Source: Candidatus Firestoneibacteriota bacterium
GTDB lineage: Bacteria; Oederibacteriota; D2-FULL-39-29; JBBTED01
Direction of reading: 5' to 3'
DNA length: 64,000 nt
NCBI GenBank assembly: GCA_038042445.1
Contig: JBBTED010000048.1
Location: forward strand, 3,663-67,662
Shown: piece by piece, positions 1 to 64,000 of the stretch
Layout of the letters: the number at the start of each line of letters is the position of its first letter
How positions within the stretch are numbered: the first letter of the stretch is position 1
Notes under the pieces: model-generated
The model's input: the letters and a program-made list of their open reading frames with translations, nothing else
Told to the model about the DNA's origin: nothing
Database searches by the model: none
Translations under genes and position numbers: made by a program

Positions 1-677
1 AAAAACTCTTTATATTCTTTGTATTCAGATACTTTAGCATTATAATTAAGTCTGCCAAATATAATTTTATCAACAAAAGATATTTCTTCAAGAATTTCCA
101 AGAAATCTTGTGGTATTATATTTGGTGTTGGATATGGTTCTATACTAACCCATGTTTTTAACCCCTTTTTGTGTAAATAATACAAATGCTTAATTCTTTC
201 CTTTATCATTGATGCAAATGGCTCTAACTTTTCCCTATAGTCATCTTTTAAAGTTATTAATGTTATTCCAAATTCATTTTCTTTACTTAAATTGGCAAGG
301 CTTATTGGTAATAGACCTTTTGTTAAAGCTGTACATCTTATATCATCAGCATTAAGCCTCTCAATAATCTTATAAGAAAGTTTTGATATTTCCTCATAAC
401 CATACATAAAAGGGTCTGTTGAAAAACAAAGATGAACAAATTTAATTCTATCTTTGTTTTTAGGTATTTCTTCTTCCAGTAATTCCAAAGCATTAGATAC
501 TATTTTAGGTTCAACCCACTCTTGATAATGTTTTACCTTGCCAAATCTTTTTGCCATCATCATTGCATAACAAGGATACAAACAACCATGAGAACAACCC
601 TCTATATGATTAATAGTATAATCTCCATATTCAACTTCTGTTTTATAAAGCAATGACTTTCTAATTATTGTTTTCAT
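1..677 (-). CDS. Radical-SAM-like protein (SplB/DUF5131-like partner of TcmP), 3' end runs off the window
   Basis: Not in ORF track; hand translation from ATG 677: MKTIIRKSLLYKTEVEYGDYTINHIEGCSHGCLYPCYA...FSTDPF...LTKG...WVSIEPYPTP; open to the window edge; 8 nt after the TcmP-like stop. Confidence 0.75.
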   Translation of the reverse strand, partial: MKTIIRKSLLYKTEVEYGDYTINHIEGCSHGCLYPCYAMMMAKRFGKVKHYQEWVEPKIVSNALELLEEEIPKNKDRIKFVHLCFSTDPFMYGYEEISKLSYKIIERLNADDIRCTALTKGLLPISLANLSKENEFGITLITLKDDYREKLEPFASMIKERIKHLYYLHKKGLKTWVSIEPYPTPNIIPQDFLEILEEISFVDKIIFGRLNYNAKVSEYKEYKEF

Positions 678-685
678 AATAACCA

Positions 686-1771
686 CTATACAAAATATAT
701 AATGTCTTTTCCACTAAGTCCTATATTTGTCTTACTTGTGACTCTTTCCACTTGAATATGTTTTTTCTTTTCCATTTCTTTAAGTGCTTTCCTAATAGCA
801 CTCTCAAGATAAGGAACATCATCAATGATACAGCTTATTAATTGATCAAACGCAATGGTTTTATTTTTAAATTCTTTCTTCAAATATTCACTAATATTTT
901 TTTGCTCTATTTCTGGAGTATCAAACAGCGTAGGATAAATTCTATCTTTACCCAAATATTCAACTTTACCAAAATTATACTTTGCAAAAGCAGATTTCAT
1001 TACAGAACAAGCAAGAGGATGATTAGCAAGATGAAAAAGATAATAATATGTTCTTGCACTATTAGGAAATGCTATTCTATAAGGAAAAACATACTGACAG
1101 ATTGTTTTTAACTTATTCCTAAATAGATTTACTATAGATTTTTCTCTTTCATTGCCTTGAAGTTGAACTAATCCCTTCCATTCATTTCCACCAAAAAGAT
1201 CATTCAGAACACCTTCAATACCTTCTATTAAAAACCTATTTATGTTATTAAACATAAAATTAAGCACAATTTCATGAAATGGCATCTGCATTATTCTTTT
1301 AAGTGTTTTAAATTTTATTTTAAAACCAAATGGATCTATGAAAAAAAATGAAGGATACGGCATATTAAGATTCTTATCAAGTATTTTATTTATTTGATTA
1401 TCAAAATCCCCTTCTATTATAAATGGTTTGACTTTTAACTTTTTTGAATCAAATATTTTTTTAAGGTTATCTACATTTTTCTTGTCTTGTTCAATTATTA
1501 CTATTTGAACATTTCTGTCTAAACTATTAATGTTTTTTTCTATTGTTTCAGCTGCAAGTACAGGTGAACCATAAAATATTTTTTTATCTTCATCAATATA
1601 AGCTCCACTTCCACCATGGCAATCAAAATAAAAGAGATCTTTATTTCTTGAACCAACTATTTTAATCCATTTATCAAAATATTCATTAACAACAAAATGC
1701 TTAATTTTTGTTTGCTCTTCGTAATTCCAAAAAAAATAGTCATATCCAGTTTTATAAATTTTATCCATCAT
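686..1771 (-). CDS. tcmP: Three-Cys-motif partner protein (TcmP-like, SAM-binding Rossmann fold, probable C-terminal wHTH)
   Basis: QTKIKH start motif, YFDCHGGSG (motif-I-like), [18 protein letters not shown]; adjacent to three-Cys radical-SAM-like gene. Confidence 0.75.
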
Positions 1772-3750
1772 TTTACCTCTGTAATAACTACACTCTCAAA
1801 ACCAAATACATCAACCGCTTTTATGCAAACTTTACGTTTATGTTTTATTTTTGGAACGTGCAGTTTTGTGCTTCTTACAACACGCATTGGATCATTATCA
1901 GATTCTACATTACCTCTATAATCTTGCCATTTACTACGAAAAACATCTCCATCATAATCAGGATCAATGCTCCAATATTCAATAAGAGCAAGTGGATCCT
2001 TAGAAATTATTTCTTGTAGTTTTTCTTTATCTTTTTCTTCAAGTGGTAAAGCATCAGGAGAAAGCAAAACATAGTTATCAAGTTCTATTGTAATCTGCTC
2101 GCTTTCATTATTTAACTCATCAACACGAATAGGTTTAATGGTTAGATATTGAAGTGAAGAAAATCGTATTTTCCCACCTTTTATCAATTTTTGATAAGAT
2201 GCTTTTGTTTTAAGCTTATCAAGTAAATCCGGGGGAATAACAAGCACTTCAATCTGTAGGTCATTTAAATTAAATATAACCTGTCCAATATCTGTTACAA
2301 AATTCCACCCAAGCACTATAACTTTTTTCCATCCACCCATAAAACTACCGCGAAGTTCCTGTGCACGTCTAAGTGTGTTATAGCCAGTAAGTTTAGAAGG
2401 TGAATCAACCATAACAAGTGTACGAGATTCTTTTACATACCCTAAATTCTTTTGAGTAGATTCTGTATCAGAAAAAGGAATAGCTCCATACAAATTCAAT
2501 ACTACATGAGAAAGGTCACTGACACGACGAAACTCACTCTTTTCAAATTGCTCTTTTTGGTAATCACCTATGGATTGATAAAGAAATGGTTTTGCATCTT
2601 GATCAATCAACCGTTTACGCATAATCATACAAGCAGGTTTTCCAATATCTGCCATTATCCAACGTCTTCCAAGTTTTTCAGCTACAGCACCTGTTGTGCC
2701 AGAACCAGCGAAAAAATCAGCTACGATTGAATTATCATTAGATGATGCTTTTATTATACGTTCTAATAATTTTTCATTCTTTTCTGTACCATATCCATAT
2801 TTGAATGTATACGCTTGAATATCCGACCAGTTTGAATCAGCAAATTTTTCTCGATTTGGCTCAACCCAATATTCTGGTTTTCCTGTTTGTGGATTTAATC
2901 TCAACTTATTGTTTTTTATGGCACTATCAATTTTCTCTTGATTCCACATCCAATGCCTTCCTGAAGGTGGAGACAATAATTTATCAAAAAATTTTCTTGT
3001 TTCTCCAGAACCGGGAGCATCCAAAGCATGCCAATAACCTTCTTCTAATATTTCAACAGGAATTGGATTTAAAACTATTCTATTACCTTTCGAATAAAGA
3101 TATATAACATCTGTTGCAACATTGAATCTTTTAATATTTGGATCGTTTTTTTTAACACGACCAACAATAATCTCATTTTTAAAATTTTCTTTCCCAAATA
3201 TTTCATCTAAAATAATTTTTACATAATGACCAACATGCCAATCAATATGAACATAAATAGATCCTGTCTCTGAGAGTAATTCTCTCATTAAAACTAATCT
3301 TGGATATATCATTTTTAAATATGAAACAGTTCCATCTTTCCATGTATCTGAATAAGCAAACTGTTCTATTACTGTTGGTTTTTGTTCAATATCTCCATTT
3401 GGAAGAGTAATTTTAGTACGGTAATCAGCTTTAGAATCAAAAGGTGGGTCAATATAAATTAAATCAATTTTGCCTCGCATAGATGGTAAACCTTGCAATT
3501 CATCACCTGCCAATAATGCCTGCATTACTAAAAGATTGTCGCCATAAATAAGCCTATTGTACCAATTCTGTTTTATATCTTCTTTTACTTTGCCTTTAAA
3601 AAGTGTTTGTGTTTCTCTAGATGGTAAAACATACTCATTTGTCTGTAATATTATCTTTTCTTTTTCCGAAAGCTCATTTAAAATTCTCTCCGCTTCCTTT
3701 TTACCTTCAGCTACAATTTTTGGCAATTGTTCAATCAATGATTCAGACAT
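1768..3750 (-). CDS. Site-specific adenine DNA methyltransferase, beta class, type III Mod-like
   Basis: [14 protein letters not shown] (motif IV) before DFFAGSGTT (motif I); 660 aa with long C-terminal extension. Confidence 0.9.
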
Positions 3751-3789
3751 ATTATTTCTCCCTTAAAACTCCAGAATTTTATTGCTTGT

Positions 3790-3818
3790 ATTATAAGTAT
3801 TTTAATCCAGATTATCAA
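3790..3818 (-). promoter_or_regulatory. sigma70-type promoter of the MTase-TcmP-radical SAM operon
   Basis: TTGATA-17 nt-TATAAT on minus strand, 40 nt upstream of the ATG; GGGAG RBS. Confidence 0.6.
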
Positions 3819-3945
3819 ATATAATCCAACTTACTAATCTTTATATTTTACCAACAACTAAAGAGAATCTATTAACATTTTATCATGAAGAAGAAATAAT
3901 GAATCTAACAAAATTAAATATTTCAGAGATATACTCTCACACTCA

Positions 3946-4605
3946 TTAGTGAGTTATATTACATATTTTGCACTTAGCATTATATTTCATAATCTCTTTG
4001 TCATTCTTTATGTATTTGAATCTATTTTTTCTTGATTGAAATGCATCCTCAATCCAAGTTCGCAATTCAGTACCATTTGTAGGCGAGAACTTATATCTTG
4101 CATAACAATCTTTATGTTCTTTATTCCAATTATCTACAAAACGTTCTGGCAAATGTACACTAGATAAATTAGGTAATAATATACCCAAAAGACCATTCGG
4201 TAAATTATCCGTTCCCTGTCTTAAACTCGCTTTAATTTCCCAATCAACAAAACGCCTACCATGAGTACAAGAACCAAGAAGTACTATAGTTACTGTTGAA
4301 TCTTGAATGTACCTTTTTCGTATTTGCGCAATTACATATTCTGGATTATCACTATTAATAAAATCATCTTCATCGCTGACACCTAAAGCTTTCGGAATAA
4401 ATATTTTTTCTCTTTCAGTCCACCTATATAAAAATAATTTAACTTTATCATCATCCCTGTGGCAAAAGGATATAAAAACTTTCCTTTTGGGTTCTTGTTT
4501 ACGTATTGACATTTCGCGTAGAATCTTTGCAAATCCTGTTTTCCTTCTTTCTTCTTCCATTTTTAATCTCCACACTTTCTGCAAAGGTAATTCATACATA
4601 ATCAA
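3946..4605 (-). CDS. TIR-domain protein, Thoeris ThsB-like (probable true start 4560)
   Basis: KVFISF, YIQDSTVTIVLLG, RRFVDWEIKASL (catalytic-type Glu), PNGLLGILLP; GGAG RBS precedes ATG 4560. Confidence 0.85.
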   Translation of the reverse strand: MIMYELPLQKVWRLKMEEERRKTGFAKILREMSIRKQEPKRKVFISFCHRDDDKVKLFLYRWTEREKIFIPKALGVSDEDDFINSDNPEYVIAQIRKRYIQDSTVTIVLLGSCTHGRRFVDWEIKASLRQGTDNLPNGLLGILLPNLSSVHLPERFVDNWNKEHKDCYARYKFSPTNGTELRTWIEDAFQSRKNRFKYIKNDKEIMKYNAKCKICNITH

Positions 4606-4678
4606 ATATGCATCCTAAAACATATTGTGAAACCATGGATTATAGTCATTGAAAATTATGTTAATTCTTTACATCAAA

Positions 4679-5227
4679 CTATTTCGGCAATAATTGCGGC
4701 TTTTTATTAACATCCACTAATTTATATACCTCAACAAGTTTTGTCTGTAACTTTCTAATCAATACCCTCATATTCTTCCAATCTTCTAAGAACCTCTGAC
4801 AATATGGATACTTTGTTTGTCTCTTAATAGGAGGTAATCTCTTAGCTTTTTTGCCACAATATTCCCACCAATGTCTATAATCCGACTGCCATTTCTCTAA
4901 AAAAGGTCTAAGAACATTTACCATTAAATCATTTATAATAATCCCCAAATGGTTACTTTTACTTTTCTTAAGTTGACCAACTGGAAATTTTCTCATTATA
5001 CTTCTGCATTCTCTAAAGAAATTATGGACAGAATCAAGACTTTCAATAAATACTTCTCCTTTAAAATTTTCACACTTGTGGTCATTGCTCTTCCCAGTTA
5101 CGGACAATCTAGTACTAATTTCAGTATACAATTCCCATGCACATTGCCGATCTTCCTCTGAAATTTCTGCTTGTATTTCTAAAAAACCAAGATTCAATGT
5201 TAAATTCAATTTTTTCAGTTCTGGCAT
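4679..5227 (-). CDS. Hypothetical 182-aa, mostly helical protein between two TIR genes
   Basis: ORF with AGGAG RBS, 11 nt after the TIR stop; AWELYTEISTR and VLRPFLEKW segments; no catalytic motif recognised. Confidence 0.75.
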   Translation of the reverse strand: MPELKKLNLTLNLGFLEIQAEISEEDRQCAWELYTEISTRLSVTGKSNDHKCENFKGEVFIESLDSVHNFFRECRSIMRKFPVGQLKKSKSNHLGIIINDLMVNVLRPFLEKWQSDYRHWWEYCGKKAKRLPPIKRQTKYPYCQRFLEDWKNMRVLIRKLQTKLVEVYKLVDVNKKPQLLPK

Positions 5228-5238
5228 ATAATCTCCTA

Positions 5239-5703
5239 TTAATCAGGATCCTTATCTATCCATTTATCAAGCTTTTCCGGATTCCAATTCATTACTTCTG
5301 TTGATCGTTCACCTAATGCAGATGGTTTCTTAGCATTATCACGATCTTTAAGTCGCATACCTCTTATTCGTTGCCAAGTTTTATCTCCAGATAAGTCATA
5401 TTTCATATTATAAAATGTTTTAATCTCCCAATCAACCCATTCACTATCAAAAGTAGAAGGACCAATAAGCACAACAAGTTTTGAAGCATTATCAAACTTA
5501 GAAATAATTTCCTCCCGTACTGGTTTAGACCTATCATCATTTGGTGGATAAATAATTGGTTTACCACTTTTATCTAGAACTGGATCCTTTAACGAATGAT
5601 CTCTAAAATCCAAAACATGATCTGGATTGTTATTTAAAAGCTTAAATCCATTCACCTGCGAAACATCACCATGGTCATAACTAATAAAGACATTCTTACT
5701 CAT
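5239..5703 (-). CDS. TIR-domain protein, ThsB/MTH538-like
   Basis: KNVFISYDH, ASKLVVLIG, SEWVDWEI (catalytic-type Glu); GAGGAGG RBS. Confidence 0.85.
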   Translation of the reverse strand: MSKNVFISYDHGDVSQVNGFKLLNNNPDHVLDFRDHSLKDPVLDKSGKPIIYPPNDDRSKPVREEIISKFDNASKLVVLIGPSTFDSEWVDWEIKTFYNMKYDLSGDKTWQRIRGMRLKDRDNAKKPSALGERSTEVMNWNPEKLDKWIDKDPD

Positions 5704-5720
5704 AAAATATCACCTCCTCA

Positions 5721-6350
5721 TTATAATTTTCCGATTGTTGTAACAACAATGCCTTGAATTTTAAAGTCCCTTGTTAATATTATTGGTTTATGTGTTTCAT
5801 TCGTAGATCTGGGTTTTAAAACAATTGCCCCTGCCTCACAAAAAAATTCTTTAATAGTTGCCTCATCATCAATAAGTGCAACAACCATATCCCCATTATT
5901 AGCATTAGGCTGCTGACGAACTAAAACAATATCTCCATCATTAATTTTATTTTGATTCATAGAATCACCTTTTGCTCTAAGCAAAAAATATTTGTATGGT
6001 GGCTTAGCTATATCAGTTGACACCAATATCTCTGCACTAACATTTACTTCTGCTAAAATAGGACTACCACACGAGACCACACCAACCAAAGGAACTTTTA
6101 CAGTTTGAGCACATTCCTTGTTATTAATCTCTATATCAATATCTTTTACAAGTTGTAAAGTTGTATCTGATTTTCTTTTAATCCATCCCTTCTTAATTAA
6201 ATTATCTATGTAAATAGAAATGGAACGGGGTGATTTATATTCAAACTCTTTCATAAGTTGACGAACAGATGGACTTTCACCTACATCTATCAAATGGTTA
6301 CGTATCGCCCTTAATACTCCTGTTTCTTTCTTTGATAATCCTATTGCCAT
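5721..6350 (-). CDS. lexA: LexA-family repressor (wHTH plus S24 peptidase)
   Basis: PSVRQL...SPRSI wHTH; VPLVGVVSCG cleavage loop; GDSM (Ser) and ATIK (Lys) dyad. Confidence 0.88.
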   Translation of the reverse strand: MAIGLSKKETGVLRAIRNHLIDVGESPSVRQLMKEFEYKSPRSISIYIDNLIKKGWIKRKSDTTLQLVKDIDIEINNKECAQTVKVPLVGVVSCGSPILAEVNVSAEILVSTDIAKPPYKYFLLRAKGDSMNQNKINDGDIVLVRQQPNANNGDMVVALIDDEATIKEFFCEAGAIVLKPRSTNETHKPIILTRDFKIQGIVVTTIGKL

Positions 6351-6383
6351 TTTTATTTACCCCCTCTTCAGTATACATACACC

Positions 6384-6412
6384 ATTATACACAATACTAT
6401 ACATCTTGTCAA
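6384..6412 (-). promoter_or_regulatory. Consensus sigma70 promoter of the lexA-TIR operon
   Basis: TTGACA (6412-6407), 17 nt, TATAAT (6389-6384). Confidence 0.8.
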
Positions 6413-6476
6413 TAAAATAATGTGGAGAGTTTCTCCAAAATTAAGTTGCGAAATGATATAAATCCATTAAAATCGA

Positions 6477-6499
6477 GCAAACCTAAAGGTTTGCCCTAC
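6477..6499. repeat. GTAG-family REP-like half element (type B)
   Basis: GCAAACCTAAAGGTTTGCCCTAC; same arm at about 25998-26020 and 61500-61522. Confidence 0.8.
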
Positions 6500-6619
6500 T
6501 TTTTATATTATATATATGAACAAAATAGCAGGTAATTTTGAAAAATGGGGAAATTCCACTTACATTTGTATTGACATTTCAAATTACATATTAAATAATA
6601 CATCTGGAGGTGATGTTAA

Positions 6620-6904
6620 ATGATAACTGTAAAAGAAAATACAACATTGGTTGGAATCACTGAATTGAGACACAAGATAGATGAAATTTTAGAAGTGACC
6701 AAAAAAAACAATGTAATAATTGAAAAAAGAAATAAACCAATTGCAGTGCTTTTTCCGATAGACGAATATATAAAAATTCAAGAGATATTAGATATGGTAG
6801 AAGATAAAATGTTTGGACATATTGCTAAAGAAAGATATGAAAAAAGTTCTTCAAAAAATTATATTTCGTTAGAATCTGCCAAGAAAAAGGTCGGAATAAA
6901 ATAA
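6620..6904 (+). CDS. Phd/YefM-family antitoxin
   Basis: VGITELR...VIIEKRNKPIAVL fold; directly upstream of RelE-like gene with TAATG overlap; TTGACA at 6571. Confidence 0.8.
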   Translation: MITVKENTTLVGITELRHKIDEILEVTKKNNVIIEKRNKPIAVLFPIDEYIKIQEILDMVEDKMFGHIAKERYEKSSSKNYISLESAKKKVGIK

Positions 6905-7206
6905 TGTGGAATATTGAAATACATACTTTAGTCTTTGAAGAAGATTTTAAGAAAATAGACTCCTCTATGCAACAAGTAATTCTAAAAGCCATAGAAAAAA
7001 AATTAAGTGTAGATCCAGAAAATTATGGTACACCATTAAGAAATGAATTAAAAGGTTTCTGGAAACTGCCAATATCAAATTATCGCGTTATTTACAGGAT
7101 AGAAAAACAACAAGTAAAAATTCTGGTTGTTAAAATTGGAATAAGAAGAGATTTTGAGGTTTACAAAGAAATGATTCCACGAATGAAAAAATTATTCATT
7201 TCATGA
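6904..7206 (+). CDS. RelE/ParE-family toxin
   Basis: 100 aa, GTPLRNELKGFWKL..NYRVIYRI..VVKIGIRR. Confidence 0.85.
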   Translation: MWNIEIHTLVFEEDFKKIDSSMQQVILKAIEKKLSVDPENYGTPLRNELKGFWKLPISNYRVIYRIEKQQVKILVVKIGIRRDFEVYKEMIPRMKKLFIS

Positions 7207-8702
7207 AAAATTTTTTAAAGTGTATTATCATATTATTTTTAACCTGTTCTGCAAACTATAGTTTTGCTGGACCTGAAATACGGCTTAATAAAATTGCATT
7301 TGATTTTGGGGATGTATCCTCTGACAAAATATTAGAAGATACGCTTATATTTAAAAATACGGGTGATGAGGTTTTAAAACTAAAGGCGCGTGTATCTTGT
7401 GAATGTGTTCAAATAAAACCAGAAACTTTTGATATTAAAAAAGGAGCTATTGCTAAAGCAAAAGTTACATTTAATCCTGCAAAATACTCTAAAAAAGTCA
7501 CATTTTATATTTTTGTTGATACAAATACTACACCTTCTTATGTTACACTTCCTATTTATGCAAATATAATCAAAACAAAAAACATTTTGCCAAAAGCGAA
7601 TATTACACCAGAAAAAAGCAGTGAATTATCAACACCTTATGAACTTGCAATCTTTTACACTTTAAATTGTCAGTATTGCAGAGATTTAAAAGAAAAAATA
7701 ATTCCTGAACTAGAAACAAAAAATAAAATTTACATAAAAATATTTTCTTATCCTTTAAATGAACCAGAGAATTATGAAAAATTGTTATTTCTTGAGGAAA
7801 AGCTACAGGATAAAAATAATAAGATGCCTGCACTATTAATAAATGGTAAATTACTTGGAAAAGATGAAATAGAAAAAGATTTTGAAAATGAATTAAACAA
7901 ATATATAGGCAATAAAAATATTGTGCCAATTTTGGAATTATTTAAAGATTTTAAAAGCAGTGATGCCAATAAATTATTCAGTGGAAAATACAAACCACTT
8001 AAATTTATTCCAGTTATTTTAGCAGGACTACTTGATGGAATAAATCCCTGTGCATTTACAACACTCATTTTTTTACTATCATATTTAACGTTTGCAGGAA
8101 AACAAAAAAAAGAAATACTTCTCACAGGCATAGCATTTACTTTAGCTGTTTTTGTTACATATTTCATAGTTGGATTAGGTGGTTTTAGTTTAATACAATC
8201 TCTCTCCTCTTTTGCCATTATTTCAAAAACAATAAAATGGATAGGCGTATTATTTGCTTTTATAATTGGGATTTTAAATTTCTATGATTATTACCTTTAT
8301 AAAAAAGGTAAAATTAGTGATAACATATTGCAATTACCAAAATTTCTAAAATTAAAAATTCATGAAAAAATCAGAGAAACATCTAAAAGTAAATTATATT
8401 TTACTTCTGCATTTGTATTAGGGTTATTGGTTTCGCTTTTTGAACTTGCCTGCACCGGGCAAGTGTATCTGCCAACAATAGTATATATTGTAAAGGCAAC
8501 ACCATTTAAAGTTTATGGAATAGCATATCTTTTATTATACAATTTAATGTTTATATTGCCACTTTTGATAGTTTTCCTGCTTGTTTATTATGGTGTCACA
8601 TCTGAAAAATTAAGCAGTATATTCAAAGTGCATTTAGGCAAAATTAAAATTTCACTTGGTATTTTCTTTATATCATTAGCAATACTGATATTATTTTTAT
8701 GA
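7203..8702 (+). CDS. Ig-like (DUF1573-like) + thioredoxin-like (CQYC) + CcdA/DsbD-type membrane domain fusion
   Basis: Signal peptide; FDFGDV..FKNTG..SCEC; CxxC; GLLDGINPCAF and ELACTGQVY membrane Cys motifs; several TM helices. Confidence 0.7.
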   Translation: MKNFLKCIIILFLTCSANYSFAGPEIRLNKIAFDFGDVSSDKILEDTLIFKNTGDEVLKLKARVSCECVQIKPETFDIKKGAIAKAKVTFNPAKYSKKVTFYIFVDTNTTPSYVTLPIYANIIKTKNILPKANITPEKSSELSTPYELAIFYTLNCQYCRDLKEKIIPELETKNKIYIKIFSYPLNEPENYEKLLFLEEKLQDKNNKMPALLINGKLLGKDEIEKDFENELNKYIGNKNIVPILELFKDFKSSDANKLFSGKYKPLKFIPVILAGLLDGINPCAFTTLIFLLSYLTFAGKQKKEILLTGIAFTLAVFVTYFIVGLGGFSLIQSLSSFAIISKTIKWIGVLFAFIIGILNFYDYYLYKKGKISDNILQLPKFLKLKIHEKIRETSKSKLYFTSAFVLGLLVSLFELACTGQVYLPTIVYIVKATPFKVYGIAYLLLYNLMFILPLLIVFLLVYYGVTSEKLSSIFKVHLGKIKISLGIFFISLAILILFL

Positions 8703-9382
8703 TTAAACGTATAGCAATTCCTTTTATAATATTTCTTGTGTTATTACTTTTACTAAAAAATATAGTTTTTTCTATAATAATTTCTGTGGTGATTATTTTC
8801 ATTGTTCCACGTTATCTTGAAGCACGTAAGTCAAAAGAATATTTACAAAAATTTGAGCAGGAACTTGCAGATGGCTTTGATTTGATTGCAAACTCAATGC
8901 GTGCAGGAAATGCATTTGTGCAGGCAATAAATGTATTAACTTCTGAAACACAAGGCCCATTAGCCAAAGAATTTAAAACTGTATTACAGGAAAATAAATT
9001 AGGGATGCCTTTAGATGAATCCCTTTTAAAAATGCAGGAACGCGTTAAAAGCGAAGAACTGAATTTGGCAATTACTGCTGTTCTTGTAACAAAAGAAAGT
9101 GGCGGAAATATAGCAGAAATATTAAAAAAGATTTCATCTACCATACGAGAAAGACAAAAACTGCGCGCAAGAATTGATACTTTAACTGCCCAAGGACGTT
9201 TGTCCGGAATTGTAGTAGGACTTCTTCCATTTTTTTTAGCTTTTGCGATATATTTAATAGACCCTGGATTGATTTCGCCAATGTTTAACACCACACTTGG
9301 ATTAATATTAATTTGCATTGCATTAATAATGGAACTTCTTGGTGCCTTTTTTATAAAAAAGGTGGTTGAAATAGAAATATGA
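8699..9382 (+). CDS. tadB: TadB-like pilus assembly platform protein (T2SS F family)
   Basis: LIANSMRAG, ESGGNIAEIL, TLTAQGRLSG. Confidence 0.85.
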   Translation: MIKRIAIPFIIFLVLLLLLKNIVFSIIISVVIIFIVPRYLEARKSKEYLQKFEQELADGFDLIANSMRAGNAFVQAINVLTSETQGPLAKEFKTVLQENKLGMPLDESLLKMQERVKSEELNLAITAVLVTKESGGNIAEILKKISSTIRERQKLRARIDTLTAQGRLSGIVVGLLPFFLAFAIYLIDPGLISPMFNTTLGLILICIALIMELLGAFFIKKVVEIEI

Positions 9383-10269
9383 TTATTTTAATACTTATAT
9401 TGATTTTTGCCAGTTTTTTTCTTTTTGTGTTAGTTTTTCAGGAAATCAAAATTAAAAATTTAAATTTAGCACGTTTTAAATTTGCAACTAAAGATATAAT
9501 AAATGGAATTAATTCTACAGATAAACAAATCAGTGTGTATGAAAAATCTATTTATCCTCTTATTAAAAAATTATCTCCTGTACTTGGTAAAAAATTCCCT
9601 AAAATATATAAAGAAAAGCTTGAAAACCAGTTAAAATATTTTAAAAATGTATACAAATTCAATACAGATGAATTTATAGTTTTTAAATATCTGGCTGCTT
9701 TATTTGGAGCTTTTGCATCTATTGTAGTTTTTGAAAACAGCTTATTGCCATTTATAATATTAATCTCTCTTGGATTTTTTATGCCTGATATCTGGCTCAA
9801 GGAAAAAATCACTATAAAGAAAAATTTGATTTTGCGTTCTTTACCTACAACACTGGATTTATTAACTGCTTGTGTAGAAGCTGGATTAAGTTTAGATGCC
9901 GGAATACATAAACTCGTTGAAAAAAGCAAACGCAGTCCTATTATTGAAGAATTTGCACAGCTTTTACAGGAATTACGATTAGGTAAACCCAGAATGGATG
10001 CACTTATAGATATGAAACTGCGTATTGATATTCCTGAATTTTCATCATTTGTATCAAGTATCATTCAAACACAAAAATTTGGCACAAGTATAGCTGAAGC
10101 ATTAAAAATGCAGGCTGAGGAATCGCGACTTAAACGTTTTCAACGTGTTGAAAAATCTGCAATGGAAATGCCTGTAAAGTTGTTATTTCCATTGATTGTT
10201 TTTATATTTCCCACAACTTTCATAATGCTTTTTGGCCCAATAATAATTCAGTTGCTTAAAACATTTTAA
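9379..10269 (+). CDS. tadC: TadC-like pilus assembly platform protein (T2SS F family)
   Basis: LDLLTACVEAGLSLD, FGTSIAEALK, PVKLLFPLIVFIFP. Confidence 0.85.
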   Translation: MIILILILIFASFFLFVLVFQEIKIKNLNLARFKFATKDIINGINSTDKQISVYEKSIYPLIKKLSPVLGKKFPKIYKEKLENQLKYFKNVYKFNTDEFIVFKYLAALFGAFASIVVFENSLLPFIILISLGFFMPDIWLKEKITIKKNLILRSLPTTLDLLTACVEAGLSLDAGIHKLVEKSKRSPIIEEFAQLLQELRLGKPRMDALIDMKLRIDIPEFSSFVSSIIQTQKFGTSIAEALKMQAEESRLKRFQRVEKSAMEMPVKLLFPLIVFIFPTTFIMLFGPIIIQLLKTF

Positions 10270-10288
10270 AACAAAACAAAATTTTACA

Positions 10289-10316
10289 TTGACAGTATTT
10301 TTTTTTGTGTTAATAT
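10289..10316 (+). promoter_or_regulatory. sigma70-type promoter with T9 tract in the spacer
   Basis: TTGACA 10289-10294, 16 nt, TGn-TAATAT 10308-10316. Confidence 0.5.
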
Positions 10317-10358
10317 ATATATAAGGGTTACTATGCCTTAATAAGGAGAAGATAATTT

Positions 10359-11603
10359 ATGATAAAAAAATACGTTAGATTATATTTGTTAGCTTTAGTT
10401 TTAATATTTATTTCAGATGTTGGATATAGCAGTGAAAAAATCTCTATGGCTGTATTAGATATGGATGCAAACAATGTATCAGCAATGACATCCGCAACAG
10501 TAACTGATCTTTTAAGAACTGAACTTTTTAATACAGGAAGATTTACTGTTGCAGAGCGTAAAAATATGGATAAAATTTTAAAAGAGCAAACATTTCAGCA
10601 GGCAGGTTGCACAGATACAGAATGTGCTGTTGAAGTAGGTAAACTTTTAAATATCAATCAAATTGCAGTAGGAAGTGTAAGCAAACTCGGTGAGAAATAT
10701 TTAATAAACATAAGAATGGTTGATGTAGAAAAAGGCTCCGTCCTATTAGCAGAATCCATTCAATGCGATTCTGAAGATAAACTTGGTGAAGCAGTTAAAA
10801 CTTTGGCATTTAATGTAAGCAAAAGAGTTCCTGTAATTGGTAAAATCTTATATGTAAGTGGAGAAGAAGTAATTATAAATGTTGGAGCAGCTGACGAGGT
10901 CCGAGTAGGAATGAAATTTGGAGTTGAAAGATTAGGCCAGGCAATTAAAGATGACAAAGGAAAAGTCATTATGCAGGAAAAAGATAGAGTTGCAGAAATA
11001 GAATTAATTTCAGTTGATAATGAAGCATCTAAAGCAAAAATAATAAACAAGAAAAAAGATGTCGTAACAGGAGATACAGTCCGAATTGCTGAAGCTGAGC
11101 TAATAAAACGTGAAGTAAAAAAATCTGTACCTGCAGAAAAATTGGTTGAACCAAAAAAAGAAATTGGTGTAGTAGTCCCAACTGAAAAAAGCGCTGGCGG
11201 TGCTGCACTTCGTTCTCTAATAATACCAGGATGGGGACAATTTTATAGTGATCGCACTATTATGGGTATTGTCTATTTAGGTATTGAAGCACTTATGATA
11301 ACAAATGCTGTTAGTAAATACACTGAGTATGACGGCGATTATCAAAAGTATAAGGGAGAAACTAACCCTACTCTCATTAATGAATATTATAATAAAGCAA
11401 ATACTGCATATTCCGATTTTACAAATGTAGTTTCAGGAATTATGATTGTATGGGTAATAAATGTTGTAGATTCATTTATATTCTTTCCAGCGCAAACTAC
11501 TTCTACAAGTGCATTGCCATATAATAAAAATGGTTTATGTTTAGATGTAATACCAAAACATAGCGACATAGCTTTAGATTTTTCGTATAAATTAAGATTT
11601 TAA
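10359..11603 (+). CDS. Exported protein: CsgG/HfaB-like + FlgT-C-like + DUF5683-like domains
   Basis: Signal peptide; MAVLDM..FTVAERKNMDKILKEQ..CTDTECAVEVGKLL; VIINVG..GMKF; ALRSLIIPGWGQFY; C-terminal aromatic strand ending in F. Confidence 0.6.
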   Translation: MIKKYVRLYLLALVLIFISDVGYSSEKISMAVLDMDANNVSAMTSATVTDLLRTELFNTGRFTVAERKNMDKILKEQTFQQAGCTDTECAVEVGKLLNINQIAVGSVSKLGEKYLINIRMVDVEKGSVLLAESIQCDSEDKLGEAVKTLAFNVSKRVPVIGKILYVSGEEVIINVGAADEVRVGMKFGVERLGQAIKDDKGKVIMQEKDRVAEIELISVDNEASKAKIINKKKDVVTGDTVRIAEAELIKREVKKSVPAEKLVEPKKEIGVVVPTEKSAGGAALRSLIIPGWGQFYSDRTIMGIVYLGIEALMITNAVSKYTEYDGDYQKYKGETNPTLINEYYNKANTAYSDFTNVVSGIMIVWVINVVDSFIFFPAQTTSTSALPYNKNGLCLDVIPKHSDIALDFSYKLRF

Positions 11604-11608
11604 TTTAA

Positions 11609-11687
11609 GGTAGTCGCAGGCTTTAGCCTGCGATTTTTCAAACTAAAATATGTATTCTTTGTCCGCAGGCTAAAGCCTGCGACTACC
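11609..11687. repeat. GTAG-family REP doublet (type A)
   Basis: GGTAGTCGCAGGCTTTAGCCTGCG ... CGCAGGCTAAAGCCTGCGACTACC inverted pair. Confidence 0.9.
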
Positions 11688-11716
11688 AAAAAAATAAATA
11701 AATTGGAGAGTAAACC

Positions 11717-13057
11717 ATGCATACAACAAAAACAGTTTTAACATATATAAGTCTGGCAATATTCATTTCATTAATATCCAGTTGTGCAAAGAAAAATTTA
11801 GACAGAACTAATCCACTTGATCCACAAAATCCTAAAAAAGCTAATGTGTCAGGTAGAACTTATGCTGCTGCAACACAAACAATACAACTTTCTTCTACTG
11901 CCAATTATTCAACTGCTATAGCAAGTGTAAGTGTTTCCATAACTTCAAGTGATAATAAATCACTAACAACTACATCTTCTTCTACTGGTGCTTATTCATT
12001 CACAGATATAACTCCTGGAATATATAAATTTTTAGCTACAAAAACTGGGTATACTGATAAAGAACAAACAAATGTTCAAGTAAAAGCTGAAGCTGATAAT
12101 GTTGTTGATTTAACTTTAGATGCTGTAGTTCCAACTACTACTACAACTACCACTACTACTGCAACTAATGGTAAAATATCAGGTAAAGTTGTAGATAATT
12201 ATGGTTCACCACTTATAAATGCTACTGTATCAATAACACCTGCATCTGGTAGCTCTCCCAGTGCAACCACTGATGCTTTAGGTGCTTTCACAATAAATGA
12301 TGTTCCAGCTGGAACTTACAGCGCTACTACAGCACGTAGATTTTTTCAAAGCTACAGCACAACAGGTATAACAGTTACATCTGGTCAAACCACAACTTTA
12401 TCTTCTGATATAGCATTAAGTGTAGGAAACGGAAGTGGAAGTTTCAGTGAAAACTTTGCTTCTGCGCTTTCCGCCAATTGGCAAAAAGATACAACTGAAG
12501 AACCAGATATAAGTATATATGACGCCATAGCAAATGGATATATAGGCCAGATGGAAACTTTCATGGCATGGGCAATTTCTTTATTAAATACTCATGGTTA
12601 TTTAAGAAGATCTATAACCCCTACACTAACAAAAGCAAGAATCGAAGCTTTTATATCAAAAGGTTATTCTGACAATGGTGAAATTTTAGTTTCATTTACA
12701 GATTATTATAATACCAATATTATAGGAGTAGGAATTTATGGAACTGGTTCAGGTGGAAATTCTAAACTTCAATATAAAAATGGTTCTACATATACTGATA
12801 TTTCTACTGGTGCTATTGCACAACCAAATACTTGGTATAGAGTAATAATAGAAATGGATGCTTCAACAAAAAAAGCTAATATATATGTAAATGAAATACC
12901 TACATTTGCTACTTATAAATATTCAGCTACTGACATTGCTGTATCATCATCTTCTCCTTATATTGAAAAAATTCAGATTAGTGCTGGTCCAACTGTCAAT
13001 GTAAATTCAGGTTCAGTAACATGGTATCTTGATGAACTTGTCCTATCTCCAGAATAA
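11717..13057 (+). CDS. Lipoprotein with two carboxypeptidase-regulatory-like (Ig/prealbumin) domains, poly-Thr linker and C-terminal beta-sandwich; paralog 1
   Basis: Lipobox LISSC; LDRTNPLDPQNP; ISGKVVD..PLINATV..TDALGAFTI; T9 tract. Confidence 0.7.
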   Translation: MHTTKTVLTYISLAIFISLISSCAKKNLDRTNPLDPQNPKKANVSGRTYAAATQTIQLSSTANYSTAIASVSVSITSSDNKSLTTTSSSTGAYSFTDITPGIYKFLATKTGYTDKEQTNVQVKAEADNVVDLTLDAVVPTTTTTTTTTATNGKISGKVVDNYGSPLINATVSITPASGSSPSATTDALGAFTINDVPAGTYSATTARRFFQSYSTTGITVTSGQTTTLSSDIALSVGNGSGSFSENFASALSANWQKDTTEEPDISIYDAIANGYIGQMETFMAWAISLLNTHGYLRRSITPTLTKARIEAFISKGYSDNGEILVSFTDYYNTNIIGVGIYGTGSGGNSKLQYKNGSTYTDISTGAIAQPNTWYRVIIEMDASTKKANIYVNEIPTFATYKYSATDIAVSSSSPYIEKIQISAGPTVNVNSGSVTWYLDELVLSPE

Positions 13058-13075
13058 TAGAATAGAGGAAAAATT

Positions 13076-14428
13076 ATGTATACAAAAAAAACAGTTTTAA
13101 AATATATAAGTCTTGCAATATTTATTTCATTAATATCCAGTTGTGCAAAGAAAAATTTAGATCGCACTAACCCACTTGATCCGCAAAACCCTAAAAAAGC
13201 TAATGTGTCAGGTAAAGTTTATGATTCTGCAACACAAACAATACAACTTTCTTCTGCTGCCAATTATTCAACTGCCATAGCAAGTGTAAGTGTTTCCATA
13301 ACTTCAAGTGATAATAAATCACTAACAACTACATCTTCTTCTACTGGAAATTATTCATTCGCAGATTTAACTCCTGGAATATATAAATTATTAGCTTCAA
13401 AAACTGGGTATACTGATAAAGAACAAACAAATGTTCAAGTTAAAGCTGAAGCAGATAATGTTGTTGACTTAGCTTTAGATGCTGTAGTTCCAACTACTAC
13501 TACCACCACTACGACTACAACAACTACTACTACCAATGGTAAAATATCAGGTAAAGTTACAGATAATTATGGCTCACCACTTGTAAATGCTACTGTATCA
13601 ATAACGCCTGCATCCGGTAGCTCTCCCACTGCAACTACTGATGCTTTAGGTGCTTTCACAATAAATGATGTTCCAGCTGGAACTTATAGTGCTACTACAA
13701 CACGTAGTTTTTTCAAAAGCAACAGTACAACAAGTATAGTAGTTACATCTGGCCAAACCACAATTTTATCTTCTGATATAAAACTGAATTTAAGCGATGG
13801 CAATGGTAGTTTTAGTGAAACTTTTAATTATGGTATTTCTGGCAATTGGATACAAGATACAACTGAAGAACCTGATATGTTTATATATGATTATATATCT
13901 CCTGGATACAACAGTTTTATGGGAGAATTCTATGCAGGAGCAGTTTCTGTAGCAGGCAGTCGTGCTTATATACGAAGATTCATAAACCCAACTTTACAAA
14001 AAGCCAGAGTTGAAGCTTTTATAAAAAGAGGCTGGTCTGACAATGGAGAAATCCTTATTTCATTTGTAGAATCCGCTACAAATACCCATATTATAGGCGT
14101 AGGAATGTATGGAACTGATCTTGGTTCAAATTCACGTTTTGTATATAAAAATAGTTATACATATACAGATGTTTCTACTGGTGCTGTTGCATTTGCAGAT
14201 ACATGGTACAGAGTAATAATAGAAATGGATATGACAACAAAAAAAGCTAATATATATGTAAATGAAACACCTACATTTGCCACCTATAAATACTCAGCTA
14301 CTGATATTACTGTATCAACATTTTATAGCAGTATTGCTAAAATTCAGATTAGTGCTGGTCCATTTACCACTATAAATGCAGGCTCCGTATATTGGTATTT
14401 TGATGAATTTGTAGTAGTCCCAGAATAA
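13076..14428 (+). CDS. Lipoprotein paralog 2 of 11717..13057
   Basis: Near-identical N-terminal half, T14 tract, diverged C-terminal domain. Confidence 0.7.
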   Translation: MYTKKTVLKYISLAIFISLISSCAKKNLDRTNPLDPQNPKKANVSGKVYDSATQTIQLSSAANYSTAIASVSVSITSSDNKSLTTTSSSTGNYSFADLTPGIYKLLASKTGYTDKEQTNVQVKAEADNVVDLALDAVVPTTTTTTTTTTTTTTNGKISGKVTDNYGSPLVNATVSITPASGSSPTATTDALGAFTINDVPAGTYSATTTRSFFKSNSTTSIVVTSGQTTILSSDIKLNLSDGNGSFSETFNYGISGNWIQDTTEEPDMFIYDYISPGYNSFMGEFYAGAVSVAGSRAYIRRFINPTLQKARVEAFIKRGWSDNGEILISFVESATNTHIIGVGMYGTDLGSNSRFVYKNSYTYTDVSTGAVAFADTWYRVIIEMDMTTKKANIYVNETPTFATYKYSATDITVSTFYSSIAKIQISAGPFTTINAGSVYWYFDEFVVVPE

Positions 14429-14494
14429 TACTATTCCATAGTAATTTTTTCCATATAGTTTTTTATTCCATTTCCATTTATTCCATTTTCGCCC

Positions 14495-14524
14495 TTGACA
14501 TTTATATATAATAGAAAATATAAT
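14495..14524 (+). promoter_or_regulatory. sigma70 promoter of guaBA
   Basis: TTGACA-18 nt-TATAAT; GGAGG RBS before guaB. Confidence 0.65.
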
Positions 14525-14561
14525 AGTTTTAAACAGTTTAAAACATACTGGAGGTATTTAT

Positions 14562-16025
14562 ATGAAAACAATATATGAAAAAGTTGGGCTGACTTTTGAC
14601 GATGTACTTCTTATACCAGGCAAATCTGATATTTTACCTATAGATATTGATACGCATACCTATTTAACACGTAATATAAAACTTAATATACCGCTTGTCA
14701 GTGCAGCAATGGATACAGTCACAGAATCACGGCTTGCTATAGCATTAGCACAGGAAGGCGGTATTGGAATAATACATAAAAATATGCCCATCAAAGAACA
14801 AGCTGCAGAAGTTGATAAGGTAAAAAGGTATCAAAGTGGTATGATTGTTGATCCTGTAACATTATCTCCTGATAAATCAATAAAAGAAGCTCTTGATATA
14901 ATGAGCCAGTATAGAATATCAGGTGTTCCAATTACAGAAAATGGAAAACTTGTAGGCATACTTACAAACAGGGACTTAAGATTTGTAAAAAAATTAAATG
15001 GTCTGATTTCAGAATATATGACAAAGGAAAATTTAATAACAGTGCCTATAGGTACTACTTTAGAAGAAGCACAGGAAATTTTGCATAAAAACAGAATTGA
15101 AAAACTTCCAGTAGTAGACAAAGACAACGTGCTAAAAGGTTTAATCACAATAAAAGATATAGAGAAAAAAGTGAAATATCCTAATGCCTGCAAAGACAAA
15201 CTCGGAAGATTAAAAGTTGGCGCATCAGTTGGAACAGCTTCTGATACTGAAGAAAGAGCCGAGGCTCTTGTAAAATCCGGAATTGATGTATTAGTCATAG
15301 ATACAGCACATGGACATTCTGCAAAAGTAATTTCTACATTAAAAAAACTCAGAGCAAAATATAAAAAGCTGGATATTGTCGCAGGAAATATAGCTACAGC
15401 AGAGGCTACGCGTGAGCTTATAAATAGTGGAGCTGATGCAGTAAAAGTAGGTATAGGTCCAGGTTCTATTTGCACTACCAGAATAATTGCAGGAATAGGT
15501 GTACCCCAAATAACTGCAATATATGAATGTGTTGGCATTGCAAATAAATATAAAATCCCTGTAATTGCAGATGGCGGAATAAAATATTCAGGAGACATAA
15601 CCAAAGCTATAGCTGCTGGAGCTGCTTGTGTGATGGTTGGAAATCTTTTTGCTGGAACAGATGAAAGCCCAGGCGAAACTGTATTTTTGGAAGGCAGACG
15701 TTTTAAAATATATCATGCAATGGGCTCATTAGCTGCAATGAAAAGAGGAAGCAAAGACAGATACTTTCAGGATAGCATAAAAGAAGAAAGCAAACTTGTC
15801 CCTGAAGGTGTAGAAGGCAGAGTTCCATATCGCGGCTCTTTGCCTGGATGCGTTCTTCAGCTTATTGGTGGTTTAAAAGCTGGTATGGGTTATGTAGGTG
15901 CGCATAATATAAAAGAACTCCAGACTAAAACAAAATTTATCCGAATAACACCTGCAGGACTTCAGGAAAGCCATCCACACAATATTACTTTAACTGCTGA
16001 ACCACCCAATTACTGGCTCGGATAA
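14562..16025 (+). CDS. guaB: IMP dehydrogenase
   Basis: [13 protein letters not shown] pair, [10 protein letters not shown]. Confidence 0.98.
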
Positions 16026-16035
16026 AATTAAAAAT

Positions 16036-16097
16036 GGTAGTCGCAGGCTTTAGCCTGCGAAAAAAGACCGCAAGCTAAAGCTTGCGACTACCACTAC
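16036..16097. repeat. GTAG-family REP doublet (type A)
   Basis: GGTAGTCGCAGGCTTTAGCCTGCG...CGCAAGCTAAAGCTTGCGACTACCACTAC. Confidence 0.9.
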
Positions 16098-16118
16098 AGT
16101 AATGATAAATAATAACTT

Positions 16119-17657
16119 ATGAATCGTGAAATTATAGCAGTTTTGGATTTGGGCTCACAATATACACAGCTTATTGCAAGACGTATACGTGAAAATAAGG
16201 TTTATTGTGAAATATTTCCATACAGTATTTCAATTGATAAATTAAAAGAATTAAATCTTAAAGGAATTGTATTATCCGGAGGACCTGCAAGCGTATATGA
16301 TAAAAATGCACCGCGAATATCAAAAGAAATTTTTTCTTTAAACGTTCCCATACTTGGAATCTGTTATGGATTACAACTACTTGCCTATATGTCTCAAGGA
16401 AAAGTAGAACGTGCCAAGAAACGTGAATATGGAGAAGCTATACTTACAATTAAATCTCATTCTGATATTTTTAAAGGATTAAAAAAACAAACATCTGTGT
16501 GGATGAGCCATGCAGACAAAATTGCAAAATTTCCAAAATCCTTTGAAATAATTGCTTCAACACCAAATTGTTACATAGCAGCATTCAGAGATAAAATTCA
16601 TAAGACTTATGGAGTCCAATTTCATCCTGAAGTTGTACACACAGTAGAAGGCAATAAAATAATAAAAAATTTTCTGGTGGAAATATGCAAATGCAAATTA
16701 GACTGGACAATACGTTCTTTTATAGATAACACAGTTTTTTCTATTAGAAACAAAGTTGGAAATGAAAAAATTTTATGCGGATTAAGCGGTGGCGTAGATT
16801 CTTCTGTTGCTGCACGACTTATTCATTTGGCAATTGGAAATAATTTAATATGTATATTTGTGGATAATGGATTATTACGCGAAGGCGAAGCAAAATCAGT
16901 TATTGAAACATTTAAGAATAATTTTAAAATGAATTTTCATTATGTTGATGCAAGCAGACAGTTTTTGAAAAAACTTAAAGGTGTTACAGACCCAGAAGAA
17001 AAACGGAAAATAATAGGCCATGAATTTATATCTGTATTTAAAAAAGAAGCAAAAAAATTAGGGACGGTTCATTTTCTTGCGCAAGGAACGTTATATCCGG
17101 ATGTTATTGAATCTATCTCCACAAAAGGTCCATCTGCCACAATAAAATCACATCATAATGTTGGCGGACTCCCTTTAAAAATGTCGTTTAAATTAATTGA
17201 GCCTTTACGTGAGCTTTTTAAAGATGAAGTCCGGGTTATTGGGAAAAATCTGAATTTGTCTGATGAAATCTTACAACGTCAGCCGTTTCCAGGCCCAGGT
17301 CTTGCAATAAGAATTATAGGTGAAATTACTGAAGAAAGATTGAAAATTTTAAGACGAGCCGATTTAATAGTTTTAGAAGAAGTAAAAAATACCGGACTTT
17401 ATAAAAAAATATGGCAGTCTTTCGCTGTTCTTTTGCCTGTAAAAACCGTAGGAGTTATGGGAGATGAAAGGACTTATGAAAATGTAATTGCAGTGCGTGC
17501 AGTTTCAAGCTTAGACGGTATGACTGCAGATTGGTCACAACTCCCATATAAAGTGCTTGGATCCATATCCAATAGAATAATTAATGAGGTAAAAGGTGTA
17601 AATAGAGTAGTTTATGACATAAGCAGTAAACCACCCGCAACTATAGAATGGGAATAA
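16119..17657 (+). CDS. guaA: GMP synthase (glutamine-hydrolysing)
   Basis: [34 protein letters not shown]. Confidence 0.98.
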
Positions 17658-17661
17658 TACC

Positions 17662-17712
17662 GTAGGCGCGAATTTACTCGCCCGATAAATGGGCAGGTAA
17701 ACCTGCCCCTAC
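17662..17712. repeat. GTAG-family REP-like doublet (type C)
   Basis: GTAGGCGCGAATTTACTCGCCC...GGGCAGGTAAACCTGCCCCTAC. Confidence 0.75.
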
Positions 17713-17722
17713 AATTATTAAT

Positions 17723-20700
17723 ATGGAACATACTGATTTCGTACATTTACATAATCATACACAATACAGTTTGTTAGATGGTGCATTACGGCTATCTAAC
17801 TTAATGAAAAGGGCACACGAATTAAAAATGCCTGCAATTTCTATTACTGACCATGGAAATATGTTTGGTGTAATAGAATTTTATGATATTGCTTCACGTC
17901 ATGGAATTAAACCAATAATCGGCTGCGAAGTTTATGTTGCTCCGGAATCCAGATTTGACAGAAGTTCATTACACGGAATTTCTGATGCATCTTATCATCT
18001 GGTCCTGCTTGCAAAAGATTTAACCGGATATAAAAATCTGCTTGAACTCGTAAGCGCCGGATACCTTCAGGGTTTTTATTACAGACCAAGAATTGATAAA
18101 GAATTATTAATGCGGCATAAAGATGGGCTTATAGGTCTAAGCGCCTGCCTTAAAGGAGAAGTTTCATCTTTACTGTTAAAAGGCGAAAAACAAAAAGCAA
18201 AAGATATTGCAAAAGAATTTGAAGATATACTTGGAAAAGGCAATTTTTACCTTGAACTTATGGATCATGGAATTGAAGAACAAATAAAAGTAAATTCCGA
18301 AATCATTAAAATTTCAAAAGAACTTGACATTCCATTAGTTGCAACAAATGATTGTCATTATTTAAATCGCGAAGACTCCAAAGCGCATGAAGTATTACTA
18401 TGTATCCAAACTGGAAAAACTTTAGAAGATAAAACACATATGAAATTTTCTACTGAAGAATTTTATTTCAAGACTCCGCAGGAAATGAAAACCCTATTCG
18501 CAGAAGTTCCATCTGCAATAAAAAACACAATTGTTATAGCCCAACATTGCAATCTTGAATTAAAATTTGATACTTTCTATCTACCTAAATATGACTTGCC
18601 ATCTGAACACACAGATATAGATGAATATCTTGAAAAATTATGCCGTGATGGTTTAAAAAAACACTTTCCTCAAAATACTTCACAAGAAGTAGAAAATAGA
18701 TTAAAACATGAATTAGAAGTTGTAAAAAATGCCGGATTTTCCGGATACTTTCTTATTGTGTGGGACTTCATAAATTTTGCTAAGAAAAGTAATATAATGG
18801 TTGGTCCTGGCAGAGGTTCTGCTGCAGGCAGTATAATATCATATCTATTGGAAATAACTGAAATAAATCCATTGAAATATGGTTTATTTTTTGAAAGGTT
18901 TTTAAATCCTGACCGTATACAACCACCTGATATTGATATAGATTTCTCTGATAGAAGAAGAGCAGAAGTTCTTGATTATGTTACACAAAAATATGGGAGA
19001 GAAAATGTTGCACAAATTATAACATTTGGAAAACTTCAGGCAAGACTCGCTGTCCGTGATGTAGGCAGAGTAATTGGAATGCCTTATGCTGAAGTAGGCA
19101 AAATTGCCAAATTGATTCCAGCAGATCCTAAAATAACAATTGAAAAAGCACTAAAATCGTCTCCGGAATTTGCTGAAATTGCAAAAGAGGAAAAAGTCAA
19201 AAACCTTCTTTTAATTGCTCAATCTTTAGAAGGACTCTTAAGACATGCATCCACCCATGCTTCCGGAGTTGTAATTGCAAGAGAAAATCTTCTTAATTAT
19301 GTTCCACTTTATAAAGACACGGGTGAATCAGAAATAAGCACACAATATGATATGCAATGTTTATCAAGAATTGGGTTACTCAAAATGGATTTTTTGGGAT
19401 TAAGAACTTTAACTACAATAGAAGAAACTATAAAAATTGTTAAAGACAGGCATAATAAAGTTATAACACTTTCCAATATTCCATTAGATGATTTAAATAC
19501 TTTCAAACTATTTTGCAATGCTCAAACTTTAGGTGTTTTTCAATTAGAAAGCCCTGGGATGCGAGATCTTCTACGTAAATTCAAACCGCAAAATATTCAT
19601 GACATAATGGCTGTTGTTGCATTATTCAGACCAGGACCTATGAAAATAATAGATGATTATGTAAAACGAAGACATGGAGTTATTCCTGTAAAATATGATC
19701 ATCCGCTTTTAAAAGATATTCTTGAAGAAACTTATGGCACTATAGTTTATCAAGAACAGGTAATGCAAATAGCTGTAACACTTGGTGGCTTTACAATGGG
19801 TCAGGCAGATCTGTTAAGAAGCGCTATGTCAAAAAAGAAAATGCTGATTCTTGAAAAACAAAGAGATTTATTTGTTGCAGGCGCAAAAAAGAAGAAAATT
19901 TCACAAGAAACCGCTGAACATATTTATGATATGATGGCTGAATTTGGCGAATATGGTTTTAATAAATCTCATAGCGCTGCATACTCGCTTGTTACATACC
20001 AAACTGCATATTTAAAAGCAAATTACACTATAGAATTTATGGCTGCATTGCTTACATCTGAAACAGGAAACCCGGAAAAAGTTTCTTCTTATATTGCTGA
20101 ATGTAAAAAAATGGGAATAACTGTATTGCCGCCTGATATAAATGAAAGCTTTGCTAATTTTACTGTCCTTGATAACAGCAAAATAAGATTTGGACTTGCA
20201 GCTATAAAAAATGTAGGATTATTGGCAATAGAATCTATTGTCCATGCACGATCCGAAAAAAGATTTACATCACTTCTGGATTTTTGCGAAAGAATAGATA
20301 CCAGACTTGTAAACAAAAGGGTTGTAGAAAGTTTTATTAAATCTGGTTGTTTTGATTCTTTTGGATTAAAACGTTCGCAACTTATAAAAATAGCAGACGA
20401 AGTTTTAGAAATTGCACAACTCTCCCAACAGGATAAAGCTAATAGACAAATATCTCTACTTGATGGTACAAATCAAACTGCAAAAAAAATATCCATTCCG
20501 GATTTAGAAGAATATCCTGAAAACAGGATTTTGGCATTTGAAAAAGAATTGCTCGGAGTATATGTATCAGGCCATCCTCTTGCTGTTTATGAACTTGAGA
20601 TGAAAAGATATACAAATACATCAAGTTTAACTATAAAAGATTTTAACAATGGAAAAACTGCCTGCATTGGAGGTATTGTAGAAAATATTGTTCGCAAAAT

Positions 20701-21151
20701 ATCAAAACGCGGAGAAACATGGGCAATAGTTACAATAGAAGACCTTGAAGGTTCAATTGAGGTTTTAGTATTTTCAAAATTATATGAAAAATTTGTATCT
20801 ATTTTGAGAAAAGAAGCTATATTTTTTGTTAAAGGAAAAGTTGATTCAGAAAGAGATCAGCCAAGAATGATTGCAGATGACTTTATACCTATTGAAGAAG
20901 CAAAAGAAAAGCTTGCAACATCTTTGCATATAAAACTTATGACACTAGGTTTGGAAGAATTTACTCTTGTAGATATTAAAAAAACTTTAGAGCAATTTCC
21001 AGGCAGATGTTCTGTATTTTTACATTTTATGGAATCTCCTGATAAAGAAATATCTACAATGGAAATTCCAATAAAAGTAGCACCATTAGATGAGCTTATA
21101 TCACAAATTGAAAAATCACTTGGCGAAAATTCTATCTGGCTTAGCAGCTAA
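17723..21151 (+). CDS. dnaE: DNA polymerase III alpha subunit
   Basis: FVHLHNHT PHP domain, GPGRGSAAGS, PDIDIDF, YGFNKSH, OB fold. Confidence 0.98.
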   Translation: MEHTDFVHLHNHTQYSLLDGALRLSNLMKRAHELKMPAISITDHGNMFGVIEFYDIASRHGIKPIIGCEVYVAPESRFDRSSLHGISDASYHLVLLAKDLTGYKNLLELVSAGYLQGFYYRPRIDKELLMRHKDGLIGLSACLKGEVSSLLLKGEKQKAKDIAKEFEDILGKGNFYLELMDHGIEEQIKVNSEIIKISKELDIPLVATNDCHYLNREDSKAHEVLLCIQTGKTLEDKTHMKFSTEEFYFKTPQEMKTLFAEVPSAIKNTIVIAQHCNLELKFDTFYLPKYDLPSEHTDIDEYLEKLCRDGLKKHFPQNTSQEVENRLKHELEVVKNAGFSGYFLIVWDFINFAKKSNIMVGPGRGSAAGSIISYLLEITEINPLKYGLFFERFLNPDRIQPPDIDIDFSDRRRAEVLDYVTQKYGRENVAQIITFGKLQARLAVRDVGRVIGMPYAEVGKIAKLIPADPKITIEKALKSSPEFAEIAKEEKVKNLLLIAQSLEGLLRHASTHASGVVIARENLLNYVPLYKDTGESEISTQYDMQCLSRIGLLKMDFLGLRTLTTIEETIKIVKDRHNKVITLSNIPLDDLNTFKLFCNAQTLGVFQLESPGMRDLLRKFKPQNIHDIMAVVALFRPGPMKIIDDYVKRRHGVIPVKYDHPLLKDILEETYGTIVYQEQVMQIAVTLGGFTMGQADLLRSAMSKKKMLILEKQRDLFVAGAKKKKISQETAEHIYDMMAEFGEYGFNKSHSAAYSLVTYQTAYLKANYTIEFMAALLTSETGNPEKVSSYIAECKKMGITVLPPDINESFANFTVLDNSKIRFGLAAIKNVGLLAIESIVHARSEKRFTSLLDFCERIDTRLVNKRVVESFIKSGCFDSFGLKRSQLIKIADEVLEIAQLSQQDKANRQISLLDGTNQTAKKISIPDLEEYPENRILAFEKELLGVYVSGHPLAVYELEMKRYTNTSSLTIKDFNNGKTACIGGIVENIVRKISKRGETWAIVTIEDLEGSIEVLVFSKLYEKFVSILRKEAIFFVKGKVDSERDQPRMIADDFIPIEEAKEKLATSLHIKLMTLGLEEFTLVDIKKTLEQFPGRCSVFLHFMESPDKEISTMEIPIKVAPLDELISQIEKSLGENSIWLSS

Positions 21152-23210
21152 AATAGTGAAATCACGTACCATCCGCCTCAAATGGACTGGTACGTGGGTA
21201 ATTGTCTGGATTTTCATTTTTATCACCTTAGCATTTGTAAATGCGCAGGAAAAACAAGAACCTCAGCCTGTGCTTTGTACCGGTGATTATGTAGAATACC
21301 AGCAAGACGAAAATATACTTTATGGCAAAGGGAATATTACACTCAAACATAAAGGATTAATTTTGAAAGCTGATGAAGTCAACTATAATTCAAAAACCGG
21401 CGAAGTAGATGCAAAAGGAAATATAATTTTAACAGAAAATGATAATGAAATTCATGGAACATCTGCTTTGTATAATTTAAATAAAAAAAGCGGTGTAATT
21501 AAAGATGCAAACTTTTATAAAAAACCCTGGAATTTTAAAGGAGAAACTATAAATAAAACAAATGAGAAAGATGTATTTTTAAATAGTGGATATGGAACAA
21601 CTTGTATTTATAAAGATAGTCCGCATTACAAACTTACAGCAAACGAAATTCATATAGAAATGGATGAATCCATTGAAGCATGGTGGACTTTATTTTATGT
21701 AGAAGGAATACCTATAATGATTATTCCCTATTTTTACCGGTCTTTAAGAGATAACAGAAATCCATTTACAATTAAACCAGGATATAGTGAAGATGAAGGA
21801 TGGTCAGTCAGAACTGCATATAATTACTGGTTTGCAGATTATGCATGGGGCGCAATATATAATGACTATATCGCAAATAAAGGATATGGCAAGGGCACAG
21901 ATTATCATTATTCTCTTGATAATGATTATATGACCGGATATTTTTATATTTACCACATAAGAGAAAAAGAACAGACAAACCAACCTACACCTACTGGGCC
22001 AAAAGACAGATTACGCGTAGACATAGAACATAGCCAATATTTAACTCAAGAAAGAGATATAAATATAACAGCAAAAGGAAATTATTTTAGTGACAGTTCA
22101 ATGGTGAATAACTATTCCACAATATCTCCTATAATGATGCAAGAAATAAATTCCTATGTAGCACTTTCAAAGCGATATACACAAGCAGGGCTTTTTGTAA
22201 GTGTAGATAGAAATGACTTATGGGAAACTGATAGATATGTCATAAACAGACAGGAACTTCCAAAAGCTACGCTTGATTTAGGCCCATTTGTATTGGATGA
22301 CACTAATATATACTATGGCTTATCTACAACTACACTTAATAGATATATCCGTACAAATGATTATTATGTTTTTTCCTTAGACGCATCGCCTAATCTTACA
22401 CATAGTTTTAATTTAACATATAGAACCACTCTTACAGAAAATATAACTTTCAAAGAAACCTGGCAGGATCTACCTGACAAAAATCAGGATAATAAAGGTT
22501 TCACAAGTTCTTATACTACTTTTGTTAATTTACATCATATATGGAATCAGGTATTTTCTACAGATTTAAGACACAGTCTTGCACAAAGATTAACTCGCAT
22601 AGAAAGTGATGAAAACCGTGGAGTAATATCAAACAGAATAGATGGTGCAGGGCATTATATGTTTTATCCATTTGTGTCTTTAGATATAAGCACAGGTTAC
22701 GACCTGTTTTCAAGAAATTCTACCCAAGCTGAAAGATTTTATCCTATAACAGGAGATCTTCGTGCTACTCCGCATGAAAATGTTGATTATTATTTAAATA
22801 CAAGTTATAATCTTGCACTAAAGAAAATAGCAAACGCTGATACTTATATTGATATCGGCAGATACAGACCATGGTCAATTAAAGTAGGAGTGAATTATAT
22901 TGCAGCAGGTCCTTATGATAGCCGCAACAACGTAGATTTAAACTTAAGATTAGGAATAGCATTAGGTCAACCATTCCGGGTAATACTTGAGTGGAAATAT
23001 GATACTTACACTGCTATTTTCAAAGAACAAAAATATATGATACACATAGATATAACTGATTGTTGGGAACTTGAACTTTCAATGACAAATTGGGGTGATT
23101 CCACTAATCCCCTGAATAGTAGAAGTCAATTCTGGTTTGCGTTAAATTTAAGAGCATTTGCTGGCCAAAGCACTGGAGGTTCTTCAAGCCTTAGCCCATT
23201 TAGTTATTAA
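21090..23210 (+). CDS. lptD: LptD-like LPS-assembly outer-membrane protein (probable true start GTG 21156)
   Basis: OstA-like N-terminus (LKADEVNYNSKTGEVDAKGNI), TTCIY..PHYKL..IPYF, beta-barrel C-terminus with DCW motif. Confidence 0.7.
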   Translation: MSLYHKLKNHLAKILSGLAAKIVKSRTIRLKWTGTWVIVWIFIFITLAFVNAQEKQEPQPVLCTGDYVEYQQDENILYGKGNITLKHKGLILKADEVNYNSKTGEVDAKGNIILTENDNEIHGTSALYNLNKKSGVIKDANFYKKPWNFKGETINKTNEKDVFLNSGYGTTCIYKDSPHYKLTANEIHIEMDESIEAWWTLFYVEGIPIMIIPYFYRSLRDNRNPFTIKPGYSEDEGWSVRTAYNYWFADYAWGAIYNDYIANKGYGKGTDYHYSLDNDYMTGYFYIYHIREKEQTNQPTPTGPKDRLRVDIEHSQYLTQERDINITAKGNYFSDSSMVNNYSTISPIMMQEINSYVALSKRYTQAGLFVSVDRNDLWETDRYVINRQELPKATLDLGPFVLDDTNIYYGLSTTTLNRYIRTNDYYVFSLDASPNLTHSFNLTYRTTLTENITFKETWQDLPDKNQDNKGFTSSYTTFVNLHHIWNQVFSTDLRHSLAQRLTRIESDENRGVISNRIDGAGHYMFYPFVSLDISTGYDLFSRNSTQAERFYPITGDLRATPHENVDYYLNTSYNLALKKIANADTYIDIGRYRPWSIKVGVNYIAAGPYDSRNNVDLNLRLGIALGQPFRVILEWKYDTYTAIFKEQKYMIHIDITDCWELELSMTNWGDSTNPLNSRSQFWFALNLRAFAGQSTGGSSSLSPFSY

Positions 23211-23307
23211 TATGAGACTGTCCAACAAACTTCAATTTGGGCATTTTTTTTAAAAAAATCTTTAACAATTTAGGATTTTCTGCTATTGTATTAAACATAA
23301 TAATTTT

Positions 23308-24165
23308 ATGTCAACCACCCACAAACTTATAATTGGCAATTGTATGAGTATGGAAGAAATTCCGAATGAAAGTGTCCATTTGATGATTACTTCACCACCA
23401 TACTTTAATGCACCTTTTGACTATAAAGGATTATTCAAAGATTATGAGCAGTATCTTGACGTGTTAAAAAATTTTGCTCAGGAAACTTTTAGAGTTTTAC
23501 AAGACGGAAGAATTGCTGTGTTAAATATTGATGATATGTTGATAGATGGCGAAAAATTCCCGATTGTTGCTGACGCAACAAAAATTTTTCAAGAAGTCGG
23601 ATTTAGATATAGAGACAGGATTGTTTGGAAAAAACCTGATGGCTATTTGAGAATTAGCCGCCGTAGTGGAGTAATGCTTCAAAATCCTTATCCAATGTAT
23701 TTTTATCCTGATAATTTATTGGAAAGCATTATTATTTTTCAAAAAGGCAAATTCAACTATCGCTCAATTTCAAAGGAAGTTCGCGAAACTTCAAAAGTTG
23801 ATACAAAGGAATTTTTAAGCAAAAAATGGTATATGACGCTTTGGGAAATAAATAATGTAATGCCAGGTTCTCTGTTGGAAAAGGACATTGCGGCTTTTCC
23901 TGGAGAATTGCCATATCGCGCAATTAAACTTTTTTCCTACAAGGGTGAAATTGTATTGGATCCATTTGCCGGTAGCGGCACAACGATGAAAAAAGCTCGT
24001 GAATTAGAAAGAAATAGTATTGGTATTGAAATAAAAAAATTGCTGGTTCCAGTGATTAAAAAAAAATTGGGTTTTGACGGCGCCCAAAATGACTTTTTCG
24101 CCGACCAAAACGACAAATTAGAAATTATCAATCGTAAAGCAGGGAAATATGGACCTATTAGCTAA
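23308..24165 (+). CDS. DNA methyltransferase, beta class (N4-C/N6-A) of a type II R-M pair
   Basis: ITSPPY (motif IV) before LDPFAGSGTT (motif I). Confidence 0.9.
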   Translation: MSTTHKLIIGNCMSMEEIPNESVHLMITSPPYFNAPFDYKGLFKDYEQYLDVLKNFAQETFRVLQDGRIAVLNIDDMLIDGEKFPIVADATKIFQEVGFRYRDRIVWKKPDGYLRISRRSGVMLQNPYPMYFYPDNLLESIIIFQKGKFNYRSISKEVRETSKVDTKEFLSKKWYMTLWEINNVMPGSLLEKDIAAFPGELPYRAIKLFSYKGEIVLDPFAGSGTTMKKARELERNSIGIEIKKLLVPVIKKKLGFDGAQNDFFADQNDKLEIINRKAGKYGPIS

Positions 24166-25195
24166 AATTAAGGGTATAAAATATACTCCACTTCTTTGCC
24201 GAGATTTAGAAGTTTTTGACTTCAAGGATTTAAAAATATCTTTGGATTCTTGTGCTTCTTTTATCCTTAATATCAATAAAGAAAACAAAATTGCTATAAG
24301 TTGGTGGGTTTCAGCTAAACGCACTCGTTCCTATCCTTACGCTAGAGTTTATGATACTTTAGGTTTTTCCGGTAAAAAGATAACAATAATTCCAGTTGTT
24401 AAAGATGAAGGAAAAGAAGGCGACAGAGATTTTTTACAATGGGACACAATTTCATTGATGAGTTTGTTAGGCGTTTATGTAATTATTGCCTATTACAACG
24501 ACGCCGAAAGAAGCAAAAAATACAGACACAAAATTACAAACCAACGTTTTGATATTGATTATATTAGAGAACAAATTAAAAATATTCTTTCTTACCAATC
24601 AGACGCCTTGCATTGGAATCTTGTTCATGTTAACAGGATTGGACAAATTGGACAAAAATCATTGGAATCTTATGCTAAAATTTCTAAAAAATTAAAAGTC
24701 GAAATGCACTCAAGTCAATCTGTAGAAAAAAGAATTGCCGAACTTTTGAAAGGTAAAGATAATTTTATGAAATTATCTCGAATGTTGGCAGAAAAAGCCC
24801 AAAGGCGAGAACAATTAACCGTGCAACCAAAAGAAAAATTATCGGGAACAAAAGCGATAATTACAATACGAAATTATTTGGGTGGATATTATTATTTCAC
24901 TTCGGACGAAACCGAAGTGAAAGGAAATAATATCTTTTTAATTGAGAGCAAGCATAGCAAAATTAATCCTTTGCCATCTTTGGAAGATATAAAAGACGGG
25001 TTAGTAAAAATGATTTTATTTTCCAATCTTGAATATTTAAAAATGAATGGCAGAAATTATAATCCAATAGCAGTATTAAAACTAACTGTTGAAGACACTT
25101 TTGATGTAAATAGTCTGAACAAAACTCAAAAAGAAACATTACATCTGCTTAGCAAAGAAGCAAAACAAAATGGATTTAATGTACGAATTTTATGA
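24149..25195 (+). CDS. Probable type II restriction endonuclease (PD-(D/E)xK)
   Basis: Overlaps the MTase by 17 nt; TSDET...LIESKH acidic/Lys motif; 348 aa. Confidence 0.6.
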   Translation: MDLLAKIKGIKYTPLLCRDLEVFDFKDLKISLDSCASFILNINKENKIAISWWVSAKRTRSYPYARVYDTLGFSGKKITIIPVVKDEGKEGDRDFLQWDTISLMSLLGVYVIIAYYNDAERSKKYRHKITNQRFDIDYIREQIKNILSYQSDALHWNLVHVNRIGQIGQKSLESYAKISKKLKVEMHSSQSVEKRIAELLKGKDNFMKLSRMLAEKAQRREQLTVQPKEKLSGTKAIITIRNYLGGYYYFTSDETEVKGNNIFLIESKHSKINPLPSLEDIKDGLVKMILFSNLEYLKMNGRNYNPIAVLKLTVEDTFDVNSLNKTQKETLHLLSKEAKQNGFNVRIL

Positions 25196-25944
25196 GTATA
25201 TCATTATGTAGAAAAAGAGATTTATTTCGAATCGTGAAAAATATAATATTTTTTGTTTTCTTTATAGGTTTTGCGAATGCCCAAACCATTGATTCTATTA
25301 AGCCAAAAGGATATATTTCTGATTTCGCAGGTGTTATAGACCAGGAATCCTATCAAAAAATAAATAATCTTATTATAGAAGTAGAACAAAAAACAAGTGC
25401 TGAAATATCAGTTGTAACTATTAAAAATCTTGAAGACTATCCAATTGAAGATTTTGCAGTAAAACTATTTGAAAAATTTGGCATAGGCAAAAAAGACAAA
25501 AATAATGGAGTATTAATACTTTCATCCATTGAATCAAAAAAAATGAGGATTGAAGTTGGATATGGACTTGAACCAATACTCCCAGATAGTCTTTGTGGTG
25601 AAATTTTAGACAAATATGTTATCCCAGATTTCAAGCAAAACAATTATGGCTCTGGATTGCTTACAGGAGTTTCTGTCCTTGCCAGTATTATTGCAAAAGA
25701 TGCAAATGTTGAATTAACCGGAATTGTAATACCACCATCTTCAAAACCAAGCACTGCAAAAACAATTTTAAATATTATTGTTTTTGTTGTATTGCTTATT
25801 GTATTTATTCGCCACCCATTTTTATTCTTGCTTTTATTATCAGGTGGAGGCAGAGGCGGTGGATTCAGTAGTGGTGGATTTGGTGGTGGAGGCGGATTTG
25901 GCGGTGGAATGAGCGGAGGCGGAGGCGCCTCAAGAGGCTGGTAG
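25192..25944 (+). CDS. TPM-domain (YgcG-like) protein with TM helix and Gly-rich tail
   Basis: ISDFAGVI, GVLILSS..MRIEVGYGLE, GGFGGGMSGGGGASRGW. Confidence 0.9.
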   Translation: MSISLCRKRDLFRIVKNIIFFVFFIGFANAQTIDSIKPKGYISDFAGVIDQESYQKINNLIIEVEQKTSAEISVVTIKNLEDYPIEDFAVKLFEKFGIGKKDKNNGVLILSSIESKKMRIEVGYGLEPILPDSLCGEILDKYVIPDFKQNNYGSGLLTGVSVLASIIAKDANVELTGIVIPPSSKPSTAKTILNIIVFVVLLIVFIRHPFLFLLLLSGGGRGGGFSSGGFGGGGGFGGGMSGGGGASRGW

Positions 25945-25966
25945 GAAAATCAATTACCTGTTCTAT

Positions 25967-26020
25967 GTAGGGCAAGGCTTTAGCCTTGCAAAAACAAGCA
26001 AACCTGAAGGTTTGCCCTAC
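25967..26020. repeat. GTAG-family REP doublet (type B)
   Basis: GTAGGGCAAGGCTTTAGCCTTGC...GCAAACCTGAAGGTTTGCCCTAC. Confidence 0.9.
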
Positions 26021-26055
26021 CTAATTTAAAAATTATTAAAGGAGGTTACTTTATT

Positions 26056-26763
26056 ATGACAAATAAATTAAACTTATTCGTAGATACTGCAAAAAAAGTC
26101 TGTGGCGGAAATTTGAAATCAGTTATCCTTTATGGTTCCAGAGCAAGTGATGAAGCAGTTGAAAAATATTCTGACTATAACTTACTTATAATTCTAAATG
26201 AAATCAAGTTTTCTAATTTAAAAATTATTGCCCCAGCAATACAAAAATGGATAAAAACCAATAATACATCGCCTTTACTTTTCACAATGAAAAATTTTTT
26301 AAATTCTTCTGATGTGTTTCCTATAGAATTTTTAGAAATGAAACTTCACCATAAAATACTATATGGAGATAATCCCTTTGAAAAATTAAGTATAGAGCTT
26401 GCTAATTTGCGTCATGAATGTGAATTTGAATTAAAGGGTAAATTCCTTAAATTACAACAAGCATATATATTAACAGGTGGCAAAGAAAATAAAGTTAAAG
26501 AATTACTTGTAGATTCAATTTCTACATTTTTAATTTTATTTCGTGCTGTTATTTGTCTCACAGGTAAAACTCCACCGCCAAAAAGACTTGATGTCCTTAC
26601 AAAGATTTCCGAATTCATAAATATAAACACTAAACCATTTGTATCATTACTTGAGATAAAAGAAACCCCAAAATTAGCAAAAAAATTTAATATAGAAATT
26701 ATTTTTGAAGAATACATAAAAGAGATTGAAAAAGTAATAGATTTCGTGGATAATTATAATTAG
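26056..26763 (+). CDS. Pol-beta-superfamily nucleotidyltransferase-domain protein
   Basis: VILYGSRA..SDYNLL; DVFPIEFLEM; LRHECEFELKG. Confidence 0.7.
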   Translation: MTNKLNLFVDTAKKVCGGNLKSVILYGSRASDEAVEKYSDYNLLIILNEIKFSNLKIIAPAIQKWIKTNNTSPLLFTMKNFLNSSDVFPIEFLEMKLHHKILYGDNPFEKLSIELANLRHECEFELKGKFLKLQQAYILTGGKENKVKELLVDSISTFLILFRAVICLTGKTPPPKRLDVLTKISEFININTKPFVSLLEIKETPKLAKKFNIEIIFEEYIKEIEKVIDFVDNYN

Positions 26764-26855
26764 TTCTAAGTGTATAAGTGCATAAGTTCTAAGTATTTAT
26801 AAAACTTAGAACCTAGAACTTCGGCACATAGAACATATTAAAGGAGGCAACAAAA

Positions 26856-27422
26856 ATGAAGAAGTTATGGATAATATTAGGTGTAGTTTTAGTGTTTTTA
26901 CTTATGCTTGTTGGAACCTATGTAAGCAATTACAACAGACTTGTTAGAACAAGTGAAAGTATAAATAGTTCATGGGCACAGGTTGAAAACCAATTACAGA
27001 GAAGATTTGACTTAATTCCTAATTTGATAAATACAGTAAAAGGCTATGTAAAACATGAAAAAGGAATATTTGAGTATGTAGCAGATGCAAGAGCAAAATT
27101 AGCAGGTGCAAAAACAATAGCAGATAAAGTAAAATCAGCAAATGATTTAGAAACAGGGTTGTCCCGCTTACTTGCAATTGCTGAAAATTATCCACAGTTA
27201 AAAGCAAATGAAAACTTCATAAGACTTCAAGATGAGCTTGCAGGCACTGAAAACAGAATTGCCGTAGAAAGAATGAGATTCAATGAAATTGTACGTGATT
27301 ATAATATTTTGATACGAAGATTCCCAAGCAATATCATAGCCTCAATGTCCGGCTTTGAGAAAAAAGATATATACTTTAAAGCAGAAGAAACTGCAAAAGA
27401 AACACCAAAAGTAAACTTTTAA
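26856..27422 (+). CDS. lemA: LemA family protein
   Basis: N-terminal TM; QLQRRFDLIPNL; ENYPQLKA; TENRIAVER. Confidence 0.95.
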   Translation: MKKLWIILGVVLVFLLMLVGTYVSNYNRLVRTSESINSSWAQVENQLQRRFDLIPNLINTVKGYVKHEKGIFEYVADARAKLAGAKTIADKVKSANDLETGLSRLLAIAENYPQLKANENFIRLQDELAGTENRIAVERMRFNEIVRDYNILIRRFPSNIIASMSGFEKKDIYFKAEETAKETPKVNF

Positions 27423-27499
27423 TTTTGATTTTAATTTTGCAAGAAATATATTGACAAAATTCATTAAAATTGTAACAATAATGAGAATTTAAATTAACT

Positions 27500-27634
27500 A
27501 TGTTACCTACATATAGACCACATAATCGGAAAAGACATAAAACTCATGGGTTTAAAAAAAGAATGAAAACCCATGGTGGAAAAAAAGTCCTTAATAGCCG
27601 CAGAAAAAAAGGGCGATATCGTATTTGTGTATAA
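27500..27634 (+). CDS. rpmH: 50S ribosomal protein L34
   Basis: Below ORF-track cutoff; hand translation [44 protein letters not shown]; upstream of rnpA. Confidence 0.95.
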
Positions 27635-27667
27635 AAAAATTAACTCTTACACCATAAAACCATTAGT

Positions 27668-28045
27668 GTGAATGAGCAAGTTTCGGTGCAGGATTTTACT
27701 TTCTCGAAATCTGAACATCTAACCAAAAATGACGAATTCGATAAAATATATAAAGTAGGTAAACGATACTCTAATAAATTTTTCCTCTTAAATGTACTGG
27801 AAAAATCAAAAGTAGATACAAAATATTCACGAATAGGATTTTCTGTAGGTAAAAAAATTGCTAAAGCAGTTTTAAGAAATAAACTTAAACGCAAAATGAG
27901 AGAAATTTTCAGAACAAATAAATACAAATTGATTAAAAAAACAGATTTGCTCCTTACAGCAAGACAATTGGCTTTATCTGCAGATTATAAAACATTAGAA
28001 ACTGCTATATTAGACCTTTTTAAAAAATCAACGCTTATTAACTAA
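27668..28045 (+). CDS. rnpA: RNase P protein component
   Basis: SRIGFSVGKKIAKAVLRNKLKR; position in the rpmH operon; GTG start. Confidence 0.95.
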   Translation: MNEQVSVQDFTFSKSEHLTKNDEFDKIYKVGKRYSNKFFLLNVLEKSKVDTKYSRIGFSVGKKIAKAVLRNKLKRKMREIFRTNKYKLIKKTDLLLTARQLALSADYKTLETAILDLFKKSTLIN

Positions 28046-28269
28046 TGCTAAAGAAAATACTGATTGAAAGTATAAAGTTTTACCGTATGATGATATCACC
28101 TATTTTTCCACGAGCATGTAGATTTCATCCTTCTTGCTCTGAATATACAATTTTAGCAATAGAAAACTATGGTATCTTTGGTGGATGCTGGCTTTCTATA
28201 AAAAGAATACTTAAATGTCACCCATTTTCAAAAGGAGGATTTGACCCCATACCATGCAAAAAAGATTAA
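28045..28269 (+). CDS. yidD: Membrane protein insertion efficiency factor
   Basis: CRFHPSCSEY..RILKCHPF. Confidence 0.95.
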   Translation: MLKKILIESIKFYRMMISPIFPRACRFHPSCSEYTILAIENYGIFGGCWLSIKRILKCHPFSKGGFDPIPCKKD

Positions 28270-29816
28270 TAATTGCAATTGCAATGTCGTTTTTAGTATT
28301 GTTAGGTTTTGAATTTTATTATTCAAAAACTTTTGTTCCGCTTAAAAAACAACCAGTAGAACAAAATAGCATAGAAAAAACTAAAGATGTTTCTTCAACT
28401 CCTACAGCTTCTATTCCTGCAATTTCTACAGAAAAAATTAAGCCACAAGAATTAAAAAGTTCTACAAAAAATCTGGAAAATGCAAAAGACATAGTGCTGG
28501 AAACAAAAAAAATACGAGCTACATTTACAAATAAAGGTGCAAAACTCAAAAGTTTTATTTTAAAAGAATTTAACGAAAACAAACAGCCCGTTGATCTTGT
28601 ATCAAAAGAATTACAAGAAAATTTTCCGTTTAAATTAGAACTGGCAGGAAACAGTGATAATAAAATATGGGAAGTTACTGAAGAAAAAAATGGCGTTTCT
28701 TTTAAAACAAAAACCGGTGATTTAACTATAACAAAAAAGTTCCTATTTGATGATAATACATATAAAGTTAAATTAGATATAGAAGTTTTAAATCTTGGCA
28801 AAGAAAATCAGGAAATTAAAGATTTAACATTGTGGTGGGGACCTGGCATAATTGCAGACAAAAAAGACCTTCTTGAAATTTCAGCAGTAGTTTTTGCAAA
28901 TAACAAAATAACAAAGTTTAAAGCCCATAAAATTGGAGAACCTAAAATTGTAAGTGGAAATATTTCCTGGATTGGACTAAAAGATAAGTATTTTATGGTA
29001 AATTTAGCCCCAGAAAATGATATTGCTCAATCCTGCAAAGTTGAACGCAATTCAGAAGGTAGACTTTCTATTGGTGTCCAATTAAAACCACTTGTTTTAG
29101 AAAAAAATGCAAAGAAAAATATTTCATTCGCATTGTATATGGGTCCTTTAATATTAGAAGAACTAAGACCACTCAACATTGGATTAGACAAAGCATTGGA
29201 TTTTGGGATATTTTCCTGGCTTGGAATATGGTTCCTAATCATCATGAAATTTTTATATAAAATAGTACCTAATTGGGGATTGGCTATAATTTTACTTACT
29301 GTTTTAATTAAGATTGTCCTGTGGATTCCAACTCAAAAAAGTTATAAATCAATGAAAATGATGCAAAATTTACAACCACAATTTAAAGTGTTGAAAGAGC
29401 AATATAAAAATGACCCGAAATTATTGAATCAACAAATGATGAAGCTTTACAAAGAGAATAAAGTGAATCCTCTTGGAGGATGCTTGCCAATGTTATTGCA
29501 ATTGCCTATATTCTATGCTTTATATACTATACTTACAAATGCTATAGAACTTCGTTCTGCACCATTTATTTTCTGGATAACTGATCTCTCATTAAAAGAC
29601 CCTTATTATGTATCAGCATTATTAATGGGTGTCACAATGTTTATACAGCAAAAAATGACACCGGCAGCTGACCCACAACAGGCCAAAATAATGCTTGTGC
29701 TTCCTGTAATTTTTACAGTTATGTTTGCAGGATTACCAGCAGGTGTGCTTTTATACTGGATAATACAAAATATACTTTCAATAATTCAGCAGTATCATGT
29801 AAATCAATCTAATTAA
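28254..29816 (+). CDS. yidC: Membrane protein insertase YidC
   Basis: NWGLAII, GGCLPMLLQLPIF, LPAGVLLYW. Confidence 0.97.
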   Translation: MQKRLIIAIAMSFLVLLGFEFYYSKTFVPLKKQPVEQNSIEKTKDVSSTPTASIPAISTEKIKPQELKSSTKNLENAKDIVLETKKIRATFTNKGAKLKSFILKEFNENKQPVDLVSKELQENFPFKLELAGNSDNKIWEVTEEKNGVSFKTKTGDLTITKKFLFDDNTYKVKLDIEVLNLGKENQEIKDLTLWWGPGIIADKKDLLEISAVVFANNKITKFKAHKIGEPKIVSGNISWIGLKDKYFMVNLAPENDIAQSCKVERNSEGRLSIGVQLKPLVLEKNAKKNISFALYMGPLILEELRPLNIGLDKALDFGIFSWLGIWFLIIMKFLYKIVPNWGLAIILLTVLIKIVLWIPTQKSYKSMKMMQNLQPQFKVLKEQYKNDPKLLNQQMMKLYKENKVNPLGGCLPMLLQLPIFYALYTILTNAIELRSAPFIFWITDLSLKDPYYVSALLMGVTMFIQQKMTPAADPQQAKIMLVLPVIFTVMFAGLPAGVLLYWIIQNILSIIQQYHVNQSN

Positions 29817-29818
29817 AT

Positions 29819-30469
29819 ATGGGTATCCTAAGAAAAAAGAAGATTGTTGAAAAAAACTTGCCAAGCTTGACAGTGCCAAAAAGTAAAACAAAAATTAAAA
29901 TTCCAGATAAAAAAGTGGAAACTCCATCAAATTTAAATCCTATTGATGAAGCAAAACTAATAATAGAAAAAATTTTGGAGCTTGCTAATTTAGATGCAAA
30001 AGTAATAATAAAAAATGCTGACACAATTGAAGCAAGTGGAAAAGATTCTGCAATAATAATAGGCAGAAATGGCACAACGCTTTTTGCAATAGATACTCTA
30101 TTAAATAGTATACTAAATAAAAATAAGGCAAATAAGATAAAATTTGTTTTTGATGTAGAAGAATACAGACAAAGATATCCAAATAAAACTTTGCCTGTTA
30201 AAGGGCAAATAGATCAACATCCACTAAATCAAGCACCACCCGCCCCCATAAATCCTTATAATCGTAATCCATATAATTCTTCTAATTATAATAAAAAAAC
30301 TCCTTATTCCACTACAAATTACAATTATTACACCAAGACTCAAAAACGTTCGTCTCTTAATCAAACGAATAATCTATACAAACCATACACTTCACCTTAT
30401 CCTTCACCATACCGCCAAAACAACAATGGAAAATACAATAGCAATAACTTGCCACAGAATAAACACTGA
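29819..30469 (+). CDS. jag: Jag/KhpB-like KH protein lacking R3H, with low-complexity tail
   Basis: IIGRNGTTL KH loop and DVEEYRQR; position between yidC and mnmE. Confidence 0.75.
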   Translation: MGILRKKKIVEKNLPSLTVPKSKTKIKIPDKKVETPSNLNPIDEAKLIIEKILELANLDAKVIIKNADTIEASGKDSAIIIGRNGTTLFAIDTLLNSILNKNKANKIKFVFDVEEYRQRYPNKTLPVKGQIDQHPLNQAPPAPINPYNRNPYNSSNYNKKTPYSTTNYNYYTKTQKRSSLNQTNNLYKPYTSPYPSPYRQNNNGKYNSNNLPQNKH

Positions 30470-31850
30470 TACTATTTGTGCAATTTCCACTCCTATTGGA
30501 GAAGGTGGAATTGGGATAGTAAGAATAAGTGGTGAAAATTCTTTATCTATAGCCCAAAATATTTTTCTTAAAAAAGGTGCTTTTAAAATTGATGCCTTTA
30601 ATTTACCTACTTTCACAACACACTATGGACACATAATTAACCCTGTTACCAAGCAAATAATAGACGAAGTTATTTTAACAGTAATGAAAGCACCACATAC
30701 TTATACACGCGAAGATATTGTAGAAATTAACTGCCATGGAGGTGTTATTCCATTAAAATTAACTCTTGAACTCGCAATGAAATATGGAGCAAGACTTGCA
30801 GCACCTGGAGAATTTACAAAACGCGCATTTTTAAATGGAAGAATCGATTTATCACAAGCAGAAGCAGTAATAGATGTAATACGCGCCAAAACTGATATAT
30901 CGTTAAACGCCAGTATTACACAACTAACTGGGAAATTAAAAAATGAAGTAGAAACACTACGTTCTAATTTAATTGATATGTGCGCTCAAATTGAGGCAGA
31001 AATTGATTTTCCAGAAGAAGAAATAGAAAATTTGGGTATTGCTGAGTTCGAAAAGAATATTAAAAATATTTTAGAAAAAATATGTCGTTTGCTAAATAGT
31101 TTTCAAAGCGGCAAACTTTTACGAGAAGGAATTAAAATTGCAATAATAGGAAAGCCAAATGTAGGAAAATCAAGTCTTTTAAATATTTTTTTAAATGAAG
31201 AGCGTGCAATAGTTACTGAAATTCCCGGAACTACACGTGATACAATTGAAGAATTTTTAAATATTGAAGGTATACCTGTAAAACTTATAGATACTGCAGG
31301 AATAAGAAAAACAGAAAACATTATTGAGAAAATCGGGGTTGACAAAAGCTATACATCTTTATCCCAGGCTGATTTAATATTTTTAATGTTGGATAGTTCT
31401 GCTGATTTAACCAACGAAGATGAGCATATATTAGAAAAAGTTCTTGGCAAAAAAGTATTAATTTTATTAAATAAAATTGATTTACCTAAAAAAATCAATA
31501 TAGAAAAACTAAAAGAAAAAGCACACAAAATTACAAAAATACTTGAAGTATCTGCAAAATACGGGATTGGTATTGATTTACTTAAAAAAGAAGTCTTGTC
31601 CATTGTTATGTCCGGTGAAGTAATAAATACCGGAGAGATTTTAATAACAAATATCAGACATAAAGAGGTTTTGGAAAAATCAAAAAATTCATTGCTTCAC
31701 GCCTACAATAGTTTTAAAAAAAATATGTCGCCAGAATTTATTGCACTTGATATACGCGCAAGCCTAAACCAGTTAGGTGAAATAACAGGCTCTGTTACAA
31801 CAGAAGACATATTAAACAGAATTTTTGACCAATTCTGTATCGGAAAATAA
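30426..31850 (+). CDS. mnmE: tRNA modification GTPase MnmE/TrmE
   Basis: DTICAIST, GKPNVGKSS, GTTRD, DTAG, FCIGK. Confidence 0.98.
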   Translation: MENTIAITCHRINTDTICAISTPIGEGGIGIVRISGENSLSIAQNIFLKKGAFKIDAFNLPTFTTHYGHIINPVTKQIIDEVILTVMKAPHTYTREDIVEINCHGGVIPLKLTLELAMKYGARLAAPGEFTKRAFLNGRIDLSQAEAVIDVIRAKTDISLNASITQLTGKLKNEVETLRSNLIDMCAQIEAEIDFPEEEIENLGIAEFEKNIKNILEKICRLLNSFQSGKLLREGIKIAIIGKPNVGKSSLLNIFLNEERAIVTEIPGTTRDTIEEFLNIEGIPVKLIDTAGIRKTENIIEKIGVDKSYTSLSQADLIFLMLDSSADLTNEDEHILEKVLGKKVLILLNKIDLPKKINIEKLKEKAHKITKILEVSAKYGIGIDLLKKEVLSIVMSGEVINTGEILITNIRHKEVLEKSKNSLLHAYNSFKKNMSPEFIALDIRASLNQLGEITGSVTTEDILNRIFDQFCIGK

Positions 31851-34800
31851 TTAATCAATTTCATTTTCTTTTTCAAACAAGCTATATAAAGCAGGCAAAA
31901 CAATCAAAGCTAAAAATCCTGAAGATACAAGTCCACTAAGCACTACAATTGCTAATGGCTTTTGTATTTCTGCGCCTGGACCAGTTGCCCAAAGTAAAGG
32001 AATCAAACCCAAAATTGCCACTAAACTGGTGAGAAGTAATGGCCTTAATCTTATCTCACATGCTTGGACAATAGCTTTGTTTTTTGGCAATCCCCCTTTT
32101 CTTAATTGAATAATAAAAGCAACTAACACCACTCCATTTGCCACTGCAGTACCAAGTAAAACAAGAAACCCTATCACAGCAGACACACTTAAGGTAATTT
32201 TGAAAAGTAGCACTCCAAGAATTCCTCCTACCAAAGCAAAAGGCAAATTTAGCATAACAAGTAAAGCAGGCTTTAACGCACCAAAAGTATAAAGCAAAAG
32301 AACAAATATAAGAAAAATTACTATAGGTACAATTATAAACAATGTTTTCATTGCTCGTTCTTGATTCTCAAATTGTCCACCCCAATCAATAAAATATTCA
32401 GGAGGCAAAGATCTTTCTATCGGTTGAATTTTTTTCTGCGCTTCAGCAACAAAACTACCAATATCTCTACCCCGCACATTGCATTCTAACACTACTCTTC
32501 TCATTCCATTTTCTCTGCTTATTTGATTAGGAACTTCAGTTAATTTTATTTTTGCTATCTGCTGTAAAGGTATTCTCTGCCCCTCAGGCGACGAAACAAG
32601 AATATTTCCAATACTATTCTCATCATTTCTTCTGTTTTCAGGAAATCTAACAGCCAAATTAAAACGCTTGTCTCCTTCAAATACCGTTCCAACAGTTTTT
32701 CCGCCAATAGCAGTTTCAATTATTTCATTAACATCACTGACATTTATTCCATAACGAGCAATTGCTTTTCTATCAATATCTATATCTAATTGTAAAAATC
32801 CAGAAATTTGTTCTGCCTTAACATCTTTGGCTCCTTTAATATCTGAAATTATATGCTCAATTTCCTCTGCTTTTTTTCCAAGTAATTCTAAATCATAGCC
32901 AAAAATTTTAATGGCGACATCGGATTTTACGCCTGAAATAAGTTCATTTACCCTCAAAGCAATTGGTTGTGAAAAATTAATTTTTACACCAGGTAATTTC
33001 TCAAGTTTTTTGTCAATCACTTCAATAAGTTGTGTTTTTGATTTTACCTTCCAGAATTTTTTGGGCTTTAACATTACAAAAATATCATTTTGTTCAGGAC
33101 CCATCGGGTCCTCAGCAATTTCAGCTCTGCCTGTCTTTGTTACCACTGTTGACACCTCAGGAAATTCTAAAAGCAATTTTTCAATAGTTGTCCCTATTTT
33201 TTTTGACTCGTCTAATGATACTGTAGGAAATTTAACTACATTTAAAGCTATAGAACCCTCATCTAAATATGGCAAAAATTCTGTTCCTACAAATTTAAAT
33301 AAAAATAAAGAGGTGATAAAAATAACTAATGCAATTATTGCAGTTATTTTCTTATATTTCATTGCTTTATGTAAAATAGGCAAATAAATTTTCTTTATTC
33401 CTCTAATTAAAATATTTTCTTTTTCTTTTTTGCTTGCTTTAAGAAACATAGCACTTAAAACAGGAGCTATTGTAAATGCAACAATAAGTGAACCAGTTAT
33501 GCCAAAGACAATAGTTAATGCCATTGGTTTAAACATTTTTCCCTCAATATCCTGCATAGCAAATAATGGAATTTTGGTAAGAATAATTATTATTATGGCA
33601 AAGAAAACTGGAGACACCACTTCTTTGGTAGCATTAAAACAGATACTAAGCTTTTCTTCTTTTGTTGTATTTTTATTTTCATTCAAACATCTGAAAATAT
33701 TTTCTACAACAACAATACTTGCGTCTGCAATCATACCTAAAGCAATGAAAAGTCCTCCTAAAGACATAAGATTTGCAGTAACACCTGTTTGCTTCATAAT
33801 TATAAAACAAATTAGTGTTGAAATTGGCAAAGAAAGGCAAACAATAATTGCAGGACGAAATTCACCTAAGAAAAGAAATAAAACAATAATTATTAATATT
33901 CCACCTTCTAATAATGCTTTTGTTACGGTATTTATACAGGTTTTTATTAAATCTGTCCGGTCATAAAAAGGATTTATTTTTATTCCAGCTGGAAGTCTTT
34001 CCTGAATCTTTGTGATTGCTTTTTTTACGTTATTTACAACTTCTTTTGAATCAGAATCTTTAAGCATAATAATCATACCACATACTGTTTCACCTTTTCC
34101 ATCTCGCGTAACTGCACCCCATCTTGTTTCGTGACCAATTTTCACATCTGCAATATCTTTTATATAAATAGGAGTACCTTCATGAGCCATAACCACAATA
34201 TTTTCAATATCTTCAAATGTTTTAATCAATCCTATTCCACGTACAATTATTTGTTCAGGCCCTTTTATAATGTAATTTGCTGATGAAATAGCATTATTTT
34301 TAGCTAATGCCGAAGAAATTTGTTCAAGTGTCAAATCATATTTTAGTAATTTGTCTGGCTCAACAATTACCTGATATTGTTTTGCAAATCCACCAAAAGA
34401 ATTAATATCCGCAACCCCACGCACAGAGCGAAGTTGAGGTCTGATAATCCAATCCTGAACTGTTCGCAGTTCTGTTAAATCAACAGTTTTACTTCTGGTT
34501 CCACCATTCCCTTTGGTCTCATTATTCCTTTCAGTCTCACTTTCTAAAGTATATTGATATATTTCACCCAAACCTGTGCTTATTGGCCCCATTTCAGGAT
34601 CAAATCCTTCTGGTAATTTTTCTTTTGCTAACTGAAGTCTTTCAAATACTAATTGACGAACAAAATAAATATCAACCCCATCTTCAAAAATAACTACAAC
34701 TTGTGAAAGACCTGCTTTGGAAAGTGAACGAACAAATTTAACATTTGGCAATCCACTCACTTCAATTTCAACAGGAAATGTAATGAGTCTTTCTACTTCT

Positions 34801-34973
34801 GTTGGAGCTAATCCTGGTGCTTTTGTTATTATCATTATCTGAATGTTCGTAGCATCCGGGAATGCATCAATTGGTAATTTTTTCCATGCAATTATTCCAC
34901 TAACAATAATTATCAATGTAATAAAAATTATTAAGATTTTTTGTCTAAATACAAAAGAAAGAAATTTATCCAT
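31851..34973 (-). CDS. Heavy-metal RND efflux permease (CusA/CzcA family)
   Basis: LPIDAFPD, TGLGEIYQY, RLRPLLLT; 1040 aa. Confidence 0.95.
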   Translation of the reverse strand: MDKFLSFVFRQKILIIFITLIIIVSGIIAWKKLPIDAFPDATNIQIMIITKAPGLAPTEVERLITFPVEIEVSGLPNVKFVRSLSKAGLSQVVVIFEDGVDIYFVRQLVFERLQLAKEKLPEGFDPEMGPISTGLGEIYQYTLESETERNNETKGNGGTRSKTVDLTELRTVQDWIIRPQLRSVRGVADINSFGGFAKQYQVIVEPDKLLKYDLTLEQISSALAKNNAISSANYIIKGPEQIIVRGIGLIKTFEDIENIVVMAHEGTPIYIKDIADVKIGHETRWGAVTRDGKGETVCGMIIMLKDSDSKEVVNNVKKAITKIQERLPAGIKINPFYDRTDLIKTCINTVTKALLEGGILIIIVLFLFLGEFRPAIIVCLSLPISTLICFIIMKQTGVTANLMSLGGLFIALGMIADASIVVVENIFRCLNENKNTTKEEKLSICFNATKEVVSPVFFAIIIIILTKIPLFAMQDIEGKMFKPMALTIVFGITGSLIVAFTIAPVLSAMFLKASKKEKENILIRGIKKIYLPILHKAMKYKKITAIIALVIFITSLFLFKFVGTEFLPYLDEGSIALNVVKFPTVSLDESKKIGTTIEKLLLEFPEVSTVVTKTGRAEIAEDPMGPEQNDIFVMLKPKKFWKVKSKTQLIEVIDKKLEKLPGVKINFSQPIALRVNELISGVKSDVAIKIFGYDLELLGKKAEEIEHIISDIKGAKDVKAEQISGFLQLDIDIDRKAIARYGINVSDVNEIIETAIGGKTVGTVFEGDKRFNLAVRFPENRRNDENSIGNILVSSPEGQRIPLQQIAKIKLTEVPNQISRENGMRRVVLECNVRGRDIGSFVAEAQKKIQPIERSLPPEYFIDWGGQFENQERAMKTLFIIVPIVIFLIFVLLLYTFGALKPALLVMLNLPFALVGGILGVLLFKITLSVSAVIGFLVLLGTAVANGVVLVAFIIQLRKGGLPKNKAIVQACEIRLRPLLLTSLVAILGLIPLLWATGPGAEIQKPLAIVVLSGLVSSGFLALIVLPALYSLFEKENEID

Positions 34974-35000
34974 ACAATTTGCCTCCTGTTTTATTAATTT

Positions 35001-36170
35001 TTACTCGGCACAACCTGCACCCATTTTTGATTTTAATAACTCTGATTTGAGTAAAAAATTACCTTCTGTAACTACATTTTCACCTGTTTTTAAGCCACTA
35101 AATATCTCAACAATTTCATCTGTCTCTCTACCAAGTTTTATTTCTCGTTTTACAAAAACATTCTTACCAAATGACACAAAAACAATTTTATTTTCACCAT
35201 CAGTTAAAACTGCTTTTTTAGGAATAGCCAATATTGACTCTTCATTTGTAAGAATTGAAATATTAACAAACATTTCTGGTTTTAATTTGCCACTTACATT
35301 ATTTATATCTATCTTTATTTTAAAAGTCCTTGTTTTCTCATCTAATACATCACCTGTTGCAGTTATTTGCCCAATAAATATTTCATTTGGATAAATATTA
35401 GTAGTGATTTCAACTTTTTGTTTATTTTCTACTTTTGATATATCTCTTTCATAAATATCTGCAATTATCCATAATGTAGACAGGTCAGCTAATTTATATA
35501 AATTAGTTTCTAGCTGTATAAAATTTCCCTGAAGGACATTGCTTTCCACAATTGTTCCAGAAAATGGAGCGTGGACAGTTAAATATGGTTTGATAATATG
35601 CGTTTCTTCTAATACAGCAATTTCTTTTTCTAAAATACCAATAATTTTTAATTTTTGTCTTGCTGATTCATAAATTCCCTTAGCAGTAGTTTCTTCTTCA
35701 GGATTATTTAATTGCTTAACTCGTTTTAAACGTTCTTCTGCCTGAAGATATTCAGCTTGCGTAGTTAGATATTCCGGACTATAAAGAGAAAGTAACGGCT
35801 CAGCAACTGTTACTTTGCTTTGCATAAATGCAAAAACTTCTTCTATACGTCCTGATACACGAGATACAATATTTAACAATTTCTTTTCATTATAAGTTAC
35901 TTTTCCTGTTGCAGATATTTTATTTTTCACTGATTGAAATGTAATTTTTTCTGTTTTTATTTCTGCTAATAACTGACTCTCTGGCGAAATAATTACTTTT
36001 CCATCTAAACTTGGATTGCAAATATTACATTTTTTTTCCGACATATTGTGTTCAGAACACCAACCTTCTTTTTCTTTAGAAACCTCTTTCGTAGATTTTG
36101 CATTACCACTACAACTCACTAAAATACCTAATAAACTAAAAACTACAAAATTCACCAATATTTTTTTCAT
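35001..36170 (-). CDS. RND membrane-fusion protein (CusB/CzcB) with N-terminal Cys/His metal-binding motif
   Basis: Lipobox-like LVSC; WCSEH..KCNIC; LYSPE; LKPEMF. Confidence 0.92.
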   Translation of the reverse strand: MKKILVNFVVFSLLGILVSCSGNAKSTKEVSKEKEGWCSEHNMSEKKCNICNPSLDGKVIISPESQLLAEIKTEKITFQSVKNKISATGKVTYNEKKLLNIVSRVSGRIEEVFAFMQSKVTVAEPLLSLYSPEYLTTQAEYLQAEERLKRVKQLNNPEEETTAKGIYESARQKLKIIGILEKEIAVLEETHIIKPYLTVHAPFSGTIVESNVLQGNFIQLETNLYKLADLSTLWIIADIYERDISKVENKQKVEITTNIYPNEIFIGQITATGDVLDEKTRTFKIKIDINNVSGKLKPEMFVNISILTNEESILAIPKKAVLTDGENKIVFVSFGKNVFVKREIKLGRETDEIVEIFSGLKTGENVVTEGNFLLKSELLKSKMGAGCAE

Positions 36171-36178
36171 TATTCCTC

Positions 36179-37441
36179 CTATTCTTTTTCTTCTCCTGCT
36201 ATTTCTAAGTTAGCTAAAGATTCTAAATAGTTATATAAAGTTTTTTCGCGTTCAATCCTTGCAAATTTATACGTTCTGTATATATCAATAAGGTTTAATA
36301 CATCTATTTGTCCTGTTTGATAATTATTTATCCCTGTTTTTAATCCATCTTCTACTTCTGGCAAAAGATTTTGTTCAAAATTTTTAACCTGTTCTTCATT
36401 TGCTTGAACAGATTCATAGGTGTTTTTTATCGCAGAAATTATATTTTTCCTAACAGCCTCTAATTTTATCTGATTAGAATCCAAATTAGCAGATGCTTCT
36501 TTTATTTTTCCTGTTTGTTCCATCCAAAAATAAAGTGGAATACTCATTTTGAATTCTGCTCCCCAACCAGACAGTTCTCCTGCTCTACTTTTATAGACAC
36601 TAATATTAAAATCAGGCAATAAACTTGACCAACCTAAAGATTTATTTTTTTCACTTTTTCCCAATGATAACTTTGCAATTTTTAGTGCATAGTTTTTTTT
36701 GAGAATTTCATTTTGCACTTGCTCTATATTTTTATTAAATGGTTCATAAATCATATTTTGCGTTAGCATAAAAGATTCATTTGATTTTCTACCCAATAAT
36801 AAATTAAGCTCCTGTTGTTGGATTAAAAATTCTTTTTTCTCTTCTATTAATTCATTTTTAGATTTTGCTAATTCAACTTTTACTCTAACAACTTCCAGAT
36901 ATGCAACCTTTCCACTTTTATATTTAATATTAGTAATCTCCAGAAATTGTTTGAGTAAATCAATTGTGCTTTTAATATTCTCAATTATTTTTTTGGAAAG
37001 AATAATTTTATAATATGCTTTTTTAACATCAGCAATAAGCAGATATTTTGCCTTTTCTAATTTTGCTTTTTCTATTTCTATCTCATAATCACCAATGCTA
37101 TTTTTTAGAAAATACTTTGTGGGAAATTCAAATAATTGTGATAGCCCTATTTTGGAGTCTTCTCCAACCCATTCTCCTTCTAATTCAGGATTTGGAAGTG
37201 CAGTTGTCTGAAGTTTTCTGGCAAAAACAACTTCTAATTCTTTTTGGGCAATTAAGATTCCAGGATTATTCTTAATAGCAATTTCTACTGCATTATTTAA
37301 TGCCATCTGTTCTGCAATATTTGTGTCTTGGGCATATACAAAAGATGAAAACATAAAATATAATATAGCACCTATAACAATTGACATATTTTTTACCTCC
37401 GATTTGTATATTTTAATATGTAGTTGCTGATTTATCAGCAT
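36179..37441 (-). CDS. TolC/CzcC-family outer-membrane efflux protein (probable start MSIVIG)
   Basis: Repeated helical OEP pattern, YKSGKVAYLEV, YQTGQIDVLNL; in operon with RND genes. Confidence 0.88.
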   Translation of the reverse strand: MLINQQLHIKIYKSEVKNMSIVIGAILYFMFSSFVYAQDTNIAEQMALNNAVEIAIKNNPGILIAQKELEVVFARKLQTTALPNPELEGEWVGEDSKIGLSQLFEFPTKYFLKNSIGDYEIEIEKAKLEKAKYLLIADVKKAYYKIILSKKIIENIKSTIDLLKQFLEITNIKYKSGKVAYLEVVRVKVELAKSKNELIEEKKEFLIQQQELNLLLGRKSNESFMLTQNMIYEPFNKNIEQVQNEILKKNYALKIAKLSLGKSEKNKSLGWSSLLPDFNISVYKSRAGELSGWGAEFKMSIPLYFWMEQTGKIKEASANLDSNQIKLEAVRKNIISAIKNTYESVQANEEQVKNFEQNLLPEVEDGLKTGINNYQTGQIDVLNLIDIYRTYKFARIEREKTLYNYLESLANLEIAGEEKE

Positions 37442-37481
37442 TTTTTAGAACAGTGGATTATATTTTGAGAACAAACCACAA

Positions 37482-37502
37482 CGCCGATAAATCGGCAACT
37501 AC
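37482..37502. repeat. GTAG-family REP-like half element (type D)
   Basis: CGCCGATAAATCGGCAACTAC; homologues at 40416-40436 and 63792-63811. Confidence 0.75.
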
Positions 37503-37529
37503 ATAATTTGTATAGAAATTTAATACGAA

Positions 37530-37796
37530 TTAAATCAACTGTAAAGGAGGGCGAAAAATAGATTTAATAAGATTTTTTTGATTAATATATTGGTTTTGTG
37601 AAGAAACAGAAAATGCGTAGTCAATATATCCTATAGTATATTTAGGAATTTCAAAAAACATACTATCCTGACAAGCACATAAACATTCGGTGTCACAGTC
37701 TTTAGCATTACAATCATCAATACTACATACAAGAAAATTACAAATAAATATTAAACTTATTGTTATTATTGTAAGTTTTATTAATTTATTTATCAT
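37530..37796 (-). CDS. Small Cys-rich exported peptide upstream of the efflux operon
   Basis: Hydrophobic N-terminus; CSIDDC..DCDTECLCAC; C-terminal SIFRPP. Confidence 0.65.
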   Translation of the reverse strand: MINKLIKLTIITISLIFICNFLVCSIDDCNAKDCDTECLCACQDSMFFEIPKYTIGYIDYAFSVSSQNQYINQKNLIKSIFRPPLQLI

Positions 37797-37858
37797 ATAT
37801 TTTATACTATACTAAATTAAATACTATAAATCAACATTTTTCACAATACTTTTAGTGT

Positions 37859-38683
37859 TTATTTTGTTAGTTCTTTGGCTCGATTTTTAGCAGAACTTAT
37901 TGCATATTTAATTATTTCTTTAAATCTTTTGTTTTCAAACACTTTAATTGCAGCCATTGTTGTTCCACCAGGTGAGGTCACCTGCTGACGTAAAGTTATA
38001 GGGTCATCTTTAAGAGAAACAACCATTTTACTTGCACCATAAATTGTCTGTTTTACAAGAATATCTGCTATATCTTTTGACAAACCTGCTTTATATGCGC
38101 CTTCTCGTAATGCTTCAATAAAATAGAATAGATATGCAGGACCACTTCCACTTACAGCAGTAACTGCATTCATCAATTTTTCTTTTATATATACAACTTT
38201 ACCAACAGAGCTAAAAATTTTATTTGCAAGATTTAAATCATTTGAACTTGTCCATCTGCCAGAAGATATTGCAATCATTCCTTCACCTATAAGAGCAGGT
38301 GTATTTGGCATTACTCTTATAATTGAAATATTTTTATTTTCCATTTTTTTCTCAATATAATTAGTAGTTATACCTGCAACTATGGAAATGACAATTTTTT
38401 TATGCGTATTTTGTTTGAAATCATTAAGCACTATATCTATTGTCTGTGGTTTTACAGCAATTATAATAATTCCACAGGATTTTATAAGTTTTTCGTTAGA
38501 ATCTGTAATATTAATATCTGTTTCTTTTTTTATTTTTTTTAGCTTGAGAATATCTAAATCTGCAGCAAATATATTCTTTTTACTTATGAGTTTTGCTTTT
38601 AGCATTCCTTTAATAAGTGCAGAACCCATATTACCTGAACCAATTATACCAATATTTACTTCCAGTATCCCCTTTGGTCTCAT
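37859..38683 (-). CDS. proC: Pyrroline-5-carboxylate reductase
   Basis: IGIIGSGNMG, RVMPNTP, SGSGPAY, VTSPGGTT. Confidence 0.97.
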   Translation of the reverse strand: MRPKGILEVNIGIIGSGNMGSALIKGMLKAKLISKKNIFAADLDILKLKKIKKETDINITDSNEKLIKSCGIIIIAVKPQTIDIVLNDFKQNTHKKIVISIVAGITTNYIEKKMENKNISIIRVMPNTPALIGEGMIAISSGRWTSSNDLNLANKIFSSVGKVVYIKEKLMNAVTAVSGSGPAYLFYFIEALREGAYKAGLSKDIADILVKQTIYGASKMVVSLKDDPITLRQQVTSPGGTTMAAIKVFENKRFKEIIKYAISSAKNRAKELTK

Positions 38684-38701
38684 ATTTTTTAGTAGTAGTT
38701 A

Positions 38702-38784
38702 GTGGTAGTCGCAAGCTTTAGCTTGCGAAGAAAAACCGCAGGCTAAAGCCTGCGACTACCTTTATTACTAAATCCTGCGACTAC
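38702..38784. repeat. GTAG-family REP doublet (type A) plus partial third arm
   Basis: GTGGTAGTCGCAAGCTTTAGCTTGCG...CGCAGGCTAAAGCCTGCGACTACC; extra CCTGCGACTAC at 38774-38784. Confidence 0.88.
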
Positions 38785-39470
38785 AATCGTTCCCCAAAAA
38801 TCGCGGTTCCTATTCTTAATATATTTGCGCCTTCTTCTATTGCAATTTCAAAATCATTGCTCATCCCCATAGACAAATATTTCATATTAATATTATTTAA
38901 CATATCCTGCTCTATATCTTCTGCTAATCGCCTTAATATATAAAAACATTTTCTTATTTTTTTAGTATCTTCGCCATAAGGTGCAATTGTCATAAGACCT
39001 TCTACATTTATATGTGTCATATTTGCAACTGCCTGCAAAAGCCCCCATATATCTTTTATTAGAATTCCGTGTTTTGCAGGATCTTCTGTTATATTAACTT
39101 CTATTAATGTTTTAATCACTTTATCTGCTTTTTTACCCTCTTTATCAATCTCCTGGGCTAAATTTATTCTATCCAGAGAATGAATCATATCAAAAATTCT
39201 AACAGCATCTTTTACTTTATTTGTTTGAAGTGCCCCAATCATATGCCATTCTATGGTATTTCCAATTGCAATAAATTTATCTTTTGCATCCTGAACCTTG
39301 TTTTCTCCAATTGCTATAATTCCAGAACTTATTGCTTCTTTTATTATGTCAGCATCTATTGTTTTAGTAACTGCAATTAATTTTATCTGTTTTGGATCAC
39401 GACCTAATTTTAAAGCACTTGTATTTATTCTATCCTGAACCTTTTTAAAATTCTCTGTAATATTTACCAT
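38781..39470 (-). CDS. yggS: PLP homeostasis protein YggS/PlpBP
   Basis: LIAVTKT, GENKVQD, WHMIGALQTNK, LSMGMS, RIGTAIFG. Confidence 0.95.
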   Translation of the reverse strand: MVNITENFKKVQDRINTSALKLGRDPKQIKLIAVTKTIDADIIKEAISSGIIAIGENKVQDAKDKFIAIGNTIEWHMIGALQTNKVKDAVRIFDMIHSLDRINLAQEIDKEGKKADKVIKTLIEVNITEDPAKHGILIKDIWGLLQAVANMTHINVEGLMTIAPYGEDTKKIRKCFYILRRLAEDIEQDMLNNINMKYLSMGMSNDFEIAIEEGANILRIGTAIFGERL

Positions 39471-40312
39471 TTCCTTAAAAACTGCACTGCTTTTTTTATG
39501 TCTTCCTGAGGATTATCGCCAACTTCACGTTCAATTGTAAAATATCCTTTATATCCAATTTTATTCAATGCTTCTATATATTTATCAAAATTCACATTTC
39601 CTTCTCCTAATGGTTTTTCCAAAAAATAATCGCTTATTCTTAAATCTTCTATGCCTCCCTGGGCAAAATAGTCATAAATTCTTTTTGGATCAGTTTTTTT
39701 AAACATAACCCCATCTTTAGCATGGGTATGAACAATATATTTTGACAAATTAAATACACCTTGCACAATATCTTCACCAATTACCATTACAAGATTTGCA
39801 GGATCATAATTCACCCCAATTCCAGGGGTATTTATTTTATCTAAAAATCTCTTTAATACTTCTGTTTTTTCAGGACCTGTTTCTATTGCAAAAACTACAC
39901 CTTTTTTTGATGCATAATCACCTAATTCTCTTGCAGCATCAAACATAATCTGCCAGCGTTCTTCTTTCTCGTTCTCTGGTATAACTCCTATATGTGTTGT
40001 AACAACTTTAGTATTAAAATCAACAGCTAAATCAACTATTTCTTTTGATCTTTTTATCTTCCATATATTGTCTTCTTTTTTTGCAAAACCATGCCCACCC
40101 AAATCACCACATAATGCACTTATTTCAAGTTTTTTTTCAGTTATATAATCAAATATTTCTTTTCGTTTAATTTGCGACAAATCCGGATTAAATTCATCTT
40201 TGACAGCAAATATCTGAATTCCATCAGCTCCCAATTCAGAAGCTTTGTCAATACCATCTTTTAAACCTAAACGAAATGATTCCACCATCACTCCAATTTT
40301 TAATTCTGCCAT
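39464..40312 (-). CDS. Sugar phosphate isomerase/epimerase (xylose-isomerase-like TIM barrel)
   Basis: AIETGPE, NYDPAN, HTHAKD, TIERE metal ligands. Confidence 0.85.
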   Translation of the reverse strand: MAELKIGVMVESFRLGLKDGIDKASELGADGIQIFAVKDEFNPDLSQIKRKEIFDYITEKKLEISALCGDLGGHGFAKKEDNIWKIKRSKEIVDLAVDFNTKVVTTHIGVIPENEKEERWQIMFDAARELGDYASKKGVVFAIETGPEKTEVLKRFLDKINTPGIGVNYDPANLVMVIGEDIVQGVFNLSKYIVHTHAKDGVMFKKTDPKRIYDYFAQGGIEDLRISDYFLEKPLGEGNVNFDKYIEALNKIGYKGYFTIEREVGDNPQEDIKKAVQFLRKW

Positions 40313-40415
40313 TTTTTTCCTCCATTTCTATTTTACATCATTTTTTAATTATATTACACTCTATTTTGAATATTTATGTAATGGGTCAGTGAAATAAAAC
40401 CATTGTTTTTAAAAA

Positions 40416-40436
40416 CGCTGATAAATCAGCAACTAC
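40416..40436. repeat. REP-like half element (type D)
   Basis: CGCTGATAAATCAGCAACTAC. Confidence 0.7.
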
Positions 40437-40444
40437 AACTAATT

Positions 40445-41983
40445 TTATGCACCAGCAATTCTTGGCATCCACATAGGCTCTTTTCCTATTTCAGCAAATA
40501 ATAATTTCGTGATTAAATCAGCTTTTAATTCAGCAAATTCTTTTTTATTCCATAAATTGTTTATTTCCTGTGGGTCTTTCTTTAAATCAAATATTTCTCC
40601 ATAATTCTGGTTGTAATAAACTGTAATTTTGTATCTGTCATTTACATAAGTTTTAAGATGTATGGATGTTGGCTCATGATGATTTTCTACTATGATATGG
40701 TCCCTGATTTTATCTCTTTTCCCAAACCATACGTCTTTCTGGTTTATACCTGTCATACTTCCAGGAATATCGATTTTGCATATACTTAAAAATGTTGGAG
40801 CAAGATCTACTAAAGACTGTAATGCCAAAGATTCTTTTTTGGCAGAAACTTTTTCAGGATACCTGACTATAAACGGAATTTTTATCATATCTTCATAATG
40901 AAAAGGACCTTTGTGAATAAACCCATGTTGTCCAAAAAAATGACCATGATCTGTTGTAAAAACAACTACAGTATTTTCTGCTAACCCCAATTTATCTAAT
41001 TTATTTAAAATCCTGCCTATATATTTATCCATAAGACTAATCATTGCATAATAAACAGATATATCTTTAGCAAGTTCTTTTTCACTGTGCAAGTGTGGAT
41101 AAAATCCATGTATACTATATCCACTTTCTTTCCACTGGGAAAAGTTTGGATTATCTACATCAAAAGTTCCTTCAGGATTTTTTTTCTGGGTTAATTTAAA
41201 ATGTGGAGGGTTATTCTTATGTTCTCCTGGTGTAATATGTGGCACTGTTATTTTTTCCGGAGAATACATCGTATCCCATGGCTCAGGCACTAAATATTTA
41301 GGATGTGGGTCAAAAAAACTTGCCCATAAAAAGAAGTTTTCATTATTTTTATGATATTTTTCTAATAATGTATTTGTCCTTTCTGCAATCCATGTATTAT
41401 AATGATATTTCTCTGGAATAAGCCATTTGTGTTTCTGTTTATCATTATTCCCTGTAGGAGTCTGAAAATAATCTTTCCAGTTTTTACAGCCTTTTTCTTC
41501 CATCCATATAGCATAATGTTGTCCAACAAGTGCTTCATCTGTATGATTACGAGCAAGTTCTACATTTTCAAACCCATAAAATGGGCCATTAAATTTTTTC
41601 CAGAATTTAAGATTCTGTAGAATTGGATATGATTCTAATGATGTAAATTCTTTTGTACTCGCAGCAGGTTGAAAATGTGCTTTTCCAATTAAAGCAGTTC
41701 TGTAACCTGCTTTAGAAAAATCTTCACCAACAGTATGTTCTGTTTCAGGAAGTTTAGTACCTAATGTCCACGCCCCATGCTGGCTTGGATATTTACCTGT
41801 AATAATAGAAGCTCTTGCTGGTGTGCAAGTTGGATTCGGACAATAAGCACGTGTAAATATTGTTCCTTGTTTTGCTAAATTGTCTAAATTAGGAGTTTTA
41901 ATCTGTTTGTTAAAATACCCTAATGTATTCCAGTGTTGCTGGTCACTGGTTATAAGTAAAATATTAGGCCTTTTTTTTTTCAT
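40445..41983 (-). CDS. Sulfatase (S1 family, Cys-type)
   Basis: PNILLITSDQ, CTPARAS, GKAH, TTDHG, HKG. Confidence 0.93.
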   Translation of the reverse strand: MKKKRPNILLITSDQQHWNTLGYFNKQIKTPNLDNLAKQGTIFTRAYCPNPTCTPARASIITGKYPSQHGAWTLGTKLPETEHTVGEDFSKAGYRTALIGKAHFQPAASTKEFTSLESYPILQNLKFWKKFNGPFYGFENVELARNHTDEALVGQHYAIWMEEKGCKNWKDYFQTPTGNNDKQKHKWLIPEKYHYNTWIAERTNTLLEKYHKNNENFFLWASFFDPHPKYLVPEPWDTMYSPEKITVPHITPGEHKNNPPHFKLTQKKNPEGTFDVDNPNFSQWKESGYSIHGFYPHLHSEKELAKDISVYYAMISLMDKYIGRILNKLDKLGLAENTVVVFTTDHGHFFGQHGFIHKGPFHYEDMIKIPFIVRYPEKVSAKKESLALQSLVDLAPTFLSICKIDIPGSMTGINQKDVWFGKRDKIRDHIIVENHHEPTSIHLKTYVNDRYKITVYYNQNYGEIFDLKKDPQEINNLWNKKEFAELKADLITKLLFAEIGKEPMWMPRIAGA

Positions 41984-41990
41984 CTTATTT

Positions 41991-43607
41991 TTACAATTTT
42001 TCTTTTGTTATTTTGTTAATAATTTCATCTACATTGTGCAAACCATTTTTTTTGCAGTTTTTTCTCCATGCTTCAAGATCTAATTGGTGTAATTTTACAA
42101 TTTTTTCTTTTTTTACTGCCTTAAATACTTCATCAAAAAAATTGTTCATTCTATTTTTTTCATTTTCATCAGTAATTTTAAACTGGAAAATCGGAAATTG
42201 TGCATTTCTCTGTTTTGTAATATTTAAAGTTTTTAATTTCAGAAATTTATTATTATAAACATAATTTTCAAGTCCGTATTTCTTTTCATATTCCATTAGT
42301 TTGCTTTTTAACTTATTTTTTATCCCAATAATTCCATTTGTATTTCCGGTGAGTAACAAATTTATAGTTTCATGAGGGTCTTTTTCCATATCAAATAATT
42401 CCTCGTAACCGCCACCATAATAGTAATTATATTTATATCTATTATCTCTTAAGCTAATCCATCTGTTACTTTTATTTCCATTTTCAATATATTGATAATT
42501 CCTATTTTTTATACCTTTTTCTTTTAATATAGATTCACCTGGGAGTTTATTTTCTCCAGGATATTTTATATCTGTTATATCAAGAATTGTTGGAAGTATA
42601 TCAGTTAAATCAATAAAATCATTCCTTGTAGTATTTGGTTTAAATTTTTTTGGGTAACGGATAATAAATGGTATTTTTGTACAACCATCATACGGAAGCA
42701 TTTTTTGGGACAAACCATAATCACCTAATAATTCTCCATGGTCACTTGTAAAAATTATGAGTGTGTTATCAAGCTCACCTATTTCTTCAAGTGTGCCAAG
42801 TATTTTCCCTATATTCTTATCAACCAAACTAATCGCACTATAATAAACTTGTCTCATTCTTTTAAGATATTTTTCATCTGGCAAATCTGCATAAAATTTG
42901 TTGCGATGTGCTAATGGTGATACTGGTGTTTTTGATATATATGGTTTAGGAATATCAACACAGTTATATAAATCTGCAAAAGTATCAGGCACATCAAATG
43001 GCGGATGTGGAGCAAGCCAGCCAGCCCATAAAAAAAATGGATGTCTCCCTTTATTAGTTTTAATGAAATCAACTGTTCTATCTCCTACCCAGGTAGAACC
43101 ATGATGTTTCTCAGGAATAAGTGACCTTTGAGGCAATAAACAAAGAAGATTTCTTACACCATGTATATTTTGAATATTACCTAATCCTACATTCTTTAAA
43201 TACATTGCATATTCATCTCTTTCCCTGTAAGAAACTATTTCTTCCATCAGCTCCATTTTATCAAATCCATTGTGCCTGCGTGGTGGACGAAAATGCATTT
43301 TACCGATTGCTCTTGTCTCGTACCAATTATCAGATAAAATACGCGGTATTGTAGGCAAAAGGTGTGTAAATGGCATATTGGAATTATCAGCATAACCGTG
43401 TTGTCTTGCATAAAAACCAGTTAAAACATTATGTCTCGCAGGAATACACACAGGATTTGATGTATATGCATTTGTAAATACTACTCCTTCTTTTACTAAC
43501 CTATCTAAATTTGGTGTTTTCACATATGAAAACCCACAGGCATTTATAGTATCAAATCTCTGTTGGTCAGTAAATAATAACAATATATTCGGTTTCTTTT
43601 TATTCAT
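41991..43607 (-). CDS. Sulfatase (S1 family, Cys-type)
   Basis: PNILLLFTDQQ, CIPARH, GKMH, TSDHG. Confidence 0.93.
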   Translation of the reverse strand: MNKKKPNILLLFTDQQRFDTINACGFSYVKTPNLDRLVKEGVVFTNAYTSNPVCIPARHNVLTGFYARQHGYADNSNMPFTHLLPTIPRILSDNWYETRAIGKMHFRPPRRHNGFDKMELMEEIVSYRERDEYAMYLKNVGLGNIQNIHGVRNLLCLLPQRSLIPEKHHGSTWVGDRTVDFIKTNKGRHPFFLWAGWLAPHPPFDVPDTFADLYNCVDIPKPYISKTPVSPLAHRNKFYADLPDEKYLKRMRQVYYSAISLVDKNIGKILGTLEEIGELDNTLIIFTSDHGELLGDYGLSQKMLPYDGCTKIPFIIRYPKKFKPNTTRNDFIDLTDILPTILDITDIKYPGENKLPGESILKEKGIKNRNYQYIENGNKSNRWISLRDNRYKYNYYYGGGYEELFDMEKDPHETINLLLTGNTNGIIGIKNKLKSKLMEYEKKYGLENYVYNNKFLKLKTLNITKQRNAQFPIFQFKITDENEKNRMNNFFDEVFKAVKKEKIVKLHQLDLEAWRKNCKKNGLHNVDEIINKITKEKL

Positions 43608-43619
43608 TTTAATTTTTAC

Positions 43620-46600
43620 TTATTTTATATATTCTATTGCACCTATGTCACGGGATTTACCTTCCATTTTCTGACCATAAAAATCTTTCAGAAATGGTCC
43701 ATTAAATTCCCAATCATATAACTCTTCTATATTTGTTTCTGCTTCTTTTAATGTCCCTCGTGATACTCTCAAGAAATCCATACTGCCTTTAAAATACCCT
43801 ATTTCTTCATTCCCTTTTCCTACCGTAAATTCTCCTGTATTACTTATATCATCTTTTATCATTTCTCCTGCAAAACTACCATTGCTAAGTTTACCATCTA
43901 TATATATATTTATCCCGTCTTTTTTATTCCTGTCTACTTCTGAAATAATATGGTGCCATTTATTATCACTAATGACTTTTTCACTAATTCTAAAACAATT
44001 ATTTGTCCCAGATTTAATCACCATTTTTATCCTGCCTTCATCTAATACCATATCATAACCTTTATCATTGTCTATTTTATTTACTATTTCACATTTTGTT
44101 GTTTTATTTTCAATTCTCAAAACAATCTCTATCAGAAAATTATTTATATCCATATCAAGTCCTTTACATTTATCTGCATCTATTTTCCAATATTTCTCTT
44201 TACCGTCAAATCTAAAGCTTCCATTTACCCAATTTTCTAATACTCCTTCTTCAAAATCTTCTTCTTTAATATCATCCCCCTGTAGATTATAACGAGGAGC
44301 ACATCCTTCACGTACTTTTTCTATGTTTATCCACTCTTTATTCCAGTTAATATGTTCATCTAAATTTGTATTTATATCTGCTGGATATTTGTAAAATCCC
44401 CATTCTCCTACTACTTTATACAATCCCCATGGAACAAATACTTTCTTGGCTTTATCTATACATATAGATTTCTCTCTTAATCTAAAATCATGATTCTTTG
44501 CATCTTTTACTTGTTCCAGCTCTACTTCTTCTCCTACTTCACTTGCTATGACTTTTTGCTTTTCAAGAAATTTTTTGAACTCATCTAATGTTTTATAATC
44601 ACTACCAGCAGGTAACTGCGAAAACATATTCTTATTTGTGTGCTTATTAAATACATTTCCAGCATATCCAAGTGATGTCATTTCTACATTTTCATATGGT
44701 TCCTGTGATATATATCGTTCACCTATGTCTATAAATAAATTATTTAAATAATAACATCTGTTGTGCATCTGCATACCCTTATGTATCCCTACTGCACAAT
44801 TATACATTGTATTGTTAAAAATAATGTTCATAAATCCTTCTGCTTCATTAAATGCTGCTGCATTATACACAAAATCATTTTCATTATTATTGTTACCCCA
44901 CAGAATGTTATTGAATACATATTGTTTAAATCCATTATCAAGATACATTGCAGGTCCCCAACAACCTGTTCTATACCAGTCTTTCTTATTTGCAAATTGC
45001 TTTTTATCTGCATATTTCATACCAATTGCATTTCCTGATATATTATTATAAACATAAGCAGGGCCACCTAACCATGATGCTATACCACCATAATCCTCAC
45101 TTGCCAACATACTATTTGTGACTATATTGTTAAATATAAATGTCCGCATTAATGAGTAATCATTGCCATAGAAAAGGTGCCCGTTACCTTCCCAATAAAA
45201 ACCTGGCGTAACTATAATACCCTGACCATATACATAATTTACTATATTGTGAGATACTTCTACCATCTCTGCATCTCTTATTCCTATTGCTCCATTAGGA
45301 TTCCAATCTAAATTTCTTGAAGCACAATTATTAATTTTATTATTGCTAACCTGGATATGTTTTATACGGGAGTGTCCTGGAAAACATTTAACTATTTTTA
45401 ATCTTCTTAAATCCCACATCCCTTCTGTTAAGTTGCAATTTATAGCATTATCTTCCATATTGCTTATTTTGTTGTGATTGATTTTGAAATTATCAAGTAA
45501 TTGTACTTCTTCAACATTTGGATCAGGATAAAATGAAACACCTTGTCCTGAATACTCAATATTACATTCCAAAATTGATATGTTTGATGAATTACCTGTA
45601 ATCCGAAATACTGAATTGTAATGCATTGGATTTCGTGCTTTAAATTTATCCCGGATATTCATACGATTGAAAAATTTTAAATTCAATCCCTGAACTGTTA
45701 TATTACTCTTATTTTTAACATCTAAAAAACTGTAATACTTCGCTAATTCAATAATAGAATCATTGGGATCGCGTTCTCCTTTTAATCTGATATATATTCT
45801 ACCTTTATGTTCACCCTCATTAACATAACACCATTCATTTTCAGTATCTAATAATTGGGGTAATCCTTCTATAAAATAACGACAATATTGCCTATCTACC
45901 ATTTGCAGCAACCGTAGTGAAGCAATACAACTTATTTCATTTCTTTGTGAAGTATAGTTTTCAATAACGTCTGCTTGTAGCAGAATTGAACTTGGAATTG
46001 GTTCAGACCACATAACTCCATTTTTCCAATAATTAGAACCAGGTTGAGTTAAATGCATTTTATCTTGTAATTTTATCGTCTCATTTGGAATAACATCTAA
46101 AACACTATGTGTCTGTTTACCATTGGTTATTTTAGTATTTTTTTCAAATTCACCTTTTTTGGGTTTGCTAATATTAATTACAATAAAGTTTGTGCCTTTA
46201 TCTATTATTGTATTTATTCCTTCTGTTATATTTAGTTTATCTTCTTCTTTATCTATCCACTTCCCTTTTCCCTGAACAAGTTCACCTATTTCAAAATCAT
46301 CAACACTATCTAATATTAATTTTACTTCATACACCTGTCCTGTCCATTCCCACCAATGCTCTCTTGGATTATCTGCATTAGTTATTTCCCAATTAGGTGA
46401 CCTCGCTATATTAAGTTTGATTGTCTCGTCTTTTTGCAATTCATACAACATCATAGGAACATAGCTAATATTAAAATCCTGATACCATGTCTTATCTACC
46501 ACCTCTTTTGCAATTTCAGGGCACTCTGTCCCACTGCATTTTTTCCAACCTCCAATTATTCTTTCTGAACCAAATATATAAGCTTCTCCCTTTCCCCAAT

Positions 46601-46940
46601 TTGGATCTATACTTAAAGTTATAGGTTTATTTGTTTCACCTGAATCCTTTGCTATTAAAGTTCCACGATATGTAATTCCTTTTTTGAAATAATACGTGTG
46701 CGATCCACTTGTTGTTTTTGCATTATCAGTAACATCAATATCCCACGGATGATGTTTAAAAGGCGCATCTTTTGTTCCTGAATTTGCATCATTACCACTT
46801 TCAAAATCAATATAATACACTTCACTATTTGCAATAAAAGGTAATAAAACAACAAAAAATAATTGAATAATTATTACTATACAAAACACGATCCAAACTT
46901 TGTTTGGGTACCCCGGTTTATTTTCAATGCTTTTACCCAT
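43620..46940 (-). CDS. Large exported protein: right-handed beta-helix plus LamG-like domain (putative glycan-acting)
   Basis: N-terminal hydrophobic helix; YYIDFESGNDANSGTKDAPF; Asn-ladder repeats; KWHHI..IYIDG..YFKGSMD. Confidence 0.65.
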   Translation of the reverse strand: MGKSIENKPGYPNKVWIVFCIVIIIQLFFVVLLPFIANSEVYYIDFESGNDANSGTKDAPFKHHPWDIDVTDNAKTTSGSHTYYFKKGITYRGTLIAKDSGETNKPITLSIDPNWGKGEAYIFGSERIIGGWKKCSGTECPEIAKEVVDKTWYQDFNISYVPMMLYELQKDETIKLNIARSPNWEITNADNPREHWWEWTGQVYEVKLILDSVDDFEIGELVQGKGKWIDKEEDKLNITEGINTIIDKGTNFIVINISKPKKGEFEKNTKITNGKQTHSVLDVIPNETIKLQDKMHLTQPGSNYWKNGVMWSEPIPSSILLQADVIENYTSQRNEISCIASLRLLQMVDRQYCRYFIEGLPQLLDTENEWCYVNEGEHKGRIYIRLKGERDPNDSIIELAKYYSFLDVKNKSNITVQGLNLKFFNRMNIRDKFKARNPMHYNSVFRITGNSSNISILECNIEYSGQGVSFYPDPNVEEVQLLDNFKINHNKISNMEDNAINCNLTEGMWDLRRLKIVKCFPGHSRIKHIQVSNNKINNCASRNLDWNPNGAIGIRDAEMVEVSHNIVNYVYGQGIIVTPGFYWEGNGHLFYGNDYSLMRTFIFNNIVTNSMLASEDYGGIASWLGGPAYVYNNISGNAIGMKYADKKQFANKKDWYRTGCWGPAMYLDNGFKQYVFNNILWGNNNNENDFVYNAAAFNEAEGFMNIIFNNTMYNCAVGIHKGMQMHNRCYYLNNLFIDIGERYISQEPYENVEMTSLGYAGNVFNKHTNKNMFSQLPAGSDYKTLDEFKKFLEKQKVIASEVGEEVELEQVKDAKNHDFRLREKSICIDKAKKVFVPWGLYKVVGEWGFYKYPADINTNLDEHINWNKEWINIEKVREGCAPRYNLQGDDIKEEDFEEGVLENWVNGSFRFDGKEKYWKIDADKCKGLDMDINNFLIEIVLRIENKTTKCEIVNKIDNDKGYDMVLDEGRIKMVIKSGTNNCFRISEKVISDNKWHHIISEVDRNKKDGINIYIDGKLSNGSFAGEMIKDDISNTGEFTVGKGNEEIGYFKGSMDFLRVSRGTLKEAETNIEELYDWEFNGPFLKDFYGQKMEGKSRDIGAIEYIK

Positions 46941-46971
46941 AAAAACCCTCCTTACTTATTCACAGTAAAAA

Positions 46972-47062
46972 CTTACTGAACACCGTCATTGCGAACGAAG
47001 TGAAGCAATCTGACCACCTTAAAATTATTGAGTATTTTCATTTGGAACTGGGTTCAGTGAAG
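46972..47062. mobile_element. MITE-like composite: ACTGAAC inverted ends enclosing a GTC-type REP arm
   Basis: CTTACTGAACACC-GTCATTGCGAACGAAGTGAAGCAATC...GGGTTCAGTGAAG; same left end at 62752. Confidence 0.55.
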
Positions 47063-47084
47063 ACTTACAACTCACAACACAATG

Positions 47085-47771
47085 TTATTTTCCTAAAGAT
47101 ATCATAACCTCGGTAATATAAATCCCTGATTGGGGTTTCTCATTACCAGCAAATTGAAAACTAATATTTGCTATACCAACTATTTCTTCTAAAGGTGGAC
47201 ACAATTCATCAAAAAATAATTCTAATGGAATAAGAACTTTCTGCCAGGTATCAGGATTATTATCTATAATCTCTCCTTCTAAATATTTGTCTATTCGTAT
47301 ACAATTAGGATTTTTACCTGATTTGTCTTTAGGTGTATATTTTGTATTATCACGTTTAAGAAATTCAAAACAAATCTGGATTTTTTGTCCTCCCTGAAAA
47401 TTCCCTGACACATTTTTCCCACCATTTATATAAAAATTTAATACGCCATTTTCCAAATAAGATTTTTTAAGCATTATTGCATTTGAAAATCCTTTAGAGT
47501 CTTTATCAAAAAAGCTTGAACCACTATAAACCTTTCCGGTCTCAGGATGAATATCAATCAGAAAAGATAAAGATGTCCCTTTTTTTACTATTTCCCTGTT
47601 TTCAGTTGTAATAGTTCCCCAGAATTTTGGGCCTGTAAATGTCCAGCCAGAAGCAAGCCCTGTTTCTCCAGAAATAATATACACATCACCCTGAGCTGAT
47701 ATATTTCCTGCTACAAAAAAAACTACCAGTATTCCTACTACTACTTTTACTTTTGCAGACATATAGTTCAC
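47085..47771 (-). CDS. Exported hypothetical protein, possibly a carbohydrate-binding beta-sandwich
   Basis: Signal peptide; LNFYING..WQKVLIPLELF..ISFQF pattern. Confidence 0.5.
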   Translation of the reverse strand: MNYMSAKVKVVVGILVVFFVAGNISAQGDVYIISGETGLASGWTFTGPKFWGTITTENREIVKKGTSLSFLIDIHPETGKVYSGSSFFDKDSKGFSNAIMLKKSYLENGVLNFYINGGKNVSGNFQGGQKIQICFEFLKRDNTKYTPKDKSGKNPNCIRIDKYLEGEIIDNNPDTWQKVLIPLELFFDELCPPLEEIVGIANISFQFAGNEKPQSGIYITEVMISLGK

Positions 47772-47815
47772 CTCCTCGTGTAAATTTATGCGTATCTTAT
47801 AGATATTCTTGGTAG

Positions 47816-47950
47816 TACAGGGTCTTTAGACCATGTATATCCTTTATAATATTTCATCGTTTCCTACAGACAAATTGTTTATTCATTTTTTATTTATGAA
47901 TGGTCTAAAGACCATTCATTACCTGGCCCCTGAAACAAGTTCAGGGTGAC
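47816..47950. repeat. Degenerate REP-like hairpins
   Basis: GGTCTTTAGACC, ATGAATGGTCTAAAGACCATTCAT and CCCTGAAACAAGTTCAGGGTGAC. Confidence 0.6.
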
Positions 47951-47957
47951 AATATTG

Positions 47958-49022
47958 TCAAAAATCTGTTACTTCATCTATGCCATCCATAATCGCTGAA
48001 AAATTTTGTTTTCTACGCTCCTCTGGTACACTTTCTGTTATACCTATAATAAAACCATTTCCAGGAGATGCTTCTTCAATTAATTTTATAGTATTTTTTC
48101 GCACTTCTTCAACAGGTTTTAAATGCCATGCACTTGGATAATTTATCCATAATACTTTGTTTTGCCAGTATTTTTTAGCTTCTTTAACTGAAGGTCCAAT
48201 TCCAGCATCATAAGCTTCTATATAATCCAATTTTGTTTTAGCCACAGCAGACATAATAAGGGTATTATCTCCATCTAAATGTGTTCCAATTAATTTTCCT
48301 TTTTTATGCAACATTTCTGCAGCCTCATTGTAATTTGGCACATAATATTTTTCAAAGTTTTCTACTCCAATAATTTGTGGTGTAACATTACCGCCGTAAG
48401 CACAAATTTCAATAGGACTATTTGCAACAATAGGATATATTTTGCGAGCTATTACTAAAAGTGCTTCATACAATTTTAGAATTTCGTCTCTGTTGTCCAT
48501 CCACTCAATACAAAAAATTTCATCTTTCATATAAGAAGAACCAACTAAATTTTGCATTGGTTGTTGAGGTAGATTGTCAATTACAATAAAGTCTTCTCCT
48601 AAATCTTTAACTGATTTTTCTGCCTCGTCATAATTTGATTCTACAATAGTATCTTTGATAAAATAAAGTATTTTCTTGTAATCATCTGAACTCTTAAACA
48701 TTCCTTCATGTCTCCACGTAGTAAAACCAAATGGCTCTTCTAAAGTAGTTAAATCTCCATAAGGAGTAGTATAAATAGTTAATATTAAATCTTTACCATC
48801 ACTATCTTTATAATGTTTTGACTCTATTTTCACGTTTGGATGATGTATTTTATATGAACGTAAAAATCTTTCTACAATACAAAGACCTCTATTTCTCAAT
48901 TCTTTTTCACTTGTAGATTGTGAAATATGATGCCCCTTATAAATAGTAAATGGAATTTTGTCTGGTTTACCACTATGCAAAGCTGTCATTACTCTTTGAC
49001 GCGGAGTTATTTCTTTTGTCAT
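47958..49022 (-). CDS. Uroporphyrinogen-decarboxylase/MtaA-like TIM-barrel protein
   Basis: ITPRQRVMTALH.GKPDKIP; YKKILYFIKD; GTHLDG; IIGITE. Confidence 0.65.
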   Translation of the reverse strand: MTKEITPRQRVMTALHSGKPDKIPFTIYKGHHISQSTSEKELRNRGLCIVERFLRSYKIHHPNVKIESKHYKDSDGKDLILTIYTTPYGDLTTLEEPFGFTTWRHEGMFKSSDDYKKILYFIKDTIVESNYDEAEKSVKDLGEDFIVIDNLPQQPMQNLVGSSYMKDEIFCIEWMDNRDEILKLYEALLVIARKIYPIVANSPIEICAYGGNVTPQIIGVENFEKYYVPNYNEAAEMLHKKGKLIGTHLDGDNTLIMSAVAKTKLDYIEAYDAGIGPSVKEAKKYWQNKVLWINYPSAWHLKPVEEVRKNTIKLIEEASPGNGFIIGITESVPEERRKQNFSAIMDGIDEVTDF

Positions 49023-49046
49023 AATTATTTTACCTTTCTTATTTAC

Positions 49047-49703
49047 CTACCACATAGTCTTTTTGTAAAGAACAACACTTGACTTTGAAACAGTAGGAGT
49101 AGTGGAAAAATTGTTTCTACTACAAACTTCTTGCCACCAATCTATGTGATCTTTAGAAGTGATAAGTTGAATATAAGCATTAGCTGGCATTTCAGTTTGC
49201 ATAAAAAAATTAAGTATTTTATACTTTAGTTCTTTTTGCAATTCAGAGTATTTTTTTTCGTTGTAAAGATTATTCCATTCCAAAGGATCTTTCTTTAAAT
49301 CATACAGCTCACCAGTAAATGGTTTTCCTGACATTTGTGTAAATTTAGAAGATGGAAGTGTTAATTTATACCTTTTTGTTCTCACAGTTTTTGAAAATAA
49401 CCATTCAGAAAATATCCCTTCTTTTCCAGATACCAAACCGCCATCTGCCAACAACATAGGCAATAAACTTTTTCCCTGAACCATTGTCACTACAAAGTTT
49501 TCCTGTCTTGTTGGATAACTTACAGGAATTGGAATGTCTACAACTTCACAAATAGTTGGAAATATATCAATGCTTTCAACTAATTGATGCCGGACCTCTC
49601 CTTTTACAAATTTTTTTGGAAATTTTAAAATCATAGGAATTTTTATTATTGCATCATAGTTAAATCTTTTTATACATTGATTGGTTGTTAGATGTTTATC
49701 CAT
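49047..49703 (-). pseudogene. C-terminal sulfatase fragment
   Basis: YDAIIKIPMI, LVESIDIFPTI, GELYDLKKDPLEWNNL present; N-terminal CxPxR domain absent; overlaps the upstream gene end. Confidence 0.65.
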
Positions 49704-50683
49704 TGATTTTCAGAAATAGAACGCAGACACGCTTCTACGATTTCTAATGCTTTAATTCCATCTTCTGGTGATATTTTGGGGTCTTTCGTTATTCCACCAA
49801 CATAATTTAAAAAATGCTTTTGTTGTAGATAAAATCTGGATTCTCCCTTGCCAACTTTCACAATCGGTTTAGAGTTTGATTTAGAATTCATAAAAATCAA
49901 TTCCCCTGCCCAGTTATTTTTAGAAAAATCTATATGAATAGAACCATCTGTGCCATCAATTTCAAGCACATTTGATGAATTTGGAGTAGTCCAGCTACCT
50001 TCCAATGTCCCTATTACTCCATTTTTATCACGAAGTAATATAATTAAATTTTCATCAATGTTTTTCTCATTATGTAAAGTATTTGCAATAGCAAATACAC
50101 CTTTTATCTCTCCTACAATATATCTGAATAAATCTATAGAATGAGGAGAACTTTCCTGTAATACTCCACCTGCCAATTCTTTTTTGCTTTTCCATGAAAA
50201 AATTTCAGGATTATAAAACATTCCGAAACGATTACGAAACATTCTTATTTTACCTAACATTCCTTTTTTAATTATTTTTTGTGCTTCATTTACTAATTCA
50301 TGAAATCTAAAACAAAAACCAGTTAGCAAGATAACTTTTTTTTCTTTTGCCAAATTAACTAATTGTTTACCGTCTTTTACATTTAATGCTAACGGTTTTT
50401 CACAAAGAACTGATATTTTTCTATTTATTGCTTCTGAAACAACTTCTTTGTGTGTATGAGGAGGAGTACATATGCTAACTGCTTTTATTGATTCTCTTTT
50501 AAACATTTCCCTAAAATCAGTATAGACTTTAACTTTAAATTGCTGGGTAGCTTGTTTTAACAAATTATCATTTGCATCTGAAACAGCAACTAATCTGCAA
50601 TTTTTTAATTCAGAATAACATTTTATATGTATTTGACCTATTCCGGCCCCAATTACAGCAACAGGTATTTTTTTATTACTCAT
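49688..50683 (-). CDS. Gfo/Idh/MocA oxidoreductase
   Basis: VAVIGAGIG, VLCEKP, GGVLQESSPHSID. Confidence 0.92.
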   Translation of the reverse strand: MSNKKIPVAVIGAGIGQIHIKCYSELKNCRLVAVSDANDNLLKQATQQFKVKVYTDFREMFKRESIKAVSICTPPHTHKEVVSEAINRKISVLCEKPLALNVKDGKQLVNLAKEKKVILLTGFCFRFHELVNEAQKIIKKGMLGKIRMFRNRFGMFYNPEIFSWKSKKELAGGVLQESSPHSIDLFRYIVGEIKGVFAIANTLHNEKNIDENLIILLRDKNGVIGTLEGSWTTPNSSNVLEIDGTDGSIHIDFSKNNWAGELIFMNSKSNSKPIVKVGKGESRFYLQQKHFLNYVGGITKDPKISPEDGIKALEIVEACLRSISENQWINI

Positions 50684-51510
50684 TCCTTTCCTCCTAAACT
50701 TAATATGAAATCCATGTTTCTTGAAATATCATCCATTATCCGTAAAGGGAAATATCTATAAGAAGGTATTTCAGCAACAATATAACCTTTATACTCCATT
50801 TGTTTTAATTTTTCCATAACTTCTACCCAGTTTATATCACCCTGAAGAAGTTGAGTGTATGCCTGGGGATACAATCGCACGTTACTTTTAAAATCTTTAA
50901 AATGTATACCTTTAATTTTTTTTCCTAAAATAGATATCCATTGTTGAGGATACCCATCAATCATAGCATTAGCTGTATCAAGATATAAACCAATATTGGA
51001 ATATGCAATCTCTTCCAAAAATTTGTTGAATTCTAATGGGCTATGTAAAAATTTCATGCCTCCATTCTCTAGTCCAATATTTATTCCATATTTCTCAGCA
51101 ATCTTTCCAAGTGAACGTAGCACATCCACAGATTGATTATATACCTCAATATAATCCGATTCTTCAGTCAGCAAACCAGGAATTAAAAGAACAGTATCTG
51201 CTTCAAGAACACTAGCTATTTCAATCATACGTTTGGCTATTTTAATGCCATATTCTCTTATTTCCTTATCACTATCGCTCAAACTATACTGCCAATGTAA
51301 CCCACTAGCAACACTACTAATCTTTATTCCAATTTTGTTCGCTTTTTTAAGAAAAGCCTTCAACTGGTTATATGTTACTCCTAAAAAAATTTCTCCTTCA
51401 GTTTCAAGATTTAGTTCTACACCTTCAAAACCAGATCCTTTCGCTAAATGAAAAAATTCTTCTGTTTTTATTTTGGAAGGCAAACACCATTTATTCAAAG
51501 CTTTTTGCAT
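50680..51510 (-). CDS. Sugar phosphate isomerase/epimerase (hexulose-6-phosphate-isomerase-like)
   Basis: GFEGVE, IGLENG, YLDTAN, IHFKD, AE. Confidence 0.85.
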   Translation of the reverse strand: MQKALNKWCLPSKIKTEEFFHLAKGSGFEGVELNLETEGEIFLGVTYNQLKAFLKKANKIGIKISSVASGLHWQYSLSDSDKEIREYGIKIAKRMIEIASVLEADTVLLIPGLLTEESDYIEVYNQSVDVLRSLGKIAEKYGINIGLENGGMKFLHSPLEFNKFLEEIAYSNIGLYLDTANAMIDGYPQQWISILGKKIKGIHFKDFKSNVRLYPQAYTQLLQGDINWVEVMEKLKQMEYKGYIVAEIPSYRYFPLRIMDDISRNMDFILSLGGKE

Positions 51511-51672
51511 TTTACTCTCCTATCAGGAATTTGTTTAAATTTACCACATTTTTCTCTCTAACGGTTTGTCATTTTTCATCAAATTTCATATTTATTCCTA
51601 ATAATTATTATACTATAAAGGTATTGCTTTGTCTTTAGATAGAAAAAAGATTATTTATATAAAAGAAAGGTT

Positions 51673-52614
51673 TTATTTTGTTTTAGATAATTGCATAAAT
51701 TGAGATGGAGTAAGTCCTTCCATTTTTTTAAACATTAAACTGAAATAGTGTATATCCTGAAATCCTACTTTAAAAGCAATTTCACTGATATTAAAAGATG
51801 TAGAACTCATTAACTTTTTGGAGTTATAAATCCTTATTTTGTTTACATACTTCATTAATGGTAAACCTGTATATTTTTTAAAAACAGTAGTTAAATATAT
51901 AGGATTTAATCCTACAATTTTAGCCAATATTGTTCTGTTAAGTTTGATATTAAAATGTTGATTAATATAATTAATTAAATGTATAACGTTAGATCTTGCC
52001 TTTCCATTTTTAATTGTTTTATTTTTAGAAATTCTGAATAATAGAATCAAAAGTTCCTTTAAATAAGTATTACATATTGTTTTGTAATATATTTTTTTTT
52101 CTTCAAATTCTGAAATTATAGTTTCAAGTAGTTCTTTAACTTTTAAAGAATTAGGTATATAGAATTTTGATATAATTTTTATATTCTCTTTAAATATAGG
52201 TGTGGCTCTAAATTGTCTTTTGTGTATATTTTTTCCATCTACTACTGAATAGATAAAATTTTCACTATCAGTTTGTTTAAAAAAATCAAAATGTACACCT
52301 AAAAATTCATAAGGCTCAGAATATGATGTTTTAACAAAATGCACTACTGTTGGATGAATAAGAACCAAATCATTTTCTTTTACATCATAACAATGAGAAT
52401 CAATAGTGAAGTTTCCTTTGCCTTTGATAATATAAATAAGCTCATGGTCATAGATTTTTCGGAGTACACAATTTCCTCCAGGTATATATTTCGTTTTACC
52501 TGCCCAACGGATATACGGATCTAAATTTTCTATTAGATAGTGTTTCATATAAAATGGCAAATTTATTACATCAATTAAAATGATACACAATAAAATCTTT
52601 ATTATCAATAGCAA
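51673..52614 (-). CDS. AraC-family regulator with cupin sensor (probable true start 52548)
   Basis: RKIYDHELIYI cupin; NPIYLTTVFKK..GFQDIHYFSLMFKKMEGLTP double HTH. Confidence 0.93.
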   Translation of the reverse strand: MLLIIKILLCIILIDVINLPFYMKHYLIENLDPYIRWAGKTKYIPGGNCVLRKIYDHELIYIIKGKGNFTIDSHCYDVKENDLVLIHPTVVHFVKTSYSEPYEFLGVHFDFFKQTDSENFIYSVVDGKNIHKRQFRATPIFKENIKIISKFYIPNSLKVKELLETIISEFEEKKIYYKTICNTYLKELLILLFRISKNKTIKNGKARSNVIHLINYINQHFNIKLNRTILAKIVGLNPIYLTTVFKKYTGLPLMKYVNKIRIYNSKKLMSSTSFNISEIAFKVGFQDIHYFSLMFKKMEGLTPSQFMQLSKTK

Positions 52615-52640
52615 TTTTTTATTGTGTTTTCAATTTAGGA

Positions 52641-52649
52641 TGGTATAAT
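52641..52649 (+). promoter_or_regulatory. Extended -10 element upstream of queF
   Basis: TGG-TATAAT, 12 nt before the ATG. Confidence 0.45.
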
Positions 52650-52661
52650 ATCGTAACAATA

Positions 52662-53057
52662 ATGAATCGACCTAAAATGAAAAGTTATGAATTAAAACAT
52701 GCAAAAGCGGGAATTAGTGCAAAACTTCCAGATATTGAATGTTGGCAGAACCAGTTTAAAAAATACGAAATAACTATCACAATATCTGAATTTACATCTG
52801 TATGTCCAAAAACAGGGTTGCCTGATTTTGGCACAATAACAATAAAATACATTCCTGATAAATTATGTTTAGAATTAAAATCATTAAAAATGTATATGTT
52901 TTCTTATAGAAATTTAGGTATTTTTTATGAAAATGTTGTAAATAAAATATTAAATGACATTGTTAAAGCATGCAAGCCAAAATCTGCTATAGTTACTGGT
53001 GAATTCAAAACACGTGGTGGAATGAATTCAATAATTACTGCCAAATATCTTCGTTAA
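52662..53057 (+). CDS. queF: preQ0 reductase, single-domain QueF
   Basis: EFTSVCPKTGLPDFG, ELKSLKMY, TRGG. Confidence 0.96.
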   Translation: MNRPKMKSYELKHAKAGISAKLPDIECWQNQFKKYEITITISEFTSVCPKTGLPDFGTITIKYIPDKLCLELKSLKMYMFSYRNLGIFYENVVNKILNDIVKACKPKSAIVTGEFKTRGGMNSIITAKYLR

Positions 53058-53140
53058 TAATAATATATTAACGTAATTAAAATATTTTTGTGATTTTTGA
53101 TTTTCTTTGTAGTCACTCACCTATGCGAGTGTTTTTTAAT

Positions 53141-53288
53141 CGCAGGCTAAAGAGTCTGTGCCAAAAGGTGTCATTCTGAGGCGATAGCCGAAGAATCTCG
53201 CTTTAAAGTCTTTTAAAAACGAGATCCTTCACTTCGTTCAGGATGACAAAATGGGGTTTTGGCACAAGCTCTAAAGCCTGCGGCTACC
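53141..53288. repeat. Type A REP arm split by an insertion
   Basis: CGCAGGC-TAAA [insert] TAAA-GCCTGCGGCTACC. Confidence 0.85.
53152..53271. mobile_element. 120-bp MITE with 15-bp TIRs and TAAA target duplication
   Basis: GAGTCTGTGCCAAAA ... TTTTGGCACAAGCTC (13/15 match); TAAA at 53148-53151 and 53272-53275; internal TGTCATTCTGAG...CAGGATGACA pair. Confidence 0.8.
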
Positions 53289-53305
53289 TTTGGATTCTAT
53301 TTTGG

Positions 53306-55054
53306 TTATATATCTGCAGGAAGAACACGCATAATTTCTGCCATTGTGGTTATGCCTTGTGCTACTAACTGAATTCCATTTTGTTTCATATTGGGCATAT
53401 TATTTTTTTGAGAAGCTTCTCTTAAAACACTTAATTTTTCTTTTTCAAGTATTAAACTACGCATTATTTCATCAATAATTAATAACTCAAATATTCCTGT
53501 TCTCCCAGAATATCCAGTATTTCCACAATGGTCACACCCTTTAGGTCTATAAAATCTTGCTTCATCTGTTAAAGATTTTAGATTCAGATTTTCAAGAATC
53601 TTTTTAGGTGGATTATATGACTCTTTACAATGTCCACATAAAGTTCTGACTAATCTTTGTGCCAAAATACATGTAACAGAAGAAACAAGAAGATAGGGTT
53701 CAATTCCCATATTTAATATCCGTGTTATTGTACTCACTGCATCAGTAGTATGAATTGTGCTTAATATTAATCTACCAATTAAAGCAGCATTTATTGCTAT
53801 TTCACAAGTTTCTTTGTCTCTGATTTCTCCAACTAAAATTATATCAGGATCCTGCCTCAAACAAGATCTTAAGGCATTTGCAAAAGTAAAATCTATTTTA
53901 GTATTAATCTGTGTTTGTATAATTCCACTTTCCTGAGTATCTCCTAAAATGAGATCGTATTCTATAGGATCTTCTAAAGTTATAATATTTTTTGATGGAG
54001 ATTTAATTTTATTAACAGTTGCATATAGTGTACTGGTTTTTCCACTCCCAGTTGGTCCTGCTACTAAAATAATTCCACTGGTTGTAGTTAGCATTTCTTC
54101 ATATTTTGCCTGCACAAGAGGTAAAAACCCAAGATGATGAGTGTCAAATATAAAACTACTTTTGTCAAGCACACGAATAACTATTTTTTCTCCATGTTTT
54201 GACGGTAAAGTAGAAACTCTGAAATCAATGAATCTGTTAAGGATACTCATTTGTATTTGTCCATCCTGAGGTATCCGTTTTTCGGTTATATCAATATTCG
54301 ACATTACTTTAATTCTTGAAGTAAATGCAGGTTGAATGTCTTTGGGCAAAGATTCAACTGCATGCAAAATGCCATCAATTCTGAATCTAATAAAAATCGA
54401 ATTTACCTGTGGTTCAATATGCACATCACTGGCATTAGAACTCACAGCTTCATACAAAATTGCGTCTACTAACTTTATTATAATAGGTGTATTTGCAATA
54501 TCTTTTATATTTATTGAAGCAATATTTTCACTTGCTAATAATTGTTTAACAATTGTTTTTTTTGTGTCATTTTTTTTAAGAGAATAGAACTTTTCAATGG
54601 CTTTGCTTATACCAGATTCTAAAGCAACTAAAGGTTTTATTGCGTAACCTATAATATATTGAATAGAATCTAATGTGTTTATGTCATTTGGAGAACTTAT
54701 TGCAATAGTAATTTCATTTTCTTTTAATTCTATAGGAATAGCTGTATATTTTTTAGCGATATTTTCTGGAAAAATTTTTAGCAATTTTTCATTGATTTTT
54801 ATTCCATTTAAATTTATATATGGCACTTTATAATATTCTTCTAACATAGATGGAATTTCATTTTCTTCTATTATTTTCATCCGCATTAAAATTTCTTCTG
54901 TAGATTCCTTGGGATTATTTTGTTTTTTAAAAGTTATATCTGCAATCTGACTTTCAGAAATTTTTCCGGTTTTCAGAAGGATATTTATCAATTGGTTAGC
55001 CATATACCACTCACTTCGTTCGGGTATATGGTTAGAAAATGGAGTTTGTGTCAT
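53306..55054 (-). CDS. GspE/PulE/PilB-family secretion ATPase
   Basis: ASDVHIEP, GPTGSGKT, LRQDPDIILVGEIRD, CGHC..GCDHC zinc motif. Confidence 0.93.
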   Translation of the reverse strand: MTQTPFSNHIPERSEWYMANQLINILLKTGKISESQIADITFKKQNNPKESTEEILMRMKIIEENEIPSMLEEYYKVPYINLNGIKINEKLLKIFPENIAKKYTAIPIELKENEITIAISSPNDINTLDSIQYIIGYAIKPLVALESGISKAIEKFYSLKKNDTKKTIVKQLLASENIASINIKDIANTPIIIKLVDAILYEAVSSNASDVHIEPQVNSIFIRFRIDGILHAVESLPKDIQPAFTSRIKVMSNIDITEKRIPQDGQIQMSILNRFIDFRVSTLPSKHGEKIVIRVLDKSSFIFDTHHLGFLPLVQAKYEEMLTTTSGIILVAGPTGSGKTSTLYATVNKIKSPSKNIITLEDPIEYDLILGDTQESGIIQTQINTKIDFTFANALRSCLRQDPDIILVGEIRDKETCEIAINAALIGRLILSTIHTTDAVSTITRILNMGIEPYLLVSSVTCILAQRLVRTLCGHCKESYNPPKKILENLNLKSLTDEARFYRPKGCDHCGNTGYSGRTGIFELLIIDEIMRSLILEKEKLSVLREASQKNNMPNMKQNGIQLVAQGITTMAEIMRVLPADI

Positions 55055-55057
55055 AGA

Positions 55058-55435
55058 TTATTCCTTTTGTGCTAATAATTTTTTTATTTGGAGTGATAAT
55101 TCAGGATAATCAAATGGTTTTGGTGCATATTCATCTGCTCCACATTCAAAACTCATCAAGGTATCTACATTTTGAGTTTTAGCTGTTAAAATGATAACAG
55201 GTATATCTTTTGTCTGTGGATTTTCTTTTACTTTTTTGCATACTTCCCAGCCATTTACTTCAGGCATCATTACATCAAGTATGAGAAGGTCATATTTATT
55301 AGAAGCGATTTTGTTAAGTGCCTCTTTCCCAGTAGAACTTATTTCAGCTTCATATCCATCAAGTTCTAAATATCGTTTAAGAATTCTGGCTATATCCGGT
55401 TCATCATCTGCAAGAAGTATTTTTTTAGTAGACAT
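55058..55435 (-). CDS. Single-domain response regulator
   Basis: ADDE, LDVMMP, LTAK, KP. Confidence 0.92.
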   Translation of the reverse strand: MSTKKILLADDEPDIARILKRYLELDGYEAEISSTGKEALNKIASNKYDLLILDVMMPEVNGWEVCKKVKENPQTKDIPVIILTAKTQNVDTLMSFECGADEYAPKPFDYPELSLQIKKLLAQKE

Positions 55436-55447
55436 TTTATTTTCCTC

Positions 55448-57799
55448 CTATGTTTTTTTTCTTTCTTTAAGAATTTGGTCTAATTCCTCTAATAATGCTT
55501 TTACACTAAATGGCTTTATCAAATATTCTTTTGCTCCAAGTTTTGTTGCTTTTGCTCCATCTTCAGCACTTCTGGCAGTTATTACAATAATTGGAATGTT
55601 TTTTGTTTCAATATCAGCTTTTAATTCATCAATTATTTTAAATCCGTCAATTTGCGGAAGCATTAAATCAAGAATAATTATACCGGGTTTTTCTTTCTTG
55701 GCTAATGCAATTCCCTGTAAGCCATCGTAAGCACTTAAAACTGCATAATTTTTTGCATTTAACGCCATAGTCAAAAGTGCAACAATATCAGAATCATCAT
55801 CAACAACTAATATTTTTTTTCTGAGCATTTCACCTTGAATTTGTTTTTCTATTTTTTTTATGCTTTCAATTAATATTTCCGGTTCAAAAGGTTTAGTTAT
55901 ATAATCAGAAATACCCAGACGGTATCCTTTTTCCTTTTCAAATATAACTGAAATAATTACTATTGGTATATTTTTTGTCTGTGGATTTTGTTTCAACAGT
56001 TCTGCAACAGTAAAACCGTCCATATTTGGCATAAGAACATCTAAAGTTATGAGATCAGGTTTTAGCTCTATTGCTTTTTTTATTGCTTCTATCCCTGAAT
56101 TTGCAATAGTTATTTCATATCCTTCTTTTTCCAGATGTCCCTTAATAATTCTGGCAACATCTACATCATCATCAACTACTAATATTTTCTTAATTAAAAA
56201 GTTTTGTTCTGTAGTAATTTCGCTTTGTTGTTGCAAATCAAACTCTTGTTTTTCTATAATTTCTATGATTTGTTTTTCTACAGCTTTAGGTAATGTAAAA
56301 GAAAAAGTACTCCCTTTTTCAATCTCACTTTCTACCCAAATTTTGCCTTTGTGTGCCTCAATAATAGATTTGGTTATAGGTAGACCTAAACCTGTTCCTC
56401 CTGCTAAACGGGTAGATGAAGAATCTACTTGTTTGAATTTTTCAAAAATCATATCAAAATGTTCTCTTGCAATACCTATGCCTGTATCAGTAATATCCAC
56501 CTGAACTGCATTTTTTATTTCAGATACTTTAATAGTTATATTGCTTTTTACGGGAGCAAACTTAATTGCATTTCCAATGAGATTTATTAAAACTTGTTTT
56601 ATTTTGTCTTCATCACAAGAAACTTCTGCTAATTGCTCTGGAAAAGTAAAACTAAATAGGATTTCTTTTTTGTCTGCAAGTGTTTTAATTTCATCTATCG
56701 TAGTTTTAATTATAGCAAGAATATTATGCGGTCTAATTTCCATAGTAATTTTTCCTGATTCAATTTTTGAAAGATCCAGTAAATCACTTATCAATTTAAT
56801 AAGCCGTAAAGTATTATTTTTAACAATATTTAAAAATTCCTTCTGGGAATCGGGAACTGTTCCTTCTGAACCACCTAAAATCAATTCTACTGCACCTTTT
56901 ATAGATGTAAGTGGTGTGCGTAATTCATGTGACACGTTAGACACAAACTCTGATTTCATAAGGTCAATTCTTTTTTCCTGAGTAATATCACGTATTATAA
57001 CACTTATACCTTCATCTTCAAGAATACTTGCAGTTACATTCACATAAATAAGTTCTTTCTTTTTTGTTATTGCTTTTGAAATAAGATTTTTTACAAATTT
57101 TTTTTCTTTTAATTCTTTTAATAACGATTCGCTTGTATCTTTGTTATTTTCTGGAAATAATATATTTATTGAATTTTCTATCATTTCTTTTTCAGTATAT
57201 CCAAAAATTAATTCTGCGCCTTTATTCCAGCCTGTAATTACAAGTTTATCATCAAGTGTAATAATAGGATCGAAAGAATCACTAATAATTCTTCTGTATT
57301 TGTCTTTTGATAATGTTAATTCTTTTGTTCTTTCCTCTACTTTTTCTTCCAATGATTCTTTCGCTTTTTCCAATTCCTGATTTGCTTTTTTTAAATTTTC
57401 ATTGAGCAAAATAATTGTTTTTTTTGCGTTAGAACTATCAACTGCTTTTATTACTGTATGCTGGATTTCATCTATAGTAAAAGGTTTGTTAATAAAATCA
57501 AATGCTCCATATTTTAAGCTTTGAATTGCAGTTTCTATTGTCCCAAATCCAGTAGCCATTATTACTTCAATATCAGGATTGATTTTTTTTATTTCTCCAA
57601 GAAAGGTAACACCATCCATCCCTGGCATTTTCATATCACTAATAGCTACATCAAATTTTTCTTCTTTTGCTTTTCTAATACCTTCTTCTCCATTAGAAGC
57701 TGTTACTACTTTATAACCCTGCTTTGTAAATTCAAAAGAAAGCATATCTCTTATGCCTTGTTCATCATCAACAATTAGAATTTTTGCAGGAGTTTCCAT
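55448..57799 (-). CDS. Cytoplasmic hybrid histidine kinase REC-PAS-HisKA-HATPase-REC-REC
   Basis: SDMKMP; WNKGAELIFGY; SHELRTP; DTGIG/GTGLGL; DVLMP; DLMLP. Confidence 0.92.
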   Translation of the reverse strand: METPAKILIVDDEQGIRDMLSFEFTKQGYKVVTASNGEEGIRKAKEEKFDVAISDMKMPGMDGVTFLGEIKKINPDIEVIMATGFGTIETAIQSLKYGAFDFINKPFTIDEIQHTVIKAVDSSNAKKTIILLNENLKKANQELEKAKESLEEKVEERTKELTLSKDKYRRIISDSFDPIITLDDKLVITGWNKGAELIFGYTEKEMIENSINILFPENNKDTSESLLKELKEKKFVKNLISKAITKKKELIYVNVTASILEDEGISVIIRDITQEKRIDLMKSEFVSNVSHELRTPLTSIKGAVELILGGSEGTVPDSQKEFLNIVKNNTLRLIKLISDLLDLSKIESGKITMEIRPHNILAIIKTTIDEIKTLADKKEILFSFTFPEQLAEVSCDEDKIKQVLINLIGNAIKFAPVKSNITIKVSEIKNAVQVDITDTGIGIAREHFDMIFEKFKQVDSSSTRLAGGTGLGLPITKSIIEAHKGKIWVESEIEKGSTFSFTLPKAVEKQIIEIIEKQEFDLQQQSEITTEQNFLIKKILVVDDDVDVARIIKGHLEKEGYEITIANSGIEAIKKAIELKPDLITLDVLMPNMDGFTVAELLKQNPQTKNIPIVIISVIFEKEKGYRLGISDYITKPFEPEILIESIKKIEKQIQGEMLRKKILVVDDDSDIVALLTMALNAKNYAVLSAYDGLQGIALAKKEKPGIIILDLMLPQIDGFKIIDELKADIETKNIPIIVITARSAEDGAKATKLGAKEYLIKPFSVKALLEELDQILKERKKT

Positions 57800-57804
57800 A
57801 AATA

Positions 57805-58182
57805 TCAGGCTTTATTATTATTACTTGCTTCTTCTATTACTTTCATTATTTCATCTATATCAACAGGTTTATACAAACAACTATATGCTCCAAGTTGTTT
57901 TGCTTCTGTTTCAAAAGTGTAATTAGAATCTGAACTGCTGCTGAAGATAATTACAATTTGATTTGGATTAAGTTGTTTTATTTGTCTTAAAGCTTCAGGC
58001 CCTTTCATTTTAGGCATATGAACATCAAGGAAAATAATATCAAAATCACTATTTTTTACCATTTCAACACCTTCTACACCATCATTTGCAGTAAAAACTT
58101 CAAAATCCCTTGCTTCTAATAAAAAACGAAATAAATCTTGTATGCCTTTTTCATCATCAATAATTAGAATTTTTTTCTTCAT
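57805..58182 (-). CDS. Single-domain response regulator
   Basis: IDDE, LDVHMP, YKP. Confidence 0.92.
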   Translation of the reverse strand: MKKKILIIDDEKGIQDLFRFLLEARDFEVFTANDGVEGVEMVKNSDFDIIFLDVHMPKMKGPEALRQIKQLNPNQIVIIFSSSSDSNYTFETEAKQLGAYSCLYKPVDIDEIMKVIEEASNNNKA

Positions 58183-58234
58183 AATTTTTTCACTTATGGT
58201 TTATGTTTTTAGGGCAAACCACAATTTTCTCCCT

Positions 58235-59722
58235 TTATACTGGCAATTTCATAATAAAAGTCGTTCCTTTGCCGATTTCACTTTTAACTTCAATTGTACC
58301 ATTATGTTTTTGTATTATTTCATAACATAAACTTAAACCTAATCCTGTTCCTTTTCCTACTTCTTTTGTTGTGAAAAATGGTTCAAATATTCTGCTTTTT
58401 ACATCTTCAGGAATTCCACTACCTGTATCACTTATAGAAATTTCAATATGCGATTGCTTCGTTTCACTCGCAATGACATTTCGTGTTGTTATCTTTATAG
58501 TTCCCCCATCTGACATTGAATCTATTGCATTATTGCATAAGTTTATTATTACCTGTTGTATTTGATTCTGATTTGTAATAATCTTGAGCAAATCATCGCC
58601 ATATTCTTTTATTATTTGTACACTTTTTACTTTTGCCTGTGCTTCTACAAGCGATAATGCTTCATCAATTGCTATATTTACATTTGTCTCACTTACTTTT
58701 GTTTTTGATACCCTCGAAAATGTCAATAAATCTCCTATTAATTTTTTGCACCTTAGTGCTTCACGTTCTATTGATTTCAAAGGCATATATAAAGAATCCT
58801 CTTCTTTTATTCCTTTAACTACACTTTGAGCAAAACCTAAAATTACTCCCATTGGATTATTGATTTCATGAGCTACACCACCTGCTAACTGCCCTATTGC
58901 TGCCATTTTACTTGACTGAAGTAATTTTTCCTGTGTTTCCTTGAGTTCTTTTGTTCGTTCTTCTACTTTAAGCTCCAGGTTTTTATTGTAATCTTCAATT
59001 TTATCTCTTGATTCCTTCAAATCATGAATCATTTTGTTGAAAGTTTTTCCAAGTATTCCTATTTCATCTTTTTGAGTAATAGGTATTTCAATCGCTAAAT
59101 TCCCTTTGCTTATTTCTTCCATCTTATAAATAAGGTATTTAAGTGGAGACGTGATGTACTTAGTTACATAAAGTGTTAAACCAATACTAATTAAACTGAT
59201 TATAAAAAAAAGCATTATTAATTGTTTAGTGAAATTTTTAATAGTAACTAACAATTTTTTAGTTGAAAATCCTATATGGAGTGTTCCTTTTAGTAATTTA
59301 TATGCAACATCATAAAATTCAGCACCTTCATTGTGAAAATATTTTATATTGTACTCATTAGTCGTACTAATCTGATTGGATTTAGCAAGATTATAGATTA
59401 AATCATTTTTTAAAGTACTGGCTATAATTTCTTCATCAGGTGCTGTTAAAAAAATATATAAAATTTTTTCATCCTGCTGTTTTGCTCTATAAATTATTAA
59501 ATTAATTGTAGATAAATCAGTTATTAAAAGTGGATTCATGATGTCTTCAGCCAAATATTTAGTAATATTTTGAGAAGTATTCAGCATTTCTTTTGTAAAA
59601 ATTTTTTCTACTATTATCTTACTCGAAATAAAATATCCTATTGTTGCCAAAGAAATTCCAAGTAATATACAAAACGTTATTTTTATTTGTATACCTATTT
59701 TCATAAACGTTGTTTTCTCCAC
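58235..59722 (-). CDS. Membrane sensor histidine kinase (2 TM, HAMP, NtrB-like)
   Basis: DEIGILGKTFNKM HAMP; GVAHEINNP; EPFFTTKEVGKGTGLGL. Confidence 0.93.
   Translation of the reverse strand: MEKTTFMKIGIQIKITFCILLGISLATIGYFISSKIIVEKIFTKEMLNTSQNITKYLAEDIMNPLLITDLSTINLIIYRAKQQDEKILYIFLTAPDEEIIASTLKNDLIYNLAKSNQISTTNEYNIKYFHNEGAEFYDVAYKLLKGTLHIGFSTKKLLVTIKNFTKQLIMLFFIISLISIGLTLYVTKYITSPLKYLIYKMEEISKGNLAIEIPITQKDEIGILGKTFNKMIHDLKESRDKIEDYNKNLELKVEERTKELKETQEKLLQSSKMAAIGQLAGGVAHEINNPMGVILGFAQSVVKGIKEEDSLYMPLKSIEREALRCKKLIGDLLTFSRVSKTKVSETNVNIAIDEALSLVEAQAKVKSVQIIKEYGDDLLKIITNQNQIQQVIINLCNNAIDSMSDGGTIKITTRNVIASETKQSHIEISISDTGSGIPEDVKSRIFEPFFTTKEVGKGTGLGLSLCYEIIQKHNGTIEVKSEIGKGTTFIMKLPV
58452..58477 (-). 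repeat. GTC-type REP arm inserted in frame in the histidine kinase
   Basis: GTCATTGCGAGTGAAACGAAGCAATC vs intergenic GTCATTGCGAACGAAGTGAAGCAATC at 46985 (22/26 identical); encodes VIASETKQS. Confidence 0.8.
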
Positions 59723-59748
59723 TTTTTATCTATCATTGCCAACCCCAC

Positions 59749-60846
59749 TTAAAATCCAATCGCTACACCTGCACCCCATACATTATAATCCTCTTTCGCA
59801 TCATTTTGATAATCATGTCGCCTAACCTGAATTTTAATTTGTGACATCCATGGAATTATATGATAAGCTATACCGATTGTTCCTTCAGCTTCCTTATCAT
59901 CTGAGTTATCAACATTTGGGTCATAGAGTTCATATCGCACATAAGGTGTAATTTTTCCTACAGTATAATACGCATCTACATAACCTGCTGAAAAATCTAC
60001 ATCTTTTGAACCATCTATATTCTTTGTTCCACTTATTGCGAATTCAGTTTTCACAACCAAATCTTCCATTCCCAATTCAATTCCGGGGATAATAGTAATT
60101 TGAGATTTCCACACAGGTGTTGCAGGTGTGCCGGAATTAAATTCATCCATATAGAATGATACAATCGGAGTTGCTTTAAATAAAAGTACCGGTGTAAGCA
60201 TTATTCTTCCACCAACAGCTTTATGGTTGTTATCATCTACATAATCAATAAAAGTCTTACCGTTAGTATAAAAAACATCATAAGCAAAATTTAATACGTC
60301 TGAATCATAATTGCCCCCTATCCATAAACCCTGAGCATATCGTTGATAAAATATAGCATCAGACATAGGATCCGCAGTAGTACTGTATTTTTTATACACA
60401 GATTCTCTTGGAATTTTTAAATATGGAGATACAGGCAATGCATAGAAAAGCTGGTTCTGAAATCCTATGGGAGCAAAAAATTTTCCTGCCCGGACATTTA
60501 AAGATTCAATAATAGAATACTCCGCATAAGCTTTGGACAACGCAATTTCACCACTTGACCGTTTATTCAACGTTTTGCTACCATCACTACTTAAGCTAAT
60601 ATCAAAATAACCAGCATGTTCCCAATCAATTTGTCCTATTAACCTCATATTTTCATCAATATTTATAGTAGAAATTGTTGACAAAACAAAAGTATCAAAA
60701 GAACCATAACTGCCGGAAACTGTCGAATCTTCGTAATTTGTTCCAAAGTATCCATTCCACGTCCATTCTGCTGATTCACCAATTGCTACTGCAAAAACGA
60801 ACAAAAACAAAAATGCAATTTTTACTGTTAATAAATTTTTAAACAT
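59749..60846 (-). CDS. Outer-membrane porin-like beta-barrel
   Basis: Signal peptide; alternating beta pattern; KAYAEY..VRAGKFFAPIG; terminal GVAIGF. Confidence 0.7.
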   Translation of the reverse strand: MFKNLLTVKIAFLFLFVFAVAIGESAEWTWNGYFGTNYEDSTVSGSYGSFDTFVLSTISTINIDENMRLIGQIDWEHAGYFDISLSSDGSKTLNKRSSGEIALSKAYAEYSIIESLNVRAGKFFAPIGFQNQLFYALPVSPYLKIPRESVYKKYSTTADPMSDAIFYQRYAQGLWIGGNYDSDVLNFAYDVFYTNGKTFIDYVDDNNHKAVGGRIMLTPVLLFKATPIVSFYMDEFNSGTPATPVWKSQITIIPGIELGMEDLVVKTEFAISGTKNIDGSKDVDFSAGYVDAYYTVGKITPYVRYELYDPNVDNSDDKEAEGTIGIAYHIIPWMSQIKIQVRRHDYQNDAKEDYNVWGAGVAIGF

Positions 60847-61387
60847 TTTGTTTGCGCCTCCTGCACATTGTAAAACACAGGCTAAAGCCTGCGACTATAA
60901 CATTTTCGTTAATAGTCTCAGATTTGTTTTTTTTACTTTTTCTCACATCTACATTTATTACTTCAATACCTTCTTCTTTATTTGTTAAATCACTATCCCA
61001 AATATACCCAATTGCCCCTTCATTCTCTGAAATATATTTTATAATATCTTTCCCTTCTCCTATAACTTTTGGAGCCACACTACCTTCAGCAAAAACTTTT
61101 TTCACCCAATAGCTTTGGTATGCATTCTCTGTGACATCAGCAAATTTTTTAAGAAATTGCAAAAATAGTTCTTTATCTTTTGAATGCACGGGAATGAATT
61201 TAACAGAGCCTTCAGATTTTGTTTTCCCAAAATATATATTTTTTAGCTTTGTAGTATCAATTTCTTTACCTGAAAGAGATTTTTTATTTACAATAATAAC
61301 TATTTTTCCATTTTTTTCTGCCTGAATCATAGTAATTGCCTGAAATATTAAACAATAACCAATAAATAAAAATAATATCTTTTTCAT
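60839..61387 (-). CDS. Small exported protein resembling a single-lobe substrate-binding domain
   Basis: Signal peptide; IVIIVNK..LKNIYFGK; YWVKKVFAEG..P; IKYISENEGAIGYI. Confidence 0.65.
   Translation of the reverse strand: MKKILFLFIGYCLIFQAITMIQAEKNGKIVIIVNKKSLSGKEIDTTKLKNIYFGKTKSEGSVKFIPVHSKDKELFLQFLKKFADVTENAYQSYWVKKVFAEGSVAPKVIGEGKDIIKYISENEGAIGYIWDSDLTNKEEGIEVINVDVRKSKKNKSETINENVIVAGFSLCFTMCRRRKQNV
60878..60897. repeat. Type A REP half element inside the 3' end of 60839..61387
   Basis: CAGGCTAAAGCCTGCGACTA; encodes IVAGFSL. Confidence 0.8.
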
Positions 61388-61450
61388 TTTTAATCCCTCC
61401 AGTCCCTAAATCGTATTGTAAAAAGTTTTGCAATTATTTTATAATAGTCT

Positions 61451-61522
61451 GTAGGGCAAGGCTTCGGGGTACCCACTTTAGTGGGTCGTGCAAAAGTATG
61501 CAAACCTAAAGGTTTGCCCTAC
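61451..61522. repeat. Type B REP doublet with altered left arm
   Basis: GTAGGGCAAGGCTT-CGGGGTACCCACTTTAGTGGGTCG-TGC...GCAAACCTAAAGGTTTGCCCTAC. Confidence 0.8.
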
Positions 61523-61616
61523 AATGAATCACAATATTGAGCCGTCACTTTTTAATGCCTGACTTCCACCACCGCATCCAATAAAAGATATTGCAAAAAC
61601 CCATCCCCTACTTTTG

Positions 61617-61643
61617 CAAGGTTTTTTCGCTTAAAAAACCTTG
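61617..61643. terminator. Perfect 11-bp hairpin downstream of oppF, possible terminator
   Basis: CAAGGTTTTTT-cgctt-AAAAAACCTTG, about 100 nt past the oppF stop; AT-rich stem is atypical. Confidence 0.35.
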
Positions 61644-61744
61644 ATTTTATTGAATTTTCTATTTTTATTACCCATATTTTTAACAAAGTCCTGCTCCTTA
61701 ATACAAATTATATGTTTTATTTGGAATAAATGTCAAGTTCAAAA

Positions 61745-62692
61745 CTACTGAATTAAATGGCAGGAAACATAGTGGCATGGTTCTATTTCTCTTAAAGATG
61801 GTTCAGAATTGGTGCAAATTTCGTTCTTTATGTAGCAGCGAGGATGAAATCTGCATCCTTTTGGAAAGTCAAATGGGCTTGGAGGATCTCCCTGAAGTCT
61901 GATTCTATTCAACCTTGCTCCCGGTACACCTTTTGGAACTGCTGATATTAAAGCTTTTGTGTAAGGATGAAGTGCTGTTTGTGATAAATTTATACCTTCT
62001 TCAATAATTTTTCCAAGATACATAACTGCAACCCTATTACATATCTGTTCAACAATTCTTAAATCATGAGAAATAAAAAGATAGCTTAAATTAAATTTCT
62101 CTTGAAGTTCAAATAACAATTTAATTATCTGTGCCTGTATTAATACATCTAAAGAAGAAACAGGTTCATCTGCAACTATAAATTTAGGGGTTGAAGCAAT
62201 AGCTCTTGCAATACAAATTCTTTGCCTTTGCCCTCCACTAAACTCATGAGGATATTTATAATAGTCTTCTTTTTGTAATCCAACTATTTCCAAAAGATGG
62301 ACAACCTTTTCATAAATCATTTTGTTCTCACATAACTTATGGATTTCAAGTATTTCACCTATTGCTTCACCTATACGGATTCTTGGATTCAAAGATGCAT
62401 AAGGATTTTGAAATATCATCTGCATTTGGACACGAATTTTTTTTAATTCGCGTTCAGAAATATTTAAAATATTCGTGCCTTCAAAAAATATTTCACCAGA
62501 TGACGGCTCAATTAATCTTAGAATTGACTTTCCAAGTGTTGTTTTTCCGCATCCGCTTTCTCCAACTAATCCTAAAGTTTCACCATGTAATACTTTAAGA
62601 CTTACTCCATCAACTGCACATAAAATATTTTTGTGTGTTTGAAATGGGTTTTGTATTTTAAAATATTTTTTTAAGTTTTTAATTTCTAACAT
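61745..62692 (-). CDS. oppF: Oligopeptide/dipeptide ABC ATPase (OppF/DppF)
   Basis: GESGCGKT, FSGGQRQR, GCRFHPRC..C..SCH tail. Confidence 0.92.
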   Translation of the reverse strand: MLEIKNLKKYFKIQNPFQTHKNILCAVDGVSLKVLHGETLGLVGESGCGKTTLGKSILRLIEPSSGEIFFEGTNILNISERELKKIRVQMQMIFQNPYASLNPRIRIGEAIGEILEIHKLCENKMIYEKVVHLLEIVGLQKEDYYKYPHEFSGGQRQRICIARAIASTPKFIVADEPVSSLDVLIQAQIIKLLFELQEKFNLSYLFISHDLRIVEQICNRVAVMYLGKIIEEGINLSQTALHPYTKALISAVPKGVPGARLNRIRLQGDPPSPFDFPKGCRFHPRCYIKNEICTNSEPSLREIEPCHYVSCHLIQ

Positions 62693-62709
62693 TTTTTTAC
62701 TATTTTTTC

Positions 62710-62733
62710 CGCAGGCTAAAGCCTGCGACTACC
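62710..62733. repeat. Type A REP half element
   Basis: CGCAGGCTAAAGCCTGCGACTACC. Confidence 0.85.
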
Positions 62734-62751
62734 TTTCATTTTTTGTAAAAG

Positions 62752-62873
62752 CTCACTGAACACCATTCCGCTTCATTGTCATTCCCAACTCGATTGGGAA
62801 TCCAGTGTCTTACTTTTAAAACGACTCTGGATTCCCGATTACTACATTCGGGAATGACACGTGTTTCAGTGAG
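62752..62873. mobile_element. MITE-like composite with CTCACTGAAC ends enclosing a GTC-type REP doublet, overlapping the oppD 3' end
   Basis: CTCACTGAACAC ... GTGTTTCAGTGAG; inside TGTCATTCCCAACTCGATTGGGAATCCAG / CTGGATTCCCGATTACTACATTCGGGAATGACA. Confidence 0.65.
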
Positions 62874-63670
62874 GATTCACCCTTTTTCTTACCTAATCTT
62901 GGCATAGCTTCAAGCAATTTAATTGTATATGGGTGTTTAGGATTATTAAATATTTCCTGGACACTTGCCTGTTCTACAATTTTTCCTGCATTCATTATAG
63001 CTACAGTATCACAAATTTCTGCAACTATTCCTAAATCATGTGTTATCAAAAGAATAGAAAGTAACATTGTTTTATTCAATTCAAGTAGCAAATTCAAAAT
63101 TTGCGCCTGAATTGTTACATCTAATGCTGTTGTTGGCTCATCTGCAATTAACAGTTTTGGGTTACCTGCAAGTGCCATTGCTATCATAACACGTTGGCAC
63201 ATACCACCACTTAAATTATGCGGATAATCCTGAATTCTTTGCCTTGGTGAAGAAATACCAACAATTGCAAGTAATTCCAAAACTTTATCTTGCACTTTTT
63301 CTTTACTAATATTCGTATGAAAACGTAAAACTTCTGCAATTTGATCGCCTATTGTAAATATAGGATTTAATGATGAAACTGGCTCTTGAAATATCATAGC
63401 TATATCTTTTCCGCGAATTTTTTGCATCTCATTTTCAGAAATAGTGCATAAATTTTTGTTTTCAAATATAATATTCCCGTTTATTATTTTTCCTGGTGGA
63501 GAAGGAACTAATCGCATAATGGATAAAGCAGTCATTGTTTTTCCACTTCCGGATTCACCAACTAACCCTAATTTTTCGCCTTTTGATATAGAAAAACTAA
63601 TATCATCAACAGCTTTTATTATCCCCTGTTGTGTATAAAGATATGTTTTTAAATTTTCTACTTTAAGCAT
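62816..63670 (-). CDS. oppD: Oligopeptide/dipeptide ABC ATPase (OppD/DppD), short C-terminus
   Basis: [29 protein letters not shown]; no Cys-rich tail. Confidence 0.9.
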
Positions 63671-63697
63671 ATATATTTATTTTTTAAAATTTTCTTT

Positions 63698-63772
63698 GTA
63701 GTGGTAGTCGCAAGCTTTAGCTTGCGGTATTGTTTTTCAGCATTTTACCGCAGGTTAAAGCCTGCGACTACC
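63698..63772. repeat. Type A REP doublet
   Basis: GTAGTGGTAGTCGCAAGCTTTAGCTTGCG...CGCAGGTTAAAGCCTGCGACTACC. Confidence 0.88.
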
Positions 63773-63791
63773 TTTATGACAAAGTCTGAAT

Positions 63792-63811
63792 GCCCATAAA
63801 TGGGCAACTAC
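63792..63811. repeat. Type D REP half element
   Basis: GCCCATAAATGGGCAACTAC. Confidence 0.7.
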
Positions 63812-63819
63812 AAATTTAT

Positions 63820-64000
63820 TTATTCAATCAAACGTGGGTCAAGGGCATCACGTAAACCATCACCAAGCAAGTTATAAGAAAGAACTGTAACAAATATTGC
63901 AATGCCTGGAAATGCTGTAAGCCACCATGCTGTTTCAATATAATCCTTTCCTGCATATAAAATATTTCCCCAGCTTGCAGATGGAGGCTGAACTCCAAGC
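63820..64000 (-). CDS. oppC: ABC permease OppC/DppC, C-terminal part (5' end outside window)
   Basis: Hand translation LGVQPPSASWGNIL..AWW..FPG..YNLLGDGLRDALDPRLIE*. Confidence 0.92.
   Translation of the reverse strand, partial: LGVQPPSASWGNILYAGKDYIETAWWLTAFPGIAIFVTVLSYNLLGDGLRDALDPRLIE

What the first reader, a model, noticed from the sequence alone, without database searches (positions are those of the whole stretch)
3946..6412. Thoeris-like TIR - orphan - TIR operon with no recognisable ThsA, headed by a LexA-like repressor
Seen: a perfect sigma70 promoter, then lexA, TIR1 (17-nt gap), a 182-aa orphan (11-nt gap) and TIR2, each with its own RBS. Both TIRs keep the WVDWEI/FVDWEI catalytic-type Glu. 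Known: Thoeris uses one or more ThsB TIRs to make NAD-derived signals for an effector (SIR2-STALD, TM-Macro or caspase-like). None of those motifs occurs in this window. Inference: this is a TIR signalling immune system whose effector is the uncharacterised middle protein, and its expression may be wired to RecA/ssDNA through a dedicated LexA. This is the strongest candidate for an undescribed system here.
Basis: partly seen in the sequence, partly recalled or inferred. Interest (0 to 1): 0.85.

Follow-up and report, generated by a model that had tools for sequence, protein, structure and literature searches.

The report
Type VI Thoeris cassette behind lexA
The "orphan" between the two TIR genes is a soluble, very conserved relative of ThsG (DUF6650), the effector of the type VI Thoeris anti-phage system described in 2025. 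The system is therefore not new, but its position directly behind a canonical lexA, in a slot that holds other immune systems in relatives, is unusual and testable.

Summary
On the minus strand, a perfect sigma-70 promoter drives lexA, TIR1, a 182-aa protein and TIR2, with gaps of 17 nt and 11 nt and no internal terminator.

The orphan belongs to a large family that sits next to a ThsB-type TIR gene in at least 39 of 52 genomes. Profile-profile comparison links it to TM-DUF6650 proteins next to validated type VI ThsB relatives (98%, E 2e-13). DUF6650 (ThsG) is the effector of type VI Thoeris, whose signal is 2'cADPR (Yirmiya et al., bioRxiv, Dec 2025). TIR2 is closest to type VI ThsBs. TIR1 is the partner that travels with the closest orphan homologues.

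LexA is not part of the system, since none of about 60 other loci has it. It is a canonical LexA with a Cys-Gly cleavage site, and the DNA just downstream of it is a variable slot. An 87%-identical LexA relative has a trypsin-like gene in place of the Thoeris cassette. More distant relatives carry CBASS, ThsA_Macro with ART toxins, DUF2188 operons or recA there.

Best reading: a type VI-like Thoeris with two sensors, probably co-transcribed with lexA and so SOS-inducible. This is a new variant of a known kind, of moderate interest.

The parts
6384..6412 (-). Sigma-70 promoter of the operon (TTGACA, 17 nt, TATAAT)
   Evidence: Scores 12/12 in the consensus scan and is the only perfect match in 3700-6700. 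The homologous promoter is conserved in L064.
6370..6403 (-). Candidate LexA operator: TGTAT repeats overlapping the spacer, the -10 hexamer and the transcription start region
   Evidence: TGTATN5-8TGTAT occurs twice here. The only other window matches are two intragenic ones. TGTAT repeats recur just upstream of lexA in most of the relatives examined. This is suggestive only.
5721..6350 (-). lexA: canonical LexA repressor (wHTH plus S24 autopeptidase) with Cys94-Gly95 cleavage site, Ser130 and Lys167
   Evidence: TIGR00498 scores 153.7 bits against a cut-off of 110.95. Pfam gives PF01726 plus PF00717. The catalytic and cleavage residues are invariant in 15 clade members.
5239..5703 (-). thsB-1 (TIR1): ThsB-type TIR with catalytic-type Glu93. 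It is the co-inherited partner of this ThsG subfamily.
   Evidence: PF08937 at 1.9e-16. It is 62-73% identical to the TIR genes directly upstream of the closest orphan homologues in L059, L061 and L063.
4679..5227 (-). thsG-like effector (the "orphan"): soluble DUF6650-superfamily protein, an N-terminal beta-hairpin plus a helical bundle
   Evidence: 476 homologues. hhalign against TM-DUF6650 gives 86% (A1) and 98%, E 2.2e-13 (A3). The A2 HMM hits P0001 at 3.9e-6 and all 120 close homologues. The AF2 model has pLDDT 82.
3946..4560 (-). thsB-2 (TIR2): a second ThsB-type TIR with the catalytic-type Glu (E108 in 204-aa numbering). The ORF extends to 4605.
   Evidence: PF08937 at 2.6e-15. Its best matches are type VI ThsBs, 36-38% identity, E 3e-18 to 2e-11, against 8e-7 or worse for other types. 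It is 51% identical to the TIR upstream of the orphan homologue in L032. The 204-aa start matches the gene call in L056.
3826..5733 (-). Variable cassette slot between lexA and the methyltransferase island. In the closest relative it holds a different gene.
   Evidence: blastn of the window against L064 gives 89% over 6414-5734 and 85% over 3825-3181. The segment between is not homologous, and L064 has a 290-aa trypsin-like gene there.
6423..6496 (-). Two terminator-like hairpins just upstream of the promoter, between the divergent phd/parE pair and lexA
   Evidence: Terminator scan.
686..3750 (-). Neighbouring defence island: type III-like N6/N4 methyltransferase (1768-3750) and TcmP (686-1771). 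It continues beyond the window with radical-SAM and ResIII genes. It is not part of the Thoeris cassette.
   Evidence: PADLOC MTase_III 2e-75 and PDC-M30A 1.2e-17. TIGR04474 TcmP 1.9e-50. L055 gene table. A promoter-like site scoring 11/12 lies at 3818->3790.

Best explanation
The cassette is a type VI-like Thoeris anti-phage system with two sensor and signal-producing TIR proteins (ThsB-1 and ThsB-2) flanking one effector, a soluble ThsG/DUF6650-superfamily protein.

By analogy with the validated type VI systems, a ThsB senses infection and converts NAD+ into a cyclic ADP-ribose isomer, 2'cADPR in the tested systems. This step uses the conserved Glu, E93 in TIR1 and E108 in TIR2. The signal then binds Arg/Thr/Ser/Trp-lined pockets of an oligomeric ThsG, which arrests growth.

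The cassette occupies a variable slot immediately 3' of a canonical, autoregulated lexA. Because the gap is 17 nt, there is no terminator and there is a single strong promoter, it is most likely transcribed with lexA. Basal expression would then be kept low by LexA and raised when RecA-ssDNA triggers LexA self-cleavage.

Shown here: the gene content, the homologies, the TIR linkage and the cassette replacement in a close relative.

Inferred: the identity of the signal, oligomerisation, toxicity, co-transcription and SOS induction.
For: Effector homology:
- hhalign of the orphan family against TM-DUF6650 proteins gives 86% for A1 and 98.0%, E 2.2e-13 over 135 columns for A3.
- These DUF6650 proteins lie next to a TIR that is 51% identical to the validated E. 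coli ACN001 type VI ThsB. Two of them carry a precomputed PF20355 hit.
- The A2 HMM hits 244 of 270 members of the extended family, including all 120 close homologues.
- 49 of 69 long representatives have N-terminal TM segments. This matches the "DUF6650 and TM" architecture in Table S2 of the preprint.

TIR linkage:
- 39 of 52 genome loci have a same-strand TIR within 700 nt, usually with a gap under 15 nt or an overlap. About five more TIRs are recognisable by eye.
- The same holds in L057, L059, L061, L063 and the viral contigs L074-L078.

TIR types:
- TIR2 is closest to type VI ThsBs.
- TIR1 is 62-73% identical to the partner of the closest orphans.

Other support:
- The neighbourhoods are defence islands with RM systems, Abi and an integrase.
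- Type VI biology (2'cADPR signal, DUF6650 effector, hexamer model) comes from bioRxiv 10.64898/2025.12.03.692087.
Against: - The orphan gets no direct Pfam DUF6650 hit. The same library also fails on proteins with a precomputed PF20355 hit, so this is uninformative.
- The single-family comparison is only moderate (86%).
- The soluble subfamily has its own invariant residues and an inserted loop (C29, D49, C52, H93, E111, R136) that the TM-type lacks. Its output activity may therefore differ.
- TIR1 is not specifically type VI-like, so its product is unknown.
- No fold match exists in PDB or BFVD.
- Co-transcription and SOS control rest on sequence only. The candidate operator is not validated and was found at no other promoter in the window.
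- In E. coli datasets, defence expression correlates negatively with recA (bioRxiv 10.64898/2025.12.14.694197).
Confidence: 0.72

Rival explanations
1. LexA here is a dedicated regulator that is carried with the island and travels with defence cargo. It would be a one-protein functional analogue of CapH/CapP, rather than the cell's housekeeping SOS repressor that happens to sit next to a hotspot.
For: - Homology between the window and L064 starts exactly at the -35 hexamer of the lexA promoter, and the upstream DNA differs.
- Upstream genes differ in every lexA locus examined. They include an integrase (L159) and a PDDEXK/AAA_24/DnaB-like replication module (L065).
- Seven of eight distinct loci of the clade (window included) have non-SOS, mostly conflict-type genes directly downstream.
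- Canonical LexA is reported absent from Bacteroidetes (PMC8565304). Even so, loci with Bacteroidota-like features (Por_Secre_tail, SprB/CHU_C, and a TAnnTTTG-type promoter by my reading) carry this LexA with CBASS or a DUF2188 operon.
Against: - It passes the TIGR00498 equivalog cut-off.
- One clade member is in a classic lexA-recA arrangement (L070).
- In L067/L068 the upstream genes are housekeeping.
- The rest of the window is core chromosome: dnaE, guaA/guaB and the rnpA-yidC-mnmE region.
- No close relative is found in IMG/VR, where full-length matches reach at most 34% identity.
- None of about 60 Thoeris VI-like loci carries it.
Confidence: 0.25
2. The adjacency to lexA has no regulatory meaning. 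The cassette landed in a permissive intergenic hotspot and is expressed from its own weak internal promoters, independent of SOS.
For: - The slot is plainly a recombination or insertion hotspot, with cassette replacement between 85-90% identical flanks.
- Promoter-like sites scoring 9-10/12 exist inside the operon on the minus strand, for example 5435->5407.
- The Thoeris family is otherwise LexA-independent.
Against: - The gap is 17 nt, holds only an RBS and has no terminator.
- Gaps are similarly tight (4-61 nt) between lexA and unrelated cargo in six other loci.
- Internal promoter-like hits are no more frequent than in shuffled sequence (18 found, 17.3 expected).
Confidence: 0.2
3. The orphan is not a signal-activated effector. 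It could instead be an accessory or regulatory partner such as a chaperone or an antitoxin-like inhibitor of the TIRs. The TIRs themselves would then act as NAD+-depleting effectors.
For: - The protein is soluble and has no recognisable enzymatic fold or TM segment.
- The preprint itself says it is unclear how TM-less ThsG exerts toxicity.
- Its conservation is unusually high for a defence effector, 50-68% identity across phyla.
Against: - In validated type VI systems, the TIR produces 2'cADPR only on infection.
- Exogenous 2'cADPR arrests growth of cells carrying the two-gene system, including a TM-less Bacillus version.
- The residues conserved across the superfamily are Arg, Thr, Ser, Trp and Gln, as expected for a nucleotide-binding pocket.
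Confidence: 0.08

Closest known systems
Type VI Thoeris (ThsB TIR + ThsG/DUF6650; signal 2'cADPR), Yirmiya et al., bioRxiv 10.64898/2025.12.03.692087
   Same: - A ThsB-type TIR with the catalytic Glu sits next to a DUF6650-superfamily protein in a compact operon within a defence island.
- TIR2 is 36-38% identical to the validated gammaproteobacterial and E. coli type VI ThsBs.
- TM-less ThsG variants exist and defend.
   Different: - The effector belongs to a divergent, soluble, highly conserved subfamily that Pfam, NCBIfam and PADLOC do not recognise. It has a subfamily-specific loop and invariant Cys, His and acidic residues.
- Two ThsBs of different clades flank the effector.
- The cassette is placed behind lexA.
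- The signal and the phenotype are untested.
Type I Thoeris with multiple ThsB genes (ThsA SIR2-SLOG + ThsB)
   Same: One effector is served by more than one ThsB, presumably to widen phage recognition. The TIRs hit the same Pfam family, PF08937.
   Different: There is no SIR2 or SLOG domain, and the effector fold is unrelated. The signal is probably a different cADPR isomer.
CapH/CapP and CapW/BrxR regulators of CBASS and other defence systems (DNA-damage or stress-induced de-repression)
   Same: As an inferred concept, a repressor that is removed after a DNA-damage-type signal raises expression of an immune-signalling operon.
   Different: Here a single canonical LexA (wHTH plus S24 self-cleaving peptidase, RecA-dependent by family knowledge) would do this. 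There is no HTH plus metallopeptidase pair and no WYL protein. LexA is not conserved with the defence family.
PADLOC candidate system PDC-M50
   Same: TIR2 and TIR1 hit PDC-M50B (1.8e-9 and 4.5e-6).
   Different: The orphan does not hit PDC-M50A or any other PADLOC model.

Membership tests
Type VI Thoeris | A ThsB protein with a TIR domain and the catalytic Glu | tested here: met
   PF08937 for TIR1 and TIR2. WVDWEI (E93) and FVDWEI are present. TIR2's best hits are type VI ThsBs.
Type VI Thoeris | The effector carries the DUF6650 (PF20355, ThsG) domain, tested by profile-profile and HMM comparison with DUF6650 proteins | tested here: met
   hhalign A3 against A2 gives 98.0%, E 2.2e-13. A1 against A2 gives 86%. 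The A2 HMM hits P0001 at 3.9e-6 and 120 of 120 close homologues. A2 members P0129 and P0133 carry PF20355.5.
Type VI Thoeris | A direct hit of the Pfam PF20355 model on the effector | tested here: inconclusive
   There is no hit for the orphan, 26 close relatives or 72 diverse relatives. The same library also returns no PF20355 for the 15 TM-DUF6650 controls.
Type VI Thoeris | A conserved TIR-effector gene pair across genomes, within defence islands | tested here: met
   39 of 52 loci by HMM, plus about five by eye. RM, Abi and integrase neighbours are seen.
Type VI Thoeris | The TIR produces 2'cADPR on infection, and the effector is activated specifically by 2'cADPR | not testable with these tools
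   This needs LC-MS and growth assays. It is known only for the tested systems.
Type VI Thoeris | The effector forms a homo-hexameric tube with positively charged inter-protomer pockets | not tested
   Only a monomer model could be made. Arg40, Arg75 and Arg107 are conserved across the superfamily.
Type I / II / IV Thoeris | A SIR2-SLOG, TM-Macro or caspase-like effector next to ThsB | tested here: not met
   No such Pfam or PADLOC hit exists for any operon protein.
Canonical LexA (SOS repressor) | LexA wHTH plus S24 peptidase, a cleavage site and a Ser/Lys dyad, scoring above the equivalog cut-off | tested here: met
   TIGR00498 scores 153.7 against 110.95. PF01726 and PF00717 are present. 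C94-G95, S130 and K167 are invariant in the clade.
Canonical LexA (SOS repressor) | An autoregulatory operator that is shared with other SOS promoters such as recA, uvrA or dinB | tested here: inconclusive
   TGTAT repeats overlap the promoter and recur upstream of lexA in relatives. No second promoter site was found in the window. No SOS gene besides lexA was recognised in the window's gene content, though the family listings were truncated to 25 families.
Phage CI/LexA-like prophage repressor | Encoded on viral contigs next to lysogeny or lysis modules | tested here: not met
   The best full-length IMG/VR relatives reach at most 34% identity. The window flanks are chromosomal.
PADLOC PDC-M50 | Both PDC-M50A and PDC-M50B are present | tested here: not met
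   Only M50B-like TIR hits were found, and nothing hits the orphan.

The most novel reading that the evidence does not exclude
In one clade of canonical LexA proteins (Cys-Gly cleavage site; candidate division WOR-3 and lineages with Bacteroidota-like features), the position immediately 3' of lexA may be a dedicated exchangeable slot for immune cassettes. The slot holds type VI Thoeris in the window, and two CBASS operons, ThsA_Macro with ART toxins, a trypsin-like protein or DUF2188 operons elsewhere. These systems would be transcribed from the LexA-repressed lexA promoter, so abortive-infection immunity would be gated by the SOS response. Separately, the soluble hyper-conserved ThsG subfamily may have an output activity of its own, suggested by its subfamily-specific invariant Cys, His and acidic residues.
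Probability: 0.3. Interest if true: 0.7.

Novelty: new variant of a known kind. Interest (0 to 1): 0.5.

Why it matters

It does add two things. First, it shows that type VI Thoeris includes a large, cross-phylum, TM-less ThsG subfamily that current Pfam, NCBIfam and PADLOC models miss. There are 476 clusters at 90% identity. The whole superfamily has 688 representatives at 50% identity. Annotation pipelines are therefore probably undercounting this system. The subfamily's extreme conservation also makes it a good target for working out how soluble ThsG stops growth, which the discovery paper leaves open.

Second, lexA sits tightly upstream of interchangeable immune-signalling cassettes in several related genomes. 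This suggests a simple and testable way to couple costly abortive-infection systems to DNA-damage sensing. I found no report of this for Thoeris or CBASS in the searched literature.

Tried and rejected
- Direct family searches of the orphan in Pfam (E up to 10), NCBIfam, PADLOC and PHROGs found nothing. Pfam on 26 close and 72 diverse relatives gave no DUF6650 hit. Controls then showed the library does not return PF20355 at all, so this absence carries no weight.
- Fold searches of the AF2 model against PDB and BFVD gave nothing at E <= 0.001. The top hits were generic helical bundles such as PA28 and designed proteins. Weak HEPN/MntA-HepT hits (prob 0.15-0.2) were considered and dropped, because there is no Rx4-6H motif.
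- Enumerating all 29 effector classes from Table S1 of the preprint failed, because the stored file is truncated alphabetically at about the "DUF" entries.
- The metagenome scan for close LexA relatives returned one irrelevant locus.
- The operator search with TGTATN5-8TGTAT found only the lexA promoter plus two intragenic matches, which is compatible with chance (4 found, 1.2 expected; 3 of 100 shuffles reach 4).
- The idea that LexA is a phage repressor was rejected, because no close relative exists in IMG/VR.
- The idea that LexA is a conserved component of the Thoeris family was rejected, because it is absent from every other locus.
Full report
**1. What is in the sequence**

The region 3946-6412 holds four co-oriented ORFs on the minus strand.
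- lexA, 5721-6350, 209 aa.
- TIR1, 5239-5703, 154 aa.
- A 182-aa ORF, the orphan, 4679-5227.
- TIR2, an ORF at 3946-4605. It probably starts at the ATG at 4560, which has GGAG 8 nt upstream. That gives 204 aa, matching the gene call in a second sample of the same organism (L056).

Pfam gives LexA_DNA_bind plus Peptidase_S24 for the first gene and ThsB_TIR (PF08937) for both TIRs. NCBIfam places the first gene above the TIGR00498 lexA equivalog cut-off, 153.7 against 110.95 bits.

A 12/12 TTGACA-17-TATAAT promoter lies at 6412->6384 on the minus strand. No terminator-like site occurs between it and the end of TIR2 on that strand. The lexA-TIR1 gap is 17 nt and the TIR1-orphan gap is 11 nt, and each contains a Shine-Dalgarno sequence. 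Both TIRs keep the catalytic-type Glu.

**2. The orphan is not an orphan**

It has no hit in Pfam, NCBIfam, PADLOC or PHROGs. It does have 476 homologues at E <= 1e-3 in the 5.8-billion-protein collection. These are typically 50-68% identical over the full length, all unnamed, and come from many phyla.

A scan of species-representative genomes returned 52 loci. They come from Planctomycetota, Armatimonadota, Acidobacteriota, Desulfobacterota, many Beta- and Gammaproteobacteria, Verrucomicrobiota, Bacillota and others.
- In 39 of the 52 loci, an HMM built from the TIRs finds a same-strand TIR gene within 700 nt. It is usually directly upstream, with a gap under 15 nt or an overlap.
- In about five more loci, a TIR of another subtype is recognisable by eye next to the gene (L015, L021, L030, L039, L049).
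- One further locus is cut by a contig end.

The same pairing is seen in metagenomic contigs holding the closest homologues (L057, L059, L061, L063). It is also seen in four of five IMG/VR contigs. The neighbourhoods contain type I RM operons, Abi genes, methyltransferases and an integrase. This is a conserved two-gene TIR module of defence islands.

**3. Which described system it matches**

A December 2025 preprint (Yirmiya et al., bioRxiv 10.64898/2025.12.03.692087) expands Thoeris to types V-XI.
- Type VI is a TIR plus DUF6650 (PF20355, renamed ThsG), with or without N-terminal TM helices.
- Its TIRs make 2'cADPR on infection.
- Exogenous 2'cADPR arrests growth of cells that carry the system.
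- ThsG is modelled as a homo-hexameric tube with positively charged pockets.
- How TM-less ThsG is toxic is stated to be unknown.

I used the E. coli ACN001 type VI ThsB sequence from Table S1 of the preprint to search plasmids.
- A Priestia plasmid has a TIR that is 51% identical, preceded by a 240-aa two-TM protein (L054).
- An E. coli plasmid has a 98%-identical TIR and a decayed upstream gene with the same C-terminal motif (L053).
- Homologues of the Priestia protein include two with a precomputed PF20355 hit. This family (alignment A2) is therefore the "DUF6650 and TM" ThsG.

Profile-profile comparisons link the orphan to A2.
- The close orphan family (A1) against A2 gives 86%, E 4.8e-6.
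- A broader alignment (A3, 72 diverse relatives) gives 98.0%, E 2.2e-13 over 135 columns, covering residues 11-158 of the orphan. A3 was drawn from an exhaustive HMM search of 1.84 billion representatives, which returned 688 hits.
- The A2 HMM recovers 244 of 270 members of the extended family, including all 120 close homologues. P0001, the window protein, scores 3.9e-6 in that small database.
- 49 of 69 long representatives carry N-terminal hydrophobic segments.

The missing Pfam hit is uninformative. The Pfam copy here returns no PF20355 even for the A2 proteins that carry a precomputed PF20355.5 hit.

The TIRs agree with this assignment.
- In a panel of 28 ThsB domains of all types from Table S1, TIR2's best matches are the three type VI ThsBs of cluster 2741407742. 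They are 36-38% identical, with E 3e-18 to 2e-11. The next best type scores 8e-7.
- TIR1 is not type-specific in that panel. However, it is 62-73% identical to the 155-aa TIR directly upstream of the closest orphan homologues, so TIR1 and the orphan are a co-inherited pair.
- TIR2 is 51% identical to the TIR upstream of the orphan homologue in L032.
- A TIR-effector-TIR sandwich also occurs in L074 and L009.

**4. What the protein looks like**

The AF2 model (pLDDT 82, pTM 0.79) shows an N-terminal beta-hairpin followed by a helical bundle. No PDB or BFVD structure matches it.

The positions conserved across the whole superfamily are A30, E36, T39, R40, S66, F71, R75, R107, P108, L110, W113, W120 and Q137. 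This set fits a phosphate- and adenine-binding pocket.

The soluble subfamily adds its own invariant residues (C29, H93, E111, R136, W150, R154). It also has an inserted loop at residues 45-57 with invariant D49 and C52, which the TM-type lacks. My inference is that ligand binding is shared, while the output of the soluble form may be specific to it.

**5. LexA**

None of the roughly 60 other loci of the family has a LexA or S24 gene nearby, so LexA is not a component of the system.

The protein is 56-63% identical to most of the listed LexA homologues, one of which is named from candidate division WOR-3. In its clade, the cleavage site is an invariant Cys-Gly, as in UmuD by my recollection. 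Ser130 and Lys167 are also invariant. IMG/VR holds no close relative.

The rest of the window is core chromosome. It includes DNA polymerase III alpha, IMP dehydrogenase, GMP synthase, and the rnpA, yidC and mnmE genes.

The gene contexts of eight clade members were read, and the gene directly after lexA differs among them.

| Locus | LexA identity to window | Genes after lexA |
|---|---|---|
| Window | n/a | Type VI-like Thoeris cassette |
| L064 | 87% | 290-aa trypsin-like gene, then the same MTase, radical-SAM and ResIII island as the window |
| L065 / L066 | 67% | DUF2188, then other genes, NarE and HsdR |
| L067 / L068 (WOR-3) | 63% | ThsA_Macro, Tox-ART-HYD1, Macro, Tox-ART-HYD1 |
| L073 (3.7-Mb contig) | 60% | Two CD-NTase (SMODS/DncV-like) genes, one with a Cap15 effector, i.e. 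CBASS |
| L072 | 60% | DUF2188 and a kinase-like gene |
| L159 | 59% | Small unannotated genes, with an integrase upstream |
| L070 | 60% | recA |

Gaps between lexA and the next gene are 4-72 nt.

blastn of the window against L064 shows 89% identity over the promoter and lexA (6414-5734) and 85% over the start of the methyltransferase (3825-3181). The 1.9-kb Thoeris cassette between them is replaced by 1.2 kb of unrelated DNA. The 3' flank of lexA is thus an exchange slot for conflict genes.

TGTAT repeats overlap the window promoter. They recur just upstream of lexA in most of these relatives, in both sigma-70-type and Bacteroidota-type promoter contexts. This points to a shared autoregulatory operator but is unproven.

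I could not decide whether this LexA is the housekeeping SOS repressor next to a hotspot or an island-borne paralogue. I favour the first. The evidence for each is listed under the rival explanations.

**6. Mechanism proposed**

- Shown here: the genes, the homologies, the TIR linkage, the cassette exchange and the promoter.
- Inferred from type VI biology: a ThsB senses infection and makes a cADPR isomer from NAD+ (probably 2'cADPR for the TIR2 type, unknown for TIR1). Oligomeric ThsG binds it and arrests growth. Two different ThsBs would widen the range of phages sensed.
- Inferred from operon anatomy and the known behaviour of LexA: the cassette is transcribed from the LexA-repressed promoter and is induced when RecA-ssDNA promotes LexA self-cleavage.

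**7. Novelty and score**

The system is a member of a kind described in late 2025, so it is not an undescribed class. Three things are new.
- A very large soluble ThsG subfamily that current HMM libraries miss.
- The arrangement of two ThsB clades flanking the effector.
- The placement behind lexA, in a slot that carries CBASS, Macro/ART and other cassettes in relatives.

Literature searches found no description of immune cassettes co-transcribed with lexA. I rate it a new variant of a known kind, with interest 0.5.

Noticed in passing
L064:963-2125; L065:6633-8261; L067:6636-9125; L072:5627-8276; L073:5627-10451; L159:4621-6417: In relatives of this LexA (59-87% identity), the gene directly after lexA differs each time and is often a conflict gene: a trypsin-like protein, DUF2188 operons, ThsA_Macro with Tox-ART-HYD1 and Macro, or two CD-NTase genes, one with Cap15. 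The gene is on the same strand, with a gap of 4-61 nt. One relative (L070) has recA instead.
   Followed up: partly
window 1-3750 (continues beyond the window; L055:7478-12549): This is a methyltransferase, TcmP, radical-SAM and 971-aa ResIII helicase island (PADLOC MTase_III and PDC-M30A). It is conserved at 85-91% DNA identity in L064, except that the TcmP gene is not alignable there.
   Followed up: partly
window 6620-7206 (+): A Phd/YefM antitoxin and ParE toxin pair lies divergent from lexA. It is separated from the lexA promoter by two terminator-like hairpins.
   Followed up: no
window, one ORF each among 7203-63670 (probably 23308-25195): A type II restriction enzyme (PADLOC REase_II, 1.5e-100) and a methyltransferase (MTase_II, 2.8e-75) are present elsewhere in the window. 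Weaker hits to SduA, mad3/mad8 and PD-T4-6 models also appear. These were not mapped to individual ORFs.
   Followed up: no
tool behaviour: The Pfam library used here returns no PF20355 (DUF6650) hit, even for P0129 and P0133. The protein collection lists both with a precomputed PF20355.5 hit.
   Followed up: yes
L003:5164-7902; L024:1585-4285; L027:4168-8519; L047:6821-8534: In four loci a conserved protein of about 215 aa (MGRVYIYVV.RDFGFAPNPFHG.CTLATCKP...) sits between the TIR and the ThsG-like gene. In three of them it follows a conserved 343-aa ORF. In L027 a P-loop (GxxGSGKT) ORF lies further upstream. This may be a three-gene variant.
   Followed up: no
P0146, P0148, P0151 (374-412 aa): These representatives are fusion proteins with the ThsG-like domain at the C-terminus. 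A Pfam scan of the alignment that contains them reported Response_reg hits in three members, presumably these N-terminal domains. The flavodoxin-like fold could be REC or TIR-like.
   Followed up: no
L045:8001-9632; L050:7701-10550; L051:4158-5936; L049:7986-10824: The Candidatus Thiosymbion and Vulcanimicrobiota homologues lack an adjacent ThsB-type TIR. Instead they lie near proteins that start FLIGISISESPD...LGLGKEHL...VYGGDLR. This may be another signal-related partner, but it is unverified.
   Followed up: no
L065:6638-6868; L072:5645-5866: Small DUF2188 proteins, 53% identical to each other, directly follow lexA in two otherwise different loci. The Thoeris preprint lists DUF2188 as a putative TIR-associated effector.
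   Followed up: partly
window 5721-6350 (LexA residues 94-95): All 15 aligned members of this LexA clade have Cys-Gly at the self-cleavage site, where LexA usually has Ala-Gly. By my recollection this matches the UmuD site.
   Followed up: partly
window 4679-5227 (orphan residues 29, 45-57): The soluble ThsG subfamily has an inserted loop with invariant G45, D49, C52 and G57, plus invariant C29. The loop is absent (98% gaps) from TM-type relatives. It could be a disulfide, a metal site or an output element.
   Followed up: partly
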